Assembly (NCBI GenBank): GCA_036785375.1
Contig: JAWMAR010000396.1
Location: 1,178,001 to 1,242,000 of the forward strand
Reading direction: 5' to 3'
Source: Leucoraja ocellata
Taxonomy: Eukaryota
Length of the DNA stretch: 64,000 bases
Below the pieces are notes generated by a model, which worked only from the letters and a program-made list of their open reading frames with translations, made no database searches and had not been told where the DNA came from. Positions 1 to 64,000 of this stretch are shown one piece after another. Position 1 is the first letter of the stretch. Every line of letters starts with the position of its first letter. Position numbers and translations under genes: made by a program.

Positions 1-285
1 ATTCACCACTCTGTGTGAAAAATGTTTTTCTCATCTTGGTCCTAAAAGATTTCCCCCTTATCCTTAAACTGTGACCCTTTGTTCTGGACCTACCCAACAT
101 CGGGAACAATCTTCCTGCATCTAGCCTGTCAAACCCCTTAAGAATTGTGTAAGTTTCTATAAGATCCGCCCTCAATCTTCTAAATTCTAGTGAGTACAAG
201 TCGAGTCTATCCAGTCTTTCTTCATATGAAAGTCCTGACATCCCAGGAATCAGTCTGGTGAACCTTCTCTGTACTCCCTCTGGCT
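1..285 (-). mobile_element. CR1-type LINE 3' fragment (truncated by window edge)
   Basis: Reverse complement of the CR1 ORF2 3' region seen on + at 13235-13903 and 63253-63740. Confidence 0.8.
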
Positions 286-501
286 GAGAATGGATGGCTC
301 AGTGGTCCACTTCTCAAACCTAATTTACTTCGGTTTTCTCCATGTATGTGTTTTTTGCAAGGCCACCTGGAACCCTGTGGACTCATTGCCCATTCTCAAC
401 CCCTCCCCTTACCCGTTCTCTCAATCACATTCCTTTGTGTTTTAAGTCCCATTTCTTTCCTAAAAGGCAGTCGTGAATGAAATAGGATGGTAGAACAATG
501 T

Positions 502-902
502 AGACAAAAATACTGGAAAAACTTAGCGGATGAGGCAGCAGCTATGGAGCGAAGGAAATAGGCAACGTTTTGGGTCGAAACCCTTCTTCAGACTGATATG
601 AGGGTGGGGAGGGCGAGAAGAAGAAAGGAAGAGGAGGAGCAAGCTGAGGGAGAGCTGAGAAAGTATGGACTCTCTGAAATTAGAGGTCAATGTTCATACC
701 ACTGGGTGCAGACTGCCCAACCGAAATATGAGGTGCTGCTCCTCCAATTTACGGTGGTGCTCACTCTGGCCATGGAGGAGGCCCAGGACAGAAAGGTCGG
801 ATTCAGAATGGGAGGGGGAGTTGAAGTGCTGAGCCACCGGGAGATCAGGTTGGTTATTGCAAACCGAGCGGAGTTCTGCGAAGCGATCGCCAAGCATACG
901 GT
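502..902 (-). mobile_element. Penelope-like retroelement 3' fragment with target-site duplication
   Basis: Minus-strand ORF ..LPVAQHFNSPSHS..RKLEEQHLIFRLGSLHP resembles the C-terminus of a PLE GIY-YIG endonuclease. Flanked by an identical 14-bp direct repeat TGGTAGAACAATGT at 488-501 and 903-916. Confidence 0.85.
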
Positions 903-3164
903 TGGTAGAACAATGTGACACTTTCATTATATTCTGAATTAAATTTTTAATTCCTCAGCTTCTGTTTTGTGTTTTTGGATATCATATTTTGTTCCCTGCT
1001 ATACTGGTTGATGAATCAATTTGTAAATGGGTCAGAATGTTGCAGATCAAAGTCTATATTGAGAATCTTGAACGACTGTCCATTGAAACATTGTGGGAGG
1101 TCTTCATCACCTTGTTGACTGTGATCGTTTACAGATCAACAATAAACCAATGTTAGTTCTGATGGGTGGTAAAGTTCCTATGGTGAAGTTTGAAAAGGCA
1201 GCCGACCATGCCATGAAACATGTTAGTGTTTTAGCAAGGCCATATCTAAACTAGCTACTGTATTGCTTGCAGAATGGTTGTAGTTCCACACACTCCTGGC
1301 TGGCTTTTATGCTCACTCCTGCTGCCCCATCTTAACCTGGTTCAGCTGGCACTTCTGTGCTTGCTGACCTACGACAGATCTCAGCTACGCAACACCTATT
1401 TGAAAAATCCCATTGTTGGTTACAAATCCTTTCATGGCTTTATGCTATTGTTCTGTGTAATGTCCTCTGAGTTGTCTGCATCCATGCAGTTCTGACAAAT
1501 TTAGCAGAAACCTTCCGTTCATATCTCAGTGCCTGAAATTCTATAATTGCTTTTCAAACCCCCTCCATCGCCCTATTTCCATTTCTGCTTTTAAAACCTT
1601 TGTTAAAATGTACTTCTTGATCACTTTGGACACGTCCTCATTTTTCCTTCTAGGGGGCTGGGCATCAGTGATAATTGTCCTGTGAAGTGTTATGGGATTT
1701 TTTTAGGTATTTTAATAGTGCTGTGAGTTGATGTTACTGTCCTTCAGAATGATTCATTAAATGTGACATCCTTTTGGATATTTATCAGAATTGTAATAAG
1801 ATTACTGCCTAAAAGCATGCTTCTTGTGTAATTTAGTATTATAGAATTGGGGACATATTTTGCATAGATATGATTGACATTGGCCACCTTTAACCATGAA
1901 GTTCCCAGGATTGATCATATTAATTCCATTTTGATTTAAATGGACAATTCCAAATAGTTTGTGTAACTTAAACAATTCAGTGACTTTCTTTACAACCTCT
2001 GATCAGCAGGGTGTATTGTGAAAATATCTAGCTTACCTCCCCCATTTCTACTATCTTCTCTTTTAAAAACATGGACTATTCTGAATTATAAGTATTAATG
2101 ACTGGCAGAATTAAAACAAAAATCTTATTAAATACATCCAACAGCATATTGCTGAAGATTCTAGTCTTTCCATTACATTAATATATTTTGGAAACATTCA
2201 CCATATTATTCATGTTAATTCTGGAAAAGGCTCCTTTCTAATAACTTAACTTTGACATGTATAGTCATATTGAATACCAACCTTGCCAATGTTTGGGTAT
2301 TATTGGACCTCTCCTATACTTGCATAGTAAGCTATCAACAATCTTGAGGGTTCTAATAGCCTTTTGGAAAGAGCTGCACAATACTCTAGGCAGATCTGCC
2401 AAATCTGTCCGTTGCTGGGAGCTAGAGTGCACGTAATTTAGTTTATTGATTTCAACTATGACAACAGTTTATAGAGATCAAGTGGCATATGGTGTAACAG
2501 CACAGCACCCCAAACAAAAGGATGATGAAATGTGTTCACATGATCTTTCAACTTCAATAAAAATCATTGGAAGGCAAATTTGATATTTCTGTTGACTTTT
2601 TTGCAGAGAATATTTTTGTGAGATTTAGGAAAATCCAATGATTCGCTTTTTTACAATATTTGTATAATATTGTGTGTCCAGTAATTAGAGGTACTGAAAA
2701 TGGACATATATTAAACTTGCCCATTTACTGTTGCTCCAAGTTGCAGGTGAATTGGGATATGTGGATTAGAGTTCATGATGTACACGCCCCTTTCTGACCC
2801 AAGTTTATTTTATTTATTCAACTATAACTAAAAATGTGCCTCCTAAATCCTATCAATTCACCCTCTGGGGCCCTAACTATCCTGTGATTCAATTCCATCT
2901 CAACATCTGCACCTTCAGATCATTAACATGAAAAGTTAGATTTGTGTTTATACAGAATGATAATTAAAGCACTGTATATACACAGACCAATTTTAAACCA
3001 TGTTCGGTTTTACAAAAGGTTGAGGTGCAAACTGAGTTTATGTAGTGCTTTCCCTGCTGTTTGTGTGTCATCTGATTTCTGTCGAGTCTTGTTTATAAAA
3101 CAGTTTTCTTTAAATGTACCCTTTTCTCACACTTGACTCATTTCTTATTCTCTTTTAACAAAAG

Positions 3165-3261
3165 GCTTCAAACCAAGTGCCACCGTTGTTGATGGTGGGG
3201 CAGGGACCAGTTCGCCTGCCTGCATCCAATCAAGGGCCTGCTGGTCCTGGGCCAAGCAAAG
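3165..3261 (+). CDS. WDR33: WDR33 internal coding exon (Gly/Pro-rich C-terminal region)
   Basis: Pyrimidine tract + AAAG acceptor, G|GTGAGA donor. Encodes ASNQVPPLLMVGQGPVRLPASNQGPAGPGPSK, similar to human ..GRIPPLNPGQGPGPNKG. Phase 1 joins the next exon. Confidence 0.8.
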
Positions 3262-4099
3262 GTGAGAAGTGCAGCAGGGCACATGGAATGATTTATTCGA
3301 CAAACTTAAATGGTGGTCGTCTTCTCAAAGCTCTAACTTCCTTGTTAAATAATATTGTAAATAATGGTTATTAAAGCATGGAAATTCTGATTTATTATTA
3401 AATTTGTCTTGTGAAATAGCATTTAACTTGTGACAAAAGGGAATGATTATTGTGTGTAGGGTACTCAGAAAGTTGGTGTGACAGCTGGAAACTAACTTCA
3501 ACATGCATGTAAAAAAGGCCCAGAGTGGGCTTTATGAGTCAAATGTTACGATCTCTGTCACAGTTTTAAATGTATTTCATTTCAGATTTCTCCTCTAAAT
3601 GTTGCTCAGCATCTTCCAATGAATAAAGCGTTGTCTAAAACTGAGGCACAACACCAAAGCAGACCCGCAGGACAGTTCTGGCTTGCTCACCTTGGTAACA
3701 AGTGAGCTTCTGGAACTCAAGTCCCATTTTCACATGTTTATTGAATGGCAGTTAATTAATTCTTCAACGATTAGGAGAGATTTCCTTCACTCAAGGACAC
3801 TCTTGTCCTCCCTTGGGTACTCATCTACCCAGACAGTTCCCAAGGGGCCAATACTTAGTGCTGGCTATATTGAAAGTAAATTGCTTTCATATAATGGGTG
3901 CTATGAAGATCTTGCTTCTCCTGCTCTGCACAGTGGCCAATACCTTCATAAGAAAAATAACAAGCCTGCCAAACCACTGAAACTAGTTCCTGATTGACAA
4001 AGTTGCAGTGAACAGAGACTTCTGAATCATCTGGACCCTTGTCTCCCCTTCCCTATCTTGTTGAAATGCTAAGTCACAACTTTCATGGAAAAAAGTATG

Positions 4100-4730
4100 A
4101 AAGCTAGGGATAGTTAATGGAGACAAAACAACATTTAAAAGAGATTTGAACAGGTACATGGATCGGAAAGGCTTAGAGAGATATCGTCCAAATGCAGGCA
4201 GCTGAGACAGACAGGTGGTGTAGTTAGGTTGGCATAAGCAAATTGGACTGCAGGACCTATTCCCGTGCTGCATGACTCTGAGAACAGTTTATTATGGTCG
4301 AGGAGGTACTAGATATCCTCGGGTATCTGAAGGTAGTTAAATCTTCCAGGCCTGATCAGATATATCAGAGGATGCTGTCGGAATCTCGAGAAGAAATTGA
4401 AGAGGCCGGATTAGATATTTCAATCATTTTTACACATGGGTCAGGTGCTGGATGACTGGAGGGTGGTTAATGCGCCTCTATTTAAGAAAAGCTGCAAAAC
4501 CTTGGATCCATAGACCAGTGAGCGTAACCTCTGTTACTGGAGAGGATTATGAGTTACATTGGCCTTCATCAGTTAGGGTATTGAGTGCAGAAGTTGGGAA
4601 GTTATGTTACAGTTGTGCAAAACGAGGCCTCATTTGGAGTATTGTGTTCATTTTTGGTCACCCTACTAGGAAGGATATCTGTAAGCTGGGAGGAGTCCAG
4701 AGAAGATTTCTGAAGATGTTGCCAAAACTT
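4100..4730 (+). mobile_element. Degraded CR1 LINE fragments
   Basis: Remnants such as RGLIWSIV../KDICKLGGVQRRFLKMLPKL plus CR1 3' UTR-like sequence. Confidence 0.65.
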
Positions 4731-5494
4731 GAGCCCCCCCCCCCCCACTACCTGAAACATTAATTTCCTTTGTCATGGGCATGTTGTGGGCCATTTCCAT
4801 ATTGCCTTATAATTATTCTTGGAACTGACTGTCTAGTTCTGCTGCCTGCATTTTGTTCCACTCTTCTCTTTGAACCTAGCTTGGTTCTCTGGTTTGATGG
4901 CAATGATGTAATGGGGAATGTGCCCATCATGAGGTTACAGATAGTAGTAAAGTGTACATGTGTACTGAAAGATGTCTCATTTTAAATTGCTTGACTTGTT
5001 GATCAGTCTCATTTATATGGTGAAAAAAACATTGTGTGTCAGGGTAGGAGAGGGACGCCACGAATGGTGATGCAATGCACAAGGGAATCTGTGGCAGTTG
5101 GATTAGTGGGGGCAAGGTGATGCACGTGTTTCCATGAGCTGATTGTGGCTTCATCTGTCCCAGACCCAGTATTGTTGTTAGGTCACTCAGGACTCTGGCA
5201 GCCCACTCGATACAGGTGTCACAGAACTGCTCAGTGCTGAGGATTAAGTCCCCTACCCATCTGAAGAAAGATGTTAGATGGTGACTTCCTTGCCTATGTT
5301 TCAAAAATACTGTAGACAATGCTGACAATTTGAGTTACAAATTTTTCTTGCTACATTGGTCTTTCAGCATTACAATGAGCTGTAATTGCTGTTTACATTG
5401 CACATTTGGCTTGATAAATAAGTTGGACAGATCTGACTTTTGTGCCTATGTAATTTATCTTTTTGAATTAAATCAATTAATTTTACCCTGACAG

Positions 5495-5969
5495 GTGACT
5501 CTCATGGTCCACCAAACCATCACACAGGCCATTCGCAAGAAATGAGGCGAGATCATAGTGCCGAGCGGGACCCTGAGCGAGGACCTCCTTTCAGGGGATC
5601 CCAGGACTGGGGGGATCACCGCGATAACAGAGGGTCTGCAGAGAGGCGAGGTCCACCACAGGACTACCACGATCGTTTTGAGGGACCCGATCAATTCCAC
5701 GATGACTTCCGCAAGGACGAGCGATTCGGTCACCGGCCGCGGGAGTTTGAGAACCGTATGGGTCCGAACCCTCATGAGGAGGGTTGGCGAAGGGGTCCTG
5801 GTCCTCAGCGGGATTTTCCTCCTGATCAGGAGTACAGGGAATTTGGGGACCCGGAGCAGAGGGGCCCAGGTCGGTGTCCACCCCAAGGTTGGGACGGAAG
5901 GAAAGCCCCGGAAGAGCGATTCCCGAGGGAGCCTGAAGAAGCACGTTTTCGTGGGCGGAGAGATGACAG
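5495..5969 (+). CDS. WDR33: WDR33 internal coding exon
   Basis: ACAG acceptor, AG|GTGGGA donor. GDSHGPPNHH..ERGPPFRGSQD..DERFGHRPREFE..ERFPREPEEARFRGRRDD matches human GDSRGPPNHH..DKRFGHRLREFE..ERFPRDPEDPRFRGRREE. Confidence 0.95.
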
Positions 5970-6089
5970 GTGGGAACAAATTTCCAACAATTATTGAGTG
6001 GGAGACTGAGGTGAAGTTCTATTTAATCAAGAATTCTTTATTTTTATTCACAGTTGTATACTGAACTGGATTTAAAAAATCATCAGATC

Positions 6090-6897
6090 GTGTTAGTTTA
6101 TTGTCATATACACCAGGGTGCAATGAAATTTCTTGGTCAGATACAGCTCGCAGAGTATACCGTGTATAGTGTAACGATAAATACACTGATGAGTGTAAAA
6201 CCGCAGAATGGTGCAATATTATAGTACAAAAAAATTAAAGTACAATAGCAATAAGCGAATGAGGTAGAGTTAATAGTGAGGGTACAAGGCAACACCTCTG
6301 GGAATGGGATATGAAAGAGATGATTGGTTCTGGAACTTGATAGCAGTGGCAAAGAAGTTTTTGAGTCTGGACATCCAAGCTTTCAATCTGCATCTTCTCC
6401 CAGAAGTAGAAGAGGGAAAAGGGAATGGTCAGCATGGCAGGCATTCTTGACAATATTTTCAGCCTTCCTGATGCAATGCACTGTGAAGAAAGTGACGAGC
6501 CTGTGATTGGGCTGTTTATCACTCTCTGCAGGTTCAGACGGACGAGAGCAGAGCAATTGCAGTACCAGTTTGAGGTGCCATCCCGCCATAATGCTTTCCA
6601 CGGCACATCTGTAGAAGTTGGAGGGAATCCCTGTGGGCATACTGATTCTTCTCAGATACCTAAGAAAGTAAATACACTGATGCATTTTCTTGATCACTGC
6701 ATCAGTTGGAAGGAACCAGGTTAGGAGATATGAATGAGTAGAAGCTTGAAACAGTCGAAGATCTCTGCAGCTGCTCCATGGTTGAGCATAGGATTTTGTT
6801 CAGTTCTCGCTTCCATTGATCAACAATCAACCCATTTGTCTTGCCGATGTGAAGGGCTAGGTTGATGTCCTGACACCATAACACACGTTTCTCCATC
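6090..6897 (-). mobile_element. Rex-Babar-type LINE 3' fragment, interrupted by a CR1 insertion
   Basis: Minus ORF KKMHQCIYFLRYLRR..NFYRCAVESIMAGW resembles the Rex1/Babar RT C-terminus. Sequence appears to resume briefly after 9157. Confidence 0.7.
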
Positions 6898-9156
6898 ACG
6901 GGTGGGTTTGAACCAAAAAGCGCGGGGGTGGAGTCAACAACGTGGAAGCGTATCTGTGCAGCTAACGGGAAAGAGAATCTAGGAAAGGTCACGTTTAAAC
7001 TAACAGGGCAGGGGGGTGGGACCCAATGCAAGGAGATAGAAGGCCATAAAAGGAGGACAAAAGCAAAAGGTAGAAGGGAGATAAGAAAAGCTCACCTGAA
7101 AGCTTTGTGCCTTAATACGAGGAGTATTTGAAAGAAGGTGGATGATTTGAATACGCAGGTAGTAGTTGAGGGATATGATATAGTCGGAATTATGGAGACA
7201 TGGCTCCAGGGTGACCAAGGCTGGGAGCTAAACATGCAGGGGTATTCAATATTCAGGAAGGATCGACAGAAAGGAAGAGGAGGTGGGGTGACATTGCTGG
7301 TTAAAGAGGAGATTAATGCAATTGCAAGGAGAGACATTAGCTTGGATGCTGTAGAATCGGTATGGGTAGAACTGAATAGTCAAGGGCAGAAAAGGCTTGT
7401 TGGAGTGGTATACAGACCACCAAACAGCAGTTGGGAGGTTGAGGATAGCATCTAGGAGGAAATTAGGGATGCGTGCAGCAAGGGTACAGCGGTTATCATG
7501 GGTGACTTTAATCTACATGTAGATAGGGCCAACCAAATTGGTAACAGTGCTGAGGAGGATTTCCTGGAATGTATACGTGATGGGTTTTTTAACCAATATG
7601 TAGAGGATTCGACTTGAGGGCAGGCCATCCTAGACTGGGTATTGTGTAATGAGGAAGGATTAGGTAGCGATCTTGTTGCGCAAGGCCCCTTAGGCAACAA
7701 TGACCATAATACGGAGTAATTCTGCATTAGGATGGAGAGTGACACGGTTAATTCAGAGACTGGGGTCCTGAACTTGAATAAAGGAGACTTTGAAGGTATG
7801 ATATGGGAATTGGCTAGGACAGACTGGCAAATTCTACTTAAAGGGTTGACAGTGGAAATTCAAAGGCGAAGATTTAAAGACCTCATGGATGAACTCAAGA
7901 AATTGTTCATCCCTGTCTGGCGAAAAAATAAAACTGGGAAGGAGGCTCAACCGTGGCTGACGAGGGAAATCAAGGATAGGGTTAAAGCCCAGGAAGAGGC
8001 ATATAAATTGGCCAGAAGAAGTGGCAAACCAGAGGACTGGGAGAAATTTAGAACAGAGGAGGACAAAGGGGTTAATTAAGAAGGGAAAAAAGGGATTGCA
8101 AGAAAGCTTGCGGGGAATATAAAAACTGACTAAATGTTTCTGTAGGAATGTAAAAAGGAAAAGATTAGTGAAGACGAATGTAGGTCCCTTACAGTCAGAG
8201 ACAGGTGAATTTATAATGGGAAACAAGCAAATGGCAGAATAATCAAAGAGTACTTTGGTCCTGTCTTCACTAAGGAAGACACAAACAATCTCCCGAAAAT
8301 ACTAGGGGACCGGGGATCTAGCGAGAGAGAGGAACTGAATGAATCCACATTAGTCGGAAAATGGTGTTAGGTAAACTGTTGGGACTGAAGGCAGATAAAC
8401 CCTCAGGGCCTGATGGTCTGCATCCCAGAGTACTCAAGGAGGTGGCCTTGGAATTGTGGATGCTTTGGTGAAAATTTTCCAATGTTCTCTCGACTGGATG
8501 AGTTCCTGTGGACTGGAGGGTACTCCACTTTTTAAGAAAAGAGGGAGAGTGAAAATGGGGAATTATAGACCAGTTAACCGTACATCGGTAGAGGGGAAGA
8601 TGCTTGAGTCTATTATTAAAGATGTTATAGCAACGCTTTTGGAAAGCAGTGACAGGATTAGTCAAAGTCAGCATGGATTTATGGGGAGATCATGCTTGAC
8701 TAATCTTCTGGAATTTTTTGAGGATGTAACAAGTAGAATGGATAATGGAGAGCCTGTGGATGTAGTGTATCTGGACTTTCAAGAAGCATATCACAAGGTC
8801 CCACATAAGAGATTAATGTGCAAAATTAGTGCACATGGTATTGGACAGGAAAATGTTCCCGGTGTTGGGGGAGTCCAGAACCAGGGGTCACAGTTTAAGA
8901 ATAAGGGGACTGAGATGAGGAAATTAGGACTGAGATGAGGAAAAACTTTTTCACCCAGAGAGTTGTGAATCTGTGGAATTCACTGGATGTTTTCAAGAGA
9001 GAGTTAGATGTAGCTCTTGGGATTAAGGGTATCAAGAGATATGGGGGAAAGCCGGAACGGGGTACTGATTTTGGATGATCAGCCATGATCATATTGAATG
9101 GAGGTGCTGGCTCGAAGAACCGAATGGCCTATTCCTGCACCTTTCTGTTTCTATTT
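6898..9156 (+). mobile_element. CR1 LINE, 5'-truncated and internally deleted ORF2 (APE endonuclease + RT remnants)
   Basis: LCLNTRSI, YDIVGIMETWLQ, GVVYRPP, NYRPV, SCLTNLLEFFEDVT, DVVYLDFQEAYHKVPHKRL with stops and frameshifts. Deletion junction near 8845; CR1 3' tail at the end. Confidence 0.95.
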
Positions 9157-11799
9157 CTTTCCTGTACTTCATGTTGCATAACTTGAACTAATATCCAGAT
9201 TGAATCCATCATTTCAACCTTCCATCGCCTAACAGTGCATTTCAAGCAGCATTGTAGCTCAAACAAATCACAGCAGGTAGCTAGAGAATGACAATTATAT
9301 TACTTGTACGTGAGATACCCAATGGGTACGTTGAATTAAATGATTAATGAAAATATAGTACGTGGACTCATATTTTCCGAAAGGAAACGTTAATACCATT
9401 GATCACAAGTTGATGCACAGACACATGCATATGCAACATCAAAAAGCTAGTAAAGAAAATGTTGTCACAGAAATGGGAAGGCTCTGGGGCACCATGGTAC
9501 ACAATTGTAACACAATAGGCAAGGAAATATATCATCAATGTTTTGACATTTTTAGAATTCCATAAATAATCCACTACCAGAGGACTGGAAGTCAATATTC
9601 TCTACTGTTTAAAAAAACATGCAAACCTGGAGAGTCTAAAATTCAATCCTCCAAAAAACTGAGGACATTCCATAATATGTTGAAAACGTAGATTTGAGCA
9701 ACACAAGTAACATAGTATCATCGTGGTATTCGATGAACAAGATTACACTGCTCAAACTTCTAGAATCTATTTGAGGAGGTGATGAACAAACCTCTGCACA
9801 AACTTCTCGAATGTTTGTGGAGGTGATTCTGATAACGATCTAGTCCATTATTAGATTTTCAGAAGTATGACCTTCGTAGAAATGGTTCAGTCTTCGAGAG
9901 AGAATGAGGATTGATGTAGCAACTGAAGCTGGGGATAAATGGACCCTTCCAGTTCCGTGAATTATTGGTGTATATAGCTCATAGTAAACACTGTATGTAA
10001 CTAAAATCATAGCTGTAATTTGGAAAGTTTATGAGTATGAATCTTCTCCCTGTTTCAATTAATCTCAGTCTCTTCAAGGATGGCCCTGCAAATTGTGGGT
10101 AGGCACAAAAATAGCTTGTGAGGGATAGCCTGTCTCCACTTCATGGGGGGCAGTCAGCATTTATATCTCCAAATCAGTGTTAGGGCAGATGCCTCAAAAT
10201 TCCTTCTAAAGATTTGAGCAGGTTTTGGATCAAGATGGCAATGTTTGGCTAGTGGCATTGGCCATGTGATCAATTTGAGATTCATAAGTGTTTTTGTGTT
10301 GACTTGCAAATCAAATTTTAAATGCCCACCAAGTGCTCCCCTGGACCCTATGAGAAATTGGAAATGGAAGCACTTCATCAAATTCTGCTGGGCACAGCCA
10401 AGCACAAAACCAGACCCATGTGTAGCTGGACTATTAACTCAAGACAACGGTAAAGTGCATTCATTGTTCCAGTTTAAGCCTTGTCCCCATATTTTACCTG
10501 AACCACTGGCAAGTGTTTGCTTTCTGGAATCGCTTACTCAAGATGAGCTGTGAACTTCTTAAATAGAACAAGATACCATGCAGGAATTCTGTACCTTGTA
10601 TCACTTCAGAGGGTAGCATCAGCCATGTCAGATACTTCTGGTAGTCATCAGAAGTATGAGTAGTTTATTCGCTGAAGCATTATAAGCAATCCACAAACTC
10701 AATTCAGATTGGGTAAAATGAAATTACAAAAGGGTTAAGCAGGCAAAGTCTTTCCTGAATTATTTACAGTTCTTGAAATTGAAGTATTTCTTCAGAAGAA
10801 GCAGCACCCTGATCTTCAAGAAGATATGTGAAAAGATGCATCATGCATCCCCAATAATCTACATCCCCTGCAATAGGACAAGTACTAAACTGCTGATAAC
10901 TGAATTTTTAATTTTCATGACATCTGAAGACTGGGCTGGCTTTGAAGATAACACTCTGTGACCAAGGTCATCTACATGGTCCATGCTGACAGTCCACAAA
11001 GCCAAAATCAAGGAACTCCGCTGATAACACCTATGTTCGTTGTTATGCACAGGTGCATTTACTATTTTCAAAAATTCCTGTAATGGATCAAGATTAGCAG
11101 TCAGTTACTTGGATTGAAACAATTATTTCTACATGTACATTCACTCATGACGAGTTTTGCCATCAAAATGCTCGCTAACCCCCACAGATTTCTTAAAACT
11201 TTGGCATACGCCAAAGCATCATCGGAGCAGCTTTTGAAACCAGAAAATAAGGAGAACATGAAATGAATTGATAATGTGCAGGTTTCCTCATTAATCAATA
11301 AATTCTACACCAAAGCACCAAGATCATTTAATGTGCACAGTTGAATTAAGATGAGTATGTAGAACTGATGGCTCTAACTATTTGTAACCTAGATGTATTA
11401 CTGGTACCTTATGCAAGTATAACTGCTGTACCTCTGACTTGCAATGAGCAGTGTGCCACAGGTGTCGACAAATAATCCAGCTTGCACTCTGCTGCCCTTC
11501 ATAACCACAGTAGCATAAGTAACTAGTGTGGAAATTTAGGCATGGACCCTTATTCTTGAGCCATCTTCTGTTTGTGGTGTCCATTAAGATAAAAGTAAAA
11601 ATAAGATTAAAAAGTAATCCTGAGTTCATGTCAAGGTTGGTTTTGAATTCTAATCATGTTTCATTGTACATTGTTCATTAGCTAAACAATTAAACTGCAA
11701 GTAATTTCAAGAATATTTGAAAGTAATTACGTGCTTTATAGGTCATAATATCTCCAGTTCCACTGTGCATAAATCCATTGGGATCCCTTAAGTGATCTA

Positions 11800-12790
11800 T
11801 AATGTTGGTGGATATATGGAATAAGCTGTCAGAGGAGGTGATAGAGACAGGTACAATTACAATGCTTAAAAGACATTTGGACAGGAACATGGATAGGAGG
11901 AATTGGGCCAAATTCAGGCAAATTAGATTAGGTCAGGAAGGGGGCTTTGGTCAGCACGTTGTGCTGGGCCAAAGGGCCTGTTTCCGTGCTGTATGACAGT
12001 AGATGTATCTGAAACACTGAAGATGGTTATCAAGAATTGTAGCAGGATCTTGATCAGCTGGGTAAGTGGGCCAAGGAATGACACATGGAAGTCAATGAGA
12101 ATAAGTGTGAGGTGTGGATTTTGGGAAGTCAAACCAAGGTAGGTCTTTCACAGTGAATGGCAGGGTCTGTGGGAGTGTCGAAGAACAGAAGGATCTGGCA
12201 GTACAAATACCAAGTTCCCTGAAAGTGATACCACACGTAGACGAGGTGAAAAAGGCTTTTGGCATGCTTGCCTTCATCAGTCAGGGAATTGATTATAGAA
12301 GTTGGGACATTATGTTGCAGTTGTACAAGACATTGGTGAGGCTGCACTTGGATATTGTGTTCCATTTTGATCACCCAGCTATGGGAAATATTCCATTAGG
12401 CTGGAAAGAGTACAAAAAAGATTTAGGTAGATTTTCCAGGTTCATGGGATTGAGTAATAGGGAGAGGTTGGGCAGGCTAGGACTTTATTCCTCGGAGTGC
12501 ATGAGAATGAGGTGATTTTGTGGAGGAGTGTAAAATTATGAGGGGCATGGGAGAGTGAATGCACACCATTTTTTCCCAGGATTGGGTAATCAAGAACAGA
12601 AGTGAATAGGTTTTGTGAGAGGAGAAAGATTAAATAGGCACCTGAGAGGCAGCTTTTCCACACACAGGGTTGTACATATATGGAACTAGCTGCCCAAGGA
12701 AGTAGCTGACGCAGGTGTAAACGGGCATCTTGGTCGGTGTGGAAAGTTGAGCCAAACAGCATGTGTCCGAGCTATATGACTTCACAACTC
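11800..12790 (+). mobile_element. CR1 LINE 3' fragments (older copies)
   Basis: KKAFGMLAFISQGIDYRSWDIMLQLYKTLVRLHL, ERLGRLGLYS and CR1 3' UTRs. Confidence 0.85.
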
Positions 12791-13234
12791 TAATACTAAG
12801 CAACACAATGAGATACTGACCCAACATTCAATCACAAAACAATTACCCTAAAATCTTTATGTTATGTGCCAAATGTGTCCATTCAAATGTGTAAATAAAA
12901 ATGTAAATACAGCAGCGGAAAGCCTGAGCTTGCTCCACTATACAGTTACAGCATGCTGATCCTCATCAATCTTCATGTTCTACCATATTCCTTGATTCAC
13001 ATTGATCTCGCTTTGAATATATTAAGTGACTGAAAATACTCAGCAAGTTAGTCAGTATCCAAGTGTGTCAACATTTAAGGTAGATAACTTTTCATCAGTA
13101 TTAAGAAAAGTTGGAAATCAAACATGCTCTTGGAAGAGGTGGAAAGAACAGGAGAGTGTCTGGGATAGGGCAAAGACCAGGAGAGACTGAATGAAAAGTG
13201 GTTGTGGTGCTACCTGAGAGGGTGGGAAGTTAAT

Positions 13235-13903
13235 ATCAGCATACGGGTACAGCAGGCAGTGAAGAAAGCAAATGGCATGCTGGCCTTCATAACAAGTGGA
13301 GTTGAGTATAGGAGCAAAGAGGTCCTTATGCAGTTGTACAGGGCCCTAGTGAGACTACACCTGGAGTATTATGTGCAGTTTTGGTCTCCTAATTTGAGGA
13401 AGGACATTTAGCTGTTTGGCTATTGAGGGAGTGCAGCGTAGGTTCACGAGGTTAATTCCCGGGACTGTCATGATGAAAGAATGGAATGACTGGGCTAGTG
13501 TGCACTGGGATTTAGAAGGATGAGAGGGTATCTTATAAAAACATATACAATTATTAAGGGATTGGACATGCTAGATGCAGGAAACATGTTCCAGATGTTG
13601 GGGGAGTCCAGAACCAGGGCCCACAGTTTAAGAATAAGGGGTAGGCCATTTAGAACTGAGATGAGGACAAACCTTTTCACCCAGGGAGTTGTGGAATTCT
13701 CTGCCTCAGAAGGCAGCGGAGGCCGACTAACTGGATGCATTCAAAAGAGAGTTAGAGCTCTTTGGGCTAGCGGAATCAAGGTTTATGGGGAGAAGGCAGG
13801 AACGGGGTACTGATTGTGGATGATCAGCCATGATCACATTGAATGGCGGTGCTGGCTCGAAGGGCCGAATGGCCTCCTCCTGCACCTATTTTCTATGTAT
13901 CTC
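13235..13903 (+). mobile_element. CR1 LINE 3' end
   Basis: VKKANGMLAFITSGVEYRSKEVLMQLYRALVRLHLEYYVQFWSP; tail GAAGGGCCGAATGGCCTCCTCCTGCACCTATTTTCTATG. Confidence 0.9.
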
Positions 13904-14093
13904 TATTATCCTGCCAAGCTTCTCAAGAAATGATGTGTTTTGATGAAATATTTTTCATTCTTCTGAATTCAAGTATAGACAATAATCTGACCTCAAAGCA
14001 GTTTGCTGTCATGGCGAGGTGTGAAAGTATTGCAACTGCTTCGTTCAGTCAAACTAAGAACTATGAGTGAGACTCAGAACATTTTCTCTCAAG

Positions 14094-14263
14094 GTTCCGG
14101 CCGGTTCGAGGGGGACCTCGTCACGATGGATGTGGCCCACGGGGGAGAGAAGCTTTTATCAACATGGATGACTTCATGGGGGACGATGAGTTTAACCAAA
14201 CAGAGGAGAATGCAAGGGGTCGTGATCCAGCAGTTAGAGGGCGTGGCCGTGGAGTGATGCGAG
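14094..14263 (+). CDS. WDR33: WDR33 internal coding exon (not captured in-frame by the ORF track)
   Basis: TTTTCTCTCAAG acceptor, G|GTACAA donor, phase 2 to 1. FRPVRGGPRHDGCGPRGREAF..EENARGRDPAVRGRGRGVMR vs human FRRGAPPRHEGRAPPRGRDGF..EEAARGRDLRGRGRGTPR. Confidence 0.9.
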
Positions 14264-14896
14264 GTACAATGAACGTCTACAAATAGTATCTATCTTCACA
14301 AATGTGCAGCACTTTAAAAATGAGTTCAAATGTGTATGTGGTTACGCGTACTAATAAACCCTATAACCTGCATTTTCAACAGATACGGGTTACAAGCCCT
14401 AATGTGCAGCAAAGTAGACCGAAATTTGGGCAAATTTATAAAGCAACCTCTCGAAGACCTAACCGTGTCCCAGTGTCTGAATTGATATCAAGTATTCTGG
14501 TTTGCATCACTATTCAATCAGATTATCACTGATCTTTATCTTAACTTTAATGCAACTATAACAATTGATATCCTAACTCAACAAAAACCTACATTTTTTT
14601 ATGACCTGTAGTCCCAACAACCTTTTAAGGAAAGGTAGTTTTGGATTTCTACAGACCTTCATGAAGAGCTTCTGTGACCAACAGCGAATGGCCTGCTCTA
14701 GCTTCAGGCCATGTCCCTCCTTCTGGGCTCTCACTTCAGTGGAAACTGGTTCCCTCCATCCACACTGTCAACTTCTCCACCCATCCTGAACAAGTACTGA
14801 CAATCCCTGATAGCGAGGCACAAATGATGCCCTGGCCCCTGACAATGATGGAAGTTGCTTCGTTTTCAGTGTCTAATGTGCTGAACTGTTCTGCAG

Positions 14897-15058
14897 GTGG
14901 GCGAGGGGGTCTTCTTCCCCTACCTGGCCATGATGACTTCCCACGATTTGAAGGTGGCCGTAAGTCTGAGAAAAGGCCATTGTCTCCAGGAGGTCAACGC
15001 GACGGCTGGGGTGGCAGAGGGGACCGCGGAGAAATCCACGAACCTGTCAGAGAACCAG
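14897..15058 (+). CDS. WDR33: WDR33 internal coding exon
   Basis: TTCTGCAG acceptor, G|GTTTGT donor, 162 bp. GRGGLLPLPGHDDFPRFEGGRK..REP vs human GRKGLLPTPDEFPRFEGGRK..REP. Confidence 0.92.
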
Positions 15059-16024
15059 GTTTGTTCAGGGGGATATCTCTGTCATCTACAGTCTGAACAC
15101 TGTCAGTAGAAGGTGGTGTTGTCAAGGCGAACTGTCCCTGTGTCCTAGTCATAATATTATTCATGTGCACACCCTTAGGATTGTCCACAGCTGTGTCGGA
15201 AGCTGCCCCTCTCTCAGTAAATCTCAGTGTTGAAAATGTTTGTGAAGCTTACCCAGTATCCTGAAGATTAAATTATTCCAACGCAAAACATGAACTTCCT
15301 TTTTATATCCTGATTTTTAATTTTAAGTCAGTCTTCTAAAATATAAACGGGGGTCTAGAGTGGTGGTGGGGTCCGGTACAGTAGGGACATGGGTAGACGT
15401 ATATATCTTGCTCCCTCTAAAACTTACCAGGATTGTTAAAATTATTCATTATATGGTTACGTGATGTTTAAAATAGTGACATAAAAGTGTGTTTAGGTAT
15501 TACTGGAAGTAATATCCACGAGTCTTGAAATTCCACTGGTCAACGGAAAAGCCAGGGGTGCCAGATTATTGTTAAAAGAGAACCTGGTGGCTGATGGGGA
15601 AGATTTGGATGCCATTGGTTGTCCATTCATGGACAGGCACCAAGAGATTTTGAAATGTGTGCATCCAGCCAAGATGAAACTGTCAGATCTACTTTGTCTA
15701 ACCTGTGCAGGATTTACTTCAGAGGGAGATTGATTGGAAATTGTCATTAAAAAGCAGCACAACAACCATGAATGATGGCAAGGGTAGCCCCCTTTTGCTA
15801 TAAAAAAATGTACAGAAAGCACCAGTATCCAAGACCCACAGTTGTCTGATGGATAGGGAAGAGTTGCTCAATTGGAGGGCTTGGTCTTGACTGGAAACTT
15901 TACTGGCTCATTGGTCGCTGAATAAAGTGCCTAACCTTGACCTCTTAATCTCATGTAACTTTTGAAGAGATGCCTTTTGTTATTTGCTTAGGACAGGCAG
16001 GTGTGCAGCTGACGTAAAACCATA

Positions 16025-16270
16025 GCGAGATACAGCATGGAAACTAGACCTTCAGCCCACCATGTGTACTGATCATCAACCACCCACTTAAACTAACCCT
16101 ATATCAATCCATTTCATCCTGCCTACTCATCAATTTCCCTCAGAATTTACCATTCACCTGTTCAGTGAAGAACACCAGAGCACCCAGGGGAAACCCACAT
16201 GGAGAACGCGCAAACTCCACACAGACAGTGACCGAGGACAGGATAGAACCAGGGTTGCTGGCACCGAGGA
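16025..16270 (-). mobile_element. HE1/V-SINE-like tRNA-derived SINE (degraded)
   Basis: Similar to the full copy at 26514-26821. Confidence 0.7.
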
Positions 16271-16393
16271 AGGACGTTTGTGTGGGCCGGTTTGGCATTG
16301 TTGCTTGTGCAGTGATGCTTGTTACGAGATACTCAATGTGAACAACGGGTTGGGACTTGAAATGACCTGTGCTTGTAATGGGCTGTGTTACAG

Positions 16394-16617
16394 GACGAGG
16401 AGGCCCATCAGCGTCGCTGCGAATGTCCAAACCTGGCCGCTCCAACTCGAACGAGGGAGATAGACACGACGGCTTCCAACGGGATGAGGCATTTGTTGGC
16501 CCAGGAGGACCTCCCCCCCGGGGTGGAGCTAGGGGCGGGCCCAACTGGAGCCGGAGTGGGAAGAACTCGGTACCACCGTCACGACGAGGACCGATCAGAG
16601 GCACCAGAGGGAGATGA
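16394..16617 (+). CDS. WDR33: WDR33 terminal coding exon with stop codon
   Basis: TTACAG acceptor. GRGGPSASLRMSKPGRSNS..HDGFQRDEAF..NWSR..RRGPIRGTRGR* vs human GRGGPGPAQRVPKSGRSSS..HDGYHRDEPF..NWGR..RRGASRGGGRGR*. Confidence 0.93.
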
Positions 16618-17037
16618 GGAAGCAGCACTGAGAGATGGGATTTTACTCTAGCTGCTCTGGGGCGTGTATAGTCTTTCAAACGAACCTTGTGCGAATGGCC
16701 CGTGCAAGAATCTGGCCCTGGGAGATGCAGAAACCTTTCCTTTTTTCATTTTTGTACAGCTGGCAGCAGTGTTTGTTGTTAAACTCCAGCAGTTTTAGTG
16801 TTGTGAGCTCTGGAGCACTGCCACACACACACACACACGACATGTCAGATCAACGTTGCTCTGACTTGGTGTACAGTTTGTCTCAAGTGTCATTTTGTAT
16901 GACTACACAATATAATTTGTGCAAAATTTAACCGAAAGATAGAGACCTGGTCTGTTTTTATTTTGCCACATCTTGTTTTACATGCATCACACAGCTGTTG
17001 ACCTCTCTGAAGTCATTCTCTGAAGTACAGAGAAGAA

Positions 17038-17043
17038 AATAAA
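17038..17043 (+). terminator. WDR33: Candidate WDR33 poly(A) signal AATAAA
   Basis: About 420 nt after the stop, preceded by several TGTA motifs and T-rich tracts. A second AATAAA lies at 17565-17570. Confidence 0.6.
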
Positions 17044-17220
17044 AGTAGTTTTATCCACTGTTTAGGGGCAGAGTTGATTTGGGCAGTAAGATCTGATGCT
17101 GATTCTGAGGCAGACATTTGGTAGCTTTAGCTGCCTGCCTTTGCAAATGACCTATGATTGTTTTTGAGAGATGACTGCTGTCTAAGACACCAGAACTGCC
17201 TACCCAAACAGCCAAATGTG

Positions 17221-17345
17221 ACTCCTTCAGCAATGGCGCACTCCCTCAGTACTGCACTCACATGTCACTGTAAATAATGCATTCGGATCCTGGAAATGGG
17301 GTTGAACTTACTCAGTGGTCAGGCTACCCATGCAGCCAAGTTAAA
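17221..17345 (-). mobile_element. DeuSINE (SacSINE1/AmnSINE-like) 5' fragment
   Basis: Minus strand reads ..GTGCAGTACTGAGGGAGTGCGCCATTGCTGAAGG, like the Deu-domain entry, after a degenerate tRNA-like head. Confidence 0.6.
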
Positions 17346-19129
17346 CTGCTAGGGATAATGGAAAGCTACACACTCAGAGTAAAGTTACAGGTAATGCAAA
17401 AGAAGTCACAAGAACATGGCATCACTCATCCGGGTGTGGGCAGTGCGGTCGCAGGCAGAGAGGTGGAGACTAGGTGGCGACGCATTCACTGAGAGAGTGT
17501 GAGACAAGTGTTTGTCATGCAGGCGCTGATGCATTTGTGCTTACCTATTGATGATGGAGAGGCAAATAAAAGCCAGCTGTGAGCAATATGGTGGCAATTC
17601 CTGGGTTTCATCCATGTAAAAGTACACACTGCCAGACCTGACCAAACTTACTGAAGGTTCAGAGGAAGCAATGGAGATGTACAGTCAAGTTGAAATTGAT
17701 TGTCTTCTCAGCTTTCCAGAAGCAGATTGCACTCAGGATCTGCGACTGGCTCCCTTCTCCGTTACTTTTCCAATTTGTCCATTAATTAATTTGTTATTGC
17801 CCTTCATCACCAAAATTTTATTTGCTGGTCTGTTTTGCCAAGTCCTACAGTGTCCCATACTTAAAAGACAGAAACACTAGCCTTATAACTTTTTTGGTGG
17901 TTCTTGTTAGGAACTAGGGTAATTGTTATATGTTTACTTTCAAGATTCTCTTGGGCTCAGCAAAAACTTCACAAATGGTCGGGGCGTTGCAGGTTTTGTA
18001 TTTGAGATTTAATCTACTCATTTTGCTGGTGCTTCTCAAGACTTGCTGCAGGCAGACCGTGCAACTACTGGAGAAAATGCGTTTGTACTTGAATTGCCCG
18101 TGAGCAAAGGCGCAGAGACAATTGGACTCAATTAATTCAACCGGTATAACTTCATACAAATATATTCTGGTCTTCCCACTTTAGTGGGTCACCTGACCAC
18201 ACGTGGAATAGCTCTTATCGCCTGTGTAGTTTTCAAATCCTGTCAATTGTCACCCTGCCAAAATCTCGGGGTGGGCTCTCCATTAGTTGATTTACCCGAT
18301 CTGCTCCCAAATGTTCATCCATTTTGGTCTGCACTGTGAACTGTGATCCGCAACCTGATTGTGTATTAAAGATCATTTTTGTGAAGCAAAGTCTCATCAT
18401 GATCCCTTTCCACTGCCGCAGTTCATTTCCAACTCAGTCAGCAAGTATCGCCTGGGTGACCAGATTTCCCTCAACATGAGAAAACGGAGTGAATCTTCAT
18501 ACATCTGGAAACTCTCACTCCCCCCCCCCCCTCCCCCATGGACTGTGTTGGGGGTCAACTCGTGTTTCAACATCTGAATTTCACCGATTTTGTCAAATAT
18601 ATCAAATGATGTGCAGTAAAGTTGGGTAAATAGTTCTGATGTGCAAGGATATTTGGGATGTCTTACTGCAACAATGTAAGTCTGGTGAGACCACACCATG
18701 ACTATTATGTGCCGCTGGTTTCTTTTCCTGGGGATGATTATACTTCCGATAGGGGGAGTGGAGTGAAGGCCAGATGGGTGGATCATATGGGGAGAGATTA
18801 AACCAATTGTTCCCATTCTACACTGAGTATAAAACCAAAAGAGAGGTTTTCTGGAACATGTAAAATTCCTACAGGGCAGATAAGAGGATGTGCCCTTGTA
18901 TCAGATGTCCAGAAAAATTCTCAAAGTAAGAGTGGCCCAGTCGGCACCAAGGTGAGAAATTTCCTCACACAGAGGGAGATGAATGTTTCCCACAGTTCTC
19001 TATATTCCAGGATTTTGAGGCAATATGGGATTAGTACCGATAAAATAGAGGATAGCACAAGGAGTAATTTTCTTTAATTAGCCATTGAGCAATAGAACAC
19101 ACATGGAGGCTCCTTTCCTGTGGTCTCGT

Positions 19130-19570
19130 TACAAGTGTTTTGAGTTACAATGAAATTCTTTGTTTTGCATGCTAGTCATTTAGATCAGATATTATAGATT
19201 AATACAATCAAGTCATACTCAAGTACAATAGATGGAGCAAAGGGGAACAGAACGCATCAGTTCCATAGACAAATTCCACTGTCCACAATGGGGTAGAGGT
19301 AAATCAGACAGTCCCTTAGCTTACGGACGGACAGTTCAGAAGCCTATAACACAGGGGAAGTACTTGTTCCTGGGTCCAGTGATAGGTAGTTTCAAGCTTC
19401 TGTACCTTCTGCTTGACCGAGCAGGGGGAAGAAGGAATGACTGGGGTGTGACAAGTCTTTGATTAAGTTGGCTGCTTGCCTGGGCTGTGTAAAGTTTAGA
19501 TGAAATGAAGTCAACAGTGGGAAGTCCGGTATCTAGGCTGCATCAGACTCTATAATTTCTTGCGATGGGG
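19130..19570 (-). mobile_element. Rex-Babar-type LINE 3' fragment
   Basis: Similar to 6090-6897 and 46700-47530. Confidence 0.6.
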
Positions 19571-19659
19571 CAAGGGCATCTGTGGCAACCAGTTGGATTT
19601 CCGTGGAAGGCAAGCAGAAGTCATGCAGGCCAGTGTGGCTGGTTGGTACAAGTGCGCAA

Positions 19660-20187
19660 TGAATGAATGTATGGCCGGCGATTAAATCGCCCCCTTTCCT
19701 GCAACTTCTACCTCTGGCGAGATCGAACTAGAGGCATCTCCTCTAACCAGCGCCTCCGGTGGTCCTGCGGGAAGTATAAAGACACTGTCCATGATCTCGC
19801 CCTGGCCCAAACCTTGGCGGTGGGTGGAGAATGCCAGGGCAATTGCCGGATAGGGATGTTGTGGCCAGCCGTAGTAGTCTGGCTGACTTCAGGCAGAAGG
19901 AGCAGAGCAGGGGATAGCCCGACACGAGGGAGTGGCCGTGAAGGCCCCCTGTGCCCCTGGTCCAGGCGAGTCAAAAGACCCTTTGAAGGCGTTTGCTCTG
20001 AAGTTGATCTGGCTCAGGGATCTGGGCTGTTTACCAGATCTCAGTGGTTACGCTCTCCCTGGGGAAGCCGTCCCGTGAAGTTGCCAAGAGTGCACGGCGG
20101 TCGAACGCTCTCCTTTTTTGGGTTGAAAAGAATCCGCAGATTTAACGTCTCCTGAGCAGTTCCCGATTGAGCGAGGCGCCGAGGACC
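19660..20187 (+). promoter_or_regulatory. LIMS2: CpG-rich promoter and 5' UTR region of LIMS2 exon 1a
   Basis: Unique CpG-enriched sequence directly upstream of the MTGS exon. TATAAA at 19775-19780 (function uncertain). Confidence 0.55.
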
Positions 20188-20198
20188 ATGACGGGGAG
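20188..20198 (+). CDS. LIMS2: LIMS2 first coding exon 1a (M-T-G-S)
   Basis: GGACCATGACGGGGAG|GTGAGG. A phase-2 splice to 29408 gives [11 protein letters not shown], matching the human LIMS2 start MTGSNMSDALA. Confidence 0.88.
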
Positions 20199-21339
20199 GT
20201 GAGGAACTGGCGGCGATCAGCGGCTGAAGGGGCTGTGAGACTGGGGAGAGGGGGAAGATGTGGGAGAGAGAGAGAGAGTCAGTGTGTAGAAGGGGGGGAG
20301 AATGAAGTAAACCCGAGTAGCGGCTGTGGAGAGGAGAGTGTGGGGAGAGTGGAGGAAGTGGATAGAGGGAGGGGTGTGGAAAGGGGAGAAAGAGAGGATG
20401 TAGAATGGAGTGGAGAAGGAATGAGAGGCGAGAGTGCATGGTGCAGAAAGAAGGTGGTAAAGAGTGGGGAGCAACAGAGAGTGAGAGATGGCTGCAGGGA
20501 CATTGGGTGTCCAGCTCTCAGTTTCCAGAGTTCCACCGATCTTGGATATATTCCTCTGGCAAATAGGACACAACTGTTGAATTCAAGAGGGAGAGAGAGA
20601 ACGGGGAATGACTGGCCTGTCAGTGTAATGTCAGTGGTGGGGCGTGGGGGAAATGCTGGAATCTACCTCGAAAAACGTAATTACAGAAAAATCTGGAAAT
20701 GAATGCCTGGATTGAACGGAGTTTATTTACGAAAAGGAAATCGTGTTTCACTTGAATTCTCTGAGGATATGAGGACGGGGAGCCGGTGGTGTGGGGTGTT
20801 GGGTGTTGGGACTTTCAGAAGGCTTTCAACGAGGTTCTATCGAGGTTAGAGATCAGAAACGAAAGTGTGGGAATAGACAGATCTTTCTCAAGTTGGCGGG
20901 CGGTGACTAATCGAGTACCGTTAAGGCCCCAGTCTTCCAAATGAAAGGACCAGTATAGCTGTTTAAAAAAAGGCTACTGATGGGACAAGCCGCTTGACTG
21001 AGCAAGGATGTGGTGCATGTAATATAACGTAGAATACACGAGGTTTTTCGCGTTTTTTAAGACTGGGAAGCATTTGTGTAGAAAGCAAACTATAAGTCAT
21101 TTGTCTCAATCCACTGGGAGCCAAATGCAGAGGTGTAAACTATTAGGATGGAAAATGGGTTTGTGCCCTCATGATGAAAGGATTTGAGTGCAGGTATAAC
21201 GTGTCTTGTTGCAGCTGCAAGGCATGGTGAGACCACACATGGAATGATGGAACCGAATTCAGGGGCCAATAGCTCCTATTGTTCTAAAGAGATAGCACGA
21301 GGGAGAAAACGCAGTGAGACAGAGTGTACAACAGTCATG

Positions 21340-21810
21340 GACACGGAAAAATGTGTCAGTATTGCAGGGACGGGTGTGGATGTGTGTCAGTGTAGAGTGG
21401 GTGTGAAAGTGTCAATGTTGGGGTGATCAGGTGTGTGTGAGTGTTTACATTGGTGGTTGGAAGTCTATGAATGCACATGTGTGTGCATGCACACTGCAGT
21501 TTTGAGGTGGGTGTGAGTCAGTGTTGGAGTGGGTATGAGTGTCAGTGTGAATATGGTGTGAATCTGTCCAGTAGCTGTGAGTAAAGTGTGTAAGTGTAGA
21601 CTTGTGAGCTAGTATGGATGTGAGCATGTAAGAGATGCACTGAGTGTGAGTTAGCATGGGTGTGGACATTTCAGCGTGGAGTGGTTGTGTCAGTGTATAG
21701 TAATAGTGAGTGTGCATGTGTCGGTATGGTGCACAAGAGTTTCTCAGTCTTGGGTATGAGTGTATTAGTGTGGGGTTAGTGTGCCATTCTGAGTAGCTGT
21801 GAGCGTGTCA
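21340..21810. repeat. Degenerate (TG)n-rich low-complexity tract
   Basis: Visible TG/GTGT runs. Similar tracts at 30500-30900, 54020-54220 and 54430-54770. Confidence 0.85.
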
Positions 21811-22164
21811 GCCCAGTGTACTTTGTGAATGTGTCCTGGTTTTCCCGTCCCCGGCCCACTCCTGTGGGATCGAGTGTGCAGGGTGCTGAGGACAGTGGGA
21901 CCTCCTGCTGTTGACCGTGGGCCTCGGACCTCGGCTATAGTCTGTAATGCCTTCAACATCCGGTATGACCGTGGAGGTGAGCCAGTCCCTGGGTCCGGCT
22001 CCCACCTCCGGACCCCAGGCCTGGGTATGGGTTGGGAGAGCAGGGTGGGACAGGGCCAGAGTCGTTATGAGTCTACTCCCGCCCAGGCCTCTCCTCACTG
22101 TGTCTCAGCCACATCTCCCCTCCTCATGGCCAGGCCTCTCACTGTGGTTCAATCACATCTCCCT

Positions 22165-22430
22165 CAAGTTCAAGTTCAAGTGAGTTTATTGTCATGTGTC
22201 CCTGTATAGGACAATGCAATTCTTGTTTTGCTTAAGCACACAGAAAATAGTAGGCATTTGCTACAAAACAGATAAATGTGTCCATATACCATGATATAAA
22301 TATATACACATATGAATAAATAAACTGATAAAGTGCAAATAGCAGAAAGTGGTTTTGTCCGAGCCAGGTTTAATAGCCTGATGGCTGTGGGGAAGTAGCT
22401 ATTCCTGAACCTGGTTGTTGCAGGCTTCAG
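22165..22430 (-). mobile_element. Rex-Babar-type LINE 3' tail
   Basis: (CAAGTT)n tail and TTTATTGTCA terminus, as in other Rex-like copies. Confidence 0.65.
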
Positions 22431-22788
22431 CCTCCCTCACTCCAGCAGGGCCTCCCCTTATTGTGGCTCTGTCCCATTTCCCTCCCTCCAGCTGGACTTC
22501 TCCTCATTACAGCACGGTCAGATATCCTTCCCTGCAACCAGGCCTCTCACTGTGGCTCAGTCACATCTCTCTCCTGTCAGTGTCCCAAGGGAGCTCGGTG
22601 ATTCCTGTCAGGAAGGAAACCAGAGGCCGGCAGACAATCTCCTCCACCCGGACTCCCCTCAGGGGCCGGCCCATCACGGGGTGGGCAGGATGTTGTCCAG
22701 GGAATCCGGCAGTGCCTGGTCTGGGAAGGAGCAGTTCCGGAAGGCAGGCTGGAGCCAGGCAGGAGGAGCTGGAGAACGGAGCGGATCC

Positions 22789-22904
22789 ATGAAGGCCGTG
22801 AGGCTTCGCGAGCTCACTGCCTCCCAGCTCTTCCGCCGTCGCCATGGCCGCCACAGCAGCTTGCTGCAGCTATGGGGGTCCGGGCCCCTGGCCCCGACAC
22901 CAGG
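22789..22904 (+). CDS. LIMS2: LIMS2 alternative first coding exon 1b
   Basis: MKAVRLRELTASQLFRRRHGRHSSLLQLWGSGPLAPTPG, GG|GTAGGT phase-2 donor compatible with 29408. Resembles the human LIMS2 MAARLGALAASGLYRRRQHRQS and LIMS1 MTALQLKELSHSGLYRRRRDR isoform starts. Confidence 0.82.
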
Positions 22905-23199
22905 GTAGGTGCCAGACCCCCGGCTGGGGGCTGGTGGATGGGGGGAGGCTCAGCAACACCCCCATCCCCGGTCTGGACACGTCGGAGGTTCCTCAGAGGC
23001 CCCTCCCTGCAAACCAAGCTCTTTGTTTTGTCTGATGTTTCGTGTAGGTCTGGAGTGTGTGGGAGGGGTTGGTTAGGAACACCCTCATCAGCACTGTGGC
23101 CTCTTCACTGAGGAACCAGTGGGTTAGGGGAGGGCAGGTGTGATGACCATTGTCTGGGCCTAGCCAAGGAGGTACAGCTGCTGAATGAGCGGCAGCAGA

Positions 23200-23700
23200 T
23201 GGGGAAGGGTGGTTGGAGGAGGGCGAGGGGAGAGGAGTGGAGGACAAAGGGGTGAGGAGTGGAGGACAGAGCGGTGTGGGGAGCGGAGTGGAGGGGGGCA
23301 GAGGGGAGTGGGTAGGTAGGATGAAAGAGTAAGGGAGAGGCTGTGGACAGATGGCTGGAGGAGTGGAGGGGGAGGAGAGTCAGGACAGGCATTGGGGGGA
23401 AGGAAGGGGAATGGACTAGGGGGAACAGAGGAGTGGGGGATGGTGGAGAGAGACAGAGAGGTGGGGGGAGAAGGGATGGAGGGGAGTAGAGAATTTGGCC
23501 AGAAGGGGGAGGGGAGAGGGAGGGATGAGGAATGGGTTATGGAGGGGGATGGAAGGGATAGAGGGAAAAGGATGACCTAGGTTTGGAGGGAATGGAGAAG
23601 GGGGAGTGATGGATAGGGATCGGAGAGGGGTCTTGATGAGGAAGGGAGGGAGTGGCCCGGATGGGATACTGTGCCTCAGTCCCTGGGTGGGGAGGGGGAA
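23200..23700. repeat. Purine-rich (GGA/GAG) low-complexity tract
   Basis: Similar tracts at 20240-20490 and 29000-29260. Confidence 0.8.
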
Positions 23701-24419
23701 AGTTAATCCCTGGAGCTGGAACCTTTGGGGTTGAGTGTTTGCTGAATGGTGTGGGTGCTGAGGCTTGTCTGCGGTGAGGGAGTGGGAGGTAGGGCTGGGT
23801 TGAATGGCACTTGTACTGCTATTGGTATTGGTTTATTACTGCTATGTGTATCGAGAATTTGAAAACGGTGTCTTGCATGATATCCAATCAAATTAAACCA
23901 GAGTGAGGAATATAGTGTTAGAGCTAGAGACATTGAGCAGTCTAAAAAGTGTAAGAGCCGCAGTGAGGTAGGTTGGAAGATCGTAACCACACCCTGAGCT
24001 TATGAGAGGCCCATTCAGTAATCTGGTAACATCAGAGAAGAAACTATTCCTGAAGCTGTTGTACGTGCTTTCAAGCTTTTGTAACTTCCGCTGGAGGTTT
24101 GCCGGTTAATCGGCTTGGTATAGATTGTAAGTCGTCCCTAGTGTGTGTAGGATAGTGTTTGTGTATGGAGATCGCTGGTCAGTGCGGACTCGGTGAGCTG
24201 AAGGGCCTGTTTCCGAGCTGTATCTCGAAACTAAACTAAACTAATTAGAAAATTATCTCAGCCTTTCATTATACCGAAGGATTCCATCTCCCTAAGAAGT
24301 TCTAGACATAATTGGTATCTGCCTCTACAGCTTCCTCTAAGAAGCAGAGGGTGATGATAACAAGCAACTCCCTTGAACCAAGGCCCTTCAACTGGCCTTT
24401 CCCATGACCTGAAATATAG

Positions 24420-25600
24420 AATATAGAGCACTGCAACACAGGAACAGGCCTTCAGCCCACAGTGCCTGTGCCGAACATGATGTCAAGACCATATCTGATC
24501 TTCTTTCCTGCACAAAATCCATATCCCACCATTCCCTGCATACACATATCTATATCTATCTATCTATCTTCTATATCTATATAAAACTGTGTGTATGTGT
24601 GGCTGTGTGTGTTTCTGACGTGGCTGCCAGCCTTTGATTCGTTGCCACGACAACACCCGACCCACAAACGCCCTGATTTTTTCCATTTCGGTAGAGATTT
24701 CACTTTTCATTCCAAGTATCCACTCCTCATTAAATTTTGTCGTGTTTATGTACACATTTTTAATCAAATCCTTCTCCCCCCACTCACTCATTTTGTTGCC
24801 TCCTGCTGGCCAGTGCCCATAATGGCTGCTGGCGCCCGCATCTCGCCTCAAATATGCCATTTAACAGCCGCACTGCTGATTCCTCAGCCGCTTGAGTTGG
24901 AGGACCACGTCTCCCGTGGGGGCTACGGGTAGGGAACCGCTGCGTTGGGGGAGCAGACGCAACGGGTCTGCACTTGGTCTTGTGCCTATCTAAAAGTCTC
25001 TTAAATGCCACTATAGTATCTGTTCCAGACACTCATTAATAAACTGGCCCCGCACATCTCCTTTAAATTTTGCCCCTCTCATCTTAAAGCGATGCCCCCT
25101 AGTGTTTGATATTTCCATCCTGGGAAAGGGAAAAAGGTTCTGATTATCTACCCAATCTATGCCTCTCACAATTTTATATACTTCTATCAGGTCTCCCCAC
25201 AACCATTCCACTCAGGGCCTTAGTTCAATGGAGTTGGAGTGTTATAGTCACCCTTTGCTTCTTACCATTGCTAAAGGAAGCTGTAGATGCAGATACAATT
25301 ACAGTAAGTCTTTCAAATGACAAACAATCCAAGTCTGTCCAAACTCTCCTTGCACCTAATACCCCCTATCGAGGCATAATTCTGGCAAACTTCCTCTACA
25401 CCCTTTCCAAAGCCTCCACATTCTTCCTGTATTGGGCCGACCAAAACTGTACGCAATACTCCAAATACGGCTAATCAACGTCCTACAAAGTTGCACTTTT
25501 ATACTCAATGCCCTAATCAATGAAGGCAAGCATACCAAATGCCTTCTTTACCACTCAATCTACTTGTGTTGTCACTTTCAGGGAGTTATGGAATTGGAAC
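24420..25600 (-). mobile_element. CR1 LINE 3' fragment split by a Helitron
   Basis: Minus ORF GDLIEVYKIVRGIDWVDNQNLFP..NTRGHRFKMRG; host sequence resumes after 24982. Confidence 0.8.
24549..24982 (+). mobile_element. Non-autonomous Helitron
   Basis: 5' TC start, inserted between A and T with no TSD, subterminal hairpin GCAGACGC-AAC-GGGTCTGC (24953-24971), 3' end CTTG (one change from CTAG). Confidence 0.75.
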
Positions 25601-26513
25601 CCAAGTTCTATTCCCTATTCTGCCCTTGCATATTAACATTCTGCACCCGCTGTACTTATGTGAGAGGACCAGACTCACTGTGCCACAGCTTCCTTCAAAT
25701 GTTCTCCATTCAACTAATTTAACTGTTAATCTTCATCTTTCTAAAATGAATAACCTCGCCTTGCCCTGCATTAAAGTCTATCTGTGCATTTTGTGCCTTC
25801 TCATCAACCCATCAATATCTCCTCATATACATCCTTTGTCCTCCTGGTAACTTGTCTTCACACATATTTATATCCACTGTACCCTCAATCCTTCCTCCAA
25901 GACATTCACACACATTGTAAACAATTGTATTTCAGCACAGCACTGATCCCAATGCCACCAACAGGTTGCAAGTAACCAGCCGGATAATGCCCCCCCCTTA
26001 TCCCTACCCAACATTTATTAGACCTATCTTCCTATTCCTATTAGCACATGAAGTAATCTGGAGATTACTACTCTCGAGGTCCTGCTTTTTAGCCTTGGTG
26101 GAAAGGAAATGCAGCACATTTATGACCGTTTATAGCGATAACGTGGAGGCAACCAGGGAACTATTGGATCTGGTTCTGGGCAATGAGGCAGGTTTAATAA
26201 ATGACCTCAGAATAACTGAGCCCCTGGCAAGCAGTGATCATAACATGCTGGAAATTTGTGCTCAGATTGAGTAAGGGAAAGTTGAGTCAGAAGCAACTGT
26301 GTTTTACTTAAGTAAAGGGAATTACGATGGAATGAAAAAAGACATAGAGTGGTAGAGTAACCCGGCAGGTTAGCAGCATCTTAGAATACAGATTGATTTT
26401 TGGTTGGGACCATTCTTCAGACTGGAAGAAAGGTCGCGATCCAAAAAGTTATCTATTCATATTCTCCAGCGATACTGCCTACAAATGCAGCCCCTGGTTT
26501 CTACAATGGAATA

Positions 26514-26821
26514 AGTTTAGACTTTAGAGATACAGCGCGGAAACAGGCCATTCGACCCATCGAGTCCACGCCGACCAGCGATCATCCCGTACACTAACAC
26601 ACTTTCCTGCATACAAGGGACAATTTTACAACCTATGGAAGCCAATTAACCTACAGATCTGTACGTCCTTGGAGTGTGGGGGGAATCTGGAGCACCCGGA
26701 GAAAACCCACGTGGTCACAGTGAGAAAGTACAAATTCCGTACAGACAGTACCCGTAGTCAAGATCAACCCGTGTCTCTGGCGCGGTGAGGCAGCAATTCT
26801 ACCGCTGCGTCACTGTGCCGC
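26514..26821 (-). mobile_element. HE1/V-SINE-like tRNA-derived SINE, near full length
   Basis: tRNA-like head with A/B-box remnants (TGACGCAGCGG, GGGTTGATC), central GGGTTTTCTCCGGGTGCTCCAG domain, CR1-like tail GCCTGTTTCCGCGCTGTATCTCTAAA. Confidence 0.85.
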
Positions 26822-27139
26822 TGAGTGGACTGGCTGGATAAATTAGCAGGAAGGCAGTCTGGCAACAGCAGCAGAAACTCCATGAGATGATTCATCTCAG
26901 TGAAAATATCTGCCAGTGAGGTGAAAGGATTCTAAGGGAAGGAAGGTTGTAAGTGGAAGGAAAAGTTGCAAAAGTTAGCAATAGACCGAAAGACTAAAAT
27001 AAATTCAGAATCCACAAAGGGGGACGTAAGATAATGAAGAGAGATATTAAACTATGGGGGAAAACTAGGGAAACAAAATCTCCCAAACATTCCCATACTG
27101 ACCTGCCCTCACACCCCCCCCCCCCCCCCCCTCCACCAT

Positions 27140-27490
27140 CAGAGTGAGACCACACGCAAACTGCAGGCACAGTATCTCTTAGACAGCCTACAATCCAGCG
27201 GTATTAATATTGATTTCTCTCATTTCAAGCAACCCTTGCATTCCCCCTCTCTCCGCACCCCGTTTCGCATCCCTTAGTTATCATCCCCTCCACAGCCAAC
27301 AGTGAATTGGAACAATGGACCATTGTGGTCATCGGTGCCGGCTCGGATCTGTTCTGTACCCTTTCATGCCTCTAGTTTCCCTCTCCCCCGATTCTGAATC
27401 TGAAGGACTCGACTCGAACGTCACCTATTTCTTTTCCCCAGAGATACTGCCTGACCCGCTGAGTTGCTCCAGCCTTTTGTGTCTATCTTC
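27140..27490 (+). mobile_element. Penelope-like 3' fragment (degraded)
   Basis: Endonuclease C-terminal remnant followed by the shared terminal unit ..GCCTGACCCGCTGAGTTGCTCCAGC. Confidence 0.7.
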
Positions 27491-27810
27491 AAAATAAAAA
27501 TTTCTTTCATAGGCCATTCCAGCGCACCAGCTCCAGTCCAAAACGGCAGAAATTCTCCACATCCCTCCACTTCTTGCTCCTCGTCTTTTCACAATTGTTC
27601 AAAGAACAACCATCTGTTTACCCCTTTACAGCTGTTTATTCCAGGTGTAACAATGTTCCCGAAGGAGGGATAATGGAGTAAGCTCAGTGGGGTAAACACT
27701 GGGGCTGGAGGGAGGGGCGGTCCGGGAGAGGTGTGAGCCGGTCCGAGGGAGGTGGGGGGTGAGCAAATTGGGGTGAACCGTAATGAGAGCGACGAGTCCG
27801 AGGGTGGGGG

Positions 27811-27923
27811 ATGATCCGGCCGGTCCGGGGCAGGGCACCGCCATGGTGGAGCCGAGACGACGGTTGCGTGAGGAAGCTTCTTTCCCGGGGACGGGCGGTG
27901 CCGCGACGCCGACTGTGGTCAAG
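27811..27923 (+). CDS. LIMS2: Candidate third LIMS2 alternative first exon
   Basis: CpG-rich patch. ATG at 27811 is open to an AAG|GTGGGG donor in phase 2, compatible with 29408. No homology recognised. Confidence 0.3.
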
Positions 27924-28109
27924 GTGGGGATTGCTGGCAGTGTTCTGTGTGCAAACACCAGCAGTCGTGCAGTGACTGGGTCTCCACATCAAACCCAGGG
28001 GCTGGGTGGGGCCAGCTGATCCTCACCTGTACTGACACAAGGCAGCTTTCACCAGCGCGGTGGGGTGGGGGGCGAGGGAGACACATTGATCTGCATATGC
28101 TAGTTAAAG

Positions 28110-28632
28110 CAAGGTACAAAGTGCTGGAGTAACTCAGCGGGTCATGCAGCATCTCTGGAGAACATGAACAGTTGACGTTTTAGGTCGGGACCCTTCCACA
28201 GTTTGATTTTGGGGATAAAGCTGGGAGAGAGGTGAGGTGGGACAAAAGCTGACCAAGTGATAGGTGGATACTGGTGGGGGGGGGGGGGGGGGTTGGGTGG
28301 AGTTTGATTAACAGATGGTTGGACAAAGACCAGAGGTGAAAAAGCAGAACGTGTGAGATAAGGAGGTAAGGAGAGAAATAGCATGACATGTGAAGCAAGA
28401 AAATTAAGTATAGGTGGAAGGGGATGGGAGAAGGTGAAAGGGTGAACTGAGTGCTTACACATTTGCGGCACATGGATGAGCAGGTAAAAATAGAGGGAAG
28501 GGGTGTTTGTAGATTAGTTATATACAATTGGAGAATTCAATTTGTTGGGTTGTAAGCTATCCAAGTGGACAATGAGGTGCTGTGCCTCCAGTTTGTGTGC
28601 GGCCTCATTCTGGTACAAAACAGGACAAAAGG
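28110..28632 (-). mobile_element. Penelope-like 3' fragment
   Basis: Terminal unit at the left end and endonuclease remnant at 28530-28630, as at 502-902. Confidence 0.7.
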
Positions 28633-28644
28633 GTAAATATGGGT

Positions 28645-28945
28645 AGGGAGGAACTGCAGATGCTGGTTTAAATCGAAGATGGACACAACAAGCTGGAGTA
28701 ACTCAGCGGGACAGGCAGCAGCTCTGGAGAGAAGGAATGGGTGAGGTTTTGGGTCGAGACCCTTCTTCAAACTGAAAGTCATGGGAAAGGGAAACCAAAG
28801 ATATAAACCGTCTTCGTTATATCTCCCATTTCCCTTTCCCGTGACTTTCAGTCTGACGAAGGGTCCCCACCTGAAAGGTCACCCAGTCCTTCTCTCCAGA
28901 GATGCTGCCTGTCCCGCTGAGTTTAGTTCAGCTTTTTGTGTCTCT
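28645..28945. mobile_element. Penelope-derived fold-back element (two inverted terminal units)
   Basis: 28682-28805 is approximately the reverse complement of 28818-28942. Confidence 0.85.
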
Positions 28946-29407
28946 CTAAGGTAAATATGGGAAAGCGGAAAGGAATCAGATGGGACTGGAGGTGGGATCA
29001 CATTGAAGACGGAGAAAGAGAGAGATGTAGTGGGAGAGGAAAAAGAACAGGGAGGGGAAGGGGGTTGAGGGGGAGAGTGAGAAGGTGACAGGGAGAGAAA
29101 GATGTAGTGGCAGGGAGAGGATGAAATGGGAGAAAGAGGGAGGAAAAGAAAGAAATATATGGTGAGGGAGGAGAAGGAGAAGAGAAAGAGAGGGTGGAGG
29201 AAGACTGAGTGAGGGAGGGAGGGGTACAGCAAGATGAGGGAGGGGGGGAGATGGAGGTACAGTGTCCTCTGACAGTCAGACACGCGGTGTGTGCGCCCTC
29301 ACCGGCCGGTTGGGCCCGGTGTTAGTGTATGATCAGTCCGCGGCCCGATGCTGTGCTCTGTGGACTGGTCTGGACTAACCAGTGTCCTCTCTCACCACCT
29401 TGTGCAG

Positions 29408-29567
29408 TAACATGGCGGACGCGTTGGCCAGTGCCACCTGTGGCCACTGCCGCTCGCACTTTGACCCCACGGAGCGGATTGTCAACAGCAATGGGGAGCT
29501 GTACCACGAGAAGTGCTTTGTGTGTGCGCAGTGCTTCCAGCAGTTCCCAGGAGGCGTGTTTTATGAG
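29408..29567 (+). CDS. LIMS2: LIMS2 exon 2 (LIM1 domain)
   Basis: TGTGCAG acceptor, GAG|GTAAGA donor. [53 protein letters not shown] = PINCH LIM1. Confidence 0.96.
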
Positions 29568-29899
29568 GTAAGACCCACACATCTTTCTCCCAGGGGCCGA
29601 CAGAGTCGTACGTTGAATCCCCAACAGAAGGTTATGCTGCAAGTGCTGAGAAATGGGATGAGTGTGGAGCTACTTGTGCCAGCATGGAGTCAGTGGGCCG
29701 AAGGGCTTGTTTCTGTGACTCTGGAACCAGGAACACTGGCTGGGCTGGGTCACTGATAAATAGAATTATACTGCAGATGCCGGAAATCTGAAATAAAAAC
29801 CGATAATGCTGGAAACACTCAACAGGTCATGCTGCATCTGCGATGACAGAAACGGGGTTAATGTTTCACATCCGGGATCTTTTTTCAGAACTGTGAAAG

Positions 29900-30145
29900 A
29901 GTCAATACGCTCAACTCCCCCCAACACATAACACCACTGGCCCATGCACGAGGGGCGATTTACAGCTGCTGATTAACCCACCAACCCACAAGCCTCTGGC
30001 ATGTGGGAGGAATCCAGAGCACCCTGTGGAACTCACACGGTCTCACAGAGAACATGCAACCTTCAAACTGACAGCATCCGGGGTCAGGATTGAACCAGGT
30101 TCTCTGGAGCTGTGATGCAGCGGCACTACCAGCCACGCACTATGG
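29900..30145 (-). mobile_element. HE1/V-SINE-like SINE (older copy)
   Basis: Similar to 26514-26821. Further copies at about 31683-32025(-), 34800-35020(+), 39560-39890(-), 48350-48660(+), 56125-56400(-), 58120-58235(-). Confidence 0.75.
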
Positions 30146-30396
30146 CACCCATTAAATGGCAGGAGTGTGCTCATCACGTTCCCAATGTGAACTCACGCTG
30201 CAGGTCCTTAGACCTTTCCTTCTTGTGCTTCACACCCTCATCTCTGGAGGATAATTCTGCAGACCCTCTCCCTCCTCTGATCAAAATGATTCCCAAGGCA
30301 CCAGGCTCCCCTTGAAACCAGCTATCTCTGCACCTGCCTGACATCCCCAGGCTCAGGGCTCCAGCGAGCTGATGATTCTTCTTTACTTTATTTCAG

Positions 30397-30463
30397 TTTG
30401 AAGGAAGGATGTACTGTGAACACGACTTTCAGATGCTGTTCGCTCCCTGCTGTGGACAGTGTG
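30397..30463 (+). CDS. LIMS2: LIMS2 exon 3 (LIM1 end / LIM2 start)
   Basis: TTTATTTCAG acceptor, G|GTGAGG donor, 67 bp. [22 protein letters not shown]. Confidence 0.96.
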
Positions 30464-31320
30464 GTGAGGACTTCATTCCAGCTGTTTGTCAGTGAGGATC
30501 AGTTTGTGTGCGTGCGTGCATTTGTGTGCGTGTGTGTAAGGCTGGTCACACCTGTTATGTATGTGTATGTCAGTTTATCTGTTTATATGAATGTGAATGT
30601 GTGGCATATCTACACGTGTTTCCATGTATGATGTGCCCTTGTGTGTATTTCACGTGCAAAATGTGCTGGTGTGTGTGTGCGTGATCTGCTGGTGTGCGTG
30701 TGTGTTTGTTTCGTGTGCATGATGTGCTGGGTGTGTGTATGTTCCGTGTGCGTGATGTGCTGGTTTGTGTGTTGTATGTGAGTGAAACACTTGTCTGTGT
30801 ACTCTACGTGTTGCGTGTACTTCTGTGCGTGTCTGCATGTATATATGAACGTGTATATAAGCAAACGTGCGTGGACACGGGTCTTTGTGCATGTGTACGT
30901 TCCCTTGCATCTCTTCATCTGTACCAGTCCCTTCCCTCTTCACCAAACGTATCCGCTCCATTGATATAATTTACCCTTTCCTCTCTGGTTCCTCCACCCT
31001 GCCTCCCCTGCAGAGATGATGACAATATTGGGAGGATAAGAAATGGGACCAATGTAGTAGATTAAACGAGTGGTTGATGGTCAGCATGAACTAAGTGGGC
31101 CGAAGGGCCTGTTTCCATGCTGTATCTCTTTATGTATCGTTTTTTCTGGTCATGTCTGTGACGGACTCCTGCAGGTCTGTGCGGGATGACCTTCACTGTT
31201 GTGTGTGGACATCCACATTCTACCTCCGCCCTACACTGTGGGAGAGGGAGGCAGTGGCACACGGCGGGATTGTTGCCGGCGTCTCGTGGGTATTCACTGC
31301 CTTTCCTTGTGCCTGTCCAG

Positions 31321-31441
31321 GAGAGTTTATCATTGGCCGTGTCATCAAGGCAATGAACAACAACTGGCACCCGGACTGCTTCTGCTGCGAGATCTGCTCG
31401 GTGGCCTTGGCGGACCTGGGTTTTGTGAAGAATGAGGACAG
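31321..31441 (+). CDS. LIMS2: LIMS2 exon 4 (LIM2 domain)
   Basis: TGTCCAG acceptor, AG|GTAGGC donor, 121 bp. [41 protein letters not shown]; NNNW and LADLG are LIMS2-type. Confidence 0.96.
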
Positions 31442-32344
31442 GTAGGCTCACAGCCCAGCGGGCAAGATAAACACACTGGGGTTTTCCGTGTCTGTGGAGG
31501 AGGGTCTCAGAGATCGCAAGTCCATGGGCCTGGAGGAGATCATCGGGCCTTGGTCTGGACACTCAAGGTGTGGTTGGCCATTATTTTGCATGGAAATATT
31601 TGATGTGTGACACAATGACAGAAACACTCACCAGGTCAGGCAGTGTCTGTGAGGAATGAAACAGAGTCAATATTTCAGCTGTTATAGAATCATTCAGGGA
31701 TACAGATGGGAAGTAGGCCCTTCGGCCCATCAAGGCCACGCTGGCCATCAACCACCCTTTACACTAATCTTACACTGAGCCCATTTTTAATTCATCCCTC
31801 TTGCTCATCAACTGCCCCTCGATCCTACCAATCACCCACCCACCCACAAGGGGAAATTTATAGTGGCCAATTAACCTACTAACCTGTATGTCTGTGGGAC
31901 ATGGGAGGGGAAACCCATGTGGTCATGGGGAGAACATATAAACTCCACGTAGACAGCACTGGAAGTCAGGATTGAAGACGGTTCTCTGTGAGGCAGCAGT
32001 TCGACTAGCCATGACATTGTGCCATACTTGATGGGTTTCTCTCTCCATGGATACTGCCTGACCAGCTGAGTGTTTCGGACTTGCTCCCAGCCTGAGCGTG
32101 GTTTCCCCTGGCAACAGTGAGCTGCACTTCCAATCGATTGAACAGAGCTGAGGTGTTGGTGTTGAAGGGGAGGGGTAAATATTGAGCTGGAACCTGAGTA
32201 AGCCTCTGCTTTTCCACAAATCCATAGCAGCTTGCTGAGGTAGAGCAGACCTCTGCTGAATGGTACATCAGCATTATGTCCTGCAATATTTGCCTGGACT
32301 GTAGTTCCAACTCCAAGCTGGTGGAGGCTCCATTCATATTAAAA

Positions 32345-32628
32345 GAACCAGGGGCCACAGTCTTAGAATAAAGGAGAGGTCACTTAAAACTGCGGTGAGA
32401 AAAAACTTTTTCACCCAGAGAGTTGTGAATTTATGGAATTCCCTGCCACAGAGGGCAGTGGAGGCCAAGTCACTGGATGGATTTAAGAGAGAGTTAGATA
32501 GAGCTCTAGGGGCTAGTGGAGTCAAGAGATATGGGGAAAAGGCAGGCACGGGTTATTGATCACAATGAATGGCGGTGCTAGCTCGAAGTGCCGAACGGCC
32601 TCTTCATGCACCTATTTTCTATGTTTCT
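32345..32628 (+). mobile_element. CR1 LINE 3' end
   Basis: Same 3' segment and tail as 13610-13903. Confidence 0.85.
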
Positions 32629-32667
32629 AAAAGGAAATGAGGTTACCAGCTGCCATTTTTCATCCGT

Positions 32668-32673
32668 TTTTAT
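32668..32673 (-). terminator. GPR17: Candidate GPR17 poly(A) signal (AATAAA on - strand)
   Basis: TTTATT on +. On the - strand it is preceded by U-rich sequence with TGTA motifs (32700-32820). Confidence 0.45.
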
Positions 32674-35600
32674 TCACAAATAACTTTTTACACACAAAGA
32701 ATTTTGATGATGCAGAAATGATGGTCTCTCCTTACTTTTCGAAAATGATAGTTAAGTTGTTAAAAAAAAGACAAATGTATCGATCAATGGAAATATTGTA
32801 CACAAATCAAAATAATATACAGGATAATCATTATCTGGGCAAACAGCAAAAAGCTTGGTCTGATCGTGCGGAGCAGGAAGTAGTCAGACCCTTGTGCCGC
32901 AGGATGGAGCTGATGTATCAGACTACACGTGGCAACAATACAGCTCTCTTGTAGTCTCTCTCACAGAACAAACATGATGAGTGCAAGTTGTTACACCGAG
33001 TGTAAGAGTGAGGGTCAGGTGTGTTATGACCAGAGTAACAGTGAGACCAAACAGAGGTTCGCTGATAAGACAAAAGTAAAAAAATATACAAAGTGATTGG
33101 TGCCAGCCATTGAACAACTCATACCGAGTCAGGTGATTGTGATAGAGGTGTAGAAGGTGTGAAAGGTTGAGGGTGTGCGTGAGAGGGGGGGGGGGGGGGG
33201 GGAGGGTGATTGTGAGGATGTGAAGGGTGGGGATGAGATAGGCTGGTTTAGCCACAGAGCCTGGGGGTGGAGTGTTGGCTGGGTGATGTACACTGAGAAA
33301 GCTGAGGTCAAGGAGCTGTAACACTGGGAGCGTTACAGATGGAATGGTGAAATATTGGGAATATCATCGGAGATAATATTGTAACACTGGGAATGTGATA
33401 TTGTGACTGAGAATTGTGATAGGGGTGTAATGCTAAGAGTGTTGGTGACAGTGTTTGTTGTACAAGGGTTAGACAGCAATTGTGCATTTTATGTAACTTT
33501 AAGTCCGGAGAATATGATTGTTATCATTTCTCATTGAACTGACTTAACTTGCAATGAGCAGGTATACAAAGTTAGGCATCGTATCATGGGCAGGGATGTG
33601 GGTTCCATGGTTTGCCTGGTGAGAGAAAACCTTCCAACGTTCCCACGTTGTCATCTACTGTAAAAAAATACCGGCATCCAATATCAAATAAGAGAAGAGG
33701 CTTAAACGACTCTTAGACGGGCAGGGATGTTGTGGAGGCTTTCCCAGCCATGCTAAAGGAAAGGACCAAAGCATGTGGGATAAATGGGACCAAGCCATCA
33801 ATGTCCAATCAATCCTCTCACATTAGTGCTGCCCCTCTGCCCACAGAGCTATATATGTGGGGCTACATACAGGAAGCCTATGTAAGTAGTCTGGAGTTTC
33901 CAATTAAGAAAACAAAAATCAGAGGTATGGGGCTGGAACTTTGATACTGTGTACGAACTGAGTATTAGAGATATCGGTTGCTGGTACAGGGAGAGTTATT
34001 GAAAATTAATTAAGATGCTGAAGCGTTATTGGAAGAATTGGTAATGAAGGGGACAGAGCGAGGATTCTCACTGGGAGGAGATGTTCAGCTGAAGGATTGG
34101 GACAGCCCTGACCATGATGGGCTGAATGGCATCACTGAGTGCCATGCTTGCAGTAATTGAACGGTACCCTTTGTTGAGTTGATTTCATTGTACAAGTTGA
34201 TTGCAAAATGCTGCTGGAAACTAAAACCAGCCGGAAAGGACTTTAGCTCCTTGAGGAACTGCAGAGTAAACATGGACCTGAACACAATGAAACTGAAGGC
34301 ATGTCAAAACCCACGCCCAACATTTGCTTTAAAAACTTACTTTTGCCTGCTGTCTGTGAGCAGTGGGAAAGAGCTGTGCATTTTGTAAAAAAAAAACAGT
34401 ACAACAGTACTGCTGCACAGAAAACAGTCCCACTGCAGGCAACCAATGTGCTGAAATAATTACCACACCATGTCACAAAGTCAACACAGGAAGAACAGTC
34501 AATGACAGGATATACTCAAGCAGCACACTAACCCTGCTGTAGACGGGTTCAGCCAATGTGTGGCCGCTTTGTAACATTTAACAGGATGTGGTGTGCATTT
34601 GTTTATTTTCTGGTGGATTTGGTCCATGACTCTACATGCTCAATGTCTTCCCAAAGCAAGGTGGACACATCGATCGACCCATTAGTTAGAGCTGATAACC
34701 AACCCCATAGAGATAGCAAACTGTGTGAAGGGGACCCGGTGTTGAAGTGGATTCAGTGGCAGGTTGATGCTAAGCAACAAGCAGCCAGGGAGCAGTTTCT
34801 TTGTACAGAGTTTGTACGTTCTCACCGTGACCACGTGACGTTTTCTCCAGGTGCTCCGGTTTCAGCCCACACTCCAAAGACATACAGGTTTGTAGATTAA
34901 TTGGCTTCAGTAAGTTGTAAAAATTGTTCCTAGTATGTAGGATAGTGCAAGTGTACGGGGTGATCGCTGGTGGGTCGAAGGGCCTGTTTCCGCACTGTAT
35001 CTCTAAAGTCTAAAAAGTCTAAGGTAAAGATGATCAGATCCCATGCAGCACTGGCTGACCTGGGGAGGTGAAGAAGAATCCATCGCTCAATGGGATTCTG
35101 CACTCTGCCTGGGGAAAGAAGCTTGCTTTGATTTCTTCCTTCAGTTTGACAAATGCCCGTAGACTGACTCTACGTTTAACTTTACAAGTTAAAGAACATT
35201 TTGCAGGGCAATTGTGCTAATTCCAAGAGCCCAGCTTGACACTTGCTGGAAGGGTCTGTAGCACAAGAACTTTGTACCCCTCCCGCACTGCCTCCAGAAG
35301 AGGGAAAGTAGTCTTCTGGGTTGTTTCCCATCCTCCTGCCCTGTGGCTGGCTGTTCCCCAGTTGGCCGAGGGATCCGTTGTATAATTCACGTGCAGAACA
35401 ACTGAGAAAACTACATCCCCAACTTGCCCACCCGACTGTCCATCCCCACCCACCGCCCACCCCGCTCCCACACCCTGCACCACCACCTCACCCCACGGCA
35501 GCTCAGGGAAAGTTTGTGTTGATGATTCCAGCATCACCATTTTTTTTACAGTTAGCTCCTTCATTTAGGTTGTCTCTCAATGTCAAGATCAGCGACACAG

Positions 35601-36195
35601 GTCCATAAATGCAGCTGCTGTTACTGTGTCCATCTGTGATGTCACCTAGAATAGGATATTTCAATGATAACATCTGCCGAGTGCCAGCCTCCAAAAAATC
35701 AGGTATCGTCCTGGGTCTATTCAGAGTTTCACAGATGAGTTCTTCCACACCTATCTCCGTCTCACTCCAAACGCCAACTACAGTCCCACAGGTGTGATTT
35801 CACAATGGCTACAGGTTCAGCACTGCGGACCCATTGGGCTGTCTCTGGTGTCACACTGATTCACATCAAATCGATTTGCATCATCAGATGCACTCTTCAG
35901 CATGTCCATATTGTAATGACTTAGATATTCACCTTGTGAATTAACAAATTCAACTTAACTGCTTAACAAATACGCGCAGACATCAATCTGACACACAAAC
36001 ACAACAACTACCACTACACACATACAAACCTTGTATACAACAACCTTGCACCTACACTACAATCACACGCACTTACCAACATAGACTCCAACCTCTCACA
36101 CATACTTCTACCTCACATTCATACACACCAACCAAACACATACTAAAAACATATACATGTCTCTCACTCACACACGCAACAATCTGTCAAACCAA

Positions 36196-36690
36196 ATGTG
36201 TGGGAAGGAATTGCAGATGTGGGTTTAAACCGAAGATAGACACGAAAATCTGGAGTAACTCAAGCGGGTCAGTCCAAACGCAAATTGGAGGAACAGCATC
36301 TTATATTGGGTAGCTTACAACCCAGTGGCATGAATAGTGATTTCTCTAACTTCAAGTAAGCCATGCATCCCCTCTCTCTCCATCCCCATCCTCATCATCA
36401 TAATGGTTTCACTGTTGTCCTGTTGAGTTTCACTAGTTGTACAACTTGTTATTACTTAGCCTAAGCCAACTATGGACCATTGTGGGCTCCACCTTTGTTT
36501 GATCATCGTTACTTTTTGCATATCTTTCATTCATTCGTTCTATCACTCTCTAAATCACAATCGATATCTCTCATTTCCCTTTCCCCGACTCTCAGTCTGA
36601 AGAAGGGTCTCGTCCCGAAACGTCTCCCATTCCTTTTCTCCAGAGATGTTGCCTGACCTGCTGAGTTACTCCAGCTTTTTGTGTCTTTCA
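36196..36690 (+). mobile_element. Penelope-like 3' fragment with an inverted terminal piece at its 5' end
   Basis: RKLEEQHLILGSLQPSGMNSDFSNFK* remnant at 36279-36359, terminal unit at 36590-36690, inverted partial copy at 36196-36271. Confidence 0.8.
36597..36624 (+). ncRNA. Minimal hammerhead ribozyme-like core in a Penelope terminal unit
   Basis: CTGAAGA-A-GGG-TCTCGT-CCC-GAAA-CGTC: CUGANGA and GAAA boxes around a 3-bp stem II, then GUC. Stem I pairing is weak. Confidence 0.55.
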
Positions 36691-36730
36691 TTGAATCACT
36701 CATACCAGCCTGACACACACTAGTCTCACA

Positions 36731-36844
36731 CACACAACATGCTCACATACATAGACATGCCCAAACTCCACCCGCAAATGCACACACACACGCACACGCA
36801 CACATGCCAACATGCTCACATACATAGACATGCCCAAACCCCAC

Positions 36845-36932
<88 letters not shown>

Positions 36933-36968
36933 CATGCTCACATACATAGACATGCCCAAACTCCACCT
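36731..36968. repeat. (CA)n microsatellite embedded among three copies of a ~38-bp unit
   Basis: CAACATGCTCACATACATAGACATGCCCAAA x3; pure (CA)n at about 36848-36930. Confidence 0.9.
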
Positions 36969-37033
36969 GACACACCATTCACACCCCCTACTGGCTGACT
37001 GTGGTATCGGGGGGCAGTTGCTCAGCGGCAGAG

Positions 37034-38032
37034 CTAGAGCTCGGACTTGCCACTGAGCGAGCTCTCGTTGGTCTTGGTCTCGTGGCTGACGGACTGCGTC
37101 CTCTTCCTACGGCCGCATACGAAGTGGCAGAATCGCTCGCGGAACTTCTCGCCGACGAAGAAGTAGACGATGGGGTCGAGGCAGCTGTTGAGGCTGGTGA
37201 GGCAGGAGGTGATGCGGTTGCTGAGGGCCATCAGCCGCCGCTGCCGGCAGCCGACCTGCGCCGTGCCGCTGGTCAGGATGTAGAGGTAGCGGTTGATGTG
37301 GTACGGCACAAAGCAGATGAGGAAGATGGTCAGCACCAGGATGATCATCTTGATGGCCTTGTCCTTCAGGTGCCTCTCGATGCGGTTGCCCCGGCGGAGG
37401 CTGTGGATGATGAGCAGGTAGCAGGTCACGGTGATCACGAAGGGAACCACAAAGCCCACCGTCAGGGGCACCAGGGCGAAGGTGGAGGTCTTCTCGCGGT
37501 AGAGCTGGAGGCAGACGGTGGTGGTGTTGCTGCTCTGCAGGGTCTGCGGCGCTCCCAGCATGGGAGCCACCCCCACCACCACCAACACCCACAGCGCCAC
37601 ACAGGCCATGTTGGCATAGAGCGGCTTGCGGAAGCGCATGGACCTGACCGGGTAGACGATGGCCAGGAAGCGGTCGGCGCTGATGCAGGTGAGGAAGAAG
37701 ATGCTGGCATACATGTTGAGGTAGAAGAGGAAGCCGGTGATGCGGCAAGGCACCTCGCCGAACGGCCAGTGGTTCTGGCTCAGGTGGTAGACCATGCGCA
37801 TGGGCAGGATCAGTACGTAGGACAGGTCGGCCACTGCCAGGTGCATCAGGTAGATGTTAGTGGTGGTGTTGGTGTTGTTGTCGCAGGAGAAGACCCACAC
37901 AGCGAGGATGTTGCCCACAAACGCCAGCACAAACACCACCCCGTAGAAGGAGGAGAAGAAGAGGTTCTCCTCGGCACTCTCCTGGCCACACTGTGGACCA
38001 CTGGCATTGCTGGGCAGGAGTGGGTACGCCAT
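37034..38032 (-). CDS. GPR17: G protein-coupled receptor 17, 332 aa, single coding exon
   Basis: 7TM ORF with QCGQE, LMHLAVADL, NHWPFGE, GFLFYLNMYAS, ADRFLAIV, CLQLYREK, PYHINR, DPIVY and C-terminal KTNESSLSGKSEL, as in human GPR17. Kozak GCGACCATGG at 38032; acceptor TTGTTTTCCAG just before 38077. Confidence 0.97.
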   Translation of the reverse strand: MAYPLLPSNASGPQCGQESAEENLFFSSFYGVVFVLAFVGNILAVWVFSCDNNTNTTTNIYLMHLAVADLSYVLILPMRMVYHLSQNHWPFGEVPCRITGFLFYLNMYASIFFLTCISADRFLAIVYPVRSMRFRKPLYANMACVALWVLVVVGVAPMLGAPQTLQSSNTTTVCLQLYREKTSTFALVPLTVGFVVPFVITVTCYLLIIHSLRRGNRIERHLKDKAIKMIILVLTIFLICFVPYHINRYLYILTSGTAQVGCRQRRLMALSNRITSCLTSLNSCLDPIVYFFVGEKFRERFCHFVCGRRKRTQSVSHETKTNESSLSGKSEL

Positions 38033-38124
38033 GGTCGCCCTCACAGAGTGCAGGCCACGCACAGCTTCACTGGACGCCTGGAAAACAAGCAGAGGCTGAA
38101 GATCAAAACCTGTCCACGCTGGAG

Positions 38125-38320
38125 GTCAGAAATCAAAGCAGGAAACACTCAGCACACCAGGCAGCATCTGTGGAGAGTGAAATGGTTATCGTTTCTAATC
38201 TGAGAACCTTTGCCAGAACCCATGGCTCTGACAATGGAGTCTTGATCCGAGACATTAACTCTGTTTCTCTCTCCACGGATTTGTTCAGTGTTTTCTATCT
38301 ATTTCCACATCTTGCAGATG
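38125..38320. mobile_element. Old Penelope-derived fold-back element
   Basis: GCAGCATCTGTGGAGAG..TTTCTCTCTCCACGGAT inverted arms; same family as 51330-51510. Confidence 0.6.
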
Positions 38321-41300
38321 GTTGCTGCGATTTGTGAGGCTCATTGCAAACTCACTACTTCTTGTATACTGTGTATATCCGACTAAAGATTCTTTGTTTT
38401 TTTTCATCCATTTCCCTTTTGCATTTATGGTCTAAACACATGCACTGTCACTTCCCTCTGTGTAATAAGGACTCTCTTTGCAAACTGCTCGGTGTGCATT
38501 TTCTATTCTAATGGATGATCATAACTTCAAATGTGGATTATCTTCCTTTCTCCACAGATGCAGCCTGACCTGTTGAGTATTTCCATCACTTTCCTTTTTT
38601 AATTTCTATTCTATACAAACTACTATCAATTGTCAGCGCTGCTGACTGTGCTTTCACTGAACCCCATTATGAAGGCTTCATTGCAAACTGCTAATTGCAT
38701 TCGCAGAGCTCATTACAGCTGTTCACTGTGAATCGAAACAGTTTCATTACAAACTGCTAACCATGCACTTGCATTAGACAAAATGTGTTAGAAGGAACTG
38801 CAGATGCTGGTTTAAACCGAAGATAGACACAAAATTAGACAATTGTTTGAGGGCCAGAGGCAGACTTTGAGCTGTGTGCAATATACACATGGTCTTTAAG
38901 AGATATAGATGTGCAAGAAGTGTACAAGGAAACATAAAACAATACTGTAGGTGTGTTTGGCTTCTATAATGAATGTTAGCCTGCAGCATAGTGTGCAGAC
39001 TGTTGAAATAAATCCTACAAATGGTGACAAATGTTTAGTAACATTGCAAGTAATGCAGTAATAAATATGACAGGTAATCTTTGTAGCCCACAATAAGGAA
39101 CCTATCCCATAGTGGTGACTGCAGTATAGTCAGTAATCAGAGCATGTACTATAATTTTAATTTAATGGATTTTGCTGCTTTTATAAATGTTTTGGTGTGA
39201 ATGTGTGTACATACATATCCATTACCTCAAGTTCCGCATATTTTTAGATAGTTATTAAGATAGTTTAGATAGTTATTAAGAGTCCCTCAACTTTAAACTG
39301 CCTCAACACATATCCAGCTGCCTATAATAATCAATATTACTTGCAGAGAGAGATGAATGTAACCTTCACAGTGAGTATGTGGTGTAAGGTCCCCGTTGTA
39401 ATAAATGAACAGACAGTTAAGATTATGCTAATTGCATAATGATGATTATGCATTGATGAAATGAGCCTGCTGTGATGAGTGGCAAACGTTGTGTGGAATG
39501 GAGCTACCACTTGTGGCCAGTAGGGGTCAACACCGCTCAGTCCGGCGCGTGACAGAGACACCACATGGAAACAGGCCCTTTGGCCTACTGAGTCTGCGCC
39601 AACCATCAACTGCCCATTTACTGTAATCCTACGTTGATCCCATTTTTACTCCCTGCATTCTCAACAATACCTCCGAGGGTCTAGCACTCGCCTCTACACT
39701 AGGAGCAATTTACAACAGCCAGTACACCTAACAACCCATGTGGCTTTTCGATGTGGGAGCAAACCGGAGTACTTGAAGGTAACCCACACGATCTCAAGGA
39801 GGACGTGCAAACTCCACACAAGCAGGGCCAGAGACCAGGATTGAACCTGGTTCTCTGGTGCTGTGAGGTGGCAGTTCTGCCCGCTGTGCCACTGGTGTGC
39901 GATTTCTGTGGGCTACAGGGAATGAATGAGGAGAAAGGAGCTTTCAGTGGTATCCATGTGAGTAAGTTGTTCTTAAAACTGGACAAAGGTAAAATAAATA
40001 GTTACAAAGAATTAGTTATAAAAATAAAAATTAGTCAATAATATCATCACCGGCACAAACAACATAACTGTGCTGGTTGGCTTCAAGGTTTATTTCAGCA
40101 ACTGCCCTTGTAATGATGGAGTGATGGATGCGAGATCCACACTGCCCTAATTTGACAATAGGAAGCAACTGACAATTTTGTCAACTTTGAGTTATTGCTT
40201 GTTTTAGGGTATTTGAGATATGCTCTACACAATGGTGAACAAAATAAGTCTTCTCTGAGTACAATTTGAAAATATTTATACCAGAGAAGTAAGAAATTCC
40301 ATCACAGAGAGCTGAAAGAAAAAGACGTTTTCCTCATTTACAAGAAAACGCCTTTCTGTCAGTTGCATCATTTTGTCAAAGTAGGGCAGCATACACCTCA
40401 AGACAGACACAAAATGCTGGAGTAACTCAGCGGGTCAGGCAGCATCTCTGGATAGAAAGAATGGTCGTTTCAGGTCGAGACCCTTCTTCAGACTCAAAAT
40501 CAAACACCTCATCCTGGATTCTCCTTGGCTTCAGAGGGTGACTGGAGAGCCCGTGTCGGCTGGTCAATGGAAGCTCCTCTCCCCTGGTGTTCAGGAGGGG
40601 GAGTTGGCAGTGGGCACCCTCTCCACACCACCTTTACTGCAATTCTCAATCATTTTGCCAATGTGACTGATAAGGTTTTCATTGCAGAGATTCAAACAGG
40701 CGAGGACATGGAGAGATGGGAAATTAAAAGAAAGACAAGATGGAGAGAAATGAAAGCCAGTGGTTTGATTTTCAACAGGGCTCCGACTGGCTGAATTTTG
40801 AGATGCATTTTGTTAGACTAAGAAAGAAAGCAAACGACCAGTGAGGGTCGACACATCCCACACACGGTGACTGCAAATCTAACAAAGAGTTGTGAGACAA
40901 AGAACAAGGACTCAGGATTTCTCAGCAAGCTGCTGAACTCTCTCGTTGCTTACTCTGCACAGGGTGCCTGTCGGAAAGCACTGGATAAGATTCAGTTACC
41001 AGAGATAGAAGCTGTTCCGCTAAAAAGAATGCAAGGAATGCTTTGCTCAGACCCCGAGCCCTCCTTCATCCTCCTTTGGCCAGCGGTTCAATGGAACAGC
41101 CCCCAGACAGGGCCAGACTGAGGTTGAGTTTGTAATGACTCTTGGAGGCGTTCTCTGATACCCTACTCAGACAATCTTCAAACATTCTTCAAAGCGACTT
41201 GGAGAGACTCGGGGGGATTCTGTAGTGACTAGGGATCATCTGACACAAAGCACCTTCTCACCAGAATCAGGCAGGCTGATGGAGAAAGACCAGCTGCATC

Positions 41301-42954
41301 TCTCTATCACTCTTCTTCCCCTCTCTCTCGCTCTATGTGCTAGCTCCTCTTTCTTGCTGTCTTTTGGATTTTCCCTTCTGCACGCTCTTTGTTCCATTGT
41401 AGATTTAGAATTTCCATGTGACATAGAGCAAGGCTATTCAGTACTTTGAGTCTATGCTGGCTCTCAGAGTAATCCCATTCCCCAGTCACCTATTCTCACT
41501 AGGAAGCCCATGTTCCCTCTGACTCGACCCACAAACTCGGGACAATATTCAGCATCCGATTAATCGACTGACCGACATGTCTGGGATGTGGGAGGAAAGC
41601 AGAGCAGGTGAGGGAGTATGTGTGAACCACACAGACAGCGCCGGAGGTCAGGACTTATCTCTTCCTTGTCTCTTCCCCTTGCCAATGTCTTTTTCCCTTC
41701 TCTCTCAAACCTCTTCCTCTCCTCTTCCCCAGCTGCGTCGCCCTAGCTTGAGCTGTCTGAGTGGTCTGGCAGGAGGTGGGGGGGGGGGGGGGGGGGGGGG
41801 GAGATAGTGGTGGATGGGGTGGGATGTAGAAGGGGGATAAAGAACCAAATGCTGCAGTTGGGTGAGGGTAGAAAGGTAGGAGAAACATAGGAGGGGTGGG
41901 TGGGGGTGGGGGGGGGGGGGGGGGGGCAAAGGGTGGTTTAGGGAAGTCTGAGGAACTGTGCCAGGAGCTACCTATTTATCCTAATACCCATTTATCTAAT
42001 TATTTTATCTATTTATCTATCTACTTAATCTATCTGACAATCCCTAGATATTCCCATCTCAGGGTGTTATTCCATTTTGTTTTCCCCCAGCTCTGATGAG
42101 TTATCTATACATCTTCTATGCTGTTTCTCTCCAGTTAATCTGCCTGCTTTCTACAGACTATATCAGTTTGCAAAGTTTCCCAGATTTGAAAAGGAGATTA
42201 TGTGCCTGCTGCTGTATATACTGTTGTATCGAAGTCTGACACACGCTTCTGAAGCTGTACCCTTTGCTCTGCTTACTCCAGCAGCATGAATGTAAACATT
42301 CAGAATTTGATTGCTGGTGCCATTGGATTGGCATGTAGTTTGTACGACAAACCTCCTACAATGAGCTTTTGATTGCTCTCCAAGGCTGCATCAAAGTGAG
42401 GGTTTGGTAAAACACAGCAAGGTATGTGTTACTGCGCTTTGCTGTGCAAAGTCACAGCATGCAACAAACAGCTCCCTTCCTGAGCTCCAGAGCGCGAGTT
42501 TTCTCATCAAGTATTTAAAGTGCAGAATAACACAATTACAGCATTACCTCACTATTGAAGGTTCCTGGAAACTATTAAAGAAGTCAATGAGATAGCAGCA
42601 AACATGGGGATGTTTGCACTGAGATAAAAGGATTCCAGGAAAGACTTTGCTGAAACTATTGTTTTGTTGCACGAGGTCCTAAGATAGTTTTTCTCTCCCT
42701 TTTTCCTCATCCTGTTCTATGATTATTTCCCCCTGGTTATTACATTCTCTTCTCGCTTGCTCTGGGTCTTGCCTCTCTCTTTCCTCTCTCTATCAGCCTG
42801 TCACCGCTTTATTTATCAACCCCCCCTGCCCATCGCCTCCTCTTCCTCTCCCCTCCCATGCCCACCGTCTCCCTTCCCTACCTCTCTCCTCCACGCACAG
42901 CAGCTCCCTTTGTTTCCCGCACTGCAAACTGCAACATGCTGCACACTGACTTAC

Positions 42955-43115
42955 CTGCTGCCAGTGACATCCCAGCCGGTGCTCAGCAAGAAAGGGTCCC
43001 ACGCCTGAATTCTGCCTCGAAATCCACCTGCGGTGTTTATACAGTGAAAGGTGAGGTACTAAATCAGACGAGAGCTGTACATTTCCCAAATACGCTTCCA
43101 ACCAGAGCTGAGTGA
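42955..43115 (-). other. GPR17: Candidate non-coding first exon of GPR17
   Basis: Consensus donor CAG|GTAAGT on - at 42955/42954, about 190 bp downstream of a TATA box; 5' boundary estimated. Confidence 0.65.
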
Positions 43116-43140
43116 GTCAGTCTGACAGAGGGTGTTTCTC

Positions 43141-43210
43141 TTTTATAAGTGATACAGCGGCTGGCGACAGGCTATTGTTCAGCAGCCAACAGAGGGAGCT
43201 CATTGTTTGC
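43141..43210 (-). promoter_or_regulatory. GPR17: Candidate GPR17 core promoter: TATAAAA plus SOX-type sites
   Basis: TATAAAA on - at 43147-43141; AACAAT on - at 43174-43179 and 43202-43207; repeat-free context. Confidence 0.6.
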
Positions 43211-43999
43211 CGTATGAAAAGAATTTCAATTTTTTTTCGCTCCCTAAAAGTTTGATAAGAGGATCTTTATGATTTTTTTTTCTGTGTGAATCCTTTATAG
43301 GGGTCTTGGAGCGGGTCAATGTTGCTCGGCGTGCTTCACTGTGGGGCTGTGTCACCCGCTGCTCACAATGAGAAGTTTCAGTTCTGGCACATCAGCCCAG
43401 AGACAGCGGTGGCAGTGAGGAGGGAGGCTGGGAGGCCTAGCAACCAAGGAAGGCTGCTGAAAAATGCACTGCACTTCTGCGTCTCAGACCCATGAAACAG
43501 AGGCGTGTTTAGTGCGCCAGTGCCCCGAGATAATATAATCTCCCTGTCTCGCCCTCACGCTCCACTGAATAAAGTGAGCGCATTCTGTGTGGCCGCTGGG
43601 TGGGACAAGGGACCCTTATTTAAGTTAACGCAGCTTTAGCCGATCACCTCCTACGTGAATTGGTGGAATTGGGGGTCTAAAAGAGTCGTAGAGCTGCATT
43701 ACTCCCACCCACTGAGCAACAGGTACGGAATGTGAGGCGATCCTGTACAGTGAATATTGTCTGTGTTGGATCAGTCTGATGAAAGGTCCTGGCTCAAAAT
43801 GGCATCTGTCCATTCCCTCTACATATGCTGCCTGATCTGCTAAGTCTTTCCAGCTCAACATTCCAGCATCTGTAATCTCTTGTGTTGACAATAACTGTGA
43901 CACGGAATGGATACAAAGCACAAGTTTTGTAATGCATAACATTTTGTCGGTACTAACTGACATTATCTAATACAGAGTAGAATGCATGCAAGACCTCTC

Positions 44000-44410
44000 G
44001 ACTAAGTAACACTGGAACAGGTCCTAAATGATAACTGTCCCTACTAATGGAGGGCAGCTCCCTGAAACAAATTGACCAGTCAACTACAGAGTGGGTCCCA
44101 GCTCATGCAAAGTGGATCCTGGGCACAACTTGACCCTGTCCATTGCCCAGTGACCCCTTGATGTAAATTGGCCCTATCCATTGGGGATCAGATCCCAGAC
44201 ACTCAGTGTCTGGGACAACAATTTGCCCCGTCCAATACAATGTGAATCTTCGGCTACTGATTCTCTCCAATCTTGAGCAGGTCCTCGATACTTAAAGTCA
44301 CTCTCCAATGCAGTGCAGGACCCAGAGGTTAATTAACTTTGTGCTGTGTAATGCAGAGATTCAACAATTGATCCCATCCAACATGGTGCATGTGCTGTTC
44401 CCACGTGATT
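44000..44410. repeat. Degenerate ~37-bp minisatellite
   Basis: Recurrent AATTGACCCTGTCCAAT..CAGGTCCC-like units. Confidence 0.55.
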
Positions 44411-44494
44411 ACCATCTGAGCCAAGCGCATTCAAACCTTTTTAAAAACGTTTACAACACAGACCAGATTCTAGAATTATAGTGGATGAAATCTA

Positions 44495-45010
44495 TAGCTG
44501 GGCACTGATATTTTTTAACCATCTATAATCTGGCACTGATGATTTAATGAGCATTAACCAGACGCTGAAGTTTCAACTGTCTGTGACTGGGACTAATATA
44601 TTCATAATATGTAACTGGACCCTGATATTTTAACATTATCTGGACAATTATGGTTTACTGATCAAGGAACCAGGCATTGATGGTTTAATCAAAATTAACT
44701 GGGCACAGATATTTTAATCAGCTATAAATAGACACTAATACTGGGATACATAACTAGATAATGAAGTGCAAATCAGTATTAACCAGCCAATTATGTTTGT
44801 TTTTTACCAGGCTCTGTTCTTTTAAAACTAAAACTGGATATGGATATTTTAAACATTCATAAGTGAGTGCTGATGGTTTGATCAAGTATAAAAGAGTTCT
44901 GATGTGTTAATCATTTATGTCATTATCAGCATTAATCAAACACTGAAGTTTTAAACCACATAACTCAGGGGCAATGTTTGAATCCTCTGTAATCACCCAT
45001 TGATGTCTTT
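44495..45010 (+). repeat. Degenerate ~30-bp minisatellite
   Basis: Recurrent GGCACTGATATTTTAATCAG..TAAC units. Confidence 0.7.
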
Positions 45011-45064
45011 AGTCATGCTAATCAAAGCACAATTTCCTAGGTTTATGAGCCTCCCCCCCAGCCT

Positions 45065-45750
45065 AAAGTTCAACTTTATTAACATATGCACAAGTCTGGT
45101 GAAAGGTACAGGTACAATTTAAATCTTGCTTGGAACACCTTCACAGGTCCATAGACAGACAAATAAATAAACCAGCATCTGCAGTTATTTCCTGAACATA
45201 AAAACAGATTACACGTTACATTCTAAAAGCAAGAAGACTGTATAAAAATCAAGACATTAATGCAAAAACATGATTAGAAAATAAACAAGTCCATGTTAAG
45301 GCAAGAGGTGTGCTGTAGTGATCCGTTGCTGAGGTATGTTGTGATAGGTTTGTTTAAGAACCTGATTGTTGTAGAAAAGTAATTGTTCTTGAACCTGGTG
45401 AGGTGGAACGTCAGGTTTTTGTACCACCTGCTCGAAGGTTGCAGTGAGAAGAGGGCATGGTCTGGATGGGGGGGGGGATCCTTGATGATAGGTGCTGCTA
45501 TCTTGAGGTAACATTTCATGTAGATGTAGATGTAGGTCCCGTCATGGACCGGCTGAGACCACCACACTATGTAGCCTCTTGTATTCCTGTGTGCTGGAAT
45601 TTCCATATCAGGCAATGCTGCAACCAGTCAGGGTACTTTCCACAGTACATCTGTGGAGGTTTGCTGGAGTACTTCGAGACATACAGAACTTCTTTAAACT
45701 TCTAAGAAAACAGAGAACTACCTTCTTTGTGGTAGTCTTGGCCCAGGACT
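45065..45750 (-). mobile_element. Rex-Babar-type LINE 3' fragment
   Basis: Minus ORF IIKDPPPHPDHALFSLQPSSRWYKNL..TRFKNNYFSTTIRFLN. Confidence 0.75.
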
Positions 45751-46263
45751 GGTCAAATTCTCAGGTTTCAGTTCAAATTCTCAGGTTTCAGTTCAAATTC
45801 TGTCCAAACAATAACAAACAAATAATTATTTCCTGTTTTAATACTGTAGCAGTGTAGCTTGTCTTTTATGTATACCAATTTGTTTCAACATTTATCAGTC
45901 CTGGAATCTCAGTAGACGGGAGTCTACATTCTAGCCATCCTCCCTTGACTTCAAAGCTTCCCCAGTTTACAAACTAAATTAAACTTTTATCATAAACAAT
46001 AGCTGTTTGACTTCCCTGTGCATTAAACACTGACATTCAACTATGTCGACAACATTCATTTGATTTGCTTTTCCGGAACTGAAACCAGGGTATTAAAAAA
46101 AACTTAGGAAATTGTGCTTTCGTTAGCATGGCTGAAAACATCAGTGGCTGATTATAGAGGATTAAAACATTGGTGCCCGATTTACGTTGATTAAAACTTC
46201 AATGCTCGATCAATGCTGACTATAACATGAGTAACTAGATTAACACATCAGTGTCCAGTTATA

Positions 46264-46360
46264 GGTACACAAAAATGCTGGAGAAACTCAGCGGGCGCAG
46301 CAGCATCTATTGAGCGAAGGAAATAGGCAACGGTTCGGGCCGAAACCCTTCTTCAGACTG
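46264..46360 (-). mobile_element. Solo ~97-bp Penelope terminal unit
   Basis: Same unit as 502-597, flanked by AGTGTCCAGTTATA / AGTGACCAGTTATA. Confidence 0.75.
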
Positions 46361-46699
46361 AGTGACCAGTTATAAATGATTAAAGCATTAGTTATGGATG
46401 ATTAAAATGTCATTTCATCAACCAAAACACAAAGCAAGATACTGGCCTGAAAACTATCAACTTCATTAGTTTCTGTTTGACTGATAAACAGTAGAGAATA
46501 TTGGTGTTACAGTAGTGTAGAGGCCAGGTTACTGAATGCAAGTTCTGGATCTCCAATCCAGAGAAATGTATCCAGATTCTTTCATGGTAGGAGGGGAAGT
46601 TCAATTCAAATAATTAATTAAATATGAAATGTTATAAGTTGCTAGTTGTAGTAATGGATTGCCATAATAACTCATCACTCTCACTCTTCATTGTATTGG

Positions 46700-47530
46700 T
46701 ATTGATATTGTTTTATTATTGTCACGTACACGAGGATACAGTTAAAATGTGTTTGCGTGTTGTCCAGCCAATTCCTACCATACATCAGCACAATCAAGGC
46801 AAGTACAATGGTGCAACGAGACAAATAAACTGAGTGCAGAATACAGTGTTACAGCTACAGAGATGGTGCAGATAAAAAATGTGCAAGGGCTGCAATGCGA
46901 TAGGGTGGGAGGTCAGGACCACACTTTTTGCTTATGACAGGACTGTTCAGTAGTCTGGTAACAGTGGGGCAGAAGCTGTTCCAGAATCTGGGGGTATGTG
47001 CTATCAAGCTTTGTATCTTCTGCCCGATGAGAGAGGGGAGTAATGGGAAAGACCAGGGTGTGAGTAGTCCTTGATTATGTTGGCTGCTTACCAGAGGCAA
47101 CCAGTGTGCATGGAGTCAATTGGGATGAGGCTGGTTTGTATGATGGACTGGGCTACATCCATAACTCTCTGCAATTTTTATTATCGTGGGCAGCGCTATT
47201 GCCAAATTCCCAATAGGATGCTATTTCCAATAGGAAGCCATCTACTAAACATGTGTAGAAGTTGATAATAGTCAATGGAACCATACTCCTTGGTCTTTTG
47301 AGGAAGTTGAGGCAATAGTGTGGTCTCTTGGCTTTAATGTGGATGACCCTGGACAAATGGTTGGTGAATTTTATGTTCACTGAGTTGGATGATCAGCCAT
47401 GATCATATTGAATGGCGGTGCAGGCTCGAAGGGCCGAATGGCCTACTCCTGCACCTATTTTCTATGTTTCTATGTCTTGGAACTTGAAGCTCTCAACCAT
47501 CTCCACATCAGCACCATTCATGCTGACTAG
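46700..47530 (-). mobile_element. Rex-Babar-type LINE fragment containing a short CR1 tail (47385-47475)
   Basis: Minus ORFs ..IQSLIAHTPRFWNSFCPTVTRLLN and ..HYCLNFLKRPR..INFYTC. Confidence 0.7.
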
Positions 47531-48719
47531 GGCGTGTAGGACGGCACGGTAAACCAACCTGAAGGCTCGTTCGAGCTGCCCGAAAGCTCGTTGGACGGTG
47601 TAACTGGGAGGGAGCTGGAGATGTCAGATGCGAGGAGTTAGGGCAGGTAAGATGGTGAACCAGGGTATTGCCTCGAACGCCTTCCAAGCCAGCTGCCAGC
47701 AGCAATCCCCTGGACACAAAGATGACCAGACGAGGAGAGGGACGTCGGTTCGTGGGAACTACTCTAGTACATGGAGCGCATGGACCGACCAGACTTTGGA
47801 CTTTAAATAATGGCACTAAAAATGGCGGTGCCAGCATGAGTATTATATCTACTGCTGCACCACTGGTCCCCAAAGATCAGTCCCACATGCTAATTGGGTC
47901 AATGTTAAATGTTCCTGAACAGTGGATGCACTTTATCATAGATTTTTCCTGGTATTTCGAGCTGGTATTTTCCTGGTGCCCATTGATCGACCCTGTGAAG
48001 GTCGAAGACCCATCTCCCCTTCCACAAAACTCTGCAGCCGTCAATCTGCAGACTTGACTCGAGTTGCTTTCATTCAGTGTGTGGCCAGAAAGAAAGTTAA
48101 AGCAATTCTGAGGGTCAAAGGTAAATGAATGCTAAGTGAATCATTACGGAAACAGCTGCCGCTGTTCATGATACCCTGAACATACCTCCCGTTTGACCCA
48201 TAGAGGCTCTTCCACTTGCTGTTAATATGCAGTGTATTGAAGTCATGACTAAATCTCTGGAAGAAAGCAATTTTACAAAGAAAGAAGCTTTGCTTTCACA
48301 AGAGCTGTGCCAAATAGTCAGTTGGGAATATATGCCCATGAAGATGAGTTCAGTGGGTACAGCCGGTGCCTTACAACGCCAGAGACCTAGCTAACATCCT
48401 GACCACAGGCAATGTCTTTATGGAATTTGCATGCTCGTCCTGTAATCGTGTCCATTTCCCCCGGGTGCTCCAGTTTCTTCTGACATCCCACAGATGTGGG
48501 TTAATTGGCTGCTGCAATTTGCCCCGAGTGCGCAGGTGAGTGGTTGGAACTGTGGGAGCTAATGGGCATGTGAGAATAAAGTGGTACTGGTATGAATGGG
48601 TGCCCGATTATCGGCAAGGAGTCAGTAGGCTGAAAGGGCTGTTTCCAGCTGCCTGACTCACCATCTCATTGATAATTGATGGGACTCATGACTCCTATCG
48701 GGGTGCATCATACCTTTGG

Positions 48720-49010
48720 CAGGCACAAAAGCTTCAAACCACATTCTACCAGATTCAAGAATAACCTCTTCCCTGCTCTTATCAGACTCTTGAACAGATC
48801 TCACATATGCTATGGATGAAATCCCGATCTTCCAATCGCCCTCATTTTGGCTCTTGCACTTTTTTCCTGCACTTTTCTCTATCTAACACCATATTCTGTA
48901 CTCTTTCTGATTTGCACTACCTGATGCACTCGTGTATGATATGATCTGTCTGGATAGCATGCAAAACAAAGTTTTTCACTGTACCTCGGTACATATGACA
49001 ATAATAATCC
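48720..49010 (+). mobile_element. Rex-Babar-type LINE 3' tail
   Basis: ACCAGATTCAAGAATAACCTCTTCCC..TTTTCACTGTACCTCGGTACATATGACAATAA. Confidence 0.65.
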
Positions 49011-51324
49011 AAAATCTTGAAGAGGAGATGTGAGAAATTCAGGGAAAAGGGTGAGAAGCAACAAAGGTGGAACTTCGGCTGAGCTGCAGGATCTGTGCTC
49101 TCACTGACCACTCATGCTACTGATAATCGGCAAAGCAGTCGGGTTAAAGTGTACCTTTGGCCAGCCAGGTCGGGGAAAGTTCAACAATGAACGTCTGCCC
49201 TCCTAGAGCATTTGATGGCCTCTCCCTGAATAATGAAGAGATTATTAGTGAAATGAAAACAGAAAATGCTGGAAATAACCAGATGAGGGATGAAATGTGT
49301 CAATGTGTCATGGCAATGAGTTTTCGATGGGTTCAAAGGAGATGAAAGTATAAGATGGGTTTACATATAAGGAGGGGATATTACATATATTCTTTCAATA
49401 AAGAAGATGCCATGTTGATTTGAAAAGAATGAGATATTAGTTTTTATTGAGTGTGAAGGAGCTAACGGGTTTAGTATAGGGGAGATATTAGATGCTGGTG
49501 ATAGGGCAAATCGGAGTATTTCAAAGAGAGGAAGTGTGGGGGAAGGGTGACGGTGTTAGGTTCACAGATACCGGATCAGTGGGATGGAGATATTGTACTG
49601 GTTTGTGAGAGACAGACAACAGACAGTTTCCATGTTGAGGGGATATTACAGTTTTAGATCTTTGTGTACTGTGCCCTGTAGGATCACCCAGAAATGGAAA
49701 CTCCATGGCTGTCGTTTTCCTGACCAGGATAATGGTTGTGTATTTGAGAAATGCCCAAGGACTATTTTTCTATTTATTTTCAGGATCTAAGTGCCATTGG
49801 CAGGCCTGCATTTATTGCCCCTCCCTAACTGCCCTTGACAAGATGAAGGTGCCCAGACACTGCACCTGGTGAGGGCACTCCCACTGTGCTGCTGAGGTTG
49901 GGAGTTCCAGGATTTAAATCCCATGCAGATGAAGGACCAGCACTTTACTTCCATGTCAGGGTGGTGTGTGACTTTGGAGGGGAACCTGCAGGTGGTGGTG
50001 TGGCCATGTACAGGTTCCCCTTATCCTAGACGTTGCCATTTTGGATGTGCTGTCAGAGTAGCCTGGGCGAGTAGCTGCAGTGTGTTTTGTAGACAGTGCA
50101 CACTCCAGCGGTGGAGGGAATACGTGTTTAGGGTAGTGGGTGAGGTGCCAACCCAGTGGGCTGCTTTGTTGTCAAGCTTCTTTAGTGTTATTGGCTTTGA
50201 ACTCCTCGTGTGAAGTCAAGAGCATCCATCGCACTCCCTACTTTGCCCTGGGGTGTTAGGAGGTGAGCCACTCAATGCAGAACACCAGCCTCTGACCTGC
50301 TCTTGTCGCCACAGTGTGTAGCTCCACTGGAGTTGCCCCTTGTCAGTACCCTCTGCAACACTTTTCAGTTTCCTTTGGCAGTTCACTTACATTCCTTATC
50401 CCTCACGTATGTGCCGAGTTCATTGCTCTAAAATATTAATTACCATTCAGTTGTGGGAGCAGCGAGCGTTGGACTTGGGTCTGTTGTGAGCCTATCTCTG
50501 TGTGCACTCGGAATACCTCATGGTGCTGACATGAACAGAATGTGCTTTATTTGGGTTAGTTAACTCTGGGAGTTGATTTATGGGAATACAGATGTTTTCA
50601 TACAGAGAACTGAGGAAAGAAGACGGCAGCTGTGCTGAGACTGAGCCAGCCCAGTGACCTCGATAGCAGCCACAGAAAGAATATCTCTATCAATTCATGG
50701 AGGCATACAAAGAGCATTTTCTGCATTGCAAAAGAGCACATTCTGTCCTGTTGCGCACTGACTTTGATTTCAGTCGTGAAAATGCAGCCAATTTAAACAA
50801 AGCATCTGTCTTACCAAAACACGGTGGTGTTAGATAACCATCTTCAAAGAGATTGTTCACTTACAATGCAGTTCAGACCAGCACGGGCTGTGTAGATAAA
50901 GGTATACACGTCAGTAAAGATACAAACTGATGGTCAGTAAACTCCCAGGCATGTTAGCAAGGTCACATCAGCAAGATATCACAGTTAACTTGCATTTATG
51001 TTGCATTTCCTAATGACAAAAATATTCCAGATCTGTTCAAAGCTAATGAATGATCATTATTGTGCAATGCAGTTTAAATCTAAAAGGAGGGTAGGATGTA
51101 TTTTTCATTTGTAGGACAAGAGATTATCATTTCAATTGCAAACAAAACAAAGAGCATTCAAGTTTGCACATAAGTAGAGGGCTGTGCATGCGTGCACACA
51201 GTTACTTTAATATATAGTCCTTGCCCATTTCTCAAATACACAACCATTATCCTGGTCAGGAAAACGACAGCCATGGATATATACACATAAACTGACTTAA
51301 AAGCAATATTTAGTCTCTCCCAAA

Positions 51325-51515
51325 TAACAGCAGAAAATGTTGAAAACACTCAGCAGGTCAGGCAGTATCTGTGGAGAGAGAAGCAGTTAGTTTCAGATCT
51401 AGGACCCTTCATCAGAGCAAGATCTGAAGTGTTAACCGTTTCTCTCTCCGCAGATGCTGCCTGACCTGCTCAGTGTTTTCTGTTTTTATTTCAGATGCCC
51501 AGCTTCTGCAGTTTT
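51325..51515. mobile_element. Penelope-derived fold-back element
   Basis: AAAACACTCAGCAGGTCAGGCAGTATCTGTGGAGAGAG is inverted against CTCTCTCCGCAGATGCTGCCTGACCTGCTCAGTGTTTT. Confidence 0.8.
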
Positions 51516-52180
51516 TGGATTTTCATTTTGTCTCTTCCACACTCGCTGAGCTGGCTGTCTTTCCTGTGTTTAATCTTTCCTACAATTAGTCTTTCCCTCA
51601 ATCCATACTTGGCAGCACATGTTGCATGCCAGAGACCCTTCTTCCAGTCCCTTGAAATTTCACTATGTCGTGAGAAGCAGAGCGTTTGCAGGGCAATCGC
51701 TCTACAAAGCCTTGAGTGTGCTGGGCATCAATGGAGTGGCGAGGAGAAGAGCCATCAAGAACACCACCGAGGCAGCGGAGAAGGCCTCAAGATGGTCCTG
51801 GATCAGGAGAAGAGGTCCATGGGGAGGAGTGAATGCCACCTGAACACACGTCGTGGTCTGATCAACCACAGCTGGGTCGCCTGGGTAAGGGTGTCTGATG
51901 TTGAAAGACCCGAAACACCCAATGACCCCAAGTTACATCACTGATGATGTGTTCAGGAGCATCAATAGATGTATTATTTATCAAATCAAACTATAACAGT
52001 AATGCAGATTCATGGCTTGAGAGTGTGGATGATGGTAAAGACAGAATCTGTTGATTAGTTGAAATCTGATGAAACATTTGCATCATTTGCTGTGTTCATT
52101 AATGTATAATCAATATTATAACATTGCAATGTAAATTGACATTATGGAATTTCAACATCCTTTGCATTATAACATTATAA

Positions 52181-52952
52181 AGGGCCTGTCCCACTTAGGC
52201 AAATTTTTAGGTGACTGCCGGCGATTATTATAGTCGTAGTAGCAGGTCGCTGAATAACCGGTGACTGGACCCTCATACGACAATGTCTATGACAAGCTAC
52301 AACAACCTACCACCTAGTCGACGGCATGCTACCGAAAACCGGAGACCCAATCGTCGCGACTGATGGGTCTGTCCCACCTACTTCAACCTACGACTACCCA
52401 CGACAGCAAAAATTGTCGCCACTGTCACTGAAAAATTTTCAACGCCAAAAAAAATCACCTAATTAAGACAGGCCCATTAGGACGTGCACCTGCGACAACC
52501 TGCGACATCCTACGGCCACACAGGCGATAACCGAAGTCAACCCACGTCCACCTGCGACAAGCAACGACCCTGTTGGCGACAACTGAGCACAACTGAAGAC
52601 AATGCCTGTTGCTACGACTTCTCTTGACGCCGGTCTCTTGACCTGTTGCCGGTTGACGTAGGTAGTCGCTGATGGAATTCACCAAAGTCAGCCGACGTCA
52701 CCTGGCGACAACCTACGACAGCACCTACGTCAGGAGAAGTCAAGCTACGCTCATTGGTGTCAAACCCACTCGCCGACTGTTACCGAAACATTTTGAATAT
52801 TTTGAAAATCTAGCGGCGACCAGAAAGACGCTATGACTCTTTCGGTGACTGAGGAACTACTCACAACCATACAGGCGACACCCCGGCAACCACGTGGCGA
52901 CAGCCTAATCGCCTGTAGTCGCCTAAAAAATAGCCTAAGTGGGACAGGCCAT
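52181..52952. mobile_element. Non-autonomous DNA transposon (PIF/Harbinger-like MITE)
   Basis: TIRs AGGGCCTGTCCCACTTAGGC.. / ..GCCTAAGTGGGACAGGCCAT; TAA duplication at 52178-52180 and 52953-52955; CpG-rich interior. Confidence 0.85.
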
Positions 52953-53619
52953 TAAGATGGATGGGATCTCAGTTTAACATTTCATTGAAAAGCCGGTGAC
53001 CTGCAACCAAGGCTTTGTAATCTACCTTCGCACTGGTGCTCAAACCCCCTCCTCACACCCTCAAAGAACCATTGAATGCCAGTAGGCACTAATTCCCTTG
53101 TGCTATCTGAGACAGGTGCTCCTTGCCATAATTCATAAATTCATACATAATGATCCAGCATCTACTTGGGAAATTCTACCAAAATGCTCTTTGGCTTCTC
53201 TGTCGGCATAGGTCAGTGTCTCTGTGAGGAGACTATTTGATGCAGTTCTCCACTGTCTGTCTTTCTTTACAACTAAAGTTTGGCCACAACTTATGTTGAA
53301 ACATCTTGCAGTTGCCAGTGCCAATTTGTTTTCATTATCATTATCCCCTCTCAGTTGTGATAAATGATCTCTTGTACACCAAGCTTTATAAAAGTGCAGT
53401 CCGTTTGTTTCACTTCTCTGTGGCACTGGAACATGGTTTGTTTTATATTCCACTGTGGTGTTTACCTCTGTCTCTCCCTGGCTCTGAGTCGAGCTCCAAT
53501 GCCTCCAAACACCTGCCCACAGCCAGTGATGGAGTTCAACAACAGCCACTGTTGCAATGCCACTTAACCACGGGGAGACAAAGGATAAAAGCTTTCCCGC
53601 CAAAGAGAGAGATACTGGT

Positions 53620-53942
53620 AAAAGCAAAGAACTGCAGATGCTGGTTAATACACAAAATGACACAAAGTGCTGGAGTATCTCAGCAGATCAGGCAGCATCT
53701 CTGGAGAACATGGATAGGTGACGTTTTGAGTCAAGACCTTTCTTTAAAAAAGTAAATTTAAGGTCCATTGCAGGTGCAAGAAGAGTCTCAAACCAAAACA
53801 TCACCTATCCACGTTCTCCAGAGCTGCTGAGATACTCCCGTACTTTGTGTCCTGTAGGCCAGTCTGATGAAGGGTCGCGATCTGAAAAGTCACCCATTCC
53901 TTCTCTTCAGAGATGCTGCCTGTCCAGCTTTTTGTGTCTATC
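53620..53942. mobile_element. Cluster of three Penelope terminal units (one inverted pair plus a tandem copy)
   Basis: Arms at 53655-53745(-), 53775-53851(+), 53860-53942(+). Confidence 0.75.
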
Positions 53943-55006
53943 TCTGTGTCCATTAGAGGGTTGCTGGTGCCATTTGCAAAGAGAACAAAATATACTCAAG
54001 AATGCACACAGGTAGAGGAATGTGTCTGTGTTTGATATGGGTGTTATGTGTTTGTGTGTATTGTGTGTGTGTGTGTATGTGTGTGTGTTATTTGTGTATG
54101 TTGTGTGAATGTTTACGGTGTGTGTATTGTATGTGTGATGTAAATGTGTGTGGTATATGTGTGGTGTGTATGTATTTCATGTGTGATGTGAATGTGAGAG
54201 GTTTATGTTACATGTGTGTTCATAAGTTTCCAAGTGATAGGAGCAGAATTAGGCCATTCGGCCCATCAAGTCTACTCCATCATTCAATCATTGCTAATCT
54301 ATCTTTCCCTCTCAACCTCATTCTCCTGCCTTTTCCCCATAACCCCTGACACCTGACACCTGTACTAATCAACAATCTATCTATCTCTGCTTTAAAATAC
54401 CTATTGACGTGCCCTCCACAGCCATCCGTGGTGTGATGTGAATGTGAGTGGTATGTGTATGTTACACGTGTGTGTGTGTTGTATGTGTGGTGTGAATGTG
54501 TGTACTATATATTGTGTGAACGTGTTTGCGGGTGCTATGTGAATGTGTATGTGATGTAAGTATGCAGACTGTGTGATCTGTTGTGTGGAAGCGCGCGGTG
54601 TGCACGGCATATCTGTGTTGCATTATAGTGTGTGCAAGTGTATGAGCGGTGTGAATGAGTGTGTTGTGTGGAGGTGCTTGTTTTAAATACAATGTGTAGG
54701 TTTTATATGTGCATGTTATGTGAATCAGTTACGTGTGCATGTGCACACAAACACACATGCACACATGCACACTACTAAAACTTGTCCTCTACTCACTCCC
54801 CAGTTGATTCACTCCCACACTCGCTAATCTGGGTGTCCTTGGGCATAATCTTTTCTCCTCGATTGGTTTGGCCCATAATCATGAACATATTCTAATCCAC
54901 CCACAGTCAATGAAGAATTTGAACTACAGTTACTGTTATGATTCACATATTATAGGAAATTATATGAACTTATAGAAAGAATGAAGGATACACAGGAGCA
55001 GCAGCC

Positions 55007-55148
55007 TTAGACATGCAAATCCCCATGCTTTAGACACACAGATCTCTGTGTTTTAGACACACAGTCTGTGTTCTTTAGACATACAGGTCTGTGTTTTCAT
55101 TAGATATACAGATATGTATGTGCTGTAGACATGTGGGTCTGTCTGTTT
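55007..55148. repeat. ~23-bp minisatellite with palindromic unit
   Basis: About six TAGACACACAGATCTCTGTGTTT-like units. Confidence 0.7.
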
Positions 55149-58100
55149 CAGCCGCCAAGGATTCTATCCGTACTCTGAAGAACCATCAAAGCATCAGCTC
55201 TGGTTCTCTCCCAGCTTCGCGGGTCCATGTCAGATTTGAATAGAGACAGCACCACTAACAGCAGAACCAGCTGCCAGCGCTGGGACAGTGTGACCGGTGG
55301 CACTGACCAGCCAGTGGGCCTGTTGGCAAAGCCAATGGGAGCTGTGGAGCTGGTGTACAACTGAGGAGCTGGTTCCCACATTCAGCAGGAGCTGCACAAC
55401 AGGAACTAGCGAGGCAGGCTGGGGAAGATGTATTAAACAATCCAGATCAAAGCACAGGGAAAACTGAGCCTCAGAACGAAAATCCTTTCTGCCAAGGAGG
55501 TCCGTTGGGGTCAGGTGAATGATCCGTAGAGGGCAGCACTGGCGGTGAGAAGCTCATTGTACTCACCCAGACTCCGATGGACTGTAAATAAATCCTCAAA
55601 GTCATGCAAATAAGCAAACCTTGACTGACAAATGTGACCTTCTCAGGGTGCAGGATGACTACAGTGGGACCCACACATGATACTTTCATTCTGTATGGTG
55701 CACTTTTAAATGTGAGGAAGACACAGTGGTATTATGGTCATAAAGTGGCCATTCACTGACCTGTCCCGGGGTGAACTCTGCAAGGCTGGTGAGGATGAGC
55801 CTGTTGTAAAGAAAATACTTTAAACTGCTGCAGGAAAGTAAAACAGATGTGGAAATCTGGTTCAGTGTTTGGAGTATCCCACCATTGACTATATCCACAT
55901 TCCTATGTCCAGTGTTATAGAACCCACTTGTTGGCTGTCAGTGTCAAATAATGTGGAAATGGCAGGATGCTTGGACCAAACGTTTGTTGTTGTTCAAGTC
56001 ATTGTAAAGCGCTCTGAGTTGCAACAAACAAAGTGGCCCTCCATCATTCCCCAGTCTCCATCAAACAATCCACGGAGCTGCCTGTTGCTGGGCGTGTGCC
56101 TGAAAACAGCCCGGGTGTTAGTTGGGGAGATACAGCATGGAAACAGGCCCTTCGCCCCATCGATCATTGATCACCAGTTCACACTAGTTATCCCACAGCA
56201 CACGACAGGCAATTGACAGAGGCCAATTAACCTACAAACCCATAGTCTTTGGGATGTGGGAGGAAACCAGAGCACGCGGAGGAAACCCACATGGTCAAAG
56301 GGAAAACGTGCAAACTCCACACAGACATCACGTAAGGTCAGTAATATCAGGATTGAACCTGGGACTTTGTCACTGTGAGGCAGCAACTCTGCCGCAGAGC
56401 CATTTTACCACCTTATCTTCAGATGATATAGAGTGTCATCTCATCGAGGCCTGCAGCAACTACTGTGGTGTTATGGGGTGGGGGTGATTCCCACACGGCC
56501 TGGGTTCAAGCCTATACGGACACCCAGCTGCGTGCTGAACCATGTCCCTGGCTGAGCTGCTTCACACACAGGGTTAACCTTGAGCTAAGCCCAGCCCACT
56601 CCACAGACCCTCTACCGCACTGCTGGCCCACTCCCTTAAAGAAATAAACTCTGAAAACCCTTCTTGATTGAATCAGTGAGCTGCCCACAGGACACCCGGC
56701 TTCACGGGGATGTTTTAGTGGAATTATAGCAGGAGAAAGTCTTGACATTTCAAGCAGAGGAAATCTGAAATGCCAACAGAAAGTTCGCAGCAGAGGGTAG
56801 GGTCCATTTCTTCAGATCTACAGCAGCCGGCTGATTCCCAGACCAGGTCCCCTGTTACCTCTCACACTTCCCCGTGTCGGCCGGGCTCTCAGCTGAGAAC
56901 TCTCCCACCGCTGGTCACAGGCTTGTGGGTACATGGTTCTTCCAGGTGATTGCAAGTTCCCAAGAGAGAGTGGATCCGAGAGAGTGTTACACTGTCCCAG
57001 GAACTGCTGAGGCACCGGAAATAAGCAGAGATGGGGCCTGCCCATTCGGCCCATCACTTTCATTCAATCAGATCACAGCTGATTTACTTCAGTGTTATTT
57101 CTCTGCACTAATCCCAGATTCCTTCATTCCCTTACCTTCCACATAACTCTTGATCCCCACACTTAATACTGTTCTCAATTGATGCTCCACATCAATTACC
57201 ATCATCTGCTTTGATCTGTCATTTTCACACCTTACCCTTCCTTACCTCTGGACCCTCTCTCCTGACTGTCAGAAGAAGGGTCTCGACCTGAAACATCACC
57301 TTTCCCTTTTCTCAAGAGATTCTGTCTGACCCACTGAGTTACTCCAGCTTGATGTGCCCATCTTTGGTTTAAACGAGCATGGGTTCATTCCTACCCAATT
57401 CCATGTGATCTCACCAGCCTTCCTTGCAGGATCTTGTCACAGGCCTCATCCTGAATGACTGGCGCCTTATTTTCACTGCAAGGTCACCAGTTGCAGGTAC
57501 TCCAGTCAAGGGGATAACTTTGCTATGTCTGACCTGTGAAGCCCTGTAAGGATTATACTCATTTCAACAAGATCAGCTCTCATTTTCTGACACCCTATAG
57601 GCCCAATCTGTTGAATCTTTCTTTCTAGGACAAGTCCCAATCCCAAGAATCCATCTTGTGAACCTTCGTTCTCCATCACAACTCCACCTTGGATCGGAGT
57701 CCAGGCCTGTGCACTATCACCCAGGCATAGTCATACATCATTTCAAGAAACCCTCGCAACACTTGGACTCAAATCCTCCCACAAGAAAGACAATGTACTG
57801 ACGGCCTTCTAAATTGTTCATGGTATTTGCACATAAACATCTGCTGCTTCATGAGCAAGGCATGTTGGGTTTCTGAACAACACCTTCAATCTCTCACCAC
57901 GGATTTTAAAAAATCACCATTTTTAAAAATTATGTAAATTGATGACCTGATTTTACCATTTATATCCCATCTGCCATGCCCTTTCCCATTCACGGAACTT
58001 GTCTCTCCCCACTCCCCCCCCCCCCCCCCCCCCCACCCGAGTACTCTCTGCCTCATCTTCACTGCCCACACAACTTGGATATATGACACTCCATCCCCCT

Positions 58101-58667
58101 CATTGATGGAGATGGCGAAGAGTTCTCCATGCAGTTGCAGGGAAAACATGCAAACTCGTCACATATAGCACCAGAGGTCAGGATCAAACCCAGGTGTCTG
58201 GTGTGGTGAGGCAGCAGCTCTACCAACTGCACCACTGATTGAACGTGAGTGTGGTACATGATAAGATCACATTAGCTGAAGGAGTTTCTTCCCACAGCTA
58301 AATGTAATGTATGTTGAGATTCAGTGCGTAGTGACTATGAGCAATTATGTGTGTCAGGGACAGATTCTTCCATAAAGATAAGCTGCTTGCATTTGCTCAT
58401 TGCGTGGCCAAGGTGAGTCGTGTGAGAGCAGGGGTGAGGATCTCAGCCTTCCTGCCCGGGCCCCTGAACTGATTGTTGACCAGAGGCATTAATTCCACAG
58501 GAGTTGGGTTTCAGCTCCTTGAACTGCAATGGCCGCAAGTTCAAAAACATTAACGTTCACATGGAGGAACAACCAAGAGGTTGCACCTGTCGCCAGATGT
58601 AAATATTGATGGTTTATGGGAGCAGCAGGGCTCAGTGTTTAGACAGAGACACCAAAATCAACACACT

Positions 58668-58899
58668 NNNNNNNNNNNNNNNNNNNNNNNNNNNNNNNNN
58701 NNNNNNNNNNNNNNNNNNNNNNNNNNNNNNNNNNNNNNNNNNNNNNNNNNNNNNNNNNNNNNNNNNNNNNNNNNNNNNNNNNNNNNNNNNNNNNNNNNNN
58801 NNNNNNNNNNNNNNNNNNNNNNNNNNNNNNNNNNNNNNNNNNNNNNNNNNNNNNNNNNNNNNNNNNNNNNNNNNNNNNNNNNNNNNNNNNNNNNNNNNN
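58668..58899. other. Assembly gap (232 N)
   Basis: Run of N. Confidence 1.
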
Positions 58900-59069
58900 G
58901 CAAAATCCCAGCTATTCTTCGAGTAAACCTTTTACCTCACACCCCCCCTTTGCCTTTAGCTCTGCCTTCTGATCTTTGAACAATCTGTGAAAAATAGCAA
59001 GTCGATCTACATCGGCCACTTCTACCAAATCTCCTCCAACCTCTTTCGATCCAAGGAGACCAGTCACAT

Positions 59070-61300
59070 GAAAACAGGAGCACGAGTGGCCATCAGGTGC
59101 TCAAGCCTACCCCACCATTCAAGATGATCATGGCTGCACCCTTTCTCCACAGCCCTCCATTCCTTCATCTATAAAATAGTTACTCACCTCCACTTCTTAT
59201 ACCTCACGTCGCATGATGCAGCTTCCACCACACACTGGGGCAGAGATTCACTACCCTCAAAGAAGAAATTTCCACCCAGTTCTGTTTTAAATGACTGTAC
59301 CTTACTTTGTAGCATTGTCCTCATATTTGAGACTCCCACCAGTGAGATCACCCCAACATCCATCCTGTCAAGCCCTCTCAAGATCTTCTATATTTGAATT
59401 AGGTCACCCCTTCTTCTAAGCTCCAAGGAATACAGACCCAAAATGTCTGACCTCCCTTGGTAGATTGACCCTCCCATCCCCAGAATCACCCGGTGCATCT
59501 CTTGGACTGGTTCCAATTATACCATATTCTTGATTAGGTAAGGGCCCCAAACTATGTACAATGCTCCACTGTGGCCTCAACGGCACCAGTAAAACTGTAA
59601 CAAAACCTCCATGTTTCTAAACTCCAACCCTTCCACAATAAGGGCCTACATGTTGTTTGTCTACTTGTTAGAACATCCTCTAAGTTTCATTTGCAGCCTC
59701 TCCCCATTTTGATAATTTGCCATTTGATTCCACTTGCCAAAAGGCATGACCTCCCACTTTCCCACTTTCATTTATATTTGCCAATCTTTTGGCCACTCAC
59801 TCAATCTATCTACACCCCATTGCAGAATCATAGTATAGTTATCACAACATGCCCTTCCACGTTTTCATATCATAAGCAAATTTGGAAACCTTACATCCTT
59901 TTTCTTCTTGTAAATAGTGAAGAACTGCGTGCCATCAATTGATCCCTGTTGTACTCCAATCGTCACCTACTTCTAGTCTGAAAATGACCCATTTATTGCA
60001 AGCCCCACTTTTCTATGAGGCATTCAGTTTTTAATCCATGCTAACACACTTCCTCAATACTATGGCCTTAATTTATACACCACTTTCTTACGTGGCACAT
60101 TGGTAAATGTTTATTTGGAAAACTAAATACACTACATTTACAGGGTCCTCTCTATCAATTCTCTATCTCACATCCTCAAAGAATTTGAGCTAATTTGTCA
60201 AATGATTTGCCATTCATTAAAGCATGTTGACCCTGTTTAATTATATTCAACTTTACAAAATGGTTAGCTATTTCTTCTTTGATTATTGACCCCAGCATCT
60301 TGTCAATAACAGATGTTAAGCTAACTGACCTGTACTTCCCCCCTTCTCCTTTATTGAACAAGGAAGTCACGTTGGCTGTTTTCCAATCTTCGGGTTTCCT
60401 TCCAGAGTTGAGCAAGTTAAACGTTTCAACCAGTGGGTCCACCATCTCTGCAGCCACAGACTGTATAACCCCGGCATGCAGTCGATCGGGTTAAGGTGAC
60501 TTGTCTGCTGAGAGCCTCCTGAGTTTCTCCACTACTTTATCCCTTTAATTGGCATTTTTGTAAGTTCCACCACATTATTTGAAATTTGCCTCTCTAATGT
60601 TTTAGGGAAGATAGACACAAAATGCTGGGACAGGCGGCATCTCCGGATAGAAGGAATGGGTGACGCTTCAAGCCGAGTCTGAAAAAGGGTCTCTTTGGTG
60701 TAAACCAGCATTTGCAGTTCCTTCCTACACGCTAATGTTTTAGGGAGATTGGCAATGTCTTCCATGGTGAAAACTGATGTCAAAGCTTTATTCAGAACAT
60801 CTTGCTGCTGTTATTAATTCACCAGCCTCTTTCTCTGGGGCTCCACATTGACTTTCACCACCTACTTGCTATTTATATATTCAGCGAGACCTTTAGTGTT
60901 TGCTTAAATACGACAACATGCAGGTTTTTGCAACAAAAACAATTCTCTCTTCTTATGAGCTCCTTAGATTTGTGCTGCTGGATCGAACATTTCCCAGTCC
61001 CCTGGCCTCCCACAGCCTCTGTCACTTACTTTTCAATGTAACATAATCCTTGACCTCCTTTGTTAACCCACGGCCTGTGCCTCTTTCTTGTGAAATCCCC
61101 TGTTTTGATGAGATAAACTCCTGCTGATATTATAGCATTATAGCTCAGTTTGAATTTCTGCCATTGTTTCATCACTGACTTGCTCTTAACTGTACCCAGT
61201 TCACCTTCAACAACATCCCCCTGATACCATTACAACTGCCCTTATTTAAGTTGAGGACACTGGTTATGGACCTGTGGTGTTCATTTTCGAACTGCATTTG
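59070..61300 (-). mobile_element. Old CR1 LINE with degraded ORF2 and an inserted Penelope unit (~60610-60730)
   Basis: Minus ORF PEDWKTANVTSLFNKG..KYRSVSLTSVIDKMLGSIIKEEI; VLNLNKG remnant near 61250. Confidence 0.85.
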
Positions 61301-61448
61301 GAATTGTTGTCCCAGCTTCCCCAGTCTGACCCAGGAGCTGAAATGCTTCATCCCCGGAACCATTCCAGTCAATATTGCAGCGTTTATGCAGGTTCAACCT
61401 ACTCCCTCTGCATTGTGTGTCTGTGGATACAAGAAAAGCTTATGCTTG

Positions 61449-61600
61449 AAGGTAGACAAAAACCTGGAGTAACACAGCGGGTCAGACGGCATCTCTGGAG
61501 AAAAGGACATTGCTCCAGAGATGCTGTCTGACCCGCTGAGTTACTCCAGCTTTTTGTGTCTATCTTCCGTTTAGACCAGCAGGTGCAGTTCCTTCCTACA
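61449..61600. mobile_element. Short Penelope-derived palindrome
   Basis: Arms 61449-61500 and 61513-61566 are nearly complementary, with a 12-nt loop. Confidence 0.85.
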
Positions 61601-63252
61601 CATTCTTGCGAAATCTCTGCAAAATCTATGTTTGGACAGCCACTCTTTCAGTATTCAATGCACAGATACACCCAGGTTACCCTGCTCCCACACCACGTTT
61701 GTACCTCTCCCTTCTGCCACCTCTCCACTGCGTCTCATAACCACAGTCCTGCTATCCAGCCAGACGCCCGCTGCTGCTACCCCTCCTCCTCATTCATCCC
61801 CGCGTGATCTCTTATTTCATGCAGAGATGGGCACACAAACCAAGTCACTGTCTTATTGACACAGCATCTCTAACAATCCCTTACTGTGTCATTTAAATCT
61901 AGATCCTTTGAGTGAAACAAGGAAAAGCTGTTGGGAGCCCTCATAGGAAGCACTGATAGACTCTCTGGACAAGGCAGCACATTTAGTAAGCTAGTTTATA
62001 AAAAGTTCTTTGAGATTCAAAAGGAAAGATACCAGATAGAGGATAAATACATCTAAATGCCAAAAGAGGATTTCTCTTCAACACGACTCTTCATAAAGAA
62101 GGGTTTGGTGTAAAGCTGATCTTTCAGCTGGTCAGGGAGTGCTGGCAAGGAACAGCTAGCCACTGCCTCCCTCTGCACTACCCTCTCCCCCTCATCCACT
62201 TTCCCATTGATCCCTTATACCTCCACACCTCACCTACAATTCCGCCCACTGCACTCCGAGCTGCTCCTGCTCTCCTGCAGATTCCCTCCACCCTCTCCTG
62301 GTTCCCAGTTGGCCATTCTGGCCACTCGGCGGCTCCTACCCCCTGACCCAGGAGTGCACGTTATTGCGGACCAACAGCTAGCACGTAAATCTAACGAAGA
62401 TGATTCATCATTCTTCTATTTATGGTTGGCTTAGTGCAGAGATCTCAACACTCAAAATGAATCTGGTTTATATCAAATCAGTTTTTAAAATTTGAATGAA
62501 ACAAAACAGATATCACATAACACAAGTTAGAGATCTGCCTTCAGGTCTCAAGAAAATAATTTAAAGCAAATTTAAAGTGTGGAATTCCACAGCCGGAGGA
62601 CAAAATCTATAAAGTATAATATTTAAGGAAGAACAGAGATCTAAGGATGTTGATGCATTGGGAGCATTTGGGGAATACTGATACCAGGAATGGCCAGGTT
62701 GGTTAATGAGGAAATGTTTTACAGACTAAGCTAGTATCCCATGTTTAGTAGACCCAGAGGGAACTGATTGAAACAAATTAGATCCTGAGGGATTTCAACA
62801 GATGTGGAGAGGATGTTTTCTTTTAAAGTCACAGATTCACAGCACAGAAACTGGCCTTTCAGCCCACCTTGTCCAAGCTGAATGCATCAACACTAATCCC
62901 ATTTGCCCACATTATGCTATGACATTAGGCACATGTCCCTTTACATGTTTCCTATCGAAGTACTTGTCCAAATGCTCTTTAAATGCTGTACTTACCTCCA
63001 CCACCTCTTCTGACAGCTCATTCCTTATAACCAGGAAGCTTACCCTCAGATCCCATTATGTTTCTCCCCTTAAACCAATTTTATATTCCCTCATCCTAGG
63101 AAATATCCTGTATTCATCCTATCTGTGCATCCCAGAATTTTGTAAACTTCCAAGGTTACCCTTCAGCCTCTTACATCCCAGTGAAAATAATCCCAGCCAA
63201 TCCTATCTCTTCTTATAATCACAGCCCTTCATTCCAGGCAGCATCCCGGTGA

Positions 63253-63740
63253 GTGCAGAGTAGGTTTATAAGGTTAATTCCCGGGATGGCGGGACTGTCA
63301 TATGCTGAGAGAATGGAGCAGCTGGGCTTGTATACTCTGGAGTTTAGAAGGATGAGAGGAAAAACATATAAGATTATTAAAGGTTTGGACACGCTAGAGG
63401 CAGGAAACATGTTCCCGATGTTGGGGGAGCCCAGAACCAGGGGCCACAGTTTAAGAATAAGGGGTAAACCAGTTGGAACGGAGACGAGGAAACACTTTTT
63501 CTCACAGAAAGTTGTGAGTCTGTGGAATTCTCTGCCTCAGAGGGTGGTGGAGGCCGGCCCTCTGGATACTTTCAAGAGAGAGCTAGATAGGGCTCTTAAA
63601 GATAGCGGAGTCAGGGGATCTGGAGAGAAGGGCAGGAACGGGGTACTGATTGGAGATGATCAGCCATGATCACATTGAATGGCGGTGCTGGCTTGAGGGG
63701 CCGAATGGCCTACTACTGCACCTATTGTCTATTGTCTATT
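63253..63740 (+). mobile_element. CR1 LINE 3' end inserted into an older minus-strand CR1 (about 62830-64000)
   Basis: QSRFIRLIPGMAGLSYAERMEQLGLYTLEFRRMRG..VVSLWNSLPQ; (CTATTGT)n tail. Confidence 0.9.
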
Positions 63741-64000
63741 GAATCTCTTCTGCACTCTCTCTTATTACCACATCCTTTCTGCAGTGCAGTGACCAGAATG
63801 GTACACAACATTCCAAATGTAGTCTTAACAAATGTTTTTCCTGGTCACACCATGATGTCCCTACTCTTGCACGCATAGCCTTGGCCTATGATGTCAAACA
63901 TACCAAATGCCTTCTTCACCCCCCTGTCCACATGTGTCACCACTTTCAGGGAGCCATGGATTGCACCCCAAGATCTCTCTGTACATCACCAGTCCTGACA

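What the first reader, a model, noticed from the sequence alone, without database searches (positions are those of the whole stretch)
36590..36690. Dispersed minimal hammerhead-ribozyme motifs in a Penelope terminal unit
Seen: CTGAAGA-A-GGG(N6)CCC-GAAA-CGTC on + here, sense to LIMS2 pre-mRNA. Related motifs lie at about 560-597(-), 28853(+), 40465-40493(-, sense to the GPR17 intron), 46327-46358(-), 53864(+) and 57270(+), mostly with a core mutation. Established: Penelope-like elements carry minimal hammerheads with very short helix III that are proposed to act as dimers. Inference: a high-copy reservoir of ribozyme motifs inside host introns. Whether sense-oriented copies still cleave or are purged is an open question, and this is my best candidate for an under-described system here.
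Basis: partly seen in the sequence, partly recalled or inferred. Interest (0 to 1): 0.7.

Follow-up and report, generated by a model that had tools for sequence, protein, structure and literature searches.

The report
Penelope hammerhead fossils in fish introns
The motif is a real copy of the tiny self-cutting-RNA signature at the end of a known kind of jumping gene (Penelope-like), found about once every 2 kb in the sampled introns of what is likely a skate or ray and facing both ways equally often, so it is likely inert debris, apart from an unconfirmed hint that forward-facing copies keep one catalytic base more often.

Summary
Observation confirmed. The motif at 36597-36624(+) is the minimal type I hammerhead in the terminal unit of a 5'-truncated Penelope-like element. 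The GIY-YIG C-terminus lies 240 nt upstream, and young tandem full-length relatives (RT plus GIY-YIG, Neptune-type linker) carry the same motif. It is sense to a 37-kb LIMS intron. This copy has a weakened stem II and a broken helix I, and the haplotig copy lacks G12.

Of 617 units, 313 are sense and 304 antisense, so there is no sign of purging. Intact cores are commoner in sense (84/197 against 58/192, p=0.012). This post hoc excess comes from G12 alone and is not replicated genome-wide. Core decay otherwise looks like CpG loss. Helix I is only 2 bp in all subfamilies. Short copies start 2-5 nt before the core and almost never at the cleavage site. RNA reads from a relative show no pile-up of ends.

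This is a known kind (Cervera and de la Pena 2014), at very high copy number. This scan has already reported the family many times, in this genome and others.

The parts
36197..36272 (-). Inverted 5' copy of the element's tail (head-to-head PLE insertion layout); boundaries approximate
   Evidence: 36235-36272(-) matches 36653-36689 at 87%; 36194-36272 matches the long tail of other copies
36270..36359 (+). C-terminal 29 codons of the PLE GIY-YIG endonuclease and its TAA stop
   Evidence: 21/30 identical to the C-terminus of the intact 1221-aa ORF in L158; 83,515 first-look candidates in the genome
36360..36593 (+). Pyrimidine-rich 3' UTR between ORF stop and hammerhead
   Evidence: Same layout, about 95-300 nt long, in 39 of the 40 EN-plus-hammerhead copies listed
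36594..36596 (+). AGT in TCAGT: 5' strand of the 2-bp helix I and preferred 5' end of short copies (inferred RNA start)
   Evidence: Base composition falls to background by -6 in 144 of 217 solitary copies; A/T-rich loose ends at -3 to -1 in contigs of runs of unrecorded kind
36597..36624 (+). Minimal type I hammerhead: CUGAAGA, extra A, stem II (3 bp here, A11.4>U), GAAA, palindromic ACGU helix III, GUC site; predicted cut after 36624
   Evidence: numbering from established hammerhead convention
36625..36689 (+). Tail up to the first preferred 3' end (inferred internal RT start); position 1.1 is U here, which breaks the first pair of helix I
501..599 (-). Related unit, G12>A
28680..28943 (.). 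Head-to-head pair of units (28680-28783 on -, C3>T and G12>A; 28840-28943 on +, core intact, C15.2>G)
40405..40500 (-). Related unit, U16.1 lost
46268..46365 (-). Related unit of the young UUCG-loop subfamily, A15.1>C
53659..53940 (.). Cluster of three units; 53858-53940(+) has the core intact and C15.2>A
57264..57359 (+). Related unit, U4>A and G16.2>A

Best explanation
The motif is the minimal hammerhead at the end of a truncated Penelope-like retrotransposon, one of about 44 copies per 100 kb in the sampled introns; these copies face both ways equally often and are likely inert and decaying near-neutrally. Shown: linkage to the GIY-YIG C-terminus, intact tandem parents with RT and GIY-YIG, a core unchanged across six subfamilies, a 2-bp helix I, CpG-type decay, and no loss of sense copies. 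Inferred for the parent element: its RNA likely begins at the TCAGT just before the core. Reverse transcription likely starts internally at one of two tail sites about 65 or 105 nt past the cut site, on uncleaved RNA. Copying from the first terminal unit would give the 95-135 nt short inserts with 10-14 bp target duplications; copying from the second gives ordinary 5'-truncated elements like this one. Cleavage would need a second motif (the ACGU palindrome) and probably the element's protein. A lone intronic copy would therefore rarely cut, and slow intronic cutting is reported to be tolerated by splicing, so there is little for selection to purge.
For: EN remnant upstream. Tandem parents with periods of about 3946-3987 nt, terminal regions 358/360 identical. 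RVT_1 E=1.4e-6 and GIY-YIG E=0.012, both below Pfam cut-offs. Orientation 313:304, 95% CI of the sense fraction 0.47-0.55; 174:168 for units with no opposite partner within 200 nt. Non-CpG core identity 0.913 against 0.898 in tail control columns; four CpGs 43-51% intact. Helix I has 2 pairs or fewer in 52 of 54 complete motifs, and monomer folds give stem II pair probabilities of 0.003 or less. Only 2 of 264 solitary copies start at the cut site; 186 start before C3. No place with many molecule ends in the raw-read RNA runs of a relative. Focal copy: helix I pair 1 broken, and the haplotig copy has G12>C and A14>U. Median distance to the nearest same-strand complete motif is 13 kb. Literature: no monomer and low dimer activity (PMC4209133); the anole motif needs protein, uncleaved RNA is the template and no reads end at the site (PMC11167929); slow intronic hammerhead cleavage did not block splicing (as cited in PMC2995048).
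Against: Intact cores are commoner in sense copies (84/197 against 58/192, p=0.012). With the other ten core bases intact, G12 is kept in 84/101 sense and 59/96 antisense copies (p=0.0008); strict neutrality does not predict this. The core is slightly better kept than tail columns (1.5 points, Wilcoxon p=0.001), though requiring the alignment to span the core favours that. There is no positive control for purging: two LINE-like families were also unbiased (179:165, 23:34). The sample is seven long genes. The RNA start is inferred from insertion ends, not mapped. The RNA runs are from a relative and fragmented libraries blur ends.
Confidence: 0.85

Rival explanations
1. Sense copies with a complete core are kept cleavage-competent. 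Loss of G12 is selected against only when the rest of the core is intact and the motif is transcribed in the sense direction, for example because slow or protein-triggered cutting affects intron turnover.
For: G12 kept in 84/101 sense against 59/96 antisense copies with the rest intact, but 55/91 against 60/90 when the rest is mutated. The other seven CpG positions show no such excess. Same sign in both gene sets (41/47 against 32/54, p=0.002; 43/54 against 27/42, p=0.11) and in the three large old subfamilies. Permutation over 16 site-by-stratum tests gives p=0.011. Identical result on reverse-complemented input.
Against: Found after many looks at the data, and the second gene set alone is not significant. 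The palindrome bases needed for a dimer (C15.2, G16.2) show no excess. The overall effect weakens without gapped copies (p=0.055). Sense copies are slightly younger (tail divergence 0.109 against 0.134, p=0.024). Helix I is 2 bp. The focal site has lost G12 in the haplotig copy. Selection on about 10^5 sites is hard to motivate.
Confidence: 0.07
2. One reading: sense copies cleave host pre-mRNA and are purged or inactivated by selection.
For: The two youngest subfamilies lean sense (38 of 60) while older ones do not (136 of 284; Fisher p=0.033), which could reflect slow loss of sense copies.
Against: No deficit of sense units (313:304) or of sense ORF fragments (31:25), and intact cores are more common in sense, not less.
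Confidence: 0.04
3. In this lineage the motif no longer cleaves even in active elements and is conserved as a promoter or protein-binding element at the RNA 5' end.
For: Helix I is 2 bp in all six subfamilies, and the youngest family has a GUU site. Predicted monomer and dimer folds favour inactive hairpins. Copies do not start at the cut site. Core invariance across subfamilies is not significant against the rest of the unit (0/11 against 19/76 columns, p=0.11). No two-sided covariation.
Against: All 11 core bases, the extra A, G10.1-C11.1 and the ACGU palindrome are kept in every subfamily, and the two changes inside helices keep pairing as U-G. A 2-bp helix I is described for Drosophila virilis Penelope (PMC4209133), and the anole motif cleaves with protein (PMC11167929). 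This rival concerns the parent and is compatible with inert intronic copies.
Confidence: 0.2

Closest known systems
Minimal type I hammerheads (min-HHR) in pLTRs of metazoan PLEs (Cervera and de la Pena 2014, PMC4209133; read abstract, results, discussion and the start of methods, parts 1-2 of 4)
   Same: Core, extra base between 9 and 10.1, G10.1-C11.1, palindromic 15.2/16.2 with no loop 3; mostly single dispersed motifs from truncated PLEs, and pairs on opposite strands
   Different: Helix I is 2 bp (4-5 bp in their Schistosoma families; 2 bp only in D. virilis) and stem II is 4 bp. Extrapolated number of complete motifs is about 10^5, against 4,000-9,000 in coelacanth and Xenopus by their descriptor. 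No cartilaginous fish is named in the parts I read.
Anolis Poseidon element PAc (PMC11167929; read passages and the second half of the main text)
   Same: Tandem arrays, hammerhead in the pLTR, two internal 3' ends with an optional tail between them, AT-rich targets, no reads ending at the cut site
   Different: Here the motif lies 164 nt before the first Met, whereas the PAc ORF starts in stem II; this ORF has the CX2-5CxxC linker of Neptune/Nematis
Neptune-clade EN+ PLEs (PMC8557442, PMC3846280; passages)
   Same: Single ORF with RT, C-x4-C-x2-C linker and C-terminal GIY-YIG; direct and inverted pLTRs, short TSDs
   Different: No tree was built, so Neptune against Nematis rests on the linker and the vertebrate host; short end-units outnumber ORF fragments about 11 to 1 (617 against 56)
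Animal non-LTR retrozymes (bioRxiv 10.64898/2026.07.22.740005; abstract and first part of results)
   Same: Non-coding, hammerhead-bearing, derived from pLTRs, present in one chondrichthyan; distribution over introns tested in Xenopus, not by orientation in the part I read
   Different: These units are dispersed monomers or inverted pairs ending at the parent's tail sites, not head-to-tail hammerhead arrays
Conserved intronic type I hammerheads of amniotes such as RECK (passage in PMC6155905)
   Same: Hammerhead in a host intron, of retroelement origin
   Different: Those are canonical and conserved across species; this copy is minimal, degenerate and differs between the two haplotigs

Membership tests
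EN+ Penelope-like element | Single ORF with RT and C-terminal GIY-YIG | tested here: met
   1221-aa ORF in L158 with RVT_1 E=1.4e-6 and GIY-YIG E=0.012, both under the curated cut-offs; the window holds only its last 29 codons
EN+ Penelope-like element | Tandem arrays, pseudo-LTRs, inverted 5' copy, optional tail, short TSD | tested here: met
   inverted tail in the window; no TSD identified by eye for the focal insertion
Neptune clade | CX2-5CxxC linker between RT and EN | tested here: met
   C-x4-C-x2-C in the L158 ORF; definition from PMC8557442
Neptune clade | RT phylogeny | not tested
   No reference PLE proteins were on hand
PLE minimal hammerhead | Conserved core CUGANGA, GAAA, UH | tested here: met
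   Intact in the focal copy and in all six subfamily majorities
PLE minimal hammerhead | Unpaired base after A9, G10.1-C11.1, palindromic 15.2/16.2 | tested here: met
PLE minimal hammerhead | Helix I of 4-5 bp | tested here: not met
   2 pairs or fewer in 52 of 54 complete motifs; first pair broken in the focal copy. It matches the 2-bp D. virilis variant instead, so I file it with PLE hammerheads in the wide sense
PLE minimal hammerhead | Compensatory changes in stems | tested here: inconclusive
   Two one-sided U-A to U-G changes; A-U at 10.1-11.1 in 11 of 344 copies, not subfamily-diagnostic
PLE minimal hammerhead | Self-cleavage as a dimer or with protein | not testable with these tools
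   Needs a bench assay; RNA reads of a relative show no end pile-up
Non-LTR retrozyme | Head-to-tail arrays of non-coding hammerhead units | tested here: not met
   Units are solitary (331), head-to-head (239) or attached to EN (47) of 617; same-strand arrays were not counted separately, and the only short tandem form seen lacks the 5' half of the core

The most novel reading that the evidence does not exclude
Host introns hold about 10^5 latent, protein-switchable hammerheads, and sense-oriented ones are selectively kept competent: G12 is protected from CpG loss only when the rest of the core is intact and faces the direction of transcription. That would be a genome-scale step towards domesticated intronic ribozymes. 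A milder novelty, about even odds: the element's RNA starts three bases before the core, so the 95-135 nt units are strong-stop-like copies of the first terminal unit.
Probability: 0.07. Interest if true: 0.75.

Novelty: new member of a known kind. Interest (0 to 1): 0.27.

Why it matters
As it stands it is ordinary retrotransposon debris, but the density makes two open questions testable from sequence alone. First, whether PLE hammerheads harm host introns: here, no detectable purging. Second, whether cleaved RNA is ever the template for insertion: here, almost never. If the sense-specific retention of G12 replicates genome-wide, it would be evidence of selection on dispersed ribozyme motifs in host transcripts. 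Three paper searches listed no paper on orientation or on this motif in cartilaginous fish. The library lacks most subscription papers and I read no supplements, so this does not show absence from print.

Tried and rejected
Rfam scan: no hammerhead model matched; 9 of 10 hits were hairpin-type families, 8 of them on the two inverted pairs.

Spliceosomal intron from the ORF stop to the YAG before the core, as in D. virilis: GT at the stop and a pyrimidine tract suggested it. No GT..AG joint was among the best-supported joints shown (157 and 493 rows not shown), short copies start at A or G before the T, and the spliced form would not lengthen helix I. No longer complement to the 3' strand of helix I lies in the sense strand of the young element.

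General strand-asymmetric CpG decay as the cause of the sense excess: pooled CA:TG ratios do not differ (p=0.44). Search-strand artefact: rejected. DPE-like promoter at the ACGT: spacing is 3 nt off the recalled Drosophila rule; left as speculation.

Sequencing-run search: no RNA holder listed; same-species-label raw RNA runs of a relative were laid instead. The first descriptor script under-counted through a loop-size bug and was corrected. PDB search with the ORF: no match. Lunse et al. (dimer cleavage of PLE hammerheads) is not held; I know it only as cited in PMC6765202 (passages). PMC2377424 was seen as passages only. A planned further 100-kb replicate was not obtained, so the G12 result rests on 1.397 Mb. 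Of 617 units, 228 did not span the whole motif and were dropped from integrity counts; a further 45 were dropped for tail-based tests (n=344).

Full report
Observation. The strict motif occurs once in the window, at 36597-36624(+). A profile built from genomic copies finds 26 whole or partial units in the window and none in 797 kb of reversed control DNA. Rfam has no matching hammerhead model. LIM exons on + at 29379, 30415 and about 31320-31440, and the next one 4.5 kb past the window end, place the motif sense in a 37-kb intron that also holds the 7TM gene on -. The gene names LIMS2 and GPR17, and the reading of the organism as a skate or ray, are recalled or inferred and come from no call. 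The window is G000:C396:1178001-1242000 of a 3.44-Gb assembly that appears to carry duplicated haplotigs.

Anatomy. Upstream of the motif lie 29 codons and a stop (36270-36359) that match the C-terminus of an intact ORF at 21/30 identity, then a pyrimidine-rich UTR. An inverted copy of the tail sits at the 5' junction. A search with an RT fragment found young tandem arrays with periods of about 3946-3987 nt. One unit encodes 1221 aa from Met with RVT_1 (E=1.4e-6) and GIY-YIG (E=0.012), both just or well below Pfam cut-offs, and a C-x4-C-x2-C linker of the Neptune/Nematis type (PMC8557442, passages). Its terminal unit carries the same hammerhead with a UUCG loop and a GUU site, 164 nt before the Met.

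The ribozyme motif. Among 344 well-covered copies, six subfamilies keep all 11 core bases, the extra A, G10.1-C11.1 and ACGU. Differences fall in loop II, H17, the tail and two U-A to U-G changes. Diagnostic columns are 0 of 11 in the core and 19 of 76 elsewhere (p=0.11), and there is no two-sided covariation. Helix I has two pairs or fewer in 52 of 54 complete motifs. Predicted monomer and dimer folds favour other hairpins. In the focal copy stem II is 3 bp and the first pair of helix I is U-U; the haplotig copy reads G12>C and A14>U, which may be an allele or an assembly error.

Orientation test. I took 1,396,800 bases between same-strand CUB or spectrin exons of seven genes; nested genes were not excluded. 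They hold 617 units (44 per 100 kb): 313 sense and 304 antisense (p=0.75), and 174:168 without a near opposite partner. PLE ORF fragments were 31:25, and two LINE-like ORFs (labels recalled) were 179:165 and 23:34, so no family gave a positive control for purging. Extrapolated, the assembly holds about 1.5 million units and about 350,000 intact cores, haplotig duplicates included. Decay looks like CpG loss: the four CpGs are 43-51% intact, and non-CpG core columns are 0.913 identical against 0.898 in tail controls.

Result against my reading. Of 389 units spanning the motif, the core is intact in 84/197 sense and 58/192 antisense copies (p=0.012). Within-gene permutation gives p=0.010. Stratifying by subfamily gives p=0.011, thinning to one copy per kb p=0.031, and gap-free copies alone p=0.055. 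Without G12 the difference vanishes (101/197 against 96/192). With the other ten bases intact, G12 is kept in 84/101 sense and 59/96 antisense copies (p=0.0008). No other CpG position shows this, nor does the stratum with other core changes. The two gene sets give p=0.002 and p=0.11, and a permutation over 16 tests gives 0.011. This was found post hoc, it is opposite in sign to purging, and sense copies are also slightly younger. I treat it as an unexplained lead.

How the copies arise. Of 217 solitary copies spanning the motif, 144 lack the UTR, and their upstream bases fall to background within about five positions of C3. Contigs of two runs of unrecorded kind show A/T-rich loose ends at -3 to -1. 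TSD-like repeats of 8 bp or more flank 28 of 185 copies against 46 of 916 roughly matched shuffled pairs, and the longest (10-14 bp) mark two tail ends. Only 2 of 264 solitary copies begin at the cut site, while 186 begin before C3. This fits the anole PLE, where RT starts internally at two tail sites on uncleaved RNA, the hammerhead needs protein and no reads end at the site (PMC11167929, passages and second half of the main text). I infer that the RNA starts at TCAGT and that copying from the first terminal unit makes the short inserts; RT stalling at the motif is the alternative. Raw RNA reads of a related organism (three runs over two lays, 1-5% of each read) cover the unit deeply but show no place with many ends and no GT..AG joint among the rows shown.

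Comparison and verdict. Minimal hammerheads in PLE pLTRs, thousands of dispersed single motifs and opposite-strand pairs are described, with no monomer and low dimer activity (PMC4209133, parts 1-2 of 4). Slow hammerhead cleavage in an intron did not block splicing, whereas a fast ribozyme did (as cited in PMC2995048, passages). A 2026 preprint derives animal retrozymes from pLTRs and counts them in introns (abstract and first part of results). Searches listed nothing on orientation or on cartilaginous fish; supplements were not read and may list shark or ray motifs. Earlier notes of this scan, read only after my analyses, report the same family and the sharp 5' edge; 69 notes in this genome fit the look-up, and 8 from each of two look-ups were shown. 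Verdict: a new member of a known kind, real and most likely inert. The added value is the negative purging test and the G12 lead. Interest 0.27.

Noticed in passing
L156-L157 (G000:C1:8661500-8680000), L158, L159: Young, near-identical tandem arrays of a full-length PLE with an open 1221-aa ORF that includes a long proline-rich N-terminal part; the family looks recently active.
   Followed up: partly
L052:1787-1844; seen in G000:C77 intron stretches: A roughly 66-bp head-to-tail repeat of one subfamily's unit that starts at GAAA and lacks the 5' half of the core; the joint has 511 reads in one RNA run and is also present in genomic DNA.
   Followed up: no
L158:5004-5068; window 36625-36689: The tail forms a predicted long stem whose open part contains the first preferred 3' end, like the stem-loop RT start of the anole element; fold z-scores are not significant.
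   Followed up: partly
window 61442-61564 and 28680-28943: Head-to-head unit pairs form long hairpins that score against miRNA-type Rfam models below their gathering thresholds.
   Followed up: partly
window 36594-36689 relative to 37034-38125(-): The motif lies about 410 nt downstream of the 7TM gene's stop, antisense, so it may fall in that gene's 3' UTR.
   Followed up: no
window 36356-36361 and homologous copies: A GT donor-like sequence overlaps the ORF stop and an AG precedes the core in most subfamilies; no spliced joint was seen.
   Followed up: yes
seven sampled genes, 1.397 Mb: Neither of two LINE-like families shows an antisense bias in these introns (179:165, 23:34), unlike the recalled mammalian pattern.
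   Followed up: no
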